From Thermoplasmatales archaeon SW_10_69_26 (GTDB lineage Archaea; Thermoplasmatota; SW-10-69-26): a stretch of 52,540 nt of DNA. This document shows, piece by piece, positions 1-52,540 of the stretch. The notes beneath the pieces are model-generated. The model worked only from the letters and a program-made list of their open reading frames with translations. It did not search any database and had not been told where the DNA came from. Each line of letters begins with the position of its first letter. Position 1 is the stretch's first letter. The stretch covers positions 10,943 to 63,482 of the forward strand of contig PXUB01000002.1 of the NCBI GenBank assembly GCA_003009755.1, given 5' to 3'. The translations under genes were made by a program, and so were the position numbers.

Positions 1-116
1 ACGAGGAGCGCGAAACAGGCATGGCAGCGCCATGCCGATGCAGCGCGACGACGTCAGCGGGACCCGCTCAGGCCGATCTCCCGACGGGAGCGATCGACGC
101 AGCCGACCGACCGAGC

Positions 117-1175
117 TTACTCCTCCAGCACTTCCTGGTGCTCGCACTCCTTGCAGGTGACCCGGACCGGGCGTTTGGGCGGGACCTTGTACCGGCTTTC
201 GCACTCGGGGCAGGCCCACACCGTGAACTCCGGCTCGGCCTCTTGGGAGGCCTCGTCTGCTTCGGCTTCGACGTCGTTGGGCGGTTCGGCTTCGTCGGCC
301 TCCTCGTGGGTGGGGCCGCCGGGGTCGACGTCGGGGCTGTCGGGGGCCTCGGTCTCCTCGGGGGCGGTCTCGGGCGCGGGTTCGTCGTGCTCGGAGACGA
401 GTTCGACGAGCGCGTCCTCGTGGCGCCACTGCTGGTCGAAGTGCTCCTCGGGGTCGTTGTACAGCCAGTAGAGGACGATGAGGTTGCCGAAGGGCACGAC
501 GAGGGCGAGCACGAGCACGAGCAGGTAGGAGCGCTCGTTCACGCTGGGCACCGCCTCGACCTCGGGCACCTCGAGCCCGGCGTCGTCGACGACGTTGTGG
601 ACCTCTCGCAGGAACCGCGCCTGGCGGCGGGCGTGGTCGGGCAGGTCCTTGGTCAGGGAGAACAGGATGTAGAGGTACCACAGCGGGAACACGGCGACCA
701 GGACGAGGTCGACCGCGGCGGGGTGGGCGCGCTCGTCGATGCGGGCGTCGGTGTGGATGCGACGCATCGCCTCGACGTGCTCGCGCGCTCGGGTGCCAGA
801 GGCCGATCGGGCCAGCCGGTCGGCGTAGTCGATCAGCCCCTCGCGCAGCACGCGGTCGCGGGCGAAGTGGCTCTCGCGGCGGCGCATCACCTTGTAGAAC
901 CCGACGACGAACAGGATCGCGCCGACGAGGGCGGCGCCTGCGGTCAGGATGACGGCCGCACCCAGGACGGAGGGGGAGGCGCTGGCGATCGTGGCCTCGA
1001 TCGTCCCCCGGTAGCCGGTCGTGGCCAGCACGAGGCCGGCCCCGGCTCCCGCGCCGGCGAGGGCGAGCAGGATCGGTAGGACGACGTGCGTGAAGAACGA
1101 CGGGCGCTCGTCGGTGTCGCCGCGGCGATCGACGGCCTGAAGCACGGCGTTGACGCCCGGTGGTTGGCTCGTCAT
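117..1175 (-). CDS. Membrane protein (DUF4234-like repeats) with acidic linker and C-terminal zinc ribbon
   Basis: About 4 TM segments, two similar TM + 'L..D...H' units, C-terminal CPEC...CKEC; host-like acidic composition. Confidence 0.7.
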   Translation of the reverse strand: MTSQPPGVNAVLQAVDRRGDTDERPSFFTHVVLPILLALAGAGAGAGLVLATTGYRGTIEATIASASPSVLGAAVILTAGAALVGAILFVVGFYKVMRRRESHFARDRVLREGLIDYADRLARSASGTRAREHVEAMRRIHTDARIDERAHPAAVDLVLVAVFPLWYLYILFSLTKDLPDHARRQARFLREVHNVVDDAGLEVPEVEAVPSVNERSYLLVLVLALVVPFGNLIVLYWLYNDPEEHFDQQWRHEDALVELVSEHDEPAPETAPEETEAPDSPDVDPGGPTHEEADEAEPPNDVEAEADEASQEAEPEFTVWACPECESRYKVPPKRPVRVTCKECEHQEVLEE

Positions 1176-1212
1176 GCGTGGCTCCCCCAGGCCCGATGGC
1201 GGCCCCCTGCCC

Positions 1213-1833
<621 letters not shown>

Positions 1834-1920
1834 CGTGGTCGAGCAACCGGGACCAGCACTAAAACCCAGAGGCCGGAGCCGGCGAAGAGTCAAACGTGAA
1901 GGCGCTAGTGCCAGGCGCGC

Positions 1921-2745
1921 ATGTTCGAACGCCTCAAGCGCGGCTGGCAGCTCACGAAGGCCAGCTTCGGCGTCCTCCAACAGGACAAGGAGATCCTGGT
2001 GTTGCCTGTGCTGGCCTTCCTATCGATCGTGCTGGGGCTGGCCTTCTGGGGCGTCGTCGGGTTCGCCACGATCGGCCTCCCCGGCAGCCCGATGACGATC
2101 CCGCGCTACGTGCTGTTGTTCCTGATGTACGTGACCGCGGCGTTCGGCGGCACGTTCTTCCTGGCCGCCACGATCGAGATGGCCTCGATCCGGCTCGAGG
2201 GCGGCGATCCCGTCGTGCGGGACGGCCTGGCGAAGGCCTGGGAGAAGAAGACCAAGTTGCTGGGCTGGGCCGTGATCGCCGCCACGGTCGGGATCCTGCT
2301 ACGGGTCCTGCGCCATCGGGGCAAGGGCATGGCTCGCCTGTTGGCGGCCGGGCTCGAGCTGGGTTGGGCGGTCGCGACGTTCTTCGCGGTGCCCGTGCTC
2401 GTCTACCGCGACATCGGTCCGCTCGCGGCGATCAAGGAGTCCGGCGGCTTGATGCGACAGACGTGGGGCGAGGCGGCCGGCGGCGTGGGCTCGGCCGGCA
2501 TCGTGTTCTTCGCGCTCGGCCTGCTGGGCCTGCTCCCGGTCGTCCTCGGGTTCCTGGCGGGCTCGGTCACGATCCTGCTCGTCGGGATCGCCGTCGCGGT
2601 CTCGTACTGGATCGTGCTCGCGGCGGCGAACACGGCCGTCGACGGCATCCTGAAGGCCGCCCTGTTCCGGTACGCGGACACCGGCGAACTGCCCAGCGGG
2701 TTCGAGGCGGCCGAGGCGGGCCGGGTCACGGCCGACGCCGGTTGA
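1921..2745 (+). CDS. Multi-pass membrane protein (DUF6159-like)
   Basis: About 6 TM helices; N-terminus 'RGWQLTKASFGVLQQDKEILVLP' and 'AIKESGGLMRQTWGE' resemble DUF6159 from memory. Confidence 0.7.
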   Translation: MFERLKRGWQLTKASFGVLQQDKEILVLPVLAFLSIVLGLAFWGVVGFATIGLPGSPMTIPRYVLLFLMYVTAAFGGTFFLAATIEMASIRLEGGDPVVRDGLAKAWEKKTKLLGWAVIAATVGILLRVLRHRGKGMARLLAAGLELGWAVATFFAVPVLVYRDIGPLAAIKESGGLMRQTWGEAAGGVGSAGIVFFALGLLGLLPVVLGFLAGSVTILLVGIAVAVSYWIVLAAANTAVDGILKAALFRYADTGELPSGFEAAEAGRVTADAG

Positions 2746-2818
2746 GCCTCGGCGCACGATGGGGGACCGACCGGGCCCCGAACCCAAGCGCTAAACACGA
2801 CGTGGGCTTTCCCCAAGC

Positions 2819-3727
2819 GTGCCCCGGTGCGACGTTTGCGGGCGCGACATGGACATGCCCTACCACTGCTCGTACTGCAACTCCGTGCACTGCGAGCAGC
2901 ATCGGCTGCCCGAGGCGCACAGTTGCCCGGGCAAGTCCGAGGCCGAGGCTCGGGCCCGCGAGCGACGGCGATCGGGCCATCCCGGCGTCGACGTACAGGG
3001 CGGCGGGTGGACCGACTCCGAGCCCAGCGGCCGCGGGATCAACGGTCCCTCGGGCCTGTGGGACAAGCTGCAGGGCAACGTCACGAAGTACCTGTTGTTC
3101 GCGATCGTCGGGGTCTTCGTCTTGGAGAGCGTGGTCGAACCGCGCCTGCTGACCGGTTTCGGTCCCGGAGAACAGGCGAATCGACTCTTCAACTTCCTTT
3201 TCGTGCTCGACGCCGGCTGGTGGACGAAGCCGTGGACGCTGCTCACCAGCGTGTTCGCCCACGGCGGCCTCGGCCACCTGTTCTTCAACGGGATCATCCT
3301 GTTCTTCTTCGGCCCGCTCCTGGAGAAGCGCATCGGCTCGAAGCCGTTCCTGGGTCTCGTGCTGGCCGGCGGCGTGCTCGCCGGGCTCACCCAAGTCACC
3401 TTCTACAGCACGTTCCTGGGTAAGGAGAGCGGCGTGCTCGGCATCTCGGGCGCGCTCATGGCCGTCATGGGCGCGCTCACGGTGCTGGGTCCGCACATCC
3501 GTGTGCTGATCTTCTTCATCATCCCCGCTCCGCTGTGGGCGATGACGCTGGGCTACGCCGCCCTCGACCTCTTGGGCTTCCTCGGCGGTGGCGGCGGGAT
3601 CGCCCACCTGGCGCACCTGACCGGGCTTGCGCTGGGTCTGGCGGCCGGCTGGCGCTGGCGGCAGGAGGGCTATGCCTTCCCGAAACGCCGCACCCAGATC
3701 CAGGGCGGGATGCAGCGAGGGTTGTGA
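2819..3727 (+). CDS. Rhomboid intramembrane serine protease with N-terminal AN1-type zinc finger
   Basis: CxxC...CxxC...CxxH...HxC finger; HLFFN, catalytic GISG and AHLAHLTG. Confidence 0.92.
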   Translation: MPRCDVCGRDMDMPYHCSYCNSVHCEQHRLPEAHSCPGKSEAEARARERRRSGHPGVDVQGGGWTDSEPSGRGINGPSGLWDKLQGNVTKYLLFAIVGVFVLESVVEPRLLTGFGPGEQANRLFNFLFVLDAGWWTKPWTLLTSVFAHGGLGHLFFNGIILFFFGPLLEKRIGSKPFLGLVLAGGVLAGLTQVTFYSTFLGKESGVLGISGALMAVMGALTVLGPHIRVLIFFIIPAPLWAMTLGYAALDLLGFLGGGGGIAHLAHLTGLALGLAAGWRWRQEGYAFPKRRTQIQGGMQRGL

Positions 3728-3728
3728 C

Positions 3729-3980
3729 GTGGACCGGTCGATGTACGCCAAGGCGCGCGAGATCGTGGACGAGGGCCGCGTCGAGGTGACCGACGAGACC
3801 GACAAGCGCCTGTACCTCGAGGTCGAGGGCTCCACGGACACCTACGGCGTCCGCATGGAGTCCGACCACACCTTCTCGTGTACCTGCCCCTACGCGACGT
3901 TGAAAGGCCTGCCCCGCGGGGCGCTTTGCAGCCACGCCCTCGCCGCGATGGTCCACCTCGTCGAACGCGAGCAAGCGTGA
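3729..3980 (+). CDS. SWIM zinc-finger protein
   Basis: CTC-x13-CSH motif; GTG start 1 nt after the rhomboid stop (alternative ATG 3741). Confidence 0.8.
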   Translation: MDRSMYAKAREIVDEGRVEVTDETDKRLYLEVEGSTDTYGVRMESDHTFSCTCPYATLKGLPRGALCSHALAAMVHLVEREQA

Positions 3981-4038
3981 GGTTCCCGGCGAGGTGAAGA
4001 CCAGAACCCAAGTCCCCCGGGACCCGTGAGGGGACAGG

Positions 4039-5722
4039 ATGAGGGACCGCGGCCCGCCCGCGCTCGCCGACGGCAGCCGACCGGCCCCGATCGGTTACCA
4101 CGGCATCGTCGGCGATCTCCACACGACGGCCCTGGTCGGCCGCGACGCCTCCGTCGACTGGTACGGCTACCCCCACTTCGACGATCCCCCCATCTTCGCC
4201 AGCCTGCTCGACCCGGATCGGGGCGGCCAGTTCCGGCTGGGCGTCGCCGACGGGCGGCCGATGAGCCAGCTGTACCGCCCGAACACGAACGTGCTGCTCA
4301 CGCGCCTGTTGGGCCCCGAGGGCCAGCTCGAGGTCACCGACCTGATGCCGACGCGCTCGGGCTCCGTCGAGACCGAGGACGAGCACTGGCACGGCCTGAT
4401 CCGCCGCGTCCGATGCGTCGAAGGCCAGGTCGAGGCCGAGTTCGCCTGCCGGCCGACGTTCGACTACGCCCGCCAGGCCCCCGAGGTCACCGTCGACGAG
4501 GGGACGGTCCTCTTCGAGGGGCCCGACCGCACGCTTCGGCTGGTCGGCCCGGCAGAGGCCTGCGCCGTCGACGGCCCGCCCGGCACGGCGGGGGCGGTCG
4601 GGAGCCTGGAGCTGTCGGTCGGCGACCAGCGGTGGTTCGTGCTCGCCGACGTCGCGGAGGGCGACCCCTACGGGCGGGGACCGCAACTGGGACTACCGTT
4701 ACACGTGGCTGCGCGACGCCGCGTTCACGCTGCGGGCCCTCTTCCGCCTGGGCTTCGTCGACGAGGGCCGGGCGTTCCTCGACTGGCTGACCGATCGCAT
4801 CCACGAGGCCCCCGAGGACGAGCCGATCCAGGCGCTGTACGGCATCGACGGCCGTCGGGAGCTGACCGAGCACGAGCTCGACCACCTCTCCGGCTACCGC
4901 GACTCGACACCCGTGCGGATCGGCAACGACGCCCACGACCAACGCCAGATCGACGTGTTCGGCGAGGTGCTGCAGACGGTGCTGGACTACGCCGACCAGC
5001 TGGAGGATCTCGAGGGGACCTGGGAGGACCTGTTGCCGTTGATGGACTGGCTGGTCGACCACTGGCGGGAACCCGACGAGGGGATCTGGGAGGTTCGCGG
5101 CGGCCGCCAGCACTTCGTGTACTCGAAGGTCATGGCCTGGGTCGCCTTCGACCGGGCGATCCGCACCGCCGAGGCCTTCGATCTGCCGGGCGAGGTGACC
5201 ACCTGGCGCCGCGAGCGGGATGCCGTGCGCGATCAGGTGCTCGAGCACGGCATCCACCCCGAGCACGGCTACCTCACCCAGCACTACGATACCGACCAGC
5301 TGGACGCCTCGAACCTCCGCGTGCCCCTTTTCGGGTTCCTCCCACCGACCGATCCCCGCGTGAGGGCCACGATCGAGGCCACGATCGACGACCTGACCGT
5401 CGACGGGCTCGTGCACCGCTACCGACCCGAGCGCACCGAGGACGGCTTCGAGAGCTCGGAGGGGACCTTCTCGGTGTGCGCCTTCTGGCTCGTGGAGAAC
5501 CTCGTCGTCGCCGGCGAGACCGATCGCGCCTGGCTGGAGTTCGAGAAGCTGTTGACCCACGCCAACCACGTGGGCCTGTTCGCCGAGCAGGTCAGCACCG
5601 ACGGGGAAGCGCTGGGCAACTTCCCGCAGGCGTTCACCCACATCGGTCTGGTCCACAGCGCCCTGGCCCTCGACCGGGCGCTCACGGCTCGTCGCCAGCT
5701 CGATCTCGCAGACGATCGCTGA
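4039..5722 (+). pseudogene. GH15 glucoamylase/trehalase-like glycoside hydrolase with internal deletion and frameshift near 4673
   Basis: N-terminal 'IVGDLHTTALVG..SVDW..PHFD'; a second frame gives GGDRNWDYRYTWLRD, GIWEVRG, AEQ and GNFPQAFTH. The usual RSAL.LK...AAPTTSLPE segment is missing. Confidence 0.85.
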
Positions 5723-5972
5723 GCTGAGCGAGGAACGCCCGCCCCTGCTCCCTGTCCGCCAGCCGAGCCCGGGCGGCCCTCGCGTCGGCGGTGACCTTCA
5801 CCCCGAGATCGTTCTCCTCGAAGGCGTCGAAGGCCGCCTCGTCGGTCGTGTCGTCGCCGACGTCGACGACGCGCAAGGGATCCTCCCCGTCGAGCTCGAC
5901 CCGGTCGCGCAGATCCGCCAACGCTTGCCCGCTGACGATCGCCACCGCCACCTGCTGGGCCAACCGGTTCAC
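5682..5972 (-). pseudogene. otsB: Trehalose-6-phosphate phosphatase (OtsB, HAD) remnant
   Basis: 'VAIVSGQALADL' (motif II) joined directly to 'VGDDTTDEAAF...GVKV' (motif IV); DxDGT motif I and cap domain absent. Confidence 0.65.
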
Positions 5973-6088
5973 GGTCTCGCGCGCAGCCGCCGGCCCCCGC
6001 GCCGGGCCGCCTCGGCGAGGCCACGCGAGCCCGGTTCCACCCGAAGGCCTCCCTGTGCGCTTAAGCCCCCCTCCGGGGTTGGCTGCCC

Positions 6089-6868
6089 GTGGCCGAGGCC
6101 GACGTCATCGCGGGCCCCGATCCCGAGGACGCCTGCTGCTTCGTTCGCGAGCACGCGGGCAACCGCCTGCTGCAGCTCGTGGGCGGGTGCACGATCGACT
6201 ACCAGGGGCGCGCCAAGAGCCAGCTGGCCAGCGGCGAACGCCTGATCTTGCTGAAGCCGGACGGCACGTTGCTCGTCCACAGCGACGAGGGCGTGAAGCC
6301 GGTGAACTGGCAGCCGCCGGGCACGACGACGACGGCCGACGTGCGCGAGCTCGACGGCGACACGCGCTTGATCGTCACCGTCGAGCGCTCCTCGCCCGAC
6401 GAGATCGTCACGATGGCCTTCGACCGCGTCACGATGGCCTGCGCCTTCGACATCGAGGACTGGGAGGACCTCGAGCTGCTGGGTACCGAGGAGGACATCC
6501 AGCAGCTGCTGCGCCTGCACCCCGACCTCGTCGAGGAGGGCTTCGAGCCCTACGACATGGAGCTCGACCGCCGCCGGGGCCCGATGGACCTGTACGGCCA
6601 CGACGTGCACGGGACCCGGACCGTCGTCGAGGTCAAACGCCGCACCGCCGGCATCGAGGAGGCCACCCAGCTGGCTCGTTACGTCGAGCGCGAGCGGGAC
6701 AAACACGAGGAGGTCCGCGGGCTGCTGGCTGCCCCCGACGTCTCCGAGACCGCGCACAAGTACCTGCGCGACAAGGACCTGGAGTTCTGCGAGCTCGACC
6801 TCGACCGATTGATGCCCAAGGTCCCCCAGTTGCACGCCACGCAGGAGACGTTGGGCGATTTCGGGTGA
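6089..6868 (+). CDS. nucS: Mismatch-specific endonuclease NucS/EndoMS
   Basis: Y.GRA.S.L..GERL...KPDGTLLVH, KPVNWQP, D-x11-EVK, QLARY. Confidence 0.96.
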   Translation: MAEADVIAGPDPEDACCFVREHAGNRLLQLVGGCTIDYQGRAKSQLASGERLILLKPDGTLLVHSDEGVKPVNWQPPGTTTTADVRELDGDTRLIVTVERSSPDEIVTMAFDRVTMACAFDIEDWEDLELLGTEEDIQQLLRLHPDLVEEGFEPYDMELDRRRGPMDLYGHDVHGTRTVVEVKRRTAGIEEATQLARYVERERDKHEEVRGLLAAPDVSETAHKYLRDKDLEFCELDLDRLMPKVPQLHATQETLGDFG

Positions 6869-7342
6869 GAGGGACGCAGACACGAACCCGGCCACAAGGC
6901 AAAAGGCTCGCAGGATCCCACAGGCGGCCCTCTGGCCAGGGTGAGGGAAAGACGCAAGGACCCAGCCTCCCGGCGAGCGGCCAAGCCGACGGGGAACGAG
7001 GCCATCCTCGAGAGACCGACGGTCGATCAACGCCCCCAGCCCCCGAGCCTGGGCTGGCCTCCCGGGGTCCATCCTTGCCTCCACGGCCCCGCGGCCAGCC
7101 TCGATGCCTGGGGCCCGAGATCCCCCGCCTGTCGGGGCGAGGCCTCGAGGGACCGTCTCCCTCCGGCTCTTCCCGTCCAGCGCGGCCGAACCCTCTGCAT
7201 CTTCGTCCACCTCCGTTCCCTTGCCTTCCCCGTCTTTGTGATATCCTCTGCGTCTGCTTGCCTCTCGGGGTCAGCGCTCTCGGCGTTTGGCATCCTCTCG
7301 GCCCTCTCCAGGCCAAACCCTTAGGCCGGCGTGTCCTGTACG

Positions 7343-7744
7343 ATGGCTGGTGAGCCCTTGGTCCGATTGCTGTCCGTGGCGTTGATGAACGAACCGGGCG
7401 CCTTCGCCCACGTGGCGACCGCCCTGCAGGAAGCCGGTCTCAGCTTCGAGGCCGTGATGGGCGACACGCGTGCCGAGGTCGGCGTAACCCGGCTTTCGGT
7501 GTCCGATCCCGAGAAAGGCTACGAGGTGCTCGAGGAGGCCGGTCACCCCGTCCAGGTGATCGAGGGCGTCAAGCTCGCGACCGGCGGCGACCCCGGCACG
7601 TTCGGCGAAGCCCTCCAGGCGTTGGGACGCGCCAACGTCAACATCGAGATGGTGTTCGGCGTCGCGCCGACCCCCAGCGAGGGCGAGGTCATCTTCCTAG
7701 TCGACGACCCCGAAACAGCCAAGAAAGTCATCGACGGACTCTAA
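7343..7744 (+). CDS. Tandem ACT-domain protein
   Basis: Two ACT-like repeats (NEPGAFAHV..AL; DPGTFGEAL.ALGRANVNIE). Confidence 0.8.
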   Translation: MAGEPLVRLLSVALMNEPGAFAHVATALQEAGLSFEAVMGDTRAEVGVTRLSVSDPEKGYEVLEEAGHPVQVIEGVKLATGGDPGTFGEALQALGRANVNIEMVFGVAPTPSEGEVIFLVDDPETAKKVIDGL

Positions 7745-7832
7745 GGCCCAGCGGCTCGGCGAAGCGGAGACACGGACCGCCCAGCTACCGCCACGCAAAG
7801 CTTTTGTACGCCGACGGCGGATTCGCCGTTGT

Positions 7833-8525
7833 ATGAGGGGCACGGCTGCCGTCCTGGCGCTCGCGATGGTGTTCGTGCTTGCACCGGCCGTCGCTGGCGA
7901 GACCGTCGACGGGACCGACCAGGTGGCCGACGAGTGCTCGCCGCCGTGCGGTGAGATCAACCCCCGCATCTCGTTCGCGTTCGCCGACATGGGCGAGGAC
8001 CCGATCACGCTCGCGGAGGGCGAGTCGGTCACGTTCGAGGGCGAGGTCGTCTACTGGACCGACACCGACGACGAAGGCCATGCCCCCCACGACGCGACCG
8101 AGGACATCGTGATCCGGTTCAGCTTCCCGCGCCTGCCGACCTGGGCCTCGATGAGCGTCGAACCGGCCGAGATCACCGTCCCGGTCAGCACGTGCCCGGA
8201 CTGTTTCCAGACCAACACCGAAGGTAGCAGCCCGGCGACGCACTACGAGTACCGCGAGCCGGTCACGTTGACGGTGACGGCCAACGAGGCGCCGCAGGCG
8301 ACGACCGGGTACGACTACGGGAAGCTCCAGCTGTTCGCCAAGAGCACGGAGTCCGGCATCTACAACCCCGGATACGGGATCCGCGAGGTCCGCGTCGACC
8401 CTGGCGCGAGCGCGTCCCTCGAGCAGCAGAGCACCGACAGCCCGATGCCGGTCCCCGGCGCCGGCGCGCTGGCGGCCCTCGCCACGCTGGGCGCGACCGC
8501 CGTCGCCGTCCGCAAGCGCAGCTGA
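7833..8525 (+). CDS. Secreted/surface protein with PGF-CTERM-like C-terminal sorting signal
   Basis: Signal peptide ending AVA; beta-rich body; C-terminal VPGAG + TM helix + RKRS. Confidence 0.75.
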   Translation: MRGTAAVLALAMVFVLAPAVAGETVDGTDQVADECSPPCGEINPRISFAFADMGEDPITLAEGESVTFEGEVVYWTDTDDEGHAPHDATEDIVIRFSFPRLPTWASMSVEPAEITVPVSTCPDCFQTNTEGSSPATHYEYREPVTLTVTANEAPQATTGYDYGKLQLFAKSTESGIYNPGYGIREVRVDPGASASLEQQSTDSPMPVPGAGALAALATLGATAVAVRKRS

Positions 8526-8603
8526 CCCAACTCCCAGCTTGGTCTCCGCAGGCCTGGCTCGCGTAACCTCTATGCCGGACCACCCCCGTCCGCCGGCCAC
8601 ACC

Positions 8604-9614
8604 ATGGAAGCGATCATCCTCTCGGGGGGCCTTGGCACCCGCCTGCGACCGCTGACCTACGCCCGCCCGAAGCCGCTTCTCCCGATCGCGAACCGACCGA
8701 TGCTGGCCCACCTGCTCGACCGGCTGCCAGAAGCCGTCGACCGCGCCGTCCTGGCGGCCGGCTACCGGATCGACGACATCCGGGCCTGGGTGGACGAGAA
8801 CCCGCACCGCGTCGACGTGACCGTCGTCGAGGAGGAGGAACCGCTGGGCACGGGCGGCGCGATCAAGAACGTCGAGGACGAGATCACCGGTCCCTTCCTG
8901 TGCTTCAACGGGGACGTGATCGCCAACCCGCCGCTCGAGGAGATGATCGAGCTCCGCGAGGAGACCGACGCCCTCGGCGTGCTGGCCCTGTGGGAGGTCG
9001 ACGAGCCCGAGCACTTCGGCGTCGTCGATCTCGACCGGGACCGGATCCGACGCTTCGTCGAGAAGCCCGACCCCGGTCAGGCGCCCTCCAGCCTGGTGAA
9101 CGCTGGGACCTACTGCTTCCACGAGGACGTGCTGGACTGGATCGAGCCCGGCCGCAAGGTCAGCCTCGAGCGGGAGATCTTCCCCGAGCTGTTGGAGACC
9201 CGCGAGGGTCTGCGCGGCCTGCCCTTCGAGGGGCACTGGGTCGACTGCGGCCGCCCCGACGTCTACCTGGACGCCCACGAGATCCTGCTCGAGGGCGAGA
9301 CGTTGGTCGCCGACACCGCGACGCTGGACGGCGAGGGTTCGGACTGGGCGTGCCTGGGCGAGGACGCTCGCGTCAGCGCGGGTGCGAGGCTCAGCCGCTC
9401 GGTCCTGCTCGAGGGCGCCGAGGTCGAGGCCGGCGCCCACCTGGAGAACACGATCGTCGGTGCCGGCGCCCGCGTCGGCAAGGACGCCCACCTCGTCGAC
9501 ACCGTCGTCGCCGACGGGTTGACCGTCGAGGCCGGTAGCGATCTCGACGGCGCCCGCGTCGGCGGCGGCAAACAGACACCGCCCGAAGAGGCTCGCTTCG
9601 AGGAGGTGCGCTAG
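8604..9614 (+). CDS. NDP-sugar pyrophosphorylase (mannose-1-P guanylyltransferase-like) with left-handed beta-helix
   Basis: GGLGTRLRPLT..RPKPLLP, EPLGTGG, FVEKP, hexapeptide repeats. Confidence 0.92.
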   Translation: MEAIILSGGLGTRLRPLTYARPKPLLPIANRPMLAHLLDRLPEAVDRAVLAAGYRIDDIRAWVDENPHRVDVTVVEEEEPLGTGGAIKNVEDEITGPFLCFNGDVIANPPLEEMIELREETDALGVLALWEVDEPEHFGVVDLDRDRIRRFVEKPDPGQAPSSLVNAGTYCFHEDVLDWIEPGRKVSLEREIFPELLETREGLRGLPFEGHWVDCGRPDVYLDAHEILLEGETLVADTATLDGEGSDWACLGEDARVSAGARLSRSVLLEGAEVEAGAHLENTIVGAGARVGKDAHLVDTVVADGLTVEAGSDLDGARVGGGKQTPPEEARFEEVR

Positions 9615-10973
9615 ATGGGTGAGCTGTTCGGAACGAACGGCGTGCGCGGCGTCGTCGGCGACGACATGACGCCCGAGCTGGCGCTGCGGTTGGGCCGAGC
9701 GATCGGCACCTGGAGCGAGGGCCCGGTCCTCGTCGGCACCGACACGCGAACGAGCGGCCCGATGCTGCGCGACGCGCTCGTCGCCGGCATCACGTCGGCC
9801 GGCGCCGAGGCCGTCGACGCCGGCGTGGCGCCCACCCCGGCGATCCAGTACAGCGTCGAGGAGACCGACTACGCGGCCGGCGCGATCGTGACCGCCAGCC
9901 ACAACCCGCCCGAGTTCAACGGGATCAAGGTCTGCACCGGGGACGGGACCGAGCCCGTGAACGACGAGGTCGCCGACATCGAGGAGATCTACTTCGACGA
10001 GTCGTTCCCGGACCTGGCTTGGGACAGCGTGGGCCCGCGCTCGGAGGACCCCAACGTGGTCGATCGGTACGCCGACGCGATCGTCGACGAGGTCGGCGAG
10101 GACAAGCTCGGCGACGATCCGCCCACCGTGGTCGTCGACTGCGCCAACGGGCCCGCCGGCACGGTCAGCCCGGACGTCCTGCGCCGGCTGGGCGCCCACG
10201 TCGTCGCGATCAACGCCCAACCCGACGGTTCGTTCCCCGGCCACGACAGCGAGCCGACGCCGGAGAACCTGGCGTCGACGATCCAAGCCGTCGAGGCCGT
10301 GGACGCCGATCTCGGGATCGCGTTCGACGGCGACGCCGACCGGTGCGTGTTCATCACCGGGGAAGGCGAGTACGTGCCCGGCGAGCGCACGCTGGCGCTC
10401 GTCGCCGGCGCCATGGTGGAGAACAACGATGAGGGCCTCGTCGTGACGCCGGTGTCCTCCAGCCAGTGCGTGGCCGACCACGTCGAGAACGCCGGCGGCG
10501 AGGTCGAGTACACGGCCGTCGGCAGCCCGATCGTGGCCGACGTCATGCAACAGCGCCGAGCCCTGTTCGGCGGCGAGGAGAACGGCGGCCTGATCTTCCC
10601 CGACCACCAGTACTGCCGCGATGGGACGATGACGGCCGCCTGGGTGACCAAACACGTCGCCGACAACGACGAGACGCTGGCCGAGATGCTGGACGAGATC
10701 CCCGGCTACCGGCTCGTCAAGCAGAGCGTGGATTGCCCGGACGAGGCCAAGGACGAGGTGCTCGAGCGCTACACCGAGACCGTGGACGCCGACGACGTCG
10801 ACACGACGGACGGCGTCAAGGTGTTCCGCTCGGAGGGCTGGACGCTGGTCCGCCCCAGCGGGACGGAGCCGCTGATGCGCGTCTACGCTGAAGCGCGCGA
10901 CCACGAGCAGGCGGCCAAGCTCGCCAAGCACGCCCGCGCGGACGTCCAGTCGATCGTGGACGAGGTCGCCTAG
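9615..10973 (+). CDS. Phosphohexomutase (phosphoglucosamine mutase / PMM-PGM)
   Basis: LFGTNGVRG, TASHNP, DGDADR, GEENGG, RPSGTEP; SD GGAGGTG upstream; abuts the previous gene. Confidence 0.95.
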   Translation: MGELFGTNGVRGVVGDDMTPELALRLGRAIGTWSEGPVLVGTDTRTSGPMLRDALVAGITSAGAEAVDAGVAPTPAIQYSVEETDYAAGAIVTASHNPPEFNGIKVCTGDGTEPVNDEVADIEEIYFDESFPDLAWDSVGPRSEDPNVVDRYADAIVDEVGEDKLGDDPPTVVVDCANGPAGTVSPDVLRRLGAHVVAINAQPDGSFPGHDSEPTPENLASTIQAVEAVDADLGIAFDGDADRCVFITGEGEYVPGERTLALVAGAMVENNDEGLVVTPVSSSQCVADHVENAGGEVEYTAVGSPIVADVMQQRRALFGGEENGGLIFPDHQYCRDGTMTAAWVTKHVADNDETLAEMLDEIPGYRLVKQSVDCPDEAKDEVLERYTETVDADDVDTTDGVKVFRSEGWTLVRPSGTEPLMRVYAEARDHEQAAKLAKHARADVQSIVDEVA

Positions 10974-11323
10974 ACTGCCGGACGGTATCTGCCTACCTCT
11001 CGCCGCCCTCAGCAGGTCGAAAGCTAGGAGCCAAGACGAAGGAAGGCCCGCAGGGCCTTTCGAGATCGACGGCGACAACGCTTGCGGCAGCGGCGACCGC
11101 GGTCCCGTCGGCGTCGGCCTGCTGAGGGCGGCCCCTCGGGCGGCGGCCTGAGCGGCCCATCTCATCGTCAGCCTGCATCGACAACCCGCAGGGGTTCCCT
11201 GCTTCGGCCTCCGTGACCTTGCCTCGCTCCCTCGCACGGGCTTGCGCCCGTACTCTCGGAAGACCGTGGCCGGTCTCCCGAGACCGCCGCGAGATGTTAC
11301 GCACATCGAGTCCGGCAGGCTAG
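10970..11323. mobile_element. MITE-like non-coding element with CTAG at both ends and imperfect terminal inverted repeats
   Basis: CTAG at 10970-10973 and 11320-11323; ends read CTAG-ACTGCCGGAC and (reverse complement) CTAG-CCTGCCGGAC, with similarity extending about 40 bp; internal 19-bp inverted repeat 11002-11020/11114-11132. Confidence 0.7.
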
Positions 11324-12222
11324 GGGGAGGTTGCGTCGATCCATTCGAGCATCGCTCGTCGGAACGGGCCAGGAGCGTCCTCCGGCCAGAAGTGGCCGGC
11401 CTCGTCGCTGACGTGGCGCACGTCGGCCTGCGGGAAGGCCCGGGCCCACTTGGCGGCGAGCTTGGCCGGCATCACAGGGTCGCGGTCGGCCCACAGGACG
11501 AGCATCGGGACGTCCTGCAGCTGGTGGTAGCCGTCCTCGATCGTGCGCAGCGTCTCGGCGCTGAGATGACCGGGGCCCTCGGGCACCATCTCCACGAGGC
11601 GGTGGGCCGCCACGCGGCCGCCGCGCTCGCTCAAGGGCCAACGGTAGGCGTCGAGCACCGCGTCGGGGAGCTCGTGCTCGACGCCGAAGCGGAAGGCGCT
11701 CTCGGCGACGAGGTTGGCGCGGGTACCCAGCACGCGGCCCAGCCGGTTGGACAACAGCTTGTGCCACAGCGACAGGCTGCGCTCGCTTTCCGGGGCGAAG
11801 GCCAGCGAGTTCGCGATCACGATGCGTTCGATCCGGTCGGGGAGGCGCGTGGCCAGGCCCATCCCGATCGGGCCGCCCCAGTCGTGGAGCATGAGCGTGA
11901 GATCGTCGAGGTCGAGCGTCTCCACCATGTCCTGGAGGTTGAGGACGTGGCGCTCGAGGGAGTGGTAGGCCGGCGAGAGCGGTTTCTCGCTCATGCCGAG
12001 CCCGATCATGTCGGGCGCGATCACGCGGTGGCCGCGGTCGAGCGTGGGTCCGATGAGCTTGCGCCAGAGGAACGACCAGGAGGGGTTGCCGTGGTGGAAC
12101 AAGACCGTCTCCTCGGCCTCGCGCGGGCCGTCGTCGATCACGCTCATCCGTTGCCCGTCGACGACGGGGACCTCGCGGCGGTCGAACCCGAGCTCGCGGT
12201 CCACGATCGGCGGACGCTTCAC
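11320..12222 (-). CDS. Alpha/beta hydrolase, haloalkane dehalogenase/OleB-like
   Basis: HGNPSW, GLGMSEKP, nucleophile LHDWGG, AGHFWPED. Confidence 0.88.
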   Translation of the reverse strand: MKRPPIVDRELGFDRREVPVVDGQRMSVIDDGPREAEETVLFHHGNPSWSFLWRKLIGPTLDRGHRVIAPDMIGLGMSEKPLSPAYHSLERHVLNLQDMVETLDLDDLTLMLHDWGGPIGMGLATRLPDRIERIVIANSLAFAPESERSLSLWHKLLSNRLGRVLGTRANLVAESAFRFGVEHELPDAVLDAYRWPLSERGGRVAAHRLVEMVPEGPGHLSAETLRTIEDGYHQLQDVPMLVLWADRDPVMPAKLAAKWARAFPQADVRHVSDEAGHFWPEDAPGPFRRAMLEWIDATSP

Positions 12223-12361
12223 GGGGGGGCAACGCGGCTCGGGGTTTTGGGTCTAACCGTCGCCCGCGGTCGACGGTGGCGGCCGGGGGCACACTGTTCG
12301 GGGGCGTGACTCCGTTAGCCTTTTCACCGTCAACGAGAACTCTAGGAGGAGTTCCAACCTC

Positions 12362-13222
12362 ATGTGCAGGTTCGCCGCCTACCTTGGACACCCTATCTCT
12401 CTGGATGAGCTGCTGTACAAGCCGGATCACTCGATCATCGTCCAGAGCGCGAAGGCCAAGGGCGGCGAGGAGCCGTTGAACGGGGACGGGTTCGGCGTCG
12501 GCTGGTACGTGCCGGAGATGGACGACGAACCGGCGCTGTACCGCAACGCCACGCCCGCCTGGGCCGACCGCAACATGCGCAACATCGCGCCGCGCGTGAA
12601 CACGCCGCTGTTCTTCGCCCACGTGCGGGACGCCAGCGAGGGCATGAAGATCCAGCAGACGAACTGCCACCCCTTCTCCAAGGACCGGTTGATGTTCATG
12701 CACAACGGTGTCGTTGGCAGCTTCGACGAGGTGCTGCGCCCGCTGCGCAACCAGCTGTCCGACGAGGTGTACTTCACGATCGACGGGACCACGGACAGCG
12801 AGCATCTGTTCGCCTTGGCTCAGGACGAGCTGGGCCCGAAGGCCGCCAACCCCGACGCCGACGACCTCGCGCGCGCGGTGCGACGGTCGATCGAGCGCGT
12901 CGAGGCGCTCAAACACAAGAAGGGCATCGAGACGAAGACGACGGCCAACCTCGCCCTGACCGACGGCTGCTCCTTCGTCGCGAGCCGCTACGCCAACGAG
13001 CACGCCGACGAGGCCGCCAGCCTGTACGTCTCCCGCGCCGGCGGGTTCACGACCGGCGAGGACGGGACGACGCGCGCCGTGGATCCGGCCGAGCGCGGCG
13101 CCGTGCTGGTCTCCAGCGAACCGATGATGGAGCAGGCGGTCGGGCTCGATCCGGTGCCGCCGAACCACATGGTGATCGTGGAGCCGGACTGCTCGTACCG
13201 GATCGAGCCGATCGTCCAGTAG
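12362..13222 (+). CDS. Class II glutamine amidotransferase (EgtC/YafJ-like)
   Basis: N-terminal MCRF, NGDGFGVGWY, AHVR, NCHPF, MHNG, GTTDSE; SD AGGAGG at 12344. Confidence 0.93.
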   Translation: MCRFAAYLGHPISLDELLYKPDHSIIVQSAKAKGGEEPLNGDGFGVGWYVPEMDDEPALYRNATPAWADRNMRNIAPRVNTPLFFAHVRDASEGMKIQQTNCHPFSKDRLMFMHNGVVGSFDEVLRPLRNQLSDEVYFTIDGTTDSEHLFALAQDELGPKAANPDADDLARAVRRSIERVEALKHKKGIETKTTANLALTDGCSFVASRYANEHADEAASLYVSRAGGFTTGEDGTTRAVDPAERGAVLVSSEPMMEQAVGLDPVPPNHMVIVEPDCSYRIEPIVQ

Positions 13223-13246
13223 GGCCAAGACGTCCCCGCCGGCAGA

Positions 13247-14755
13247 CTATGTGTCCCACAGTCGCCCGAAGCGATCGCGGGCGTGGGCGAGGAACGGCTC
13301 GGCGCTGAGCGGGCGGCCGGTCGCCTGCTCGATCAGGTCGCCGGTCTCGTAGCGGGCACCGTGGCGGTGCACGTGCTCGTGCAGCCAGTCGCCGATCGCC
13401 TCGTAGCGGCCCTCGGCGACGAGCTCGTCGACCGGGGCCACCTCGTCGGCGATGGCGGCCGAGATCTGGGCGGCCAAGGCCGAGCCGAGCGTGTAGGTGG
13501 GGAAGTACCCGATCGAGCCGTGGCTCCAGTGCACGTCCTGCAGGACGCCGTTGGCATCGTCCGTCGGGCGGATGCCGAGCAGCTCGTCCATGCCGTCGTT
13601 CCACCGCTGGGGCAGCTCGTCCACGCCGATGTCGCCGGCGACGAGCGCGCGTTCGAGGCGGACGCGCAGCTTGATGTGCAGGTGGTAGGAGACCTCGTCG
13701 GCGTCGACGCGGATCGGGGACGGCTGCACGACGTTGGCGGCCCGCCAGCCCGTGTCGGGGTCGAGGTCGGTCTCGAACCTCGCGGACAGGCGCTTGGCGA
13801 ACTCGTCCCAGAAGGGACGCGATCGAGCGACGTGGTTCTCCCACAGCCGGGACTGGGACTCGTGCACGACCAGGTCCCGGGAGGCGCCCAGCGGCGTGCC
13901 GAAGGCGTCCTCGGGCAGGCCCTGCGTGTACTGGGTGTGGCCGAACTCGTGCACGGTGCTCGTGAGGCCGCTGAGCAGGTCGTCCTCGGGGAGGTTCGTG
14001 GCGATGCGGGCATCGTGGACGTTGCCGGTCGAGAACGGGTGCTCGGCCTCGCCGATCACGCCGCGCTCGTAGTCGTAGCCCAGCTCGTCCAACAGCTCCT
14101 CCAGCAGCGCGCGCTGCTCGTGCTCGGGCCAGGGACCCGCGAGCGCGTCGGTGGGCGCCTGCTCGGCCGGGTCGGGCGCCTCGTCGAGGATCTCGCGGGC
14201 GCCCTCGGCCATCTCGTCGACGACGGTGAGCGCCCGATCGAGGTCGAGGTAGGGTTCGAAGTCCTCGAGGAGAACCTCGTAGGGGTCGCGGTCGGGATCG
14301 ATCGCGTCGGCGTACTCTCGTTTGAGGTCGACGATCCGTTCCAGGTGGTCGGCGAAGGCGTCGAAGTCGTCGTCCCGTTTCGCCTGCTCCCAGGCTTTCT
14401 GGCCGCGAGCGGTGGTCTCGGAGATCTCGGTCACGAGCTGGTCGGGCACGCGCACCCGTCGGCGCCGACGCCGGTCGGCCTCGCGCACCAGCGCTCGATC
14501 GCGATCGTCCTTGGCGGCGCTGCGCGCTTGCTCGATCAGCTCGCCGGTTTCGTCGCTGGTCCATCGCTCGTGGACGGTGGAGGCCAGTTGCGAGAGCTCG
14601 CCGGCCCGGGCCTCGATCCCGGCGGGTGGCATCGTGGTCTCTTGGTCCCAGCGGAGCACGTCGCCGGCGCGCTCGAGCGCGTCGATCGATCGCAGGTGGG
14701 CGGCCAGGTCCTCGACTGCCTCGGGCACAGACCCCCCCAGCGAGGGGGTCGGCAT
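13247..14755 (-). CDS. Carboxypeptidase M32 (Taq-like)
   Basis: HPF, HEFGH, HESQS.LWEN, IRVDADE, GYFPTY; start at ATG 14755 or GTG 14728. Confidence 0.95.
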   Translation of the reverse strand: MPTPSLGGSVPEAVEDLAAHLRSIDALERAGDVLRWDQETTMPPAGIEARAGELSQLASTVHERWTSDETGELIEQARSAAKDDRDRALVREADRRRRRRVRVPDQLVTEISETTARGQKAWEQAKRDDDFDAFADHLERIVDLKREYADAIDPDRDPYEVLLEDFEPYLDLDRALTVVDEMAEGAREILDEAPDPAEQAPTDALAGPWPEHEQRALLEELLDELGYDYERGVIGEAEHPFSTGNVHDARIATNLPEDDLLSGLTSTVHEFGHTQYTQGLPEDAFGTPLGASRDLVVHESQSRLWENHVARSRPFWDEFAKRLSARFETDLDPDTGWRAANVVQPSPIRVDADEVSYHLHIKLRVRLERALVAGDIGVDELPQRWNDGMDELLGIRPTDDANGVLQDVHWSHGSIGYFPTYTLGSALAAQISAAIADEVAPVDELVAEGRYEAIGDWLHEHVHRHGARYETGDLIEQATGRPLSAEPFLAHARDRFGRLWDT

Positions 14756-14812
14756 CAATCCGTCGGGTCCTCCCGGGGTCACGTTCTTCACGGGGGCTTG
14801 GGTTGGGCAGGC

Positions 14813-15772
14813 GTGCTCGACCGCAAGGCCCTGGTCGGCTACCTGTTGCTCGTTGTGACCGCCATCGGGTGGAGCGGCGCCTGGATCACGGCCCGGTTGG
14901 CCGCGCACGAGGCGCCCGAGCTCACCGTCACGGTGGGCCGGTTCGCGCTGGCCGGACTCGCCCTGCTGCCAGTTTGGTGGGCCACCGACCGCGGCCGAGA
15001 CGGGGAGATGTCCCGCGAGGACTGGGGCTTGGTCGCCGGGATGAGCCTGACCGGGATCACGACCTACACCGTGCTGTTCCTGACGGGCGTGGGTCTGGCC
15101 CCGGCGACGGACGGCGCCGTCATCACGCCCGGCTTCGTCGGCTTGTCCTCGGTCCTCGTCGCCTGGGTGTTCTTCCGCGAGGCGCCGACCCGACCCGGCC
15201 TCGCGGGTGCGGTGATCGCCTTGCTGGGCGCGCTCGCCGTCGGCTGGACCGGGATGCGCGGGGCCGGGTTCGGCAGCGCGCGCGCCACCGGGGACCTCGT
15301 GTTCGTCGCTGCCGGCGCCGCCTACGGCACCTACACCGTGCTCGGCGAGCGGTTGTCGGACTCGGTGCCGCCGGTGACGGCGATCCTTCTGGCCTCCACG
15401 TTGGGCGCCCTCGGCCTGGCGCCGATCGTGTTGATCGTCGACGGCGTGCCCCAGGTGGCCGCGTGGAGCTGGAAAGCCTGGCTGAACGTGCTGTACCTAG
15501 GCCTGGTCGCCACCGCGCTGTCCTTCGTCACCTACTATGCAGCCGTGCAACGCATCGGGGTCGAGCGCACGGCGCCCGCGTTGGGCCTGGTGCCGGTGTT
15601 CACGGTCGTCGGCGCCAGCGTCCTGCTGGACGACCCGCTCACCTGGCTGCACGCGCTCGGCGGCTTGCTCGTCCTGGCCGGGATCGTTTTGCCCGCATGG
15701 GCCCGCACCGCGGGATCGAGCGAGCCCGGCGGGGACGAGATCGCCGCCTCGGGTGAGGCCGCGGAGACGTGA
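14813..15772 (+). CDS. DMT/EamA family transporter
   Basis: About 10 TM helices in two EamA-like repeats; GTG start. Confidence 0.88.
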   Translation: MLDRKALVGYLLLVVTAIGWSGAWITARLAAHEAPELTVTVGRFALAGLALLPVWWATDRGRDGEMSREDWGLVAGMSLTGITTYTVLFLTGVGLAPATDGAVITPGFVGLSSVLVAWVFFREAPTRPGLAGAVIALLGALAVGWTGMRGAGFGSARATGDLVFVAAGAAYGTYTVLGERLSDSVPPVTAILLASTLGALGLAPIVLIVDGVPQVAAWSWKAWLNVLYLGLVATALSFVTYYAAVQRIGVERTAPALGLVPVFTVVGASVLLDDPLTWLHALGGLLVLAGIVLPAWARTAGSSEPGGDEIAASGEAAET

Positions 15773-15812
15773 GGCCGCGGGCGAAACCCACAAACCGGGC
15801 CAGCGTCTGCCG

Positions 15813-16505
15813 ATGCCGATGACCGAGGCGCCCGTGGACGAGGTGTTCGCCGCCCTCGAAGACCGCTACGGCGAGCCGCGCACCGGCAGCGAGGACCCGT
15901 TCCGCGTCCTGGTCGCGACCGTCCTGTCCCATCGCACCGACGACGACGTGACCTTCCCGGCCGCCGACCGCTTGTTCGACGCCTACGGGGACGTGCAAGC
16001 CCTCGCCGAGGCCGACCCGGAGGACGTGGCCGAGCTGATCGAGCCGGTCGGGTTCTACAACCGCAAGGGCGAGGCCGTCGTGCGCGTCGCCAATCGCCTC
16101 ATCGAGGAACACGATGGCGAGGTGCCCGCCGAGCGCGAGGCGTTGCTCGAGCTTCCCTGGGTCGGGCCCAAGACCGCCAACTGCGTGCTCGTGTACGCCT
16201 TCGGCGAGCCGATGGTGGCCGTCGACACGCACGTCCACCGCATCGCCAACCTGCTGGGCTGGGTCGACACCGACGAGCCCGAGGCGACCGAGCCCGCGCT
16301 GGAGGCGTTGCTCGACGAGGCCCAGCGGTTGGCGGTCAACGAGTACCTCGTCCGGTTCGGGCGCGAGATCTGCCGACCGCGGGGCCCGCTGTGCGGCGAC
16401 TGCCCGATCGAGGCGATGTGCCCGGCCAGCGAGGACAAGGAGCCCGAGGGCGTCGGCGAGGTCGAGGGGCGCACGATGCTGGGCCGGATCGCGGACGGTC
16501 GCTGA
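15813..16505 (+). CDS. nth: Endonuclease III (HhH-GPD, 4Fe-4S)
   Basis: LPWVGPKTA, VDTHVHR, C-x6-C-x2-C-x5-C. Confidence 0.94.
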   Translation: MPMTEAPVDEVFAALEDRYGEPRTGSEDPFRVLVATVLSHRTDDDVTFPAADRLFDAYGDVQALAEADPEDVAELIEPVGFYNRKGEAVVRVANRLIEEHDGEVPAEREALLELPWVGPKTANCVLVYAFGEPMVAVDTHVHRIANLLGWVDTDEPEATEPALEALLDEAQRLAVNEYLVRFGREICRPRGPLCGDCPIEAMCPASEDKEPEGVGEVEGRTMLGRIADGR

Positions 16506-16580
16506 GCGTAGTCCTGCCGCGGCCAGAATCCGTGGGCTTAACCCTTTCGAGCGGGCTGGCCCGGGCGAGGCGTCTCCTCG

Positions 16581-17780
16581 ATGCGGAGCGAGTCGGCTGC
16601 TCCCCGTGCCGCGATCGTCCTCGCCGCCGGCCTGGTGGTGACCCTGGTGGCCCTCGCCGGTTGCCTCGACGACGAGGCGCCCGCCGAGCCCGACCCGGGA
16701 TCGATCCCGATCTCCTCGAAGGTGATGGACACCGACGGGAACGGCCGGGACGAGTGGGTGAACCTGACGCTCAACCGGACCCACGAGTCCTCCTACTCGC
16801 GCTCGGCGATCGAGATCCACATCGAAGCGCCCGGCAAGGCCGACGCCAGCGAGCTCGTCTGCGGCTCTCCCACCCTCGAGGAGGGCGCCTGCAGTGACCG
16901 CTTCGAGAAGCCAGCTGCCTGGGAGCCCGGAGCCGCGAAGTGGACGCCCTGCGCCAAGCCCGGCCCCCATCGCATCCAGATCCTCGTCCACAACACCTCG
17001 GTCCTCGACCGGCTCGTCGAGTGCGAGGAGGCCCCCGATCCCCGAACGGCGGGCACCCAGGTCTCCGCCGAGACCGTGGACACTGACCAGGATGGACGGG
17101 ACGATTGGCTGAACCTGACCCTCACCGAGGCCCGAGGCGCCCTGTACCCCCACGAGATGACCCAGATCGACGTCTCCGCACCCAACGGCACGCCCTCGCC
17201 GATCTGCGATTCCGCTTGGTTGGCCGAGGGAGCCTGTCGGGGCCCGTTCGGGGACAACGAGGATTGGCGGGTGGGGGCGAGGAAGTGGGCGCCCTGCACG
17301 GCCAACGGCACCCATCGCGTCCGGGTGATGCTCCAGAACGACACGGTCCTCGACCGGGAGCTGGACTGCGGCGAGCCCGCCGAGGAGGGCCGGACCTCCG
17401 AGACGGCCTCGTTGGCCGCCAAGCTCGTGAGCGAGGGACCCGAGGCGGGGAGCTGGATCCGCGTCACCCTGGTCGAGGCGGCCAACGCTCCCTACGAGGA
17501 GGATCAGGTCGCCTACAACATCTCGGACCCGTCGGGCGCCACCTACGAGGACCAGGGTCCCGACAGCGGGGACAGCGACGACATCCTGTGCACCTTGGCA
17601 GAGGCGGTCGACGGGACGTGCGACGGGAGCGACTTCCACCAGGGCCCCCACCGGAACCGGTGGTCGGTCGACACCGACCTGTCCATCCCCTGCCAGGCGG
17701 CCGGCGAGCACGAACTCGAGATCCGACTCATCGGGACCACCATCCTGAACGCGACGATCGACTGCGAGTCGGCAGCCTGA
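16581..17780 (+). CDS. Lipoprotein with three tandem 4-Cys domains
   Basis: Lipobox LAGC; three domains of about 105-120 aa ending W..G...PC...G.H.I...T.LD...C. Confidence 0.8.
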   Translation: MRSESAAPRAAIVLAAGLVVTLVALAGCLDDEAPAEPDPGSIPISSKVMDTDGNGRDEWVNLTLNRTHESSYSRSAIEIHIEAPGKADASELVCGSPTLEEGACSDRFEKPAAWEPGAAKWTPCAKPGPHRIQILVHNTSVLDRLVECEEAPDPRTAGTQVSAETVDTDQDGRDDWLNLTLTEARGALYPHEMTQIDVSAPNGTPSPICDSAWLAEGACRGPFGDNEDWRVGARKWAPCTANGTHRVRVMLQNDTVLDRELDCGEPAEEGRTSETASLAAKLVSEGPEAGSWIRVTLVEAANAPYEEDQVAYNISDPSGATYEDQGPDSGDSDDILCTLAEAVDGTCDGSDFHQGPHRNRWSVDTDLSIPCQAAGEHELEIRLIGTTILNATIDCESAA

Positions 17781-17808
17781 GGCAGTGGGGAACCGCGCCG
17801 CCGGCCGG

Positions 17809-18992
17809 TCACCGATCGAACGTCACGGTGTAGTGGCCGACCCGGACGTCGGTGTTGACCTGTTGCTCGTAGCTGGCGGTGTAGGTCCCGTCAGCCAGGT
17901 TGGGGTCGGCGGCTTGCGAGGCGTAGTAGCTCGTGAAGCTGCCGCCGCTGAAGCAGACGAACGGGCTGCAGCTCTGCTGGACGTCGACGACGGTCCCGTT
18001 GGGGGCGTCGATGCGGGCGGAGGTCTCGCCGGCCTCCCACGACGTGGGCGCTTCGCGTTCGACGTAGAGGCCAACGGCCATCGGGGTGCGATCGAACTCG
18101 AACTGCCACTCGACGGGTTCCCCCGTCGGGACCTCGCGGGTCTCGCCCATCTCGCGAGCGTAGGTGACCGGCTCCATCTCGGCGCTGGTCCCGTTCGTGC
18201 GGATCGTCACGTCGGGCTGGCCAGGCGGGATCAACAGGACGTGGTCGCCGGCCTCGGCGTCCTCGGGCATGGTCGTCCGTGATCGCGCCTGGGTCGTGGC
18301 GGGCCGCCTCGCGGTTCTGCGGGTCGTAGCGGACGAGCTGGATCGGGTCCTCGTTGCGGGCGTTGTCGACCTGGATCCGTTGGCCCGGATCGAGGGGGAC
18401 CTCGACCGCCACGCCCGAGAAGGCGATGTCGTGGTGATCCATCAGGCGAGCCTCGAGCGTGTAGTCGACCTCGGTCGCCGGCGGGAAGCCGAACCACTGC
18501 ATCATGGCTTGCATCGTCTCGGAGCCGGGAAGGACGACGGCCTCGATGCGTTGCTCGGAGCCGTCGTCGGATCGCTCCCAGTCCATCGAGTAGACGGTGC
18601 CATCGCCCGCGTCGAGCCACATGTAGGGCGTGCCGCCCTCGGCGGTCATCTCGACGACGACGTGGATGGGCAGCTCGCCGGGCCCCGGGGCGGGCAGGTC
18701 GACCGAACGCGTCGAGTCGCCCGTGACGCAGCCGCCCAGCATGCAAGCCTCCTGGGCCTGGTAGGTCCCGTTCTCGCGGACGTGGTCGACGACGGTCTCC
18801 TCGAGCCCGGGGTAGGTCACGACGTCGAGGGCCTCGCTCTGGTCGGTGGTCCCGCCAGAGGCCTCGCTCGCGGTCGCGGCCGATCGCTCGGACGCGGGGT
18901 CGTCGGCGCTAGCGGTCTCGGCCTCGTCGCTGGGCGTCGGCGAGGTGCGAGGTGGAATTGTCGGCGCCGAGGCAGCCGGTGAGACTGCTCAT
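17809..18992 (-). pseudogene. Degenerate lipoprotein (two frameshifts, truncated signal peptide)
   Basis: MSSLTGCLG lipobox lacking an h-region; 7-bp tandem duplication CACCTCG near 18945; second frameshift near 18275 joining ORFs 17891-18820 and 17809-18270. Confidence 0.65.
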
Positions 18993-19912
18993 CGTCCGCC
19001 GAGGGCCTCGTCGAGCTGGTCCTTGTCGAACAGGCGCAGGCCCTGCTCGTCGAGGGGGATCACGCTCGGGTTGCCGTGGGCGGAGAGCACGTCGACGAGC
19101 GTCTCGGTGTCGCCGTAGGCGATCACGGTGTTGCCGAGCATGGCGGCCATGGCTTGGCCGCCTTCGCGGGCGACGTCGATCGCGGTGAGCACGTCGTCGT
19201 CGACGAGCCCGGTCTCGCGCGTGAAGTGGGCGCCGGCCTGGAAGATCGATTCCAAGGAGGGGTTCTCGGCGACGCTCTCGGTGCAATCGCTGCCGACCTC
19301 GGTGACGCGCTCCATGACGGCCTCGTCGCGCAGCAGGGCGTCGGTGTCGAGGTCCTCGCCGATGGTGACGGCCACGACGTCGCCCTTGGCGGGCAGGCGC
19401 TTTTGGGAGCCATAGGGAGCGATGCCGGGCGAGGTGCGGAGCACGGCGCCGCCGAGGAAGGAGGAGACGACGTCGCCGAGCCCGGTGCGGTGGCGGACCT
19501 CGGCCAGGTGGGCGGCCTTCATCGCCTTCGAGCGGCCCTTGCCCAGGCAGCGGGCGAGCGCGAACGCGGCCGACAGGGCGCTGGCGCCGCTGACGCCGAA
19601 GCCCTGTCCTTCGGGAGCGCCCTCGGTCACGGTGCAGGAGACTTCGATCGGGCGGTCGCCGAGGAGCTGGCGCAGGGCCTCGCGGGTGACCTTGGCGTCG
19701 CCGTCGCCGTGGCGGCGGGTGACTCCGATCGCTGCCTGGTCGGCCTCCTCGGCTTCGACGGTGGCGACGACGCCGGTGCCCAGGCACATGCCGGCGCCCC
19801 AGGAGCCGGTGCGTTGGGGCTCCTTGGGTTGGATGTTGGGCACGAAGAACGCGGTCACGTGGCAGGGCGCGAACGTCGTGGCTTCGGATCGGCGCAGCAG
19901 GTTGGCGTTCAC
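18989..19912 (-). CDS. pok: Pantoate kinase (GHMP family, archaeal CoA pathway)
   Basis: FAPCHVTAFF, GSWGAG, GFGVSGA, AHLAEV..TGLGDV, AMLGNT; follows coaBC. Confidence 0.9.
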   Translation of the reverse strand: MNANLLRRSEATTFAPCHVTAFFVPNIQPKEPQRTGSWGAGMCLGTGVVATVEAEEADQAAIGVTRRHGDGDAKVTREALRQLLGDRPIEVSCTVTEGAPEGQGFGVSGASALSAAFALARCLGKGRSKAMKAAHLAEVRHRTGLGDVVSSFLGGAVLRTSPGIAPYGSQKRLPAKGDVVAVTIGEDLDTDALLRDEAVMERVTEVGSDCTESVAENPSLESIFQAGAHFTRETGLVDDDVLTAIDVAREGGQAMAAMLGNTVIAYGDTETLVDVLSAHGNPSVIPLDEQGLRLFDKDQLDEALGGR

Positions 19913-19915
19913 GGT

Positions 19916-21106
19916 CTACACCTCCTCGTGGAGCGTCTGCAGCACGCGGCGGGCGACGGCCTCCTTGGAGCCCTCGATCGGGGTCGTGGCGGCGTCGGTG
20001 ACGAGGTGGACGCGCGTGTCGTCGACGTCGACGTCCTCGAGCCGGTTGGCGACGACGGCCTCGAGGCGGTTCTCCTTGCGGAAGCGCGCCGCCTTCGCCG
20101 TTAGATCGTCCTCGTCGATCCCGGCCTCGGCCTTGAACCCGACGAGGCGTTGACCGCCGTCGAGCTCCGCCCGCAGCTCGGGCAGTACCTTGGGGGTGGG
20201 CTCCAGCGGGAGGACCTGGTCCTCGCCGCTGGGCAGCTTGCCATCGGAGGGCTTGGCTTGGAAGTCGCTGATAGCGGCCGGCACCAGTACCCAGTCGTAG
20301 GCGGCGGCTTCCGGCGCGAGGTCGACGAGGTCCTGCACGGTGACGAACCGCTCGCGGGGCACGGTCTCGGGCAGGTCGACGTGGCCGTGGCCGAACCACA
20401 TGTCCACGTCGGCGCCCAGGCGGTAGGCCTCGCGGGCCAGCGCGGCACCGGTGCGGCCGGTGCTCTGGTTCGTGACGACGCGCATCTCGTCGATCGTCTC
20501 GATCGTGGAGCCGTTGACGACGAGCACGCGCTCGCCCTCGAAGGGTCCGGGGCCGAGCTCGCGGATGACGGTCTCGGTGACCGCCTCGATCGAGGCCATC
20601 TTGGCCTCGCCTTCCTCGAGCTCGGGGTCGACGACGGCGGCGCCTTCGTCCTCGAGGGTGTCGACGTGCTGGCGGGTGCGCTCTTGGTCGAGCATGCCCT
20701 CGTGCATGGCGGGGACGACGATCACGGGGACGTGGCCCAGGCTCGTGGAGACGAGGCTGGTTACGGGTGTGTCGTCGATGGCGAGCGCGGTCTTGCTGAT
20801 CGAGTTCGCGGTCGCCGGCGCCATCAAGACGGCGTCGACCTCGCCCTTGACGCCCACGAGATGCTCGACCTGGCCGGTGAGCTCGGTGACCGGTTCGTGC
20901 CCGGTCGCGAACTCCAGCGCGTAGGGGTGGAGGATGTCGAGCGCGGCGGGGCTGGCGAAGGGCACGACCTCGGCGCCGTGGCGGGCCAGCTCGCGGGCCA
21001 GCTTCACGGTCTCGACGGCGGCGATGCTGCCGGTTACGCCGAGCGCGATGCGGGTACCCTCGAGCAACGAGGATGCGTTGCCCCGGATCTCCCGGGCGGG
21101 ATGCAT
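19916..21106 (-). CDS. coaBC: Bifunctional phosphopantothenoylcysteine decarboxylase/synthetase
   Basis: GVTGSIAA, APATAN, PAMHEGM, TNQSTGRTG, AAISDF, VGFKAE. Confidence 0.95.
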   Translation of the reverse strand: MHPAREIRGNASSLLEGTRIALGVTGSIAAVETVKLARELARHGAEVVPFASPAALDILHPYALEFATGHEPVTELTGQVEHLVGVKGEVDAVLMAPATANSISKTALAIDDTPVTSLVSTSLGHVPVIVVPAMHEGMLDQERTRQHVDTLEDEGAAVVDPELEEGEAKMASIEAVTETVIRELGPGPFEGERVLVVNGSTIETIDEMRVVTNQSTGRTGAALAREAYRLGADVDMWFGHGHVDLPETVPRERFVTVQDLVDLAPEAAAYDWVLVPAAISDFQAKPSDGKLPSGEDQVLPLEPTPKVLPELRAELDGGQRLVGFKAEAGIDEDDLTAKAARFRKENRLEAVVANRLEDVDVDDTRVHLVTDAATTPIEGSKEAVARRVLQTLHEEV

Positions 21107-21371
21107 GCAGCTGGCTAAGGACCTCGCGTTGAAAAAGCCACGCCGTCGAGACCGTCGCGTCGGGCCCGGAGGGTGACGAGCAGCCCTCGACGGAAAGACC
21201 AGAGGGCTGGCCTCGACCTTCGAGGGCGGACCCGGGCCGGCCCGAGGGGTGGCCTCGGGCGGGCCCGTCCCTACCGCGGGCAAACGGTGTCGCCCTCGAC
21301 GGACTCGATGGACCGCCCGGCCCCGTCGGGCGGTCGCAACCGTCATCAGGGACCCCCGTACTGCGGGTGCC

Positions 21372-22064
21372 GTGCCCGGTTACCGTGTCCCCTTCGGTCA
21401 GGCGAGCCCCGACGAGGAGCCCGAGGGTTTCGATCCCGGCCCGGTGTTGGCGAGGATCGTGGACGAGGATCTGGTGCCGGACAACGGTGGGACCGCCGAG
21501 GGCTCCATCGACACGGCCTGGGGCAAGCTGGCGGCCGAGCGCCGCGGCGGGGACGAGGTGCACGTCACCATGCCCGAGGCCGAGGTGACGAGCCGGCAGG
21601 TGATGGTGAACGTCGCGGCGATGAAGCTGGGCGTCGACAAGGCGCTCGTCGAGGAGACCGAGGCCGCGATCCAGGCGATCGACGTCGGCGAGCCGGTGTT
21701 GGTGTGCCCGCTGCCGGGCGAGGACGCCGTGCGGGACGCGCCCACGCAGGCCCAGGTGGCCACGGTGCCGGGCGTCGAGGCCGAGATCGGGGTGGCCTAC
21801 ACCGTCGTGCAGACCTCCCCCTACGCCCGCATCGTGGCGCGATCGTGGGGCGAGGGCCCACCGATGACGGTGCTGGCTGCGGCCGCGGTGCATCTGATGC
21901 TCAGCGAGCGGTTCAGGCCAACGTACCCCCGGACGCGCGTCGTGGCCGAGCTGGTCGACGAGGAGGGGGAGGTCGAGATCACCGTCCAGGCGCGCGAGGC
22001 CGGCGGCGGGCCGGTCGTCGAGCGCGTGCTCGTCGGCGGCCAGGTCGAGGCCCTCGACGGGTGA
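21372..22064 (+). CDS. Hypothetical protein, possibly degenerate PhzF/DAP-epimerase fold
   Basis: 'IQAIDVGEPVLVCPL', 'LAAAAVHL' and 'VLVGGQV' recall PhzF; catalytic motifs not evident. Confidence 0.5.
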   Translation: MPGYRVPFGQASPDEEPEGFDPGPVLARIVDEDLVPDNGGTAEGSIDTAWGKLAAERRGGDEVHVTMPEAEVTSRQVMVNVAAMKLGVDKALVEETEAAIQAIDVGEPVLVCPLPGEDAVRDAPTQAQVATVPGVEAEIGVAYTVVQTSPYARIVARSWGEGPPMTVLAAAAVHLMLSERFRPTYPRTRVVAELVDEEGEVEITVQAREAGGGPVVERVLVGGQVEALDG

Positions 22065-22115
22065 CGGAGCGAGGCGAAAAGCGTAAAGACGGGTTCCGCT
22101 TTGGGCGACCACCGC

Positions 22116-22188
22116 GCGGGTGTGGTCTAATCTGGTAGGACAGAAGCTTCCCATGCTTCTAGTCCGGGTTCAAATCCCGGCACCCGCA
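22116..22188 (+). tRNA. tRNA-Gly (CCC)
   Basis: Acceptor GCGGGTG/CACCCGC + A; anticodon stem GAAGC/GCTTC with loop TT-CCC-AT; T-arm CCGGGTTCAAATCCCGG; no encoded CCA, no intron. Confidence 0.96.
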
Positions 22189-22268
22189 CTTCTCCATCAG
22201 ACCCCATAGCAGTGCCACGTGCGGGTGCCGGGAGAGGACGCCCGACCACAGCCACCGCCGAGGGCGTC
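22172..22268 (+). repeat. attL direct repeat (tRNA 3' end + 80 bp)
   Basis: 93/97 identical to 26630-26726. Confidence 0.92.
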
Positions 22269-22468
22269 CGTATCGCCAGCATCCTTGGCCGGGGGAACCG
22301 CACGGTCGGATGCTGGCGAGCGGGCGGATCCCCGATCCGCCCTGATCCGGAGATCAGCCTCGTCCACCAAGCCATCGGCTGATCTCCGAGGCACCCGCAT
22401 CCAGCCAGGCCGGGATTTGCGGCCGTCCTCCGGAGGGTCCGACCGCGGCAGATCGTCGGACCCGGGGG

Positions 22469-23552
22469 TCATCGGACACCACCTCCACGGAGGCGGGGGA
22501 CGTGTTCGGTGTCCATCTCGGCCCGGGCGCGGGCTCGGTCCAGGTAGTGTTTCTCGACGGTGCGAACCTCGTCTCCAAGCGCCTGGGCGACCTTGTAGAC
22601 GTTGAACTCGGTAGCGATGAGAAACTCGGTGGCGACGTACCGCCGCATCTTGTACGGGTGGAACCCCGGCCAGACGCGCTTGCCGACCCGGGACAACTCC
22701 GTCTGGAGGTAGTGATCTGTCCACCGCTTTCCGTCCAGCTTAACGAACACGGCATCCTTGTCCGCATCAGCCTGGTCGCGATGGTGGTCGATGTAGTTGC
22801 CCAGACTCTTGCTGTTCGGCGCGTCGAGGACGTAACTGGGTAGCGGCATCCGGCGTCGGTTGCCGCCTTTCTTCTTCTCCGTGACGACGATCTCTCCGGC
22901 GTCACGGTCTACGTCGTCCAAGTCGAGCGCCGCGATCTCGCTGGGGGCTCGCACCCCGGTGTGGAAGCCGAAGTGGAACACGTAGGCCAGCGTCGTCCGC
23001 TTGAACGGGGACAGATCGTGGCCCCAATCCTCCTCGGCGGTCCAGACGTCCGGGGCAAGCTCGGGCTCCGGAAGGGTCCGAGTCGGCTCAGGCTCTCGGA
23101 ACTGAGGGTTCAAGCACTCCCATACGTCCTAACCCGAGGAACTTGAGCAAGCTCTTGAGCGCCTTCCGGTAGTGGTTCAGCGCGCTCCCGGTGGCCCCGT
23201 TCTCCATCCGGAGGAGGACGTGGTCTTGCCAGCTATCCTCGCTCGGCGGTCGGAGCGAGACGGGCGCGTCCTCGTGGTGCTCAAGGAACCGGATGTATCG
23301 GACCCGGCAGTCGGCGGTCCCAGGGGCTAGCCCCTGGCTGGCCACCATGTGCCGGCGGAACTCCTCGTAGGTCCCCTCGGTCAGCTCGGGGTTCTCGTTG
23401 TGCAACTCCCCAAGGCCAGCCAGTTCGATCAGGCCCGCGTCTCGCAGCTTGAGGAGCGTCTTGATCTCCTCAGGCCGAAGGTCCACGGTGGACGCCGCCT
23501 GTTGGGCGTTTGCAGCGTCCTGCAGAGTCAGATCGTCATCACTGCGGGACAT
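22469..23552 (-). pseudogene. Tyrosine recombinase/integrase with a one-base frameshift near 23130
   Basis: N-terminal SAM-like domain (ORF 23088-23720) continues in another frame as DVWECLNPQF...; motifs TGVRAPSE, HPYKMRR, LGD, KHYL. Confidence 0.85.
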
Positions 23553-23813
23553 CTCGGTGCCCTTCTGGGCAAGATGAGACATTTTCGTGACACTCTGCTC
23601 GGCTCCGGTTAGCGAGTGGGTCGTTGAGCATTGCCAACCACCTCGCCCGGAGCTACCGTTCTCGGTCTGCAGGTCGATTGCGGTCAATGCAGACCCAGAC
23701 AGCTCCCCAGGAGCAATCAAGCCCAGAAATTTCTACGTTAAGCCTAAAAGAGTAAGGTATGACGGGGAAAGCCTCTCTCCCCGAAAAAGAGGTCAGGCGG
23801 AGTTGGGGGAGAT

Positions 23814-25070
23814 CTAGAAAGGCCCAAGACGCTCTTGACCGGAACGCTCGATACTCTCGCTCAGGTCGTAGTCTTCGAAATTAAGCCCGAACTCCTCCTT
23901 GTACTCAAGCCGCTTGTCGATGGCGTCCGCCGAGAACAGGACGTTGAGATCCTGCTCTATCTCCTCGATGTATGAACGATCCTCATCAATGTTTGCGAAT
24001 CGTTCCTGGATGGGGGAGCAATCGTGGATCTCCGTGCCGACCCATTTACGACCCATCAGCTCGGCGGCGACGTAGGTTGTCCCTGCTCCACCGAATGGAT
24101 CGAGGACTCTGTCTCCCTGTTCGGTGGCCATTCCGATCACTCTGTGGAGAAGCTTCAGACTGAGTTGGTTGGCGTCACGGTGGAGGTATCTCTTGTGGCG
24201 GACGGGTGGAATGTCATCCCAGACATCGGTCAGATTCACCCCCTTTGGGTTCATCTTTGATTTGTATCCTCCGTAGTCATTCTGCTCACCTCCGCAGTGG
24301 GGGCAAGTGTCGATGGGAAGCCGGTCTGGATCGAACGTTTCGGGGGAACCCCCCTTTACAAAGTACAGGAGAGAATAATGAGATGGATAGAGACGGCCAG
24401 GGATCGGGAGTCCGAACTTGATGTCTACCGTAATCCAATGGCGAAGAGTGAGCCGTCGGGAAATGTAGTCTCCAAAATGGATATTCCATTTTGGCAGGTT
24501 ATACAGGAAGAAAGCACCTCCCGGCCGGAGAAGGCGGATAGCCTCGTCGATCCACTCGGTGGACCATCGGAGGTATTCATCTTCCGCAAGGTCGTCCCCG
24601 TTTTCTTCTCCATAGTCCTTGTCAAGATTGAATGGAGGATCTGCGAAGATCAGGTCAAAGGACTCTTCCTCTAGTTGCGGTAAAACATCGCGGCAGTCGG
24701 CGTTGTATAACTTGCCTCGCTCGGTACTGAAGATGGGTTCTGGAAGGCCACCCCCGGGGCCCTGCTCAAGAGTCTCCACATCGTATGCTTCCTCAAGTGC
24801 CTCAAGCCCTCTGTCGGGGTCTTCGACAAGAGCCTGCTGTAGCCGCTCCGGGAACTCGCCAGTTAGCAGATGGATCGCTTCGGGGGAATATTCTAGGGCC
24901 GATGCCAAGTCTTGGAGCTGGCTGTCCGTGGGGGGCACCCCTTCCTCGATGTCCCTTAGGGTGCCCACACGGAGGCCGGCTTCCTTCGCGAGCTCATTAT
25001 CGCTAAGGCCTTGCTTCCGACGGAGGCGGCTCACGACGTCGCCGGCCGAACGGAAAAGGAGGCCGGTCAT
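23814..25070 (-). CDS. XRE-HTH fused beta-class amino-DNA methyltransferase (likely m4C, M.BamHI-like)
   Basis: N-terminal 'LRRKQGLSDNELAKEAGL..TLRDIEEG'; FADPPFN precedes VLDPFGGAGTT; CPHCG insert. Confidence 0.92.
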   Translation of the reverse strand: MTGLLFRSAGDVVSRLRRKQGLSDNELAKEAGLRVGTLRDIEEGVPPTDSQLQDLASALEYSPEAIHLLTGEFPERLQQALVEDPDRGLEALEEAYDVETLEQGPGGGLPEPIFSTERGKLYNADCRDVLPQLEEESFDLIFADPPFNLDKDYGEENGDDLAEDEYLRWSTEWIDEAIRLLRPGGAFFLYNLPKWNIHFGDYISRRLTLRHWITVDIKFGLPIPGRLYPSHYSLLYFVKGGSPETFDPDRLPIDTCPHCGGEQNDYGGYKSKMNPKGVNLTDVWDDIPPVRHKRYLHRDANQLSLKLLHRVIGMATEQGDRVLDPFGGAGTTYVAAELMGRKWVGTEIHDCSPIQERFANIDEDRSYIEEIEQDLNVLFSADAIDKRLEYKEEFGLNFEDYDLSESIERSGQERLGPF

Positions 25071-25104
25071 TTCAGACTCTCCCTGCGAAGCGTCACAAGC
25101 CAGT

Positions 25105-25221
25105 CATCCATGGATGGGGCTTTACTCATTGGGTCCCTGATAGGTCCGACCACCCCTTTATTCCTTTCATTGGACGGTGAAAGGTCTGGTGCTTCGCTAG
25201 TAATATGCTGACCGTGGTCAG
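25105..25221. promoter_or_regulatory. Divergent M/R control region with two palindromes
   Basis: CATCCATGGATG (25105-25116) and CTGACC-GT-GGTCAG (25208-25221); AT-rich TAATAT at 25201, about 30 bp before the GTG at 25234. Confidence 0.5.
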
Positions 25222-25233
25222 TGGGATGGAGCA

Positions 25234-25467
25234 GTGGGCCGCAACCGAGACGATTTCAGCGGCCGGTACACACCGGAATTCACCGATGAAGACTTCCTAG
25301 AGGCAGTTGAAAGTATAGAGTCGGGCTCCACGGCAGATATCGCCGAGAAAGTAGGTTGCTCCCCGGATCTCGCCTACCGCCGGCTGCGGGATCTAGCTGA
25401 GGAGGGTCGAGTCGGCTCCGAGAAAATCGCAGGAAACTTTCGATGGTTCCCGACCCATGAGAATTGA
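25234..25467 (+). CDS. Small winged-HTH regulator (controller candidate)
   Basis: 'TADIAEKVGCSPDLAYRRLRDLAEEGRV' wHTH; overlaps the REase start. Confidence 0.8.
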   Translation: MGRNRDDFSGRYTPEFTDEDFLEAVESIESGSTADIAEKVGCSPDLAYRRLRDLAEEGRVGSEKIAGNFRWFPTHEN

Positions 25468-26179
25468 CCAGGCACACACCCTTATTGACGAGGGAGATCT
25501 CTCGTCAACACGAGTCTGGCGTCGTGCGCGCCAGGATGTACTCGGCGCAGTTGAGGATGTCGTCTGGCCCCCGGATAACGATGAGTTCGTTGTCTATCCT
25601 GAAGAAAACGCGAATGGCGTTAACCCGATCACCGAGCAATTCGAGCCCAACCTGGACGCTTTGCCTGACTGGGAGGAAACCGGAAGAACACACCTCACGA
25701 CCCTACTGGATCGTCGGGGCATGCTGGAACGAACGATTGAGAAGGTCAGACCCTATTTCCATGACCCCCAGTCGTTCCTGAATAGCCCGTGGTTCGACGG
25801 GCTCAAAGACGTGGAGATCGACGGTGAGCCCGGCCTAATTGTGGCTGAGTGGGAAACAGGCAACATATCCTCTAGCCACCGCTCAGTCAATCGAATCATG
25901 GTCGGCCTGGTCGCCGGCATGATCCACGGCGGATTTATCGTCCTCCCCAACCGATCTCTGTACCACTACTTGACGGACCGGATCGGGAATTACCGAGAGT
26001 TGAGGCCCTACTTCGTAATATGGGAGTCTCTTGCTCACAAAGTTGAGAACGGAGTTATTGAGGTAATCGTTGTAGAACACGAGGGAGAATCTAAGGCCGT
26101 CCGCCCGATCGGGAAACTTACCGACGGTATGTCGGACAGGGAGGAACGGGGCATTGACGAGAGGGTGGATTGGGAGTAG
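25457..26179 (+). CDS. Type II restriction endonuclease, BamHI family
   Basis: NGVNPI, D...EWETGNISSSHRS, YLTDRIGNYRELRPYF and C-terminal TDGMS match BamHI signatures. Confidence 0.9.
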   Translation: MRIDQAHTLIDEGDLSSTRVWRRARQDVLGAVEDVVWPPDNDEFVVYPEENANGVNPITEQFEPNLDALPDWEETGRTHLTTLLDRRGMLERTIEKVRPYFHDPQSFLNSPWFDGLKDVEIDGEPGLIVAEWETGNISSSHRSVNRIMVGLVAGMIHGGFIVLPNRSLYHYLTDRIGNYRELRPYFVIWESLAHKVENGVIEVIVVEHEGESKAVRPIGKLTDGMSDREERGIDERVDWE

Positions 26180-26629
26180 ACCTCATAGAGTTCCGCATTG
26201 CGGTGGCTGGTTATTGAACGGGGCCGAGAGGAAGTGGTTGGCAATCGTGCGGGGTTCCCGGCCCCTGCATTGACCGAACTGCAGCAATCCTGAGCATGGG
26301 CTAAAACCCTGCTTTTGTAGCAGCCGTTATCAAAGAGCAAGCCTTTCCTCCGGACGGCAATTGTGCGGAAGAGCGGCCGCCGGCGGTCTCCGGGATTCGA
26401 TCATCTCAGGGCCTACGAGGCGATGAGACGACTGGTGGAAGAGAAGAAGAGGAGGCACCCTCGCGGGTGCTAGGCAGAACGCTGTCTTCCCGGCAGCAGC
26501 CACCATGCTCCTCTGTCGGCGTCCGTCCCTCCTGAGATCGAGAACGCGCCCGGCCGGGATTTGAACCCCTGGGTTCATCGTCGGACCGAGCTTGCGAGGT
26601 CCGACGAGAGTACGGCCGCAGGCCGCACG

Positions 26630-26726
26630 AAATCCCGACACCCGCACTTCTCCAGCAAACCTCATAGCAGTGCCACGTGCGGGTGCCGGGAGAGGACGCC
26701 CGACCACAGCCACCGCCGAGGGCGTC
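26630..26726 (+). repeat. attR direct repeat
   Basis: Copy of 22172-22268 with 4 mismatches, all in the first 33 bp. Confidence 0.92.
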
Positions 26727-26821
26727 GGCCTGGAGACGGGCGTCTCCCATCGTGGCACTGGTCCGTCTGCAGAGTACCCGCGTCTCGAGCCGGACGAGAA
26801 CCCCGCACCCAGCGCGGCCGT

Positions 26822-27436
26822 TCACCCGCGCCCGATGTCGTCCCGGGAGGGGGGAGCCGAGCCGTCACCGCGTAACCGTCGTTGGAACCGGCGATAGAAC
26901 ACGTACCCGATCAAGGCGGCGGACGGCGATGCGAGCAGCGCGCCGATGACGAGCGAACGTTGCTCGGTCTGGGTGTAGGTCATGTGGACGGAGACGGCGG
27001 TCACGTTGTCCTCGGGGCCGCGGTTGGGATCCTCGGGCATGCGGGAGCCGATGAGGAGCACGGTGCGGTTCTCGCCGTCGGTGCGGAACGTGAAGTTGTA
27101 CGTGTCGGTGACGTTCGTCCGCGAGAGCGTCCTGTTGTAGGAGACGTTCTCGTTGAGCTCGAAGGTGTACGTGCTCCCGTTGAGCGCGTTCAGCGTGAGG
27201 TTCTCCATGTTCATCATGTAGACGTCGATCGGGCCGCCCTGCAGCACGCTGGTGTTGACGGAGATGTTCTCGCCGGCGGCGCCGGGCTCGATGAAGTCGG
27301 GCTTCATCTCGCCTGGTCCCAACCGGAAGCGGGGCGTCGGGAGCTCGCGCTCGACGTCCTGGGGCTGGTAGTAGGCGGCGGCGAACAGGGCGCCGAACAG
27401 GGCGAAGCCGAGCAGGACGACGAGGACCCGGCGCAC
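26822..27436 (-). CDS. Hypothetical protein with N- and C-terminal TM helices and many N-x-S/T sequons
   Basis: Hydrophobic termini, beta-rich middle; sequons NIS, NTS, NLT, NGS, NVS, NRT, NVT, NFT. Confidence 0.7.
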   Translation of the reverse strand: MRRVLVVLLGFALFGALFAAAYYQPQDVERELPTPRFRLGPGEMKPDFIEPGAAGENISVNTSVLQGGPIDVYMMNMENLTLNALNGSTYTFELNENVSYNRTLSRTNVTDTYNFTFRTDGENRTVLLIGSRMPEDPNRGPEDNVTAVSVHMTYTQTEQRSLVIGALLASPSAALIGYVFYRRFQRRLRGDGSAPPSRDDIGRG

Positions 27437-27531
27437 ACCGCCGGGAGCCCGAGGAGCCTATTGTACGTTGCGGCTGGGCCCTCGCCGGGCCCGACAAGCC
27501 TATACCGTGGCTCGCTGTCGGTTCCTCGCCG

Positions 27532-28446
27532 ATGGTCCTGGGGATGTCGATCGGGCGGTTCCTGCTGGTCTTGGCCTTGGCGGTGTCGCCCTTGGCGATC
27601 CTGGTCTTCCGCCCGCGGCGCATGGGTGGGGGCTTCTGGCGCAACCTGTTCCGCCTGTCTCGCGACAACTGGCCCCAGGTCGGCGTGCTGGCCGTGTTGT
27701 ACGTGATGAAGAACTACGTCGACACCCTCAACGACCCGATCCGGGGCGTGTTCGGCGACTTCACCTACCTCATCTACAGCCTCGAGGGGGACCTCGTGCT
27801 GTGGATCCAGCAGGCCTTCTACCACCCCTGGCTGACCGAGGTGCTGAACTACAACTACCTGTTCGGCTACATCTTCCTGACGTACTTCTCGTTCATCCTG
27901 ACGGCCTACGCCGGGCACGAGCGGTTGGCCACGCGCATGGTGCTGAACGTGTTGATCGTGTACGTGCTCGCGATCCCGTTCTACGTCTTCTTCAACGTCC
28001 AGGTCACGAGCAACTACATCCCGGGCGTGATCTCGCTGTTGTACCACGACTCGGCCTCGTTCTTGTCCTTCTTCGCCGCCGTCGATCCGCTCGACAACGC
28101 CTGGCCGAGCCTGCACATCGGGATCCCGTTCGGCTTCCTCGTCCTCTTCTGGTGGCAGGGCCGGCGCGAGGGCGCCGACTTCGCGGCCGATCCCTACCGC
28201 CGGTACATGATCTTGATCGGCGCCCAGCTGCTCGTGTTCGTGTTCAGCATCATGTACCTGGGCATCCACTGGGCGTTGGACATCCCGGGCGGCCTGTTGG
28301 TCGGTTACGCGGGCGCGCTCGTGGTCGACGAGTTGGGCGACGACGTGCACCGGGGGCTGATGGGGACCCGCGCGGTCGTGAACGGAGCCGTGGGGCAGGC
28401 CTGGCAGGGCCTGCGAGATCGGTTGAGGGCTCTCGGCGGAGGCTAG
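27532..28446 (+). CDS. PAP2-superfamily membrane phosphatase/phosphotransferase (AUR1-like)
   Basis: AWPSLH and YLGIHWALD motifs; multiple TM helices. Confidence 0.85.
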   Translation: MVLGMSIGRFLLVLALAVSPLAILVFRPRRMGGGFWRNLFRLSRDNWPQVGVLAVLYVMKNYVDTLNDPIRGVFGDFTYLIYSLEGDLVLWIQQAFYHPWLTEVLNYNYLFGYIFLTYFSFILTAYAGHERLATRMVLNVLIVYVLAIPFYVFFNVQVTSNYIPGVISLLYHDSASFLSFFAAVDPLDNAWPSLHIGIPFGFLVLFWWQGRREGADFAADPYRRYMILIGAQLLVFVFSIMYLGIHWALDIPGGLLVGYAGALVVDELGDDVHRGLMGTRAVVNGAVGQAWQGLRDRLRALGGG

Positions 28447-28476
28447 CCTCTTCCGGGCGCACGCGTCTGCGGCGGC

Positions 28477-29019
28477 ATGGACATCGATCCGGCCGATCAC
28501 GGGTTCGGTCTCTTCGGGGCGGACTTCGGGTACCCAGGCGGGGGGCTGTGCTTGAGCGTGTTCCTGGCCGTCGAGCGGGACGGGGAGCTGTTGACGGGTC
28601 GTATGGACGAGGAACGGGCCCAGCGATGGACCGAGGCCTGGGCGCCGAACCTGGCCTACTACGAGGGCGAGCGTCGCGCGCGGCTGTTCGACGGTTGGCG
28701 GTTCCCGGCGACCTACTTGCGGGTTGGGGAGGAACCGCAGACGGCGGCCGAGCGTGTGTGGCGCGACCAGCTCGGGTTCGAGGTTGAGCCTCGGCTGGGC
28801 TCGATGGAGGTGTCCTCGAGTTCCCAGCCCTCGCGACGGACGCCCGATCACGAGCACTGGGACGTCGTGTTCGCCTACGCCGCCGAGGGGCCGCCCATCC
28901 AGCGGGTTCCCTCGCACTGGGACGCGTTCGGGTACCGGCCGCCCTCCGAGCTGGCGCCGGAGACCTCGGTCATGCTGCATGGCCAGATGTTGGACGAGCT
29001 GGCCTCGCTGGCGGAGTGA
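28477..29019 (+). CDS. NUDIX-fold protein, degenerate Nudix box
   Basis: 'WRFPATYLRVGEEPQTAAERVWRDQLG'. Confidence 0.6.
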   Translation: MDIDPADHGFGLFGADFGYPGGGLCLSVFLAVERDGELLTGRMDEERAQRWTEAWAPNLAYYEGERRARLFDGWRFPATYLRVGEEPQTAAERVWRDQLGFEVEPRLGSMEVSSSSQPSRRTPDHEHWDVVFAYAAEGPPIQRVPSHWDAFGYRPPSELAPETSVMLHGQMLDELASLAE

Positions 29020-29029
29020 GGGTCCCCGC

Positions 29030-29320
29030 CGCCAGACGACGATCGGTTCCAGCCGTTGCTCGCCCTCGCGGTACTGGTCCCCGATCTCCTCGGAGCTGGG
29101 TGGGTCGAGGCCCCGGCCCCTGGTGACCAGTCATCCGGCTTCGGCCTGGCGAGGGCCTCGGGCTCGAGCGGTTCGCCGTCGACGTCCTCGGTTCCGTCGT
29201 CGGTCAGGTCGAGGCAAGCGGTCCACGCCGTGGCCGTCGAGGCCGGCGAAGGCGACCTCGGGCCGTCCTCGTGCAGCAGGCCCAGGTCCTCGGACGGGCG
29301 GCCACCGTGGTCGATCCGAC
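29030..29320 (-). pseudogene. Possible eroded gene remnant
   Basis: Acidic host-like peptide fragments alternate between minus-strand frames (DLTDDGTEDVDGEPLEPE; SSEEIGDQYREGEQRLEPIVVW). Confidence 0.3.
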
Positions 29321-29412
29321 CGGGACGGGATCGCTGGTCCGCGGTGCCTGTTCCTGGTCGAGGAAGGAACGGCCGCCCGAGGTCGCCGAGGTCTCCCGCT
29401 TCCGTGGGACGA

Positions 29413-30780
29413 TCATCGGGGTTCCCAGCGGGTGGCGCCGCCGGCCTCGCCGGCGTGCACCCACGGGCCTTCGGGGAGATCGCCGGGCACGTTCGTCCAG
29501 CTGGTGGGGAACACGACCGCGTCCACGCCGTCGACCTCGTGCAAGCGCTCGTACGTCTCGGCCCGGTGCATCACGATGCGGTCGCCGTCCCGGGTCATCT
29601 CGACCGTCGAGGGTCCGGTGGCGGCGGTGGCGGCGATCCGCCAGCCGCGATCCTCGAGCACGCGGGCGAAGGATGGTGTGCTGCGCACGACGACGGTCTC
29701 GCCGGGCTCGATCAGGCCGACGGCGTCCTCGTGGTCGACGAGGCCGGGCGTGTTGGCGGCGTTCACCGTGTCCTGGCCGGTGACGATCGCGCCGAGGGAG
29801 AGCCCGGTGGCGACGAGGGCTGCCCCCGCGAGCACGGCCCAGCCCCGGCGGCCCCACCACCGCGGCGGATCGCGAGCTCTCAGCGTGGCCAGCGTGGGCA
29901 ACAGCGGTAACACGTACCGGTAGAAGGGGGCGGCGACGACGGCCGCCGCGGTCGCCAGCGTGATCCCGTGCTCGCGCTCGTCGGTCCCCCGCCGGGGATC
30001 GACCAGCAGGGGACCGGCGGTGGCGAGGATGACGAGCCCGACCCAGGCCGTCATGCGGACGATCGAGGCCACGTTGGGCGCCGGGTCGTCCAGCGTGGCG
30101 AGGTACTGGCCGCGCCCGTCGGCCGGCGTCGCGAGGTAGGCAACCATGACGACCCCCCAGGCGAGAGCGGCAGGGTAGGGCTGAACGAGCCGGCCCCAGG
30201 CCCGCCAGGCCTGCCAGCCCTCGCGAGCGATCGCGACGGCGCGAGGCGCGAGCACGCAGGCCAGCACGAGCAACGCGAGCTCGTGGGTGAACACGGCCAG
30301 GTTCCAGCCGGCGACCTCGATGTCGCGCCGGTCGGCGGCCCATCCCCAGGCGGCGAGGCTGAGGAAGGCGAACATCGGCGGGTACAGGGTCACGGTGACG
30401 AGCGGGATCGCGGCCGGGGCAGCGAGGACGACGGGCAACAGCCAGGCGGGCGAGCCCCCGGATCGGCGGATCGCGTCGCCGAGCACGAGCAAGCCCCCCA
30501 GCGTCCAGACCAGCGGCCAGGCGCGGGCCATCAGGCCCAGCCCGTTCCAGGCGCTGAGCAGCGCCAGGCCCAGGGGAGGGTGGCGAAGGAAGACCTCGCC
30601 CGGGTAGAAGGAGCTGTGGAAGGGATGCTCGGCGATGTCGATGTAGATGGCCTCGTCGTGCGTCAGGGTCTCGCCGACCGTCGACAACCAGATCGCGACG
30701 AAGACGAGGCAGACCAGCCCGACGAGCGCCCAGAAGCGCCGATCGCTCGGTAGGCGACGTTGGCGGTCGTTCCCGGTCAC
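29413..30780 (-). CDS. GT-C (PMT/ArnT-like) membrane glycosyltransferase
   Basis: TM1 followed by THDEAIY and HPPLG; many TM helices. Confidence 0.7.
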   Translation of the reverse strand: MTGNDRQRRLPSDRRFWALVGLVCLVFVAIWLSTVGETLTHDEAIYIDIAEHPFHSSFYPGEVFLRHPPLGLALLSAWNGLGLMARAWPLVWTLGGLLVLGDAIRRSGGSPAWLLPVVLAAPAAIPLVTVTLYPPMFAFLSLAAWGWAADRRDIEVAGWNLAVFTHELALLVLACVLAPRAVAIAREGWQAWRAWGRLVQPYPAALAWGVVMVAYLATPADGRGQYLATLDDPAPNVASIVRMTAWVGLVILATAGPLLVDPRRGTDEREHGITLATAAAVVAAPFYRYVLPLLPTLATLRARDPPRWWGRRGWAVLAGAALVATGLSLGAIVTGQDTVNAANTPGLVDHEDAVGLIEPGETVVVRSTPSFARVLEDRGWRIAATAATGPSTVEMTRDGDRIVMHRAETYERLHEVDGVDAVVFPTSWTNVPGDLPEGPWVHAGEAGGATRWEPR

Positions 30781-30950
30781 ACGTCCCCCTCGCTTCTCCG
30801 GCCGCGGAGAACAGCCCCGGGCAACCTTGTCAGGCTTTTTGCTTGTGGACCCGGACGAACACGTTCGGCTCCCCACGGGCTGAGGTGGCCGGCCGCTCAC
30901 CGGTGCGCATCGCTTATCTACCCGGCCGAGGCTTCCCCTCGCGAGTCCTC

Positions 30951-31649
30951 ATGAAGCTGAACTGGCACGGTCACGCGTTCTTCGAGCTCGAGCTGGCGAC
31001 CGGCGCCCGGTTCGCGGTCGACCCGTTCACGCAGTCGGCGGGGAACCCCCTCACGAGCACCGAAGCCGACGACGTAGACGTCGACACGACGCTCGTGACG
31101 CACGGGCACGGCGACCACTTCGGCGCGACCCTGGACGTCGGTGAGCCGGTGCTCGCCATCCACGAGGTCGCCAACTACATCCAGAACCAGGGCCTCGAGG
31201 ACGCGGCCGGCACCGGCGGCGGCATGAACCTCGGCGGCACGGTCGAGGTCGGCGGGGCCGACGTCACGATGGTGCCCGCGCTGCACTCCAGCGGTTGCCC
31301 GGGCGCCGAGGGACCGTTCATGGGCGAGGGTGGCGATCCGGCGGGGTTCGTCATCGACGACGGCGAGACGACGTTCTACCACATGGGCGACACCGCCCTG
31401 TTCGGCGATCTCAAGCACGTCGTCGGTGACCACTTCGACCCGGATCTCGTCGCCGTCCCGATCGGCGACGTGTTCACGATGGGCCCGGACGCGGCGGCGA
31501 CGGCGATCGACTGGATCGATCCCGACGCCTGCATCCCGATCCACTACGACACGTTCGGCCCGATCGAGCAGGATCCGGACGCCTTCGCTCGCGAGGTCGC
31601 CAGCGCCGACGTGCACGTCGTCAAGCCCGACTCGACACTGACCTACTGA
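30951..31649 (+). CDS. Metallo-beta-lactamase-fold hydrolase (UPF0173)
   Basis: WHGHA, THGHGDH, ALHSS, YHMGDT, PIHYDTF. Confidence 0.92.
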   Translation: MKLNWHGHAFFELELATGARFAVDPFTQSAGNPLTSTEADDVDVDTTLVTHGHGDHFGATLDVGEPVLAIHEVANYIQNQGLEDAAGTGGGMNLGGTVEVGGADVTMVPALHSSGCPGAEGPFMGEGGDPAGFVIDDGETTFYHMGDTALFGDLKHVVGDHFDPDLVAVPIGDVFTMGPDAAATAIDWIDPDACIPIHYDTFGPIEQDPDAFAREVASADVHVVKPDSTLTY

Positions 31650-31653
31650 CGGG

Positions 31654-32071
31654 GTGAGGACATCGATCGTCCAATCGGTAATGAGCGAGCCTGCGTTGAC
31701 GCTTCGCGCCGGCGAGAGCGCGCGCGATGCGGCCCGGCGCATGTGGGCCAACCGGGTCGGCTCGGCGCTCGTGCTCGACGACGGTGAGCTGGTGGGCATC
31801 GTCACCGAACGACCTCACGTGGGTTCTGGCCGAGGACCGGGACCCCAACGAGACCGGGCTATCGGAGGTCATGTCGAGCCCGGTCGCGACGATCGAGCCC
31901 TCCGCCAACGTCGAGATCGCAATCGAGACGATGATCGAGGAGGGGGTCCGGCGGCTCGCCGTCGCGTTGGACGGCGATCTGCGGGGGGTGGTCAGCGTGA
32001 CCGACGTCGCCTACGCCGAGCCCGAGCTGGCTCGCCGCGCTGGGGAACGCACCGCCCGCTGGGAGGACTGA
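31654..32071 (+). pseudogene. CBS-pair protein with a frameshift near 31810
   Basis: 'LVGIVTE(R)DL' is split between frames; second CBS 'LRGVVSVTDV'. Confidence 0.75.
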
Positions 32072-32121
32072 CCCCCCGGGACCCCCGAAAGACCCTTGGC
32101 CCGGGACACGGTGGCCGAGCC

Positions 32122-32913
32122 GTGGCCGACGAGCAAGGGTGGGTCCCCGATGCCATCACCGACGCCTTCTCCCTCGCGGCAGAGCGGACCCTTCTGAACC
32201 GCGTCCGGGAGGGCGAGGTCCCCCACCACATCGCCATCATCATGGATGGCAACCGTCGGTTCGCCCGCGAGGTCGGCATGTCCCCTGTCGAGGGGCACGA
32301 GGCCGGCCGCGACACGTTGGAGGACGTCGTCGACTGGTGCCTCGACATCGGCGTCGAGGTGCTGACCGTGTACGCCTTCTCGACCGAGAACTTCGACCGC
32401 GAACCGGGCGAGGTCCAGGCGTTGATGGACCTCTTCGAGGAGAACTTCTACGAGATGGCCGAGGACGAGCGCGTGCACGAGCACGGGATCCGGGTGCGCG
32501 CGATCGGCCGCACCGACGTCTTGCCGGCGGACGTGCGCGAGGCGATCGACGACGCCGAGTCCAAGACCGAGGACTACGACAGCTACCACTACAACATCGC
32601 GATCGCCTACGGGGGTCGCGAGGAGCTGGTGTCGGCGATCCGCGACATCGCTGAAGACGTGGACGACGGCGAGCTCGATCCCAGCGACATCACCGAGAAG
32701 CACGTCGACGAGAACCTCTACACGGCGCCCCTCCCCGACCCGGATCTGATCTTGCGGACCAGCGGGGAGGAGCGCATGAGCAACTTCCTCTTGTGGCAGC
32801 TGGCGTACAGCGAGCTGTACTTCGCGGACGTCAACTGGCCGGATCTGCGCAAGGTCGACTTCCTGCGCGCCATCCGCGACTACCAGCGCCGCCAGCGCCG
32901 CTTCGGGCGATAG
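32122..32913 (+). CDS. uppS: cis-polyprenyl diphosphate synthase
   Basis: HIAIIMDGNRR, YAFSTENF, RTSGEERMSNFLLWQ, RRFG. Confidence 0.96.
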   Translation: MADEQGWVPDAITDAFSLAAERTLLNRVREGEVPHHIAIIMDGNRRFAREVGMSPVEGHEAGRDTLEDVVDWCLDIGVEVLTVYAFSTENFDREPGEVQALMDLFEENFYEMAEDERVHEHGIRVRAIGRTDVLPADVREAIDDAESKTEDYDSYHYNIAIAYGGREELVSAIRDIAEDVDDGELDPSDITEKHVDENLYTAPLPDPDLILRTSGEERMSNFLLWQLAYSELYFADVNWPDLRKVDFLRAIRDYQRRQRRFGR

Positions 32914-33104
32914 CGCCCGAGGGCGTGCCTGAGATCGCCCAGACGGGCGAGATCTCAGCGGCCGACAACGGCCGAGCACCGGTCTCCAACGCAGACCGGT
33001 CTCGGCTGCGGATCGTCGATTCGTACAGCAAGATGGGCCCTCCTCTTGCCTGCGCGCTTTCCCCTCTCGAGGGCAACGAGAGGTTCCAGATCACGTCCGG
33101 CGGT

Positions 33105-33337
33105 GTAGGTCAGGGACGCGGGGGCCTGTGTAGCGAACGGATCGAAGATCCGTCCTCTGCGGAGACGCCGGGCGGTTGGCGTCGACGCCTCCGCACGCTG
33201 CCGAGTTCCTTCCGAAGCCCAGCACAGGAGGACGGCCTGCGCAGCGGCCCACGCCCCTCTTCGGCCAGATCGTTGCCAGGGATCTTCCGTTGTCCCCTCG
33301 GCAGGCGCCGAGGCCCCGTCGAGAGAGGCTGGCTCTA
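33105..33337 (-). repeat. Structured dispersed repeat, copy A
   Basis: Homologous to 48359-48532; stems GGGGCCT/AGGCCCC and CTGCCGAG/CTCGGCAG. Confidence 0.75.
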
Positions 33338-33724
33338 TGGCTCGATCGGGACGACGGCCTCGAGGGCGGCCCGGCAGGCGAGCACGCCGTCGTCGAGCCA
33401 GTAGGCGTCGGGGTCGGCCAGGTGGCAGTCGACCTCGACGACGGAAGCCGGCCGCAGCTGGCGGTCGCTGGGCAACAGGATGCCGCCGAGCACCTCGACG
33501 GCTTCCTGGCGGAGGCGCGAGGGCGCGACCAGCAGGTGGGGCTCGCCTTCGTGTTCGACACGGTCGACGACGATCCCGCGGAAGGAGATCTCGAGCGGGA
33601 ACGGGAACGAGCACGCCGAGCGGTCGAGGATCGTCTGGCGCAGACGAGCGCCCTCCAGGCCGGGTCCGGAGGCGGTCGTCTGGGACACCTGCTCGTTGAC
33701 GAAGCCGAGCCAGGGATCGATCAC
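33335..33724 (-). CDS. Hypothetical protein
   Basis: Host-like composition; TATA-like TTTAAG about 27 bp upstream of the GTG. Confidence 0.55.
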   Translation of the reverse strand: MIDPWLGFVNEQVSQTTASGPGLEGARLRQTILDRSACSFPFPLEISFRGIVVDRVEHEGEPHLLVAPSRLRQEAVEVLGGILLPSDRQLRPASVVEVDCHLADPDAYWLDDGVLACRAALEAVVPIEP

Positions 33725-33782
33725 GTCGGCGGGTTCGGCGCCGACCGGGCTTAAACTCTCCCCCAGCGCACCTGGTACGGCG

Positions 33783-35057
33783 CTACCGACCGGTCCGCCA
33801 GGTCCACCACGTGTTCCCCATGAAGTTCCACGCGGTCGCGCCTGCGATGCCGATGGCTTGGCCGACGAGCGGGAGGAGCCCGGCGACGGCGACGAGCACC
33901 CACAGCAAGCCGAAATTGACCGCCATCCCGCCGGATCGGACGACGTGGTCGCGCCCGAGAGCACCGGCCAGGCCCTCGAGACCGTCGGGGGCCCGATCCT
34001 CGAAGGTCCACAAGCGGTTCAGCGTGAAGTTGGAGACCAGGCCGGCCTCGATGGCGATCGGGCTGGCCAGCAGGTAGGGCGAGCCCAGCTGCATCAGCGA
34101 GTACATGGTGGCGAGGTTGACGAGCGCGCCGAGGCCGCCGACGACGACGAACTGGAGGACGCGCATCGACTCGCCCGAGCGGTGGATCAGGCGGACGAGG
34201 TGGCGCAAGTAGGCGAGGACGTTGCCGGCGTCGAGCTTGGACTCGCCGGCGTGGCGTTCGCCGAAGGTGTAGCCGACCTCGACGACCTCGTCGGCGTCAC
34301 CGTGGACGAGCACCTCGAGCAGGATCTTGTACCCGATCGGGTCGAGGTCGGCCTCGTCGACGACGGATCGGTGGAGGGCGAAGAAGCCGGACTGGAGGTC
34401 GCTGACGCCGCGAACGTCCGGAAGCAGGGTGCGAGCCAGGGCATCGGCGACCCAGGAGACCAGCCGCCGGAACGGCCCGAACGCGCCCATCGAGCCGTGC
34501 TCGGCGTGCCGGCTGCCGACCGCCATGTCGGGCCCGCCCTCGAGGGCCTCGATCAGGTCCGGCAGGCGCTCGGGCGGGTGTTGGAGATCGGCGTCCATGA
34601 CGACGATGTGCTCGGCCCGAGCCGCGCTGAAACCGCGGATGACCGCGGTCGAGAGGCCGCTTTCCTCCGTCCGGCGGATGACGCGCACGGGGTAGTCCTC
34701 GGCCAGGCGTTCCCCGACGCGCCAGGTCTCGTCGGGACTGTCGTCGTCGACGATGAGGACCTCGTAGCTGCTCGTCGCGCTCAGGGCTCGATCGATGCGT
34801 TCGAGCAGCGTGGCCAGGTTGTCGGCTTCGTTGTAGGTGGGGACGACGACGGTCACGGCCGGTCGGGCCTCTGGGTCGGACGCGGGTTGCGACCGGCAGC
34901 CGGCCGCTTGCCCGGCCTCGGGTCCGGAACCGTCGCTGTCCACGGCCCCGGACACGGCGGTCCCACGTAAGGTATGCCTGGGAACGTCCCCGCCCTCGGG
35001 CCCCTGGGGGTCGGGGTCGGCGGTCGAGGCTCGGGCGTCGTCACTGGGATCGGACAT
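33783..35057 (-). CDS. GT2 polyprenol-phosphate glycosyltransferase (DPM1-like) fused to a GtrA domain
   Basis: VVPTYNE, VDDDSPD, MDADLQHPP, SGFF, GESKL; 4-TM GtrA tail. Confidence 0.92.
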   Translation of the reverse strand: MSDPSDDARASTADPDPQGPEGGDVPRHTLRGTAVSGAVDSDGSGPEAGQAAGCRSQPASDPEARPAVTVVVPTYNEADNLATLLERIDRALSATSSYEVLIVDDDSPDETWRVGERLAEDYPVRVIRRTEESGLSTAVIRGFSAARAEHIVVMDADLQHPPERLPDLIEALEGGPDMAVGSRHAEHGSMGAFGPFRRLVSWVADALARTLLPDVRGVSDLQSGFFALHRSVVDEADLDPIGYKILLEVLVHGDADEVVEVGYTFGERHAGESKLDAGNVLAYLRHLVRLIHRSGESMRVLQFVVVGGLGALVNLATMYSLMQLGSPYLLASPIAIEAGLVSNFTLNRLWTFEDRAPDGLEGLAGALGRDHVVRSGGMAVNFGLLWVLVAVAGLLPLVGQAIGIAGATAWNFMGNTWWTWRTGR

Positions 35058-36750
35058 CGTACACCTGCGTGAGCGGGGCCCCGCGCACCGTGACCGCGTG
35101 CGCGGGGTCCTCTTCCTCGTACAGCTGCCAGTCGGCGGGCGTGAACATGCCGGGGCGGCTCATCAACACGACGACGTCGGCCTGGGTCCGGTCGTCGACG
35201 AACGTGACGTTGTCCTCGAGCAACGGTTCCTGCCCGGCCACCCAGTTCGGCATCCCGTACTGGGCTTTCAGATCGCTGGTCACGTACCCGATATCCCCCA
35301 GCTCGTAGTACCGGAACGGGAGCTGGCCGGCGGGCATGTAGACGCTCAGCGGGTCCGAGGCGTTGGCTTGCTCGTTGAGCCAGGGCACCAGATCGCGGTT
35401 GGACTGGCCCCACACCTCGATCTCCATGCCGGCCGCCAGAGCTCCCGAGGGACCCCCCATCGCGGCGTTGTAGTAGCTGTCCTCGTAGGGGTCCATCGTG
35501 GCGTAAGCGTGGGCGCCGGGTGCGGCGACCAGCACGAGGCCAGCCCCGGCCAGCGCCGGGACGGAGACGCGGGTCTCGCGCAGGCGGCGATGGGCGCCAT
35601 CGAGGAGGGTGGCGAACCCGATGCCGGCCAAGCCCGCGAGGAACGGGAACGTGGGCAGGAACAGGCGGACGCCGTCGTACTTGGGGGTCCCCAGCATCAG
35701 CACGGCGACGGGGACGGCGGCGTTGGCCGTCAACAGGATCGCCATGCTGCGCCGGCGCGGGTCGGCTTCCCGCCAGGTTCGGGTGAGGCCGACGCCGGTG
35801 AGGCCCAACACGGTGAGGGGCACGGTCGCGGCGGTCATGACGAGCGGGTAGTGCCAGGGCGCGGTGCGGTAGGTCGTGCCCAGGTAGTGGGTGAGAATGT
35901 GGGTGTGCGTGAGGTGCTTGTCGACGTACCCGGCCAGGTGGGCGATCGTGTCGGTCCAAAGCCAGGGCCAGGTTGCGAAGAAGACCAGCGGAGCCAGCAG
36001 CGCGCCGGCGATCAGCATCCGGCCGGGCGGGGAGACCAGCGCCTGTCGCCATCGGCCCCCGGTGAGCTCGCGCCAGCGGTCGAGCAACAGCTCGTGGTGG
36101 GCCAACAGCGCCCACAGGCCGAGGCCGAACGGGATGAAGAAGGCGTTGAGCTTCGTGGCCAAGGCCAAGCCGAACACGACGCCGGCGGCGATCGCCCACC
36201 GGCGGTCCCGCAGCCCCTTCCAGCACGCGGCGACCGTCAACAGCCACATCGCCGCCATCGGTCCATCGAGAGCTGCATAGCGGGAGTGGGCGAACCACCG
36301 TGGCATCCCGATCAACGCCAACCCAGCGGCGGCGCCCGCCGCCGGACCGTGGGTGTGCGCCAGCCAGCGGCTCAACACGACCACGCTCGCGGCCGAGAGG
36401 ATCAGCGGGCCGACGCGGTGGGCGAACACGCTGAGCTCGAAGGGCATGTCGCCGCCGCGGAGGACCAGCGTCAGGCCCCACGGGATGGATGCCAGCACTT
36501 TCGCCAGCGGAGGGTGCTCGCGGTTGTAGCTCCAGATGTACAAGAGATCGGGGTCGAAGGGCGCCAGGCTCGTGACCGCCTCGAAGGCGTAGTAGCCGTA
36601 CACCTTCGCGGCCTTCATGTAGTAGACCTCGTCCGTCACGATGCCTGCCCGTCGGGCGCTCGGGATCGCCAGGACGAGGTACAGGACCGCCAGCCCCAAC
36701 GCGAGCCAGGTCTGCGGCTCGCGCATCCAGGCGATGGGGCGCTTGGCCAT
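35041..36750 (-). CDS. GT-C (GT39/PMT-like) membrane glycosyltransferase
   Basis: TDEVYY, EHPPLAK, LALATK, KYDGVRLFLP; about 11 TM helices; overlaps the GT2 start. Confidence 0.85.
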   Translation of the reverse strand: MAKRPIAWMREPQTWLALGLAVLYLVLAIPSARRAGIVTDEVYYMKAAKVYGYYAFEAVTSLAPFDPDLLYIWSYNREHPPLAKVLASIPWGLTLVLRGGDMPFELSVFAHRVGPLILSAASVVVLSRWLAHTHGPAAGAAAGLALIGMPRWFAHSRYAALDGPMAAMWLLTVAACWKGLRDRRWAIAAGVVFGLALATKLNAFFIPFGLGLWALLAHHELLLDRWRELTGGRWRQALVSPPGRMLIAGALLAPLVFFATWPWLWTDTIAHLAGYVDKHLTHTHILTHYLGTTYRTAPWHYPLVMTAATVPLTVLGLTGVGLTRTWREADPRRRSMAILLTANAAVPVAVLMLGTPKYDGVRLFLPTFPFLAGLAGIGFATLLDGAHRRLRETRVSVPALAGAGLVLVAAPGAHAYATMDPYEDSYYNAAMGGPSGALAAGMEIEVWGQSNRDLVPWLNEQANASDPLSVYMPAGQLPFRYYELGDIGYVTSDLKAQYGMPNWVAGQEPLLEDNVTFVDDRTQADVVVLMSRPGMFTPADWQLYEEEDPAHAVTVRGAPLTQVYDVRSQ

Positions 36751-36878
36751 GGCCGACAGCGGCCAGACCGGCCGTCCCCGGGTCTAAGGCTTTCGGTTCC
36801 GGGCCTGCCGTCCCGTCGCTGCCGACGGTGCGGCCCCCTGGGGCAAGGTATTTCCCGGACCCCAATCCTGGTTTACCC

Positions 36879-37157
36879 ATGCCTTACGAGGTCTTCGAGA
36901 CGACGCCCGAGGGTGCCGATGCGCTGGCGGACGACGACGAGGTCAGCCGCCAGACGATCGTGACCCGCAACGGGGATGCCTGGGACGTCGACGGCAAGGT
37001 CGTGCTCGTCGAGGGCTCCGAGGACGCCCTCGATCGGGCGCGCTCGATCGTCGAGGACCACGACGGATCGGTGTCCAGCAAGGCCGACGAGATCAAGGCC
37101 GACATCGACGCCGAGCAGGACAGCGCCGCCGAAGGGATCGGCAACATCTTCGGATAG
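36879..37157 (+). CDS. Small acidic hypothetical protein, probably conserved in archaea
   Basis: 'DDEVSRQTI', 'VEGSEDA', C-terminal 'AAEGIGNIFG'. Confidence 0.75.
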   Translation: MPYEVFETTPEGADALADDDEVSRQTIVTRNGDAWDVDGKVVLVEGSEDALDRARSIVEDHDGSVSSKADEIKADIDAEQDSAAEGIGNIFG

Positions 37158-37924
37158 CTCGGTCGGCTCCCGACGGCCTCCCGTCGGCAGTCTGTCCTGA
37201 GCGGATCGCGCTGACAGCGTCGACCTGCATCGGGGTACCGCGAGGGCGCGGTTCTAAACGTCTCTCAGTTGGGAGAGGAACTAGCGACAACAAGGCCCTC
37301 CACCACGGACTTTTGTCGCTCGAAGCAATCGTGGCGGCTGAAGCGATGAAGGGGTCGGGGATAGCCGCTAGAGGCCTTGAAGATCAAATGGACTCCGTCT
37401 GGCTGAGACAGCTACAGAACCTCGCCGCGAGGGTATCCCTGCTTCGGTCTCCCTGTCAACGACCGCTCAGGCTGTGCGGTGGCTGCGGCCAGCCCTGCCT
37501 CGGTGCGGCCGTCGGTCGCCTCCCTCGCTATCCCTCCGCAGTCACGCAGCCGCGAGGTCACGAACCCACCGACGGGCAACGACGCGGCCGCGGTGGGCTC
37601 ACCCATTTGCTCTCTACAGCGACGGTGTTCTCGGCGGGCTTCGGAGGCTCTCCCGGGGGCCGGGGACCGACCGTTGCAAGCGGAGATCTCGTCCTGTCGG
37701 GCAACGCCGTAGTCCCGGTGCCTCCTCCGCCCCCCCCCCTCTCTCTCGTTCCGTCTCCCGCTTCGCTGACAACTTGCTTTCCAGCCCCATCGCCTCCTCT
37801 TCTCATCCTCCATCCTCCCCGGGATCTTCTCTGCTGCCCTCTGTTTCTCTGCTCCTCTGCGTGCCCCTCGCCAACTGTCGCCTTCCGCCATCTATTTCTC
37901 CTAGCGAGGACGTATCATGGATCG

Positions 37925-38463
37925 ATGGAGACGACCGTGGGTGGGGTCGAGGTCGAGCTGACGCGGGGGGATATCGCCAGCCAGGGCGATCTCGAGGCCG
38001 TGGTGAACGCGGCGAACGCTCGCCTGCGGCCCGGCGGTGGCGTGGCGGGCGCCATCCATCGCGCCGCCGGTCGGGGGTTGGCCAAGGGATGCCGGCCGCA
38101 GGCGCCGATCGAGGCGGGAGAGGCCGTGATCACGGGCGGCCACGATCTGCCCAACGCGCACGCGATCCACGGCCTGGGGCCGGTCTACGGCGAGGACGAG
38201 CCGGCCGACGAGCTGCTGGCTGCTACGCAGGGAACGCGATGGCGATCGCCGAGCGGGAGGCGATCGCGTCGGTCGGATTCCCGGCGATCTCGACGGGAGC
38301 CTTCGACTACCCGGAGGAGGATGCTACCGAGATCGCGGGGGAGACGTTCCGGGAACAGCTGGGGGCCCTCGACGAGGGCGAGCAGGTCCGGATCGTGCTC
38401 TGGGGAGAGGGATCGTTCGAGGGGCCCCGACGGGCTGGTGAGGACGAACTCGACGCCGGATGA
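37925..38463 (+). pseudogene. Macro domain protein (ADP-ribose hydrolase) with a frameshift near 38220
   Basis: GDI, VNAAN..L.PGGGVAGAIH, GPVY; second frame SVGFPAISTGAFDYP. Confidence 0.82.
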
Positions 38464-38472
38464 GCTCGCCGG

Positions 38473-39453
38473 TCAGCGGTCGCGTTCTCGCAGCCAGGCC
38501 AGCGTCTCCAACAGGTCCTCGCGGGCCGGGGACTCCGGCAGCGTGGTCAACGCTTGCTGGGACTGGTCGAAGAAGCCGGCCGCCCGCTGGCGGCTGGCCT
38601 CGAGCGCGCCGGTGTCCTCGGCGACGTGCAGCACCCATTCGACGTCCTCGCGCGAGGCTTCCCCCGTGAGGATCGCGTCGAAGCGAGCCCGGGGCTCGCC
38701 CTCGAGGCGTTGCCGGGTCGCCAACAACGGGTGCGTCTTCTTGCCAGCGACGACGTCGCTGCCCTGCGGCTTGCCGAGGTCCTCGGGGTCCCCGACGAGG
38801 TCCAGCAGGTCGTCTTGGATCTGGAACCCCATGCCCAGGGTCCACCCGAAACGCGAGAGCGTGTCGACCACGTGCTCGTCGCTAGCCCCCAGCAGGGCGG
38901 CGTTGCGGGTCGCGCAGGCGAACAGGACGGCGGTCTTCTTCTCGATCATCGACTCGTAGCGGTCGACGTCGGGCCGGTCCTCCTCGAAACTCATGTCCAG
39001 GCGCTGGCCCTCGCACAGCGTGCGGGCCGTGCGAGCGACATCGCCGACGACCTCGACCCCGGGTGGGGTCTCGGGGAGGTCGCCCAGCGCCTCGAAGGCG
39101 AGCGCGAACAGGGCGTCGCCGGCGAGGATCGAGGTGGACTCGCCGTGGTCGGCGTGCACGCTGGGCACGCCACGCCGCATCTCGTCGCCGTCCATGAGGT
39201 CGTCGTGCACGAGCGAGAAGGTGTGCACGAGCTCGACGCTGGCAGCCAGGGGATCGGCCATCGTCGGCTCGCCGCCGGCGGCCTCGCAGCTCATCGCGGC
39301 CAACGCGGGCCGCAGGAGCTTGCCGCCGGCCTCTGGGTATTGGAGCGCGGCCTCGCGGAGCGTGGGCTCTTCGATGCGTCGCACGAGCTGTTGCACGTGC
39401 TTGGCCAGGCGGGTGCCCTCGCGGCGGACGCGCTCGGGGAGCGTGGGCCTCAC
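38473..39453 (-). CDS. idsA: Geranylgeranyl diphosphate synthase
   Basis: GGKLLRP, HDDLMDGDEMRRG, GQRLD, KTA, QIQDDLLD; GTGA overlap with rnj. Confidence 0.93.
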   Translation of the reverse strand: MRPTLPERVRREGTRLAKHVQQLVRRIEEPTLREAALQYPEAGGKLLRPALAAMSCEAAGGEPTMADPLAASVELVHTFSLVHDDLMDGDEMRRGVPSVHADHGESTSILAGDALFALAFEALGDLPETPPGVEVVGDVARTARTLCEGQRLDMSFEEDRPDVDRYESMIEKKTAVLFACATRNAALLGASDEHVVDTLSRFGWTLGMGFQIQDDLLDLVGDPEDLGKPQGSDVVAGKKTHPLLATRQRLEGEPRARFDAILTGEASREDVEWVLHVAEDTGALEASRQRAAGFFDQSQQALTTLPESPAREDLLETLAWLRERDR

Positions 39454-40799
39454 CTCGGGAGGGTCTTGCGCTGCCCGTTGCGCATGATGTGGACCTCTTC
39501 GCCGAGGCGCCATCCGTGGTGCTCGGCGAGGTCGGCGAGCTGGCTCTGGTGCTCGATGTCCCCGTGGGCGGGGAAGATGTGGTCGGGTTCGAGCATGCTG
39601 AACAGCTCGCGGTGGTCCTCGCGGCTGGCGTGCCCGCTGACGTGGGCGCCCTTGATGATGCGGGCGCCCTTCATCTTGAGGCGCTCCTCGAGCCGGTAGC
39701 GCTGGGCTTCGTTGCTCGGGTTCGGGATCGTGCGCGCGGAGAAGATGACCTGGTCGTCCTGCTCGAACGTCCAGGGCGTCTCGTCCTTGGCCATGCGGGT
39801 GAGCAGAGCGTTCTCCTCGCCCTGGTGGCCGGTCACGCACAGGAGGTAGTCCTCCTTGCCCTCGTTCATGACGCGCTTGAGCTGCTTGTTGATCTCGCGC
39901 CCGTACTTCCAGACCTCGACGTTGTCGGGCAGGTTGAGCAGGCCGACCTCTTCGGCCGTCGTCGTGTAGTTGTGCAGCGAGCGCCCCATGAGCATGACCT
40001 TGCGATCCAGCTCGTCGGCGAACTCGATGATCGACTTGAGCCGCTGGGTGTGCGAGGAGAAGGTCGTGATGACCAGGCCCGAGCGCTCGTCTCGCAGGCC
40101 CAGCATGTGGTCCTTGAGGAGGTCGCGAGCGATCGTCTCGCTCGGGGTCTTGGTTTCCTCGTGGGCGTTCGTGGACTCGCAGACGAGGGCGCGGACGCCC
40201 TCCATGCCCAGCTCCTCCAGTCGCTCGTAGTCCGGCTTGGACCCGATGACGGGGAAGTTGTCCATCTTGAAGTCGCACGCGTACACGACCGCGCCCTCCG
40301 GGGTGTGGATCACCGGCATCGCGGTCTGCACGATGCTGTGCGTCATGTGCACGAACTCGAGCTCGAGGGGGCCCTTGAGCTGGCGGCGACCCCCCGTGTT
40401 CATCGCCACCATCTCGTTCGGGAGGTCGATGTCGGGCCCGAAGTCGTCGTTCAAGCTGTTCTCGACGAGCTTCATCGTGAACGGGGTCCCGATGATCGGG
40501 CACCCGTACTTCGCCGCGAGCTTCTCGACGGCACCGATGTGGTCGAGGTGACCGTGCGAGAGCACGATCGCGACCACTTCGGCGTCGACGTCCCCCATGA
40601 CACTGTCGTCGGGGATCGCGCCCATGTCTTGCAAATCGTTGGGCGACAGGCTCTCGAACACGGCGTCCTCGTGGATGAGGATCCGGTCGAGGTTGATGCC
40701 CATGTCGATGATGACTGCTTTGTCACCGTACCGGACGACAGTCATGTTGCGTCCGAACTCGTTGTAACCGCCAACAGGGATAACTTCGATATCGGCCAT
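39450..40799 (-). CDS. rnj: Archaeal RNase J (beta-CASP)
   Basis: GGYNEFGRNM, SHGHLDH, THSI, CESTN, TFSSH, HVSGH, PAHG. Confidence 0.94.
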   Translation of the reverse strand: MADIEVIPVGGYNEFGRNMTVVRYGDKAVIIDMGINLDRILIHEDAVFESLSPNDLQDMGAIPDDSVMGDVDAEVVAIVLSHGHLDHIGAVEKLAAKYGCPIIGTPFTMKLVENSLNDDFGPDIDLPNEMVAMNTGGRRQLKGPLELEFVHMTHSIVQTAMPVIHTPEGAVVYACDFKMDNFPVIGSKPDYERLEELGMEGVRALVCESTNAHEETKTPSETIARDLLKDHMLGLRDERSGLVITTFSSHTQRLKSIIEFADELDRKVMLMGRSLHNYTTTAEEVGLLNLPDNVEVWKYGREINKQLKRVMNEGKEDYLLCVTGHQGEENALLTRMAKDETPWTFEQDDQVIFSARTIPNPSNEAQRYRLEERLKMKGARIIKGAHVSGHASREDHRELFSMLEPDHIFPAHGDIEHQSQLADLAEHHGWRLGEEVHIMRNGQRKTLPR

Positions 40800-40950
40800 C
40801 GTCTCACATCCATCCGCGTCCAGCCCGTGAGGACCAGACCCAGGGGACGCGACGGCGTTAGCCCGCCAACTATTTGAATCGTGCGGTGCGGTCGGCGATC
40901 ACCCCTCTCACACGGGGCCTTTTTCAAGACGATGCGTCCTTCGGGAGGTG

Positions 40951-41682
40951 ATGGCGAGCCCTGCCCCGCTGGAGGACCGCGAAGAAGGCGACGAGGCCGA
41001 GGACGCGCCGAGCCTCGGGGAGGACCTGGAAGCCGCGCTCGACCGACTCAGGACCGAGCTGCCCGAGGACGGGGGCAGGTTCGAGCAGCCGCTGGCCGAG
41101 CTCGAGGAGCTCGTCGACGAGGCCCACGACCAGGAGGAACGCTCCCGGGAAGCTCGCGAGCGGGCGCGGGAGGCCGAGCAGGCCCTCGCCGAGGAGCAAC
41201 GCCGGCTCGAGAAGCTCTGGGACGCGTTCAAGGGCCAGGAAACCGAACTCGAGGAGCTCGAAGAGGCCAAACGACAGGCCCGGCGGGAGCTGCACGCCGA
41301 ACGCGAGCGCATCGAGGACCTCGAGGAGGAGACCGAGGCGCTCGAGGAGGCCCGCGAGGCCGATCGCCAGGAGAAGGCCGAGCTCCGCAGCGAGCTCGAG
41401 CAGCGCGAGGAACGCATCGAGGAGCTAGAGCCCTTCGTCGAGTACGAGGCCGAGGTCGAACAGCTGGAGACCGAGCTCGAGGAGGAGCGGGCCCGGCTGG
41501 CGAAGCTGTACGCGGTGTTCGAGGAGACCGAGGCCGAGCGGGACGAGCTGGCCGAGTGCGTGCAGGCCTGGGAGGCCTGGGTCGACGACCACGGGGAGGC
41601 GCTGCAGGTGCTCGCCGAGGCCGCCGGCCAGGTCCCCGACCCGATCGCCCAGGCGCCCGGCGAGGACGGGGATCCAGCCTGA
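40951..41682 (+). CDS. Acidic coiled-coil protein
   Basis: Long heptad E/R-rich run with two similar motifs (RLEKLWDAF, RLAKLYAVF). Confidence 0.75.
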   Translation: MASPAPLEDREEGDEAEDAPSLGEDLEAALDRLRTELPEDGGRFEQPLAELEELVDEAHDQEERSREARERAREAEQALAEEQRRLEKLWDAFKGQETELEELEEAKRQARRELHAERERIEDLEEETEALEEAREADRQEKAELRSELEQREERIEELEPFVEYEAEVEQLETELEEERARLAKLYAVFEETEAERDELAECVQAWEAWVDDHGEALQVLAEAAGQVPDPIAQAPGEDGDPA

Positions 41683-41819
41683 GCCCGCCACGGGGACTCG
41701 GTCGCGGAGGATCGCTTCGCTGTCACCGGCTCGCAGCCGATCGTGAGCCTCGTCCCAGCCTTCTTGACGTGAGCGACTCATGCGACGGCGAGGCTGGGAC
41801 CTTGGGACAAGCAACGAGC

Positions 41820-43007
41820 GTGCGCATCGGGCAGGTCGCGGACCGGCGGTCGACCGTTGTGTGGGCTGGAGCCCTCGCGTTGGCTTTAGCCCTCCTCTGC
41901 GTGGCGACCCCGGCGGCCGCCGAGGAGACCGTCTTCGAGGACGACTTCGACGACGGCGTGATGGATCCGACGAAGTGGACCTCCTACCAGGGCGCCAGCG
42001 AGGACGAGAGCTGCGGCGCCGTCTCGGAGCCCCTCTCCCTGTACTTCACCACCGACGGGGAGCGGTCCGCCACGACGCGGAACCTCGACCTCGATGGTGG
42101 AGCCGAGATCGGGTTCCACCTCCGGATGCCCGAGCACACCGTCGGCAACAGTCGCTGCGACGAGCTCGAGGACGCCAACGATGTCGTCCTGCAGTACTCC
42201 ACCGACGATGGCGGAACGTGGCACGAGCTGGGCCGTTGGAACGACCGGAACGCGGGCTGGATCGAGGTTAACGTGACGCTGCCGGCCAGCGAGGGTGAGG
42301 GATCGACGCAGCTGCGCTGGATCCAGCCCGTCCACGGAGGGATCCACGGACCGAACGTCGACAACTGGGCGATCGACGACGTGCGCGTGGTGTCGAGCGG
42401 CCCGGCGCGGGACCTGCACGCTGAGGGAACCGCGGCCAGCCGTTCTTCGCCTGCGATCGAGACGCCTTCGACCTGCGAACTCGAGCCGTGTCGGAACCAG
42501 ACGGTGCTCGCCGACGGGCTCGAGGCCTCCACGCCCGGCGTCGATCTGAGCGAGGACCGCCAGATCCCCGGGGCGTGCACGGCCGTCGTCTGCATCGGGC
42601 CCGTGACCGTGGGGCCCGGTGGACCCGAGATCGAGTCCCAGACCGTGACCACGGACCCCCTAGCGGTGGATCCGGTGTGCCAGACGGCCGGGTCAGCCTG
42701 CCTGGGACCGGTCACCGTGGTCGAGGAAGACCTCGTCGAGACCCCTCGCGTGGCGTTGTCGCTCACGGTCACGAATCTGACGCTCAGCAGCAACGTCGGC
42801 GAGACGGGTTCGGTCGGCGAGCGGACGGTGACGATCCCGGGGACCCCGGCCACCGAACCGTTCAACGTGACCGTCTGCCCCGAGACCTCGGACGTCTGCC
42901 AGCGACCGCTGGCTCCCGCGGCCGACGTCGGCTCCAAGGTCGTCGTCACGCTCGAGGTCGGCGACGAGCGGTTCACGGTCTCGCAGACGATCCAGGAAGA
43001 CGTCTGA
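41820..43007 (+). CDS. Secreted protein with a reelin-subrepeat-like (Asp-box) domain and Cys-rich C-terminal region
   Basis: Signal peptide ending AAA; FEDDFD..CG..SLYF...R.ATT..LDL..C..VVLQYSTDDGGTW..LP..TQLRWIQP..DNWAIDDV; start uncertain. Confidence 0.75.
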   Translation: MRIGQVADRRSTVVWAGALALALALLCVATPAAAEETVFEDDFDDGVMDPTKWTSYQGASEDESCGAVSEPLSLYFTTDGERSATTRNLDLDGGAEIGFHLRMPEHTVGNSRCDELEDANDVVLQYSTDDGGTWHELGRWNDRNAGWIEVNVTLPASEGEGSTQLRWIQPVHGGIHGPNVDNWAIDDVRVVSSGPARDLHAEGTAASRSSPAIETPSTCELEPCRNQTVLADGLEASTPGVDLSEDRQIPGACTAVVCIGPVTVGPGGPEIESQTVTTDPLAVDPVCQTAGSACLGPVTVVEEDLVETPRVALSLTVTNLTLSSNVGETGSVGERTVTIPGTPATEPFNVTVCPETSDVCQRPLAPAADVGSKVVVTLEVGDERFTVSQTIQEDV

Positions 43008-43040
43008 CGGCGTCGGCCTCGGCGAGGCCCTCCGCGGGCG

Positions 43041-44321
43041 TCAGTTCTGCGTGGGCGAGGCGATCGCGAACCGGCGGGCGCTCTCCCGCAGCGCTTCGAG
43101 CGCGGGGAGCGAGCCGCCGGTCAGGTACGTCATCAGCGCGCCGCCGGCCAGGGAGACGTGCCCGAAGGCGTCGGGCTCGCGGCCGAAGCGGTCGAGCGCG
43201 GTCACGGTGTGGCCGCCGCCGACGACCGTGAACCCCTCTGCGTCCGCGGTCGCGTCGAGCAAGCGGCGCGTGCCGAGGCCGAAGTTGTCCGTCTCGTAGA
43301 CGCCCATCGGTCCGTTGAGGACGACGGTGTCGGCCTCCCGGATCCGATCGGTGTACAGGTCGGCTGTCTCGGGGCCGATGTCGGCGATCTCGTGCTCGGC
43401 CGGCAGCTCGTCGACGGCGAGCTCGAAGCGTTCGCCGTCTCGGTCCTCGGCGACGTCGACCGGGGCTTGGATCCGGTCGGGGAACCGGTCGACGAGGGCC
43501 GCGGTGCGCTCGCGTTGCTCGTCGGCGCCGAGCTCGGCCAGGACGCCATCGGTGGCTTTGCCGAGGTCGTGGCCTTGGGCCGCGAGCACGAGCTCGCCGA
43601 GCACGCCGCCGGTCAACACCTCGTCGGCCAGGTCGGCCTCGAGGTGGTGTTCGAGCACGTCGAGCGCGTCGGCCGGTTTGGCGCCACCGAGCACGAGCAC
43701 GCGGTGGTCGTCGGGATCGGCCGACCCGGTGGCTCGGCGCAGGGCGTCGACCTCGCGCTCCATGATCGGGCCCGCACAGGAGGGCAACACGAGCGGGAAG
43801 CCGACGATGCTGGCGTGGCTGCGGTGGGCCGCGCTGAACGCATCGAGCACGAACGCGTCGGCCTCGCCGGCCAGCCGGTCGACCCAGTCGCGCTCGGCGT
43901 GGACGGCGGGCCCTTCGTTCTCCAGCTCGCCCTCGGCTTGGCGCACGTTCTCGAGCAAGATCGCCTCACCGGGATCGACGTCGATGGCTTGCTCGAGCGC
44001 TTCCTCGTCGGCGACGTGGGGGACGTAGCGGATCTCGCGCCCGATCTCCTCCGACATGATGCGGGCGTGCTCCTCGAGCGAGGTGAAATCGTCCCGTCCC
44101 GGTCGGCCCTGGTGGGCGAGGACGACGACGGAGGCGTTGCGGTCCATGATCGCCTCGATCGAGTGCGCCGCCTCGCGCAGCCGGGCGCTGCCGGCCACGT
44201 GGCCGTCCTCGATCGGGGAGTTGATGTCGACGCGGACCAGCGCCACCCGTTCGTCCCACGCGAGATCGTCGAGTCCGGGGACCGGGCGACCCCCGGGCCG
44301 GCCGTCCGACGGATCGTCCAT
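43041..44321 (-). CDS. pgk: Phosphoglycerate kinase
   Basis: RVDINSP, AHQGRPG, LLENVR, DAFSAAHRSH, GGAK, NGPMG, GGGH, SLAGGA. Confidence 0.96.
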   Translation of the reverse strand: MDDPSDGRPGGRPVPGLDDLAWDERVALVRVDINSPIEDGHVAGSARLREAAHSIEAIMDRNASVVVLAHQGRPGRDDFTSLEEHARIMSEEIGREIRYVPHVADEEALEQAIDVDPGEAILLENVRQAEGELENEGPAVHAERDWVDRLAGEADAFVLDAFSAAHRSHASIVGFPLVLPSCAGPIMEREVDALRRATGSADPDDHRVLVLGGAKPADALDVLEHHLEADLADEVLTGGVLGELVLAAQGHDLGKATDGVLAELGADEQRERTAALVDRFPDRIQAPVDVAEDRDGERFELAVDELPAEHEIADIGPETADLYTDRIREADTVVLNGPMGVYETDNFGLGTRRLLDATADAEGFTVVGGGHTVTALDRFGREPDAFGHVSLAGGALMTYLTGGSLPALEALRESARRFAIASPTQN

Positions 44322-44618
44322 GGTGCCACCAAGAGCGTGCCAGCGATAAAGGTGGGGGTAGCGAGCGTTGCCGACGGCGAAGCCCTCGCTCGGGCGCACA
44401 GCGATGAGCTTGGACGAGGGGGCATCCCCCGCCGCTTGCGGCCGCCGTTCAGAGAGCGGGGACGAGCCGGAGGCCGCGACGCCCGCGGCGGGGCTGGCGG
44501 GGCTGCTGGCGGCGCTGGTGGTCGCCCAGGGCGTGCGTTCACGCCGATGCTGAGCGCTCTCGCGCCGATCGGGGGCCGGCTCCAATGGTTTAAGGTTCCG
44601 AGCGGGATGCTGGACGCG

Positions 44619-46688
44619 ATGGAGCGCATCCTGATCGGTGTCGCCTGGCCCTACGCGAACGGTGACCTGCACCTGGGCCACGTGGCCGGCTCGCTGCTGG
44701 GGCCCGACATCCTCGCCCGCTTCCACCGGATGCAGGGCAACGACGTGCTGATGGTGTCCGGCAGCGACGAGCACGGCACACCGATCACGGTGACCGCCGA
44801 AGAGGAAGGCATCGATCCCCAGGATGTCGTCGACCGCTACCACGAACAGCACGTGGAGACGCTCGACGAGCTGGGCATCAACTTCGACATGTTCACGCGC
44901 ACCTCGACGGATCACCACCGCGAGCGCGTGCACGAGATCTTCCGCGGCCTCGACGAGCAGGGCTTCATCGAGACGCGGGGGATGAGGGCCCCCTACGACC
45001 CCAAGGCCAAGCGCTTCCTGCCCGACCGCTTCGTGGAGGGCGTTTGCCCCCACTGCGAGTCCGGGGACGCCCGCGGGGACCAGTGCGATGCCTGCGGCAA
45101 GATGCTGGACGCCGACGAGCTGGAGGACCCCCGCTCGACCGTCAACCCCGAGGTCGACATCGAGTTCCGCGACACGACCCACTGGTTCTTCAAGCTCAGC
45201 GACTTCCAGGACCGCCTCGAGGACTACGTCGAGGACAAGGACCACTGGCGGGCCAACGTCCGCAAGTTCACCGAGAACTGGCTGACCGAGGGGCTGCAGG
45301 ACCGCGCCGTCACGCGCGACCTGACGTGGGGCATCCCGGTGCCCGACGACGACCCGATGTGGGACGACAAGCGGATCTACGTCTGGTTCGAGGCGGTGTG
45401 CGGGTACCTCACCGCCAGCATGTACTGGGCCAAGCAGGAGGCCGACGATCCCGAGGCTTGGCGCCGGTTCTGGGAGGAAGGCTACGACGACGTCGACACG
45501 CGCTCGTACTACTTCCTCGCCAAGGACAACATCCCCTTCCACACGATCATCTGGCCCTCGATCCTGATGGGCTACTCCGACGCCCGCGAGGCCGAGGGCA
45601 AGCCCCGGCTCAACCTCCCCTACGACGTGCCGGGCAACGAGTACCTGAACCTCTCCGGCGAGCAGTTCAGCAAGTCCCGTGGCGTGGGCATCTGGGCCCA
45701 GGACGTGCTCGACGAGTTCGAGACCGACGCCATCCGCTACTACCTGGCGATCAACATGCCGGAGACCCGGGACTCGGACTGGACCTGGGAGGACTTCCTC
45801 GCCAAGGTCAACAACGAGCTCGTCGCCGCGTACGGCAACTTCGTGCACCGCACGCTCAGCCTGGTGCACGAGCACTTCGGCCAGATCCCCGACCCCGGCG
45901 ACCCGCGACCGGCCGACCGGCAGATCGTCGACGAGCTCGAGGCCACGCACGAGGATGTGACCAAGATCCTCGAGCAAGCCCGGTTCAAAAAGCCCCTGCG
46001 GGAGATCATGCAGCTGGCGCGGGCCGGCAACCGCTACATCGACGCTCAGGAGCCCTGGACTCTGGCCGACGACGATCGCGACCGGGCCGGCCAGGTGCTG
46101 CACCACTGCGCCCGGCTGTGCCGGGGATTGGCGATCTTGACCGCACCCTACCTGCCCCACTCCGCCCAGCGGCTGTGGGAGGCGTTGGGCCAGCAGGGAA
46201 GCGTGCACGAGGCCGACTGGGACGATGCCCCGGCCGAGCTCGAGCCCGGGTCCACGATCCCCGAGCCCGAGCCGCTGTTCGACAAGCTCGACGAGGACGA
46301 GGTCATGGACCTCGTCGCGACCGACGAGGACGAGACGGAGACCGAGGAGGACGACGAGATGACCACGATCAGCTTCGAGGACTTCCAGGACGTCGACATG
46401 CGCATCGGTGAGGTGACCAGCGTCGAGGACCACCCCGACGCCGACCGGCTGTACGTCGTCCAGGTCGACCTGGGCACCGAGAGCCGCCAGCTCGTCGCCG
46501 GGCTCAAGGATCTCGTCGAGCCGAGCACGCTCGAGGGCCTGAGCGTCGTCGTCGTGGCGAACCTCGAGCCCGCCACGATCCGAGGCGTCGAGAGCCAGGG
46601 CATGCTGTTGGCCGCCGAGGCCGACGAGGACACCGTCTCGCCGTTGACGATCGTCGACGAACTCGACGCCGGCGCCAAGGTTCGCTAA
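44619..46688 (+). CDS. metG: Methionyl-tRNA synthetase with C-terminal tRNA-binding domain
   Basis: PYANGDLHLGH, DEHGT, Zn knuckle CPHC..CDAC, YVWFEA, QFSKS, ESQGMLLAA; TTTAAG about 28 bp upstream. Confidence 0.97.
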   Translation: MERILIGVAWPYANGDLHLGHVAGSLLGPDILARFHRMQGNDVLMVSGSDEHGTPITVTAEEEGIDPQDVVDRYHEQHVETLDELGINFDMFTRTSTDHHRERVHEIFRGLDEQGFIETRGMRAPYDPKAKRFLPDRFVEGVCPHCESGDARGDQCDACGKMLDADELEDPRSTVNPEVDIEFRDTTHWFFKLSDFQDRLEDYVEDKDHWRANVRKFTENWLTEGLQDRAVTRDLTWGIPVPDDDPMWDDKRIYVWFEAVCGYLTASMYWAKQEADDPEAWRRFWEEGYDDVDTRSYYFLAKDNIPFHTIIWPSILMGYSDAREAEGKPRLNLPYDVPGNEYLNLSGEQFSKSRGVGIWAQDVLDEFETDAIRYYLAINMPETRDSDWTWEDFLAKVNNELVAAYGNFVHRTLSLVHEHFGQIPDPGDPRPADRQIVDELEATHEDVTKILEQARFKKPLREIMQLARAGNRYIDAQEPWTLADDDRDRAGQVLHHCARLCRGLAILTAPYLPHSAQRLWEALGQQGSVHEADWDDAPAELEPGSTIPEPEPLFDKLDEDEVMDLVATDEDETETEEDDEMTTISFEDFQDVDMRIGEVTSVEDHPDADRLYVVQVDLGTESRQLVAGLKDLVEPSTLEGLSVVVVANLEPATIRGVESQGMLLAAEADEDTVSPLTIVDELDAGAKVR

Positions 46689-46703
46689 GGAGGTCCCGCG
46701 GTT

Positions 46704-47354
46704 GTGAGCGACCGCTGGTACGTCGAACACGACGGTCGCGTGCTCGTGACCCACGACGGGGATACGATCACGCTGCCGGCCGAGGACGAGGTCACCGTCC
46801 CCGTCCAGCGGTACAACGAGCGCACGCTGCGAGGGACGGCGGTCGTGTTCGGGCAAGCCGAGCTCGACGAGCACCCGCACGAGTGGCCGCGCAAGGACGA
46901 TCTCGTGCACGATCCCGACAGCTCGCGCCTGCTCCGCCACGCCATCTCGGCCAGCCTGTTCCGACCGGTGTGCGGGGTCGTCGTCCGCAACGGCGACGAG
47001 ATCTTGCTCGTGAAGCCCAAGCGCGGCGTCGCCAGCGGTGTCTGGACGCTGCCCGGCGGGTTCCTGCACGCCTTCGAGCAACCGGCCGAGGGCGCCCGAC
47101 GCGAGGTCCGGGAGGAGACCGGGCTCGAGATCACCGACGTCAGCCTCGAGGCCACCGTCTCCTACACGCACGACACCCAACCCTACCCGATCCTCGGCCT
47201 CGGGTTCACCGCCCACCCCGCCAGCGAGGACATCCAGCTGCAGGCCGGCGAGATCGACGACGCCAAGTGGGAGCCCGCCGAGGCCGCGGTCGAGCACAGC
47301 TACGGGCTCGCGCGCAAGGTGCTGCGGGACCTGCTGGAGGGGTCGAGCCCGTGA
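46704..47354 (+). CDS. NUDIX hydrolase
   Basis: Nudix box GG....EQPAEGARREVREETGL; SD AAGGAGGT. Confidence 0.88.
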   Translation: MSDRWYVEHDGRVLVTHDGDTITLPAEDEVTVPVQRYNERTLRGTAVVFGQAELDEHPHEWPRKDDLVHDPDSSRLLRHAISASLFRPVCGVVVRNGDEILLVKPKRGVASGVWTLPGGFLHAFEQPAEGARREVREETGLEITDVSLEATVSYTHDTQPYPILGLGFTAHPASEDIQLQAGEIDDAKWEPAEAAVEHSYGLARKVLRDLLEGSSP

Positions 47355-48361
47355 GCTGGACCGAGGATCGCGTGCTCGCCAATGCTCTGCAGTGGGATGG
47401 CCGCCAGGCGGGCCGTTTCGAAGTGTACACGCTCAACATCGTCGATCCCTCGAACCGCGCCGGCTGGTGGCTGCGGTACGGGATCGACGCCCCGCTGGAG
47501 GAGGACGAACACGCCAGCCTGCTCGGCGCGCACTTCCGCGAGGACCAGCCCCCCGACCGGTTCGCGTTGAAGACCGAGTTCCCCGCGCGGGCTTTCGGCA
47601 CGCAAAGCGACGGGTTCCACATCCGCGTGAGCGAGGCCGAGCTCGGCAGCCGTGCCGCCAAGGGCGGGCTCCGCAGCCCGGACGACGACCGGTCGCTGCG
47701 GTGGAACCTCCAGTCGGTCCACCACGCCGATCCCGCCCCGCTGTACGGGAAACGCAAGCACTACGAGGATCGCCACCCCGAGCACAAGGTGCTGATGCCC
47801 GGCCCGATGGCGACGGCCGGCGGCGTCGTCGAGGCCGGCGACGAGCGGTTCTCGCTCGAGAACGCGCGCTCGCACCAGCTGCACTCCTGGGGCGCCTCGC
47901 GGTTCGACCGCTGGACCTTCGGCCACGCCACCTTCTTCCGCGAGCGACCCGAAGCCTTCGTCGCCGTGTTCCTCGGCGAGGACGAGGACGGCGGCCAGGT
48001 CGGCGGCGGCTACTACCACGACACCGACGGCCTGACCCTATCCTTCGACGAGGTGGAGACCGTGACCGAGGACGGGCCCGGTCGCGAGCCGGGCGTGTGG
48101 ACCTTCGAAGCCAAGACCCGCGGCTGGCGGCTCTCGGGACGGTTCTCCGCCAGCCTGCAGCGCATGCTGGGCGCCCGCCACCGCGACCCCGACGGATCGC
48201 AACGCTACTGCCACCACGCCGGCGTCGCCGACGCGACGCTGGAGCTTTGGAAGTCCAGTTGGGGCCGCCGCAAGCTGCACCAGACGCTCACCTCGCGCGG
48301 CGCTTGTCACTTCCAGCAAGGTGACCGGCGACCCTACAACGACGTCGAGTTCTTCGTGTAG
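47351..48361 (+). CDS. Tocopherol cyclase/AttH-like beta-barrel protein
   Basis: FEVY...WWLRY, HQLHSWG...RW; Trp-rich and all-beta; GTGA overlap. Confidence 0.55.
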   Translation: MSWTEDRVLANALQWDGRQAGRFEVYTLNIVDPSNRAGWWLRYGIDAPLEEDEHASLLGAHFREDQPPDRFALKTEFPARAFGTQSDGFHIRVSEAELGSRAAKGGLRSPDDDRSLRWNLQSVHHADPAPLYGKRKHYEDRHPEHKVLMPGPMATAGGVVEAGDERFSLENARSHQLHSWGASRFDRWTFGHATFFRERPEAFVAVFLGEDEDGGQVGGGYYHDTDGLTLSFDEVETVTEDGPGREPGVWTFEAKTRGWRLSGRFSASLQRMLGARHRDPDGSQRYCHHAGVADATLELWKSSWGRRKLHQTLTSRGACHFQQGDRRPYNDVEFFV

Positions 48362-48532
48362 AGCATTTTTCTTTCGACGGGGCCTCGACGCCTGCCGAGG
48401 GGGGACAAAGAAAAATCCTCGGCAACAATCTGGCCGAAGCGGCGCTTCGGCCGCTCCGGAGACCGTGACATCCACGCCGGTCGCCGGAAGAAACCCCCTC
48501 GGCAGCGATGCAGGCCCCAACGTCGCTGATCT
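48359..48532 (+). repeat. Structured dispersed repeat, copy B
   Basis: Homologous to the reverse complement of 33105-33337; 12-bp stem 48392-48403/48494-48505. Confidence 0.75.
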
Positions 48533-49034
48533 TGGACGCGGTTGGATCTTCGCGCAGGGCTATCTCCGCCTGACGGGTAACGACGCGATCGCCGTGTCGG
48601 CCCCACGCCCCAAGATGTGGATGGCGGCCAGAGCTCGGAGCAGCCCCCGGTGCCGACGCGAACGCGCCTCGACGAGGGGGATCTCGAGATAGAGGCTACC
48701 GGTCAGCAGTGGTGCTGAACGCGGCCTTTCAATCGGGCTTCGTGCGGCCAACGGGCCGTGACCCGTCCATCTACCCCACCAAGCCAACCGGGAGAGACGG
48801 GTTGACCGAGAACGAAGAGGGCGCTCGGTGCCGCCGATCACCAGCTCGACCGTCCGGTCACGGACGACAAGGGCCCTTTCCCTTTAGCTCAGGCGTTGGC
48901 TGGCTTCATCTCGCGTCAGTTCGACCAGAGGGAGATGGCAGCCTCTATTGAGAGTCAACGATCAGCACCCAGAACAGAATGTCCCTGCGGGAATCACGGG
49001 CTTGATGGGGGGTTGGCGCTGGTCGTTTCTCCGT

Positions 49035-51077
49035 CTACGGAGACAGCGACGCGGACAGCAGATCGGCGATGCTAACGTCTCCGCATCCTCTGCCTTCCGA
49101 CGGACACGGTGTTGCCTCGCTCTGCGCGCCTTCCTGCCGGTCGACGTCACCATTGGATCCGTCGGCCGCGATGCACCCGGCCCCGTTGGACACGGTTCCC
49201 TGCCCCAGCGGTCCCGAGCCCCTGCAGGAATCCTTGCCGTGATCGTTCGAGGCGTTACCAGTCCCGCTCACGGCGACGCAGCCAGCCCCGAAGCTTGCTC
49301 CGCAGGAACCGTCGCCCGCCTCGTTGGAAGCGTTGCCCGTCCCGCTCACGGCCAGGCATCCCGCCCCGACGATCCCACAGGACGTGTCGCTCGCCTCGTT
49401 CGAGGCGTTGCCAGTTCCGCTCACGGCGATGCAGCCCGGTCCCCCCGCCCCGCAGGCGACATCTCCAGAGGCGCGGTTGGAGGCGTTGCCAGTCCCGCTC
49501 GCGGTCACGCAGGTGCGCTGGCCGTGGCACTCTTCTCCGCGTCCGTCGCCGGTCGCGCTGGCGGAGACCATCGTCCCGCAGCTGTCCTCTTCGATCGACG
49601 CGTCGACGCGCTCGCAACCGCGTTCATCGTTCCGCTGGTCGACCTCGATGCAGCCGACCCCGACGCGACCGCAGGAGGTCTCCCCCGCGTCGTTGGATGC
49701 GTTGCCGGTTCCGCTGGCGGCGACGCACCCGGCCCCTAAGAACCCGCACGATCGCTTGCCCGCATGGTTGGAGGCGTTGCCAGTCCCGCTAACGGCGATA
49801 CAGCTCACAGCGGCGAACCCGCAAGCCTGGTTACCGCCGCGGTTCGAGGCGTTGCCGGTCCCGCTCGCGGTCGCGCAGGTTCGCGTACCGTGACAGCGCT
49901 CGCCGCGTGCGTCGCCGGTCACGGTCGCACTGACCATCGTCCCGCAGCTGTCCTCGTCAACCCTGGCATCGACGCGCGGGCACTCGCCCTGACGAGGGGT
50001 AGAGTCGATAGCCAAGCAGCCTGCGCCCAAACGGCCGCAGGACTCGTCTCCGGCGCCGTTGGAGGCGTTTCCAGTGAGGCTGATAGAAATGCAGCCAACT
50101 CCGGAGACCCCGCACGCTTGGTCGCCGGCTCGATTGGAGGCGTTCTCCGTTCCGCTGACCGCGATGCAGCCAGCCACGGCAGCGAATCCGCAGCCACGGT
50201 CCTCGGCTCGGTTCGAGGCGTTGCCAGTCCCTGCGACCGCGATGCACCCGGCGACATCCCCGTGGCCGCAGGAAATGGAGCCAGCGCTGTTGGAGGCGTC
50301 TCCCGTTACGGTTGCTGCGACGCAGCCTGCGCCACCGAACCCGCAACCGCCATCCTCCGCGCGGTTGGCTGCATCGCCCGTGGCGCTGACGGCGAGGCAT
50401 CCGATTCCACCGTCGTAGCCGCATGCGTAGCTGCCAGCCTCGTTGGATGCGTTACCGCGGGGAGCAACGGCGACGCAGCCGACGGCTCCGTCCCCGCACG
50501 AGAAGTCCCCTGCCGAGTTGGAGGCGTTCCCAGTGCCGCTCACCGCGATGCAACCGATCGCGCCGTGCCCACAGGAGGCCGGTCCTCCCTGGTTCGATGC
50601 ATCGCCCGTCAAGGTCACCGCGAAACAACCGGCCCCGGGGAAGAATCCTGCGAGGATGACCGGGGGCGCTCCCCAACCGCAGGAGGCCTCCCCGGCTCGA
50701 TTGGAGGCGTTCCCTGTTCCGCTGATCGCGACGCATCCTGCTCCTGTGTCCGATCCGCAAGAGTTTCTCCCGGCATCGTTGGAGGCGTTCCCTGTACCGC
50801 TCACGGCTAGACATCCGGCACCGTTTCGACCGCAGGAGCTTTGGCCGGCCGAGTTGGAGGCGTTCCCCGTCCCGCTCGCGGTGATGCACGTGTCGGTTCC
50901 TCGGCACTCTGTTCCGTTCGCGTCGCCGGTGGTGCTGGCGCTCAGGGTCGACCCGCAGGTGTCCTCCTCGACCGAGACGTCGACGCTACCGCACTCCTCC
51001 GCCATCCCCCCGTCGACCACGGCGAGGAGGGACGCCGAAAGGAGGACGAGCAGGCCGATCTGCCTCGCCCAACGCAT
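49035..51077 (-). CDS. Secreted Cys-rich repeat protein (18 x ~25-aa SGTGNASN...CG..GC repeats)
   Basis: Signal peptide; 11+3+4 repeats, each block preceded by a ~40-aa 4-Cys module. Confidence 0.88.
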   Translation of the reverse strand: MRWARQIGLLVLLSASLLAVVDGGMAEECGSVDVSVEEDTCGSTLSASTTGDANGTECRGTDTCITASGTGNASNSAGQSSCGRNGAGCLAVSGTGNASNDAGRNSCGSDTGAGCVAISGTGNASNRAGEASCGWGAPPVILAGFFPGAGCFAVTLTGDASNQGGPASCGHGAIGCIAVSGTGNASNSAGDFSCGDGAVGCVAVAPRGNASNEAGSYACGYDGGIGCLAVSATGDAANRAEDGGCGFGGAGCVAATVTGDASNSAGSISCGHGDVAGCIAVAGTGNASNRAEDRGCGFAAVAGCIAVSGTENASNRAGDQACGVSGVGCISISLTGNASNGAGDESCGRLGAGCLAIDSTPRQGECPRVDARVDEDSCGTMVSATVTGDARGERCHGTRTCATASGTGNASNRGGNQACGFAAVSCIAVSGTGNASNHAGKRSCGFLGAGCVAASGTGNASNDAGETSCGRVGVGCIEVDQRNDERGCERVDASIEEDSCGTMVSASATGDGRGEECHGQRTCVTASGTGNASNRASGDVACGAGGPGCIAVSGTGNASNEASDTSCGIVGAGCLAVSGTGNASNEAGDGSCGASFGAGCVAVSGTGNASNDHGKDSCRGSGPLGQGTVSNGAGCIAADGSNGDVDRQEGAQSEATPCPSEGRGCGDVSIADLLSASLSP

Positions 51078-51374
51078 CTTGAGCCCCTCGGACCGGCTGG
51101 GCGGCGGTTAAGGGTTGGCGTGTGACGGACCGAGGTGCCCCCCCCCCGTTCTGTGGTGCTGGCGGGCAACCAACCACCCTTCGGCCTACTCGAAGCACGA
51201 ACCAACCTCCACGCACATGACGGTGATGTCCGGCCCGCCGGGCGCGACGGCTCGGGCGAACCCAGGACTCCAGGCAACCCGGTCTAAGCGGTCCACCACG
51301 GCCGCAATCGAACACGAAGCCCACCCAGGAACGCCGATGCCGCAAGCCCCCTACAGACGTCGATTACCCTCGCC

Positions 51375-52476
51375 TCATCGGGGGGAAGCGGTCATGAAGC
51401 CGACCCCCGGCGGGCCGTGAGGCTTGATCTTCAACCGCTTGTTCTCCGTCGTACTCGGATTCTGCCAGGAACACTCCTCGCCCTTCGTCCACACCGCGTA
51501 CACCGTGTTGCACATCTTCCCACGCGCACGCCCCAACGCGCTGCTGCGAAGCTTGCCACGCCCCCATCTGCCGCTGATACATCGCATTCACCAGGTTCCC
51601 ACCCTTCGTCTTCGTCGCCGCCGACTCCGCCGCGATCCCCACCGCCGCCTTCACCCGCTCGTTGCACCGCGACACCGGCCCCTCCTGCCGCGCCGGCCCA
51701 CCACTTTGCCGATTCCGCGGAGCTCCCCCCGCATACGAACGGAACTGATCGATCGTGTCGAACCTGTCCATCGACCCGACCTCATACCGAAGCACCGCGG
51801 CATTGTGGAGACCTACGCCGGGGATCGAGACCAGCCGGTCGACGATCGCATCCTCCACGATCAACCCGGCCACCATCGCATCCAGCTCCTCCACCGGCTC
51901 CAAGGCCTCGATCTGCGCCAAGTGCGCCTCCATCAACGACCGCGCCTTCGGATCCAGCTCCTGCTGCCGAAGCCACGCTCGACCCTTCTCCCCGTACAGA
52001 GCATCGGAACCGAACGGCGGATCAATCCCCTCCCGACGCAAATACGAACCCAAGCGCTGCTTGGCCTGCGTGCACTGCTCCACGACGTCTTTCCTCGCGC
52101 GAATCAACTCGCGGGCCTCCAACACCGACGGGTCCGGGATGTTGACCTCAGGGAACTTGTCGATCCGCACCAGATCCGCGATCTCGAAGGCGTCCTTGCC
52201 GTCGAACGTCTGATCGCACTGCCAGATCGTCTTCATCCGCTTCGAGTCGCCAAGACGGACCGTGTAGTCTCGTTCGACCAGGTAGTCCTGCACCGGGTAT
52301 GCGAGGGTGCCGACCTCGAGCCCGATCGGCGTCTGTTCGTCGACGAGTTCGGTCAGCTCGTCGTACCCGGGCTCCGTGTTCGGCAGCTGATCTTCGAGGG
52401 CGATGGTGCCCGTCGTGTCGACGACGCACAGGTCCAGGCGGTTGTTGCTGATGTCGATGCCGGCGTAGTGATCCAT
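51375..52476 (-). mobile_element. IS110-family transposase/recombinase, frameshifted near the C-terminus
   Basis: YAGID, LEVG and DGKDA of the DEDD domain; SIPGVG, YAG..P...QSG; C-terminus continues in ORF 51375-51587 (KMCNTVYAVW). Confidence 0.88.
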
Positions 52477-52540
52477 GCGGGTCTCCTCCAAGCAGGCCGG
52501 CGTGCGCGGCCCCGTGCGAATCGGGCCGCGCCTCAAGGAG

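Follow-up and report, generated by a model that had tools for sequence, protein, structure and literature searches.

A rare family of cysteine-rich repeat proteins, represented in a salt-crust archaeon and predicted to form beta-solenoids with probably disulfide-closed loops

In the insect antifreeze protein TmAFP, coils of 12-13 residues with a TCT motif carry roughly one disulfide per coil. Insect antifreeze proteins are well known for such per-coil bracing; to our knowledge, it is hardly documented in prokaryotes. Two further solenoids are relevant here. Region IV (RIV) of MpAFP has an xGTGND turn and an ice-binding site which is an array of outward-pointing Thr and Asx residues, as described in the accessible parts of PMC3492233 and PMC6891781. 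For curlin, PMC10192328 describes the kernel N-$-Psi-$-Psi-$-Q-x-G-x-x, in which Asn stands at the strand starts and Gln residues form ladders. We compare these systems with a protein from a salt-crust archaeon, the gene of which is located in a window of 52,540 nt (the whole stretch of DNA that was analysed). This gene is an open reading frame on the minus strand which starts with ATG and codes for 680 residues followed by a stop codon. Its features are listed below, with coordinates referring to the window.

49035..51077, minus strand: whole open reading frame, coding for the predicted secreted, Cys-rich repeat protein P0001 (680 residues)
51003..51077, minus strand: putative Sec-type signal peptide, residues 1-25 with a putative cleavage site (sequence reading; AF2 helix at residues 2-19)
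50877..50996, minus strand: cap 1, residues 28-67, a four-Cys module predicted to combine a beta-hairpin with a degenerate first coil (AF2 strands)
49998..50876, minus strand: solenoid 1, residues 68-360, repeats 1-11 (motif positions and AF2)
50628..50678, minus strand: residues 134-150, a hydrophobic loop of 17 residues inserted in repeat 3 (pLDDT <50)
49866..49985, minus strand: cap 2, residues 365-404, a four-Cys module
49635..49865, minus strand: solenoid 2, residues 405-481, repeats 12-14, with the terminator motif G-C-I-E-V at its end (motif and alignment)
49500..49619, minus strand: cap 3, residues 487-526, a four-Cys module (pLDDT 81-97 in AF2 of block 3 alone)
49158..49499, minus strand: solenoid 3, residues 527-640, repeats 15-18 (motif and AF2 of block 3)
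49038..49157, minus strand: acidic C-terminal tail, residues 641-680, with two Cys (low-confidence AF2 helix)

The protein contains 136 Gly, 103 Ala, 79 Ser, and 50 Cys and is acidic (66 Asp plus Glu vs. 32 Lys plus Arg). As read from the sequence, its N-terminus (MRWARQIGLLVLLSASLLAVV...) resembles a Sec signal and is devoid of a twin-arginine motif. The C-terminal tail has no transmembrane segment and terminates with ..ADLLSASLSP; similar ends (..LL..S[LV].[GP] or ..LLP) are found in both paralogues encoded in the same genome (C1 and C14) and in many relatives. C14 has 312 residues and a single solenoid. In cap 1, which is modelled with a pLDDT of about 95, AF2 places strands at residues 30-35, 40-48, 53-56, and 64-68.

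Each block is opened by a homologous 40-residue module with four Cys, and the three blocks have 11, 3, and 4 repeats. Eighteen copies of the motif [TR][GE][ND]A[SA]N were counted, the repeat unit having 25-26 residues except for repeat 3 (36 residues) and repeat 18 (with a 16-residue loop). All Cys could be assigned (36 to the repeats, 12 to the caps, 2 to the tail), and there are 16 sequons (15 NAS and one NGT). The loops between the two Cys of a repeat are all mutually different, with 12 of the 18 having six residues in the frame G-x-x-x-x-G. At the DNA level, periods of 75 and 78 nt were reported by Tandem Repeats Finder, and 8-10 in-register copies with 60%-79% identity were found by a repeat search. 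Because of these periods and copies, and because the same repeat is kept in 58 proteins elsewhere, the pattern cannot be attributed to chance. The open reading frame and the motif counts agree with an earlier note on this DNA, which had described the same anatomy, from the signal peptide and the four-Cys caps to the grouping of the repeats and the number of NAS sequons.

That note did not recognise the family, and database searches led to the same result: no family from Pfam-A or NCBIfam matches the protein at E <= 1, and sequence and profile searches of the PDB returned no match. The sequence is contained in the ESM Atlas, where a feature search gave no usable match and the neighbours (PE-PGRS, LRR-like, and others) stayed below the bar for naming a family. 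Literature searches on the repeat motif, on Cys-rich secreted repeats from Thermoplasmatota, on Thermoplasmatota from halite, and with general terms yielded no published description of this repeat. A search among 1,835,955,588 cluster representatives yielded 58 relatives, and a separate search yielded 15 matches. Judged by these searches, the repeat family is rare and is without an entry in the databases examined.

We delimit the family by a four-Cys cap (C..VD..V..D.CG...), a signal peptide, and three or more coils in which two Cys flank a loop; all of these are found in the 680-residue protein. The family pattern consists of the cap and of SGTG[ND]A[ST]N..C-loop-C coils, and related loci were retrieved with a seven-row alignment; a pattern search with the single protein gave 457 matches, none of them a relative. 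Family members were found in 10 of the 21 genomes that represent the class, and in none of 20 genomes from elsewhere in the phylum. According to record titles, the contigs of the relatives are mostly from Thermoplasmatota, with a few being bacterial. The module occurs fused to extracellular domains, namely an NHL propeller (P0004), a trypsin-like peptidase (P0006), and CARDB (P0014), and in P0041 a cap and two coils are fused to a right-handed beta-helix/NosD domain (PF13229). A separate search for longer, fused forms yielded none, which carries little weight.

Faster evolution compared to housekeeping genes was considered and rejected, as the best local identity to a genome of the same family (G001) is 55%, equal to that of phosphoglycerate kinase. 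Nudix genes adjoin the copy in the window and that of paralogue C1, and one is located about 4 kb away from the family member at locus L027. No functional logic was seen for a tie to the neighbouring Nudix gene, and the arrangement was treated as synteny or chance. A promoter and terminator scan returned no sites, its consensus being bacterial and uninformative for an archaeon, and the intergenic region downstream of the gene gave only sub-threshold matches to Rfam.

The Cys residues were counted coil by coil in a non-redundant set of 83 sequences from the family, which together have 488 coils. Two Cys are found in 456 coils, none in 10, four or six in 17, and an odd number in 5, so that the count is even for 483 of the 488. 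The pair which flanks the loop is kept or lost together. Among the Cys-free coils, nine have 12-16 residues and no loop; lengths of 28 and 33 residues were also recorded. The even counts and the missing loop in Cys-free coils fit with one loop-closing disulfide per coil. We thus consider it most likely that the two Cys of the arc form a single disulfide which closes a short Gly-rich loop, as had been envisaged in the earlier note.

AF2 predicts a thin beta-solenoid, each coil of which has two strands by DSSP; a beta-solenoid had also been proposed in the earlier note. Blocks 1 and 3 are modelled confidently (pLDDT 80-97), block 3 only as a separate model, and block 2 is never modelled with confidence. 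In the full-length model, pLDDT exceeds 70 for the most part, reaching 95, across residues 30-140, 170-250, and 270-350; it is 72-95 in most 10-residue blocks of solenoid 1, below 50 at residues 140-169 and 250-270, and below 50 in blocks 2 and 3. For block 3 alone, the mean pLDDT is 74.6, with 10-residue means of 77-97 (most of them >85) over fragment residues 11-140. A two-copy complex prediction of block 3 gave scores of 0.23 and 0.03 vs. a mark of 0.42 and is neutral with respect to self-association.

All structural neighbours obtained with VIA-align are solenoids, and their Z-scores fall within the range which the notes of this tool call common for repeats: curli CsgA (8c50_A, Z 17.4, rmsd 8.5, 267 aligned residues), MpAFP RIV (3p4g_A, Z 16.4, rmsd 4.2, 234 aligned), and then the adhesins EtpA and HMW1 and phage tailspikes (Z 13-15) for the full model; MpAFP RIV (3p4g_A, Z 9.2, rmsd 3.8, 138 aligned), CsgA (8c50_A, Z 8.7; 8enq_A, Z 8.5), RmAFP (6xnr, Z 8.0), and LpIBP (3ult, Z 7.7) for block 3 alone. 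Foldseek against the PDB returned nothing at E <= 0.001, neither for the full model nor for block 3. Curli CsgA and the region of MpAFP that binds ice are the nearest solved folds, with a match that is generic for solenoids.

We consider it reasonably probable that this is a Sec-exported, acidic, extracellular protein with three tandem beta-solenoid rods, which most likely serves as a passive scaffold or adhesin module. Each rod would consist of the 40-residue four-Cys cap and of 11, 3, or 4 coils with about 25 residues each. In a coil, strand 1 (C-[VIL]-A-[VI]-S) would be followed by a tight G-T-G turn, by strand 2 ([N/D]-A-[S/T]-N-x-A), and by an arc (G-x-x-S-C-G-(4-15 residues)-G-C) with the putative disulfide-closed loop at the corner of the coil. 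From the strand periodicity we infer that A11, N13, and A15, which are small or conserved, face the core opposite V/I3 and V/I5, and that the surface exposes a conserved stripe of polar residues (T8, N/D10, and S/T12). Oxidation after export would generate about 25 disulfides and thus a rigid rod which resists proteases and salt and which would bind or space things at the cell surface. Searches for a membrane anchor, for a sorting signal, and for a conserved operon partner were negative, and the terms "surface" and "adhesin" are therefore based on analogy and on the extracellular fusions of relatives.

A regular polar stripe might have a more specific role: the Thr/Asx/Ser ladder on a flat face could match halite, another evaporite mineral, or ordered water; the cell would then be anchored, or the growth of crystals modified, within the salt crust. 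The nearest folds include three ice-binding proteins, with MpAFP RIV ranking first or second and with RmAFP and LpIBP following for block 3; these matches are generic to thin solenoids, however, and curli and adhesins score equally. The stripe is well conserved (T8 in 403, N/D10 in 444, and S/T12 in 437 of 573 coils), as are other coil positions (C2 in 513, A4 in 498, S6 in 532, G9 in 553, A11 in 548, N13 in 487), but sequons in this stripe, if they are really glycosylated, would make the face non-flat. In sequence, the turn of the coil (G-T-G-N) is similar to xGTGND of MpAFP RIV (PMC3492233 and PMC6891781). A Ca2+-binding turn as in RTX beta-rolls (GGxGxD/xGTGND, motif from the same parts of PMC3492233 and PMC6891781) was considered and rejected, since its last Asp is replaced by Ala in 548 of 573 coils, which also speaks against a role like that of MpAFP. 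The gene occurs in the halite metagenomes of two studies, one of which is possibly its source while the other has it at about 99% identity; its relatives, however, are from sand, sediment, and soil-type MAGs according to record titles, so that the family is not halite-specific. We consider lattice binding unlikely for this protein. That the whole family represents a new class of prokaryotic lattice-binding proteins, in which a disulfide-stapled two-sheet solenoid docks its Thr/Asx/Ser stripe onto crystals or ordered water, appears very unlikely to us. If it were the case, a wall-poor archaeon could anchor itself to its crystalline evaporite habitat or even shape it.

With CsgA (8c50_A and 8enq_A) among the top structural neighbours, the solenoids might also be subunits of a curli-like functional fibre, joined at their ends to build extracellular filaments. 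The strand-arc-strand coil of about 25 residues and the Asn at the strand starts are reminiscent of the curlin kernel (PMC10192328, accessible part). Open-ended stacking should be blocked, however, by the cap with which each solenoid starts and by its terminator motif (G-C-[IV]-E-[VI]). In addition, Gln is missing from the conserved positions, so that there is no Gln ladder, Curlin_rpt does not match at E <= 1, and there are no csg-like partner genes nearby. We regard a fibre subunit as quite unlikely.

The earlier note took the NAS motif for a ladder of glycans. Prerequisites for an archaeal N-glycoprotein are in place, with 16 N-x-S/T sequons, predicted export, and two STT3 homologues in the host genome, so that glycosylation of this protein is possible. 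Across the family, however, position 10 (the Asn of the sequon) is occupied by Asp in 229 and by Asn in 215 of 573 coils. Sequons are found in 183 of the 573 coils, and in 82 of 250 coils from loci labelled archaeal. A bacterial member which is encoded beside a GGDEF-EAL gene has sequons in six of seven coils, and STT3 was not found in its genome. The glycan ladder as the basis of the motif is thus not supported. We rather interpret NAS as mainly a structural turn-and-strand element which may double as N-glycosylation sequon, its conservation probably not being due to glycosylation. With sequons in 15 of its 18 repeats, the 680-residue protein ranks near the top of the family in sequon share, and glycosylation could be weightier here than we assumed.

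According to the earlier note, the loops are hypervariable and the protein might diversify in the style of VLRs. It would then be a receptor which diversifies its loops in a VLR- or DGR-like manner. The loops are distinct from each other within the protein, and their lengths vary widely across the family, both of which would be expected for such a receptor. The most polymorphic spot of the gene is the insertion loop of repeat 3, with differences at residues 138-140; a variant from one other metagenome is shorter by a net 26 codons, which would fit such a receptor as well. Between orthologues and populations, however, the loops are kept. In an orthologue fragment with 85% identity, three of four loops are unchanged, including one with 16 residues, and the fourth differs at two positions. 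A second orthologue pair has retained all loop lengths, with 38% differences in loops vs. 35% in other non-framework parts. Contigs from the halite metagenomes of another study are about 99% identical to the gene, and 5 of the 21 retained differences are within loops, which account for 20% of the residues; 11 of the 21 are synonymous and 10 non-synonymous. As far as can be judged from such comparisons, the gene is under purifying selection and is stable across halite populations.

No machinery for diversification was detected either: RVT_1 has no match in the host genome, which is 95% complete, and the window has no template-like copy outside the gene. The DNA repeats within the gene must be old because they are only 60%-79% alike. 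We conclude from the sequence comparisons that the loops differ between repeats and accept insertions, and that they are nevertheless stable between orthologues and populations. The claimed hypervariability is thus valid for the comparison of repeats and not for that of orthologues or of the halite contigs, and VLR-style diversification could not be upheld. Loops that do not change between orthologues are one of the outcomes which the earlier note itself had named as refuting its reading. The diversifying receptor is already largely refuted by these data, and we consider it highly improbable.

The neighbourhood of some family members raises the question of a secreted serine protease, for which the protein might be a partner, a substrate-targeting module, or an inhibitor. 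Subtilase (Peptidase_S8) genes adjoin family members at loci L005 (that of paralogue C14), L014, and L020; a trypsin gene is located about 4 kb away at L024, and P0006 is a fusion of the module with a trypsin-like peptidase. The genome has 24 matches to S8, however, and as a rough estimate 0.4 adjacencies are expected by chance for about 25 loci. Neither L021, which is the orthologue of L020, nor the locus in the window has an S8 neighbour. We thus consider a relation to such a protease improbable.

The passive scaffold or adhesin module which we favour belongs to a newly defined, rare family, found in uncultured archaea of the Thermoplasmatota type and in a few bacteria, in which a cap is followed by 25-residue coils that are each apparently locked by their own disulfide. 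The coils tolerate loop insertions from 4 to more than 20 residues. This tolerance and the probable disulfide bracing make the protein an attractive scaffold for structural study and for protein engineering at high salt. The family also calls for caution: repeated N-x-S sites in a protein from an archaeon do not necessarily represent a ladder of glycans, and loops which differ between repeats are not necessarily hypervariable.

Among the known systems, the right-handed beta-helix adhesins and tailspikes (EtpA, 8VBA/8CPK; HMW1, 2ODL) are likewise extracellular solenoid rods, which in their case are adhesin stalks. Their coils have three strands and no disulfide of their own, and their cross-section is larger, whereas the 680-residue protein has two strands per coil by DSSP and no Pfam match which would make it a member of PbH1/PF13229. 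The insect antifreeze beta-helices (TmAFP; RmAFP, 6XNR) are similar in the narrow solenoid, which is braced by disulfides in TmAFP, and in the regular polar face, but they are eukaryotic, have shorter coils, and showed no sequence similarity in the PDB search. With MpAFP/MpIBP region IV (3P4G), the protein has in common the G-T-G-N turn and a repetitive Thr/Asx array, and its predicted fold may be a similar thin two-sheet solenoid. That region differs by 19-residue coils, the lack of Cys, and Ca2+-dependence, and is part of a bacterial type I secretion adhesin; at the sequence level, no match to it was found in the PDB sequence and profile searches. Curli CsgA (8C50, 8ENQ) has a similar strand-arc-strand coil of about 23-25 residues with Asn stabilising the arcs, as described in the accessible part of PMC10192328. 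Unlike CsgA, the 680-residue protein has neither a Gln ladder nor csg genes, its ends are capped, and each coil has a putative disulfide-closed loop. With capped ends and a disulfide loop per coil, it is probably a monomeric rod rather than an amyloid.

The minus-strand open reading frame at 49035..51077 encodes a protein of 680 residues which contains 50 Cys and is rich in Gly, Ala, and Ser. Scripts run on its translation confirmed the numbers of Cys, repeats, and sequons as well as the block layout given in the earlier note: the core motif occurs 18 times, and there are 16 N-x-S/T sequons (15 NAS and one NGT). The segments of the protein are as follows.

Residues 1 to ~25: signal peptide
Residues 28-67: cap 1 (a cap is the 4-Cys module which opens a solenoid block)
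Residues 68-360: repeats 1-11
Residues 365-404: cap 2
Residues 405-481: repeats 12-14
Residues 487-526: cap 3
Residues 527-640: repeats 15-18
Residues 641-680: acidic tail with two further Cys

All Cys are thus assigned (36 to the repeats, 12 to the caps, two to the tail). The loops between the paired Cys are all distinct among the 18 repeats (the earlier note had them differ in nearly every one); 12 of the 18 are six-residue loops with the frame G-x-x-x-x-G, and two are long insertion loops (17 and 16 residues). Tandem Repeats Finder detects periods of 75 and 78 nt in the gene. The DNA of the repeat copies is just 60-79% identical, which indicates that the array is old rather than freshly amplified.

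From 83 non-redundant family sequences, 488 coils (repeat units) were parsed with an HMM of the 16-residue core. Two Cys are found in 456 of these coils and four or six in 17, while 10 have none; nine of these ten measure only 12-16 residues and have no loop. An odd number occurs in only five coils. The Cys pair flanking the loop is therefore gained or lost jointly with the loop, as expected if each coil has one disulfide that closes its loop. The disulfide-closed loops proposed previously are supported by this pairing, and one such loop per coil is the most likely arrangement.

When the full protein was modelled with AlphaFold2 (36-row alignment), the mean pLDDT was 58.5. Within residues 30-140, 170-250, and 270-350, most means of 10-residue blocks exceed 70, with values of up to 95, and the model shows two short strands per coil. 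It is poor in blocks 2 and 3, probably owing to weak coverage of these parts by the alignment. Block 3 and the tail, modelled separately (30-row alignment), reached a mean pLDDT of 74.6, with 10-residue means of 77 to 97, most of them above 85, over fragment residues 11-140. The architecture is that of the full model; the tail is uncertain.

The protein has no match in Pfam-A or NCBIfam, even at E <= 1, and none among PDB sequences with either the protein or the family profile as query. The repeat was also not found in the literature searched, so that the family is indeed an unrecognised one. A word-indexed search for relatives gave 15 matches, and a search of 1.84 billion cluster representatives gave 58, of which 35 have E <= 1e-10. 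In the organism's class, a profile search matched 10 of 21 genomes; with the protein as query, no match was found in 20 other genomes of the phylum, many of which are incomplete. Of 17 loci recovered from a species-representative collection, 11 have contig titles naming Thermoplasmatota, Thermoplasmata, or Thermoplasmatales. The remaining titles are Solirubrobacterales/Solirubrobacteraceae (2), Proteobacteria (2), Burkholderiales (1), and Actinomycetota (1). One Proteobacteria title (locus L028) is doubtful and probably wrong because an Rpb7-N/S1 gene, an archaeal type of RNA polymerase subunit, adjoins the family member, as does DUF359. The Solirubrobacterales locus L024 is considered truly bacterial because a GGDEF-EAL-PAS gene lies alongside. 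We conclude that the repeat family is real, rare, and without a database entry.

The source genome itself codes for two single-solenoid paralogues (335 and ~312 aa) and, on contig C29 (L035 1120-2004, plus strand), for a distant, Cys-poor secreted version of 294 aa. Its units are 13-15 residues long (e.g., AVSGTGDA..), mostly without Cys and loops, and its C-terminus reads ..APLP. The protein resembles a reduced relative, suggesting that a simpler hairpin repeat acquired the disulfide loop by insertion.

The earlier note had taken the loops to be hypervariable, in the manner of VLR-type binding scaffolds. This did not hold up, as loop-focused diversification was seen in none of three comparisons. 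The orthologue fragment P0017 is identical to residues 472-680 at 178 of 209 positions, without gaps. Its loops 15, 16, and 18 (the latter of 16 residues) are unchanged and loop 17 differs at two positions; differences affect 2/19 labelled loop residues, 5/61 framework residues, and 22/116 others (loop 18 being unlabelled). In the more distant orthologue pair L020 and L021, 38% of loop, 24% of framework, and 35% of other positions differ, and every loop length but one is kept. Contigs from three halite metagenomes of a separate study span most of the gene at ~99% identity (e.g., nine differences in an 852-nt piece and four in a 920-nt piece). Of the 21 differences kept, 11 are synonymous; loops, with 20% of the residues, account for five. 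This comparison is limited in that contigs hide rare variants. The one structural polymorphism seen is in run X4, where a contig lacks 78 nt (26 codons) between 50632 and 50755. Roughly one coil is thereby lost in frame near the long loop of repeat 3, at the place where other runs differ as well (residues 138-140); this is ordinary repeat-number variation. No reverse transcriptase was found in the source genome and no template-like copy elsewhere in the window.

The proposed ladder of glycans on NAS sequons likewise fails as stated. Over 573 coils, the best-kept positions are G9 (553), A11 (548), S6 (532), C2 (513), A4 (498), and N13 (487), whereas position 10, the sequon Asn, is Asp in 229 and Asn in 215. 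The proportion of coils with a sequon ranges from 0 to 100% between members: 15/18 in the window protein, 5-6 of 8-9 in two paralogues, only 3/16 and 1/9 in other archaeal members, and 6/7 in the bacterial L024 protein, in whose genome (of unestablished completeness) the N-glycosylation component STT3 was not found. The Asp/Asn mix and the uneven sequon share argue that the motif is kept for structural reasons, so that the conserved feature would be an Asx opening strand 2. By strand periodicity, the invariant Asn, N13, should face the core, while N10 and S12 should point outward. With N10 and S12 so oriented and two STT3 homologues in the source genome, N-glycosylation of the window protein is plausible, and its high sequon share might have been selected for.

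The neighbours in the window are housekeeping or unrelated genes (RNase J, a secreted reelin-subrepeat protein, phosphoglycerate kinase, methionyl-tRNA synthetase, a Nudix hydrolase, a weak tocopherol-cyclase-like ORF), and no conserved partner gene was found across the relatives' loci. The following nearby genes were considered.

Window 51364-52536, minus strand: IS110-family transposase (DEDD_Tnp_IS110 + Transposase_20), directly upstream of the gene and on its strand
Window 46704-47354, plus strand: Nudix hydrolase beside the window copy
L003 822-1388, plus strand: Nudix hydrolase beside the paralogue on contig C1
L027 204-1502, minus strand: Nudix hydrolase ~4 kb from a relative of the same family
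L005 21-1268, plus strand: subtilase directly beside the paralogue on contig C14
L014 2796-3944, minus strand: subtilase directly beside a family member
L020 2586-4559, plus strand: subtilase directly beside a family member

The transposase may affect transcription of the gene. Proximity to Nudix hydrolases may be coincidence or old synteny, and the subtilases at three loci are only a weak lead because Peptidase_S8 is unusually frequent in the 2.8-Mb source genome (24 matches).

Downstream of the gene is a 670-nt gap in which two dispersed short repeat families occur (48370-48500 and 48881-48972); they look like MITE- or REP-type elements. The ~130-nt family has 19 genome matches, with an inverted copy at 33200-33330; the ~90-nt family, present in 5-7 copies of 88-92% identity, shows a depth spike in run X1 (68x vs 7x). 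Elsewhere, a 97-nt direct repeat (22172-22268 and 26630-26726, 96% identical), the first copy of which overlaps the 3' end of a tRNA gene (22116-22188), brackets ~4.4 kb of low-GC DNA (0.56-0.63 vs ~0.70). Judged by these features, 22116-26726 looks like a small element integrated at the tRNA.

Relatives show fusions to an NHL propeller, CARDB, a trypsin-like peptidase (P0006), and a PbH1/NosD helix, which indicates that the module serves as an extracellular building block. The window protein has neither a transmembrane anchor nor a known sorting signal. Many members share a short C-terminal ending, ..LLP or ..LL..S[LV].[PG] (e.g., ..DLLSASLSP, ..DLLSTSLEG, ..ELLTASVPG, ..LLP), with no membrane segment after it: the window protein (P0001), the L003 and L005 paralogues, P0018, P0019, P0033, P0034, L009, and L010. 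This ending may cap the solenoid at its C-terminus or act as a sorting or processing tag of a kind not yet recognised. The window protein is a secreted, capped beta-solenoid in which each coil most likely has a single loop closed by a disulfide; a rigid extracellular scaffold or adhesin module is the best reading of it.

Foldseek returned no significant match for either model. An exhaustive VIA-align search placed both among beta-solenoids, in agreement with the fold first proposed. The closest neighbours of the full model are CsgA (8c50_A; Z 17.4, rmsd 8.5, 267 aligned) and MpAFP region IV (3p4g_A; Z 16.4, rmsd 4.2, 234 aligned), followed at Z 13-15 by two-partner-secretion adhesins and phage tailspikes. 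Those of block 3 are 3p4g_A (Z 9.2), 8c50_A (8.7), 8enq_A (8.5), beetle antifreeze 6xnr (8.0), and ryegrass ice-binding protein 3ult (7.7). The tool itself cautions that Z values such as those of the two models are common for repeat folds. We read these neighbours as pointing to a thin two-sheet solenoid, not to homology. Ice or crystal binding, also suggested earlier, is a possible reading with no support beyond this resemblance: the likeness to the ice-binding proteins (MpAFP region IV, 6xnr, 3ult) is that of a generic solenoid fold.
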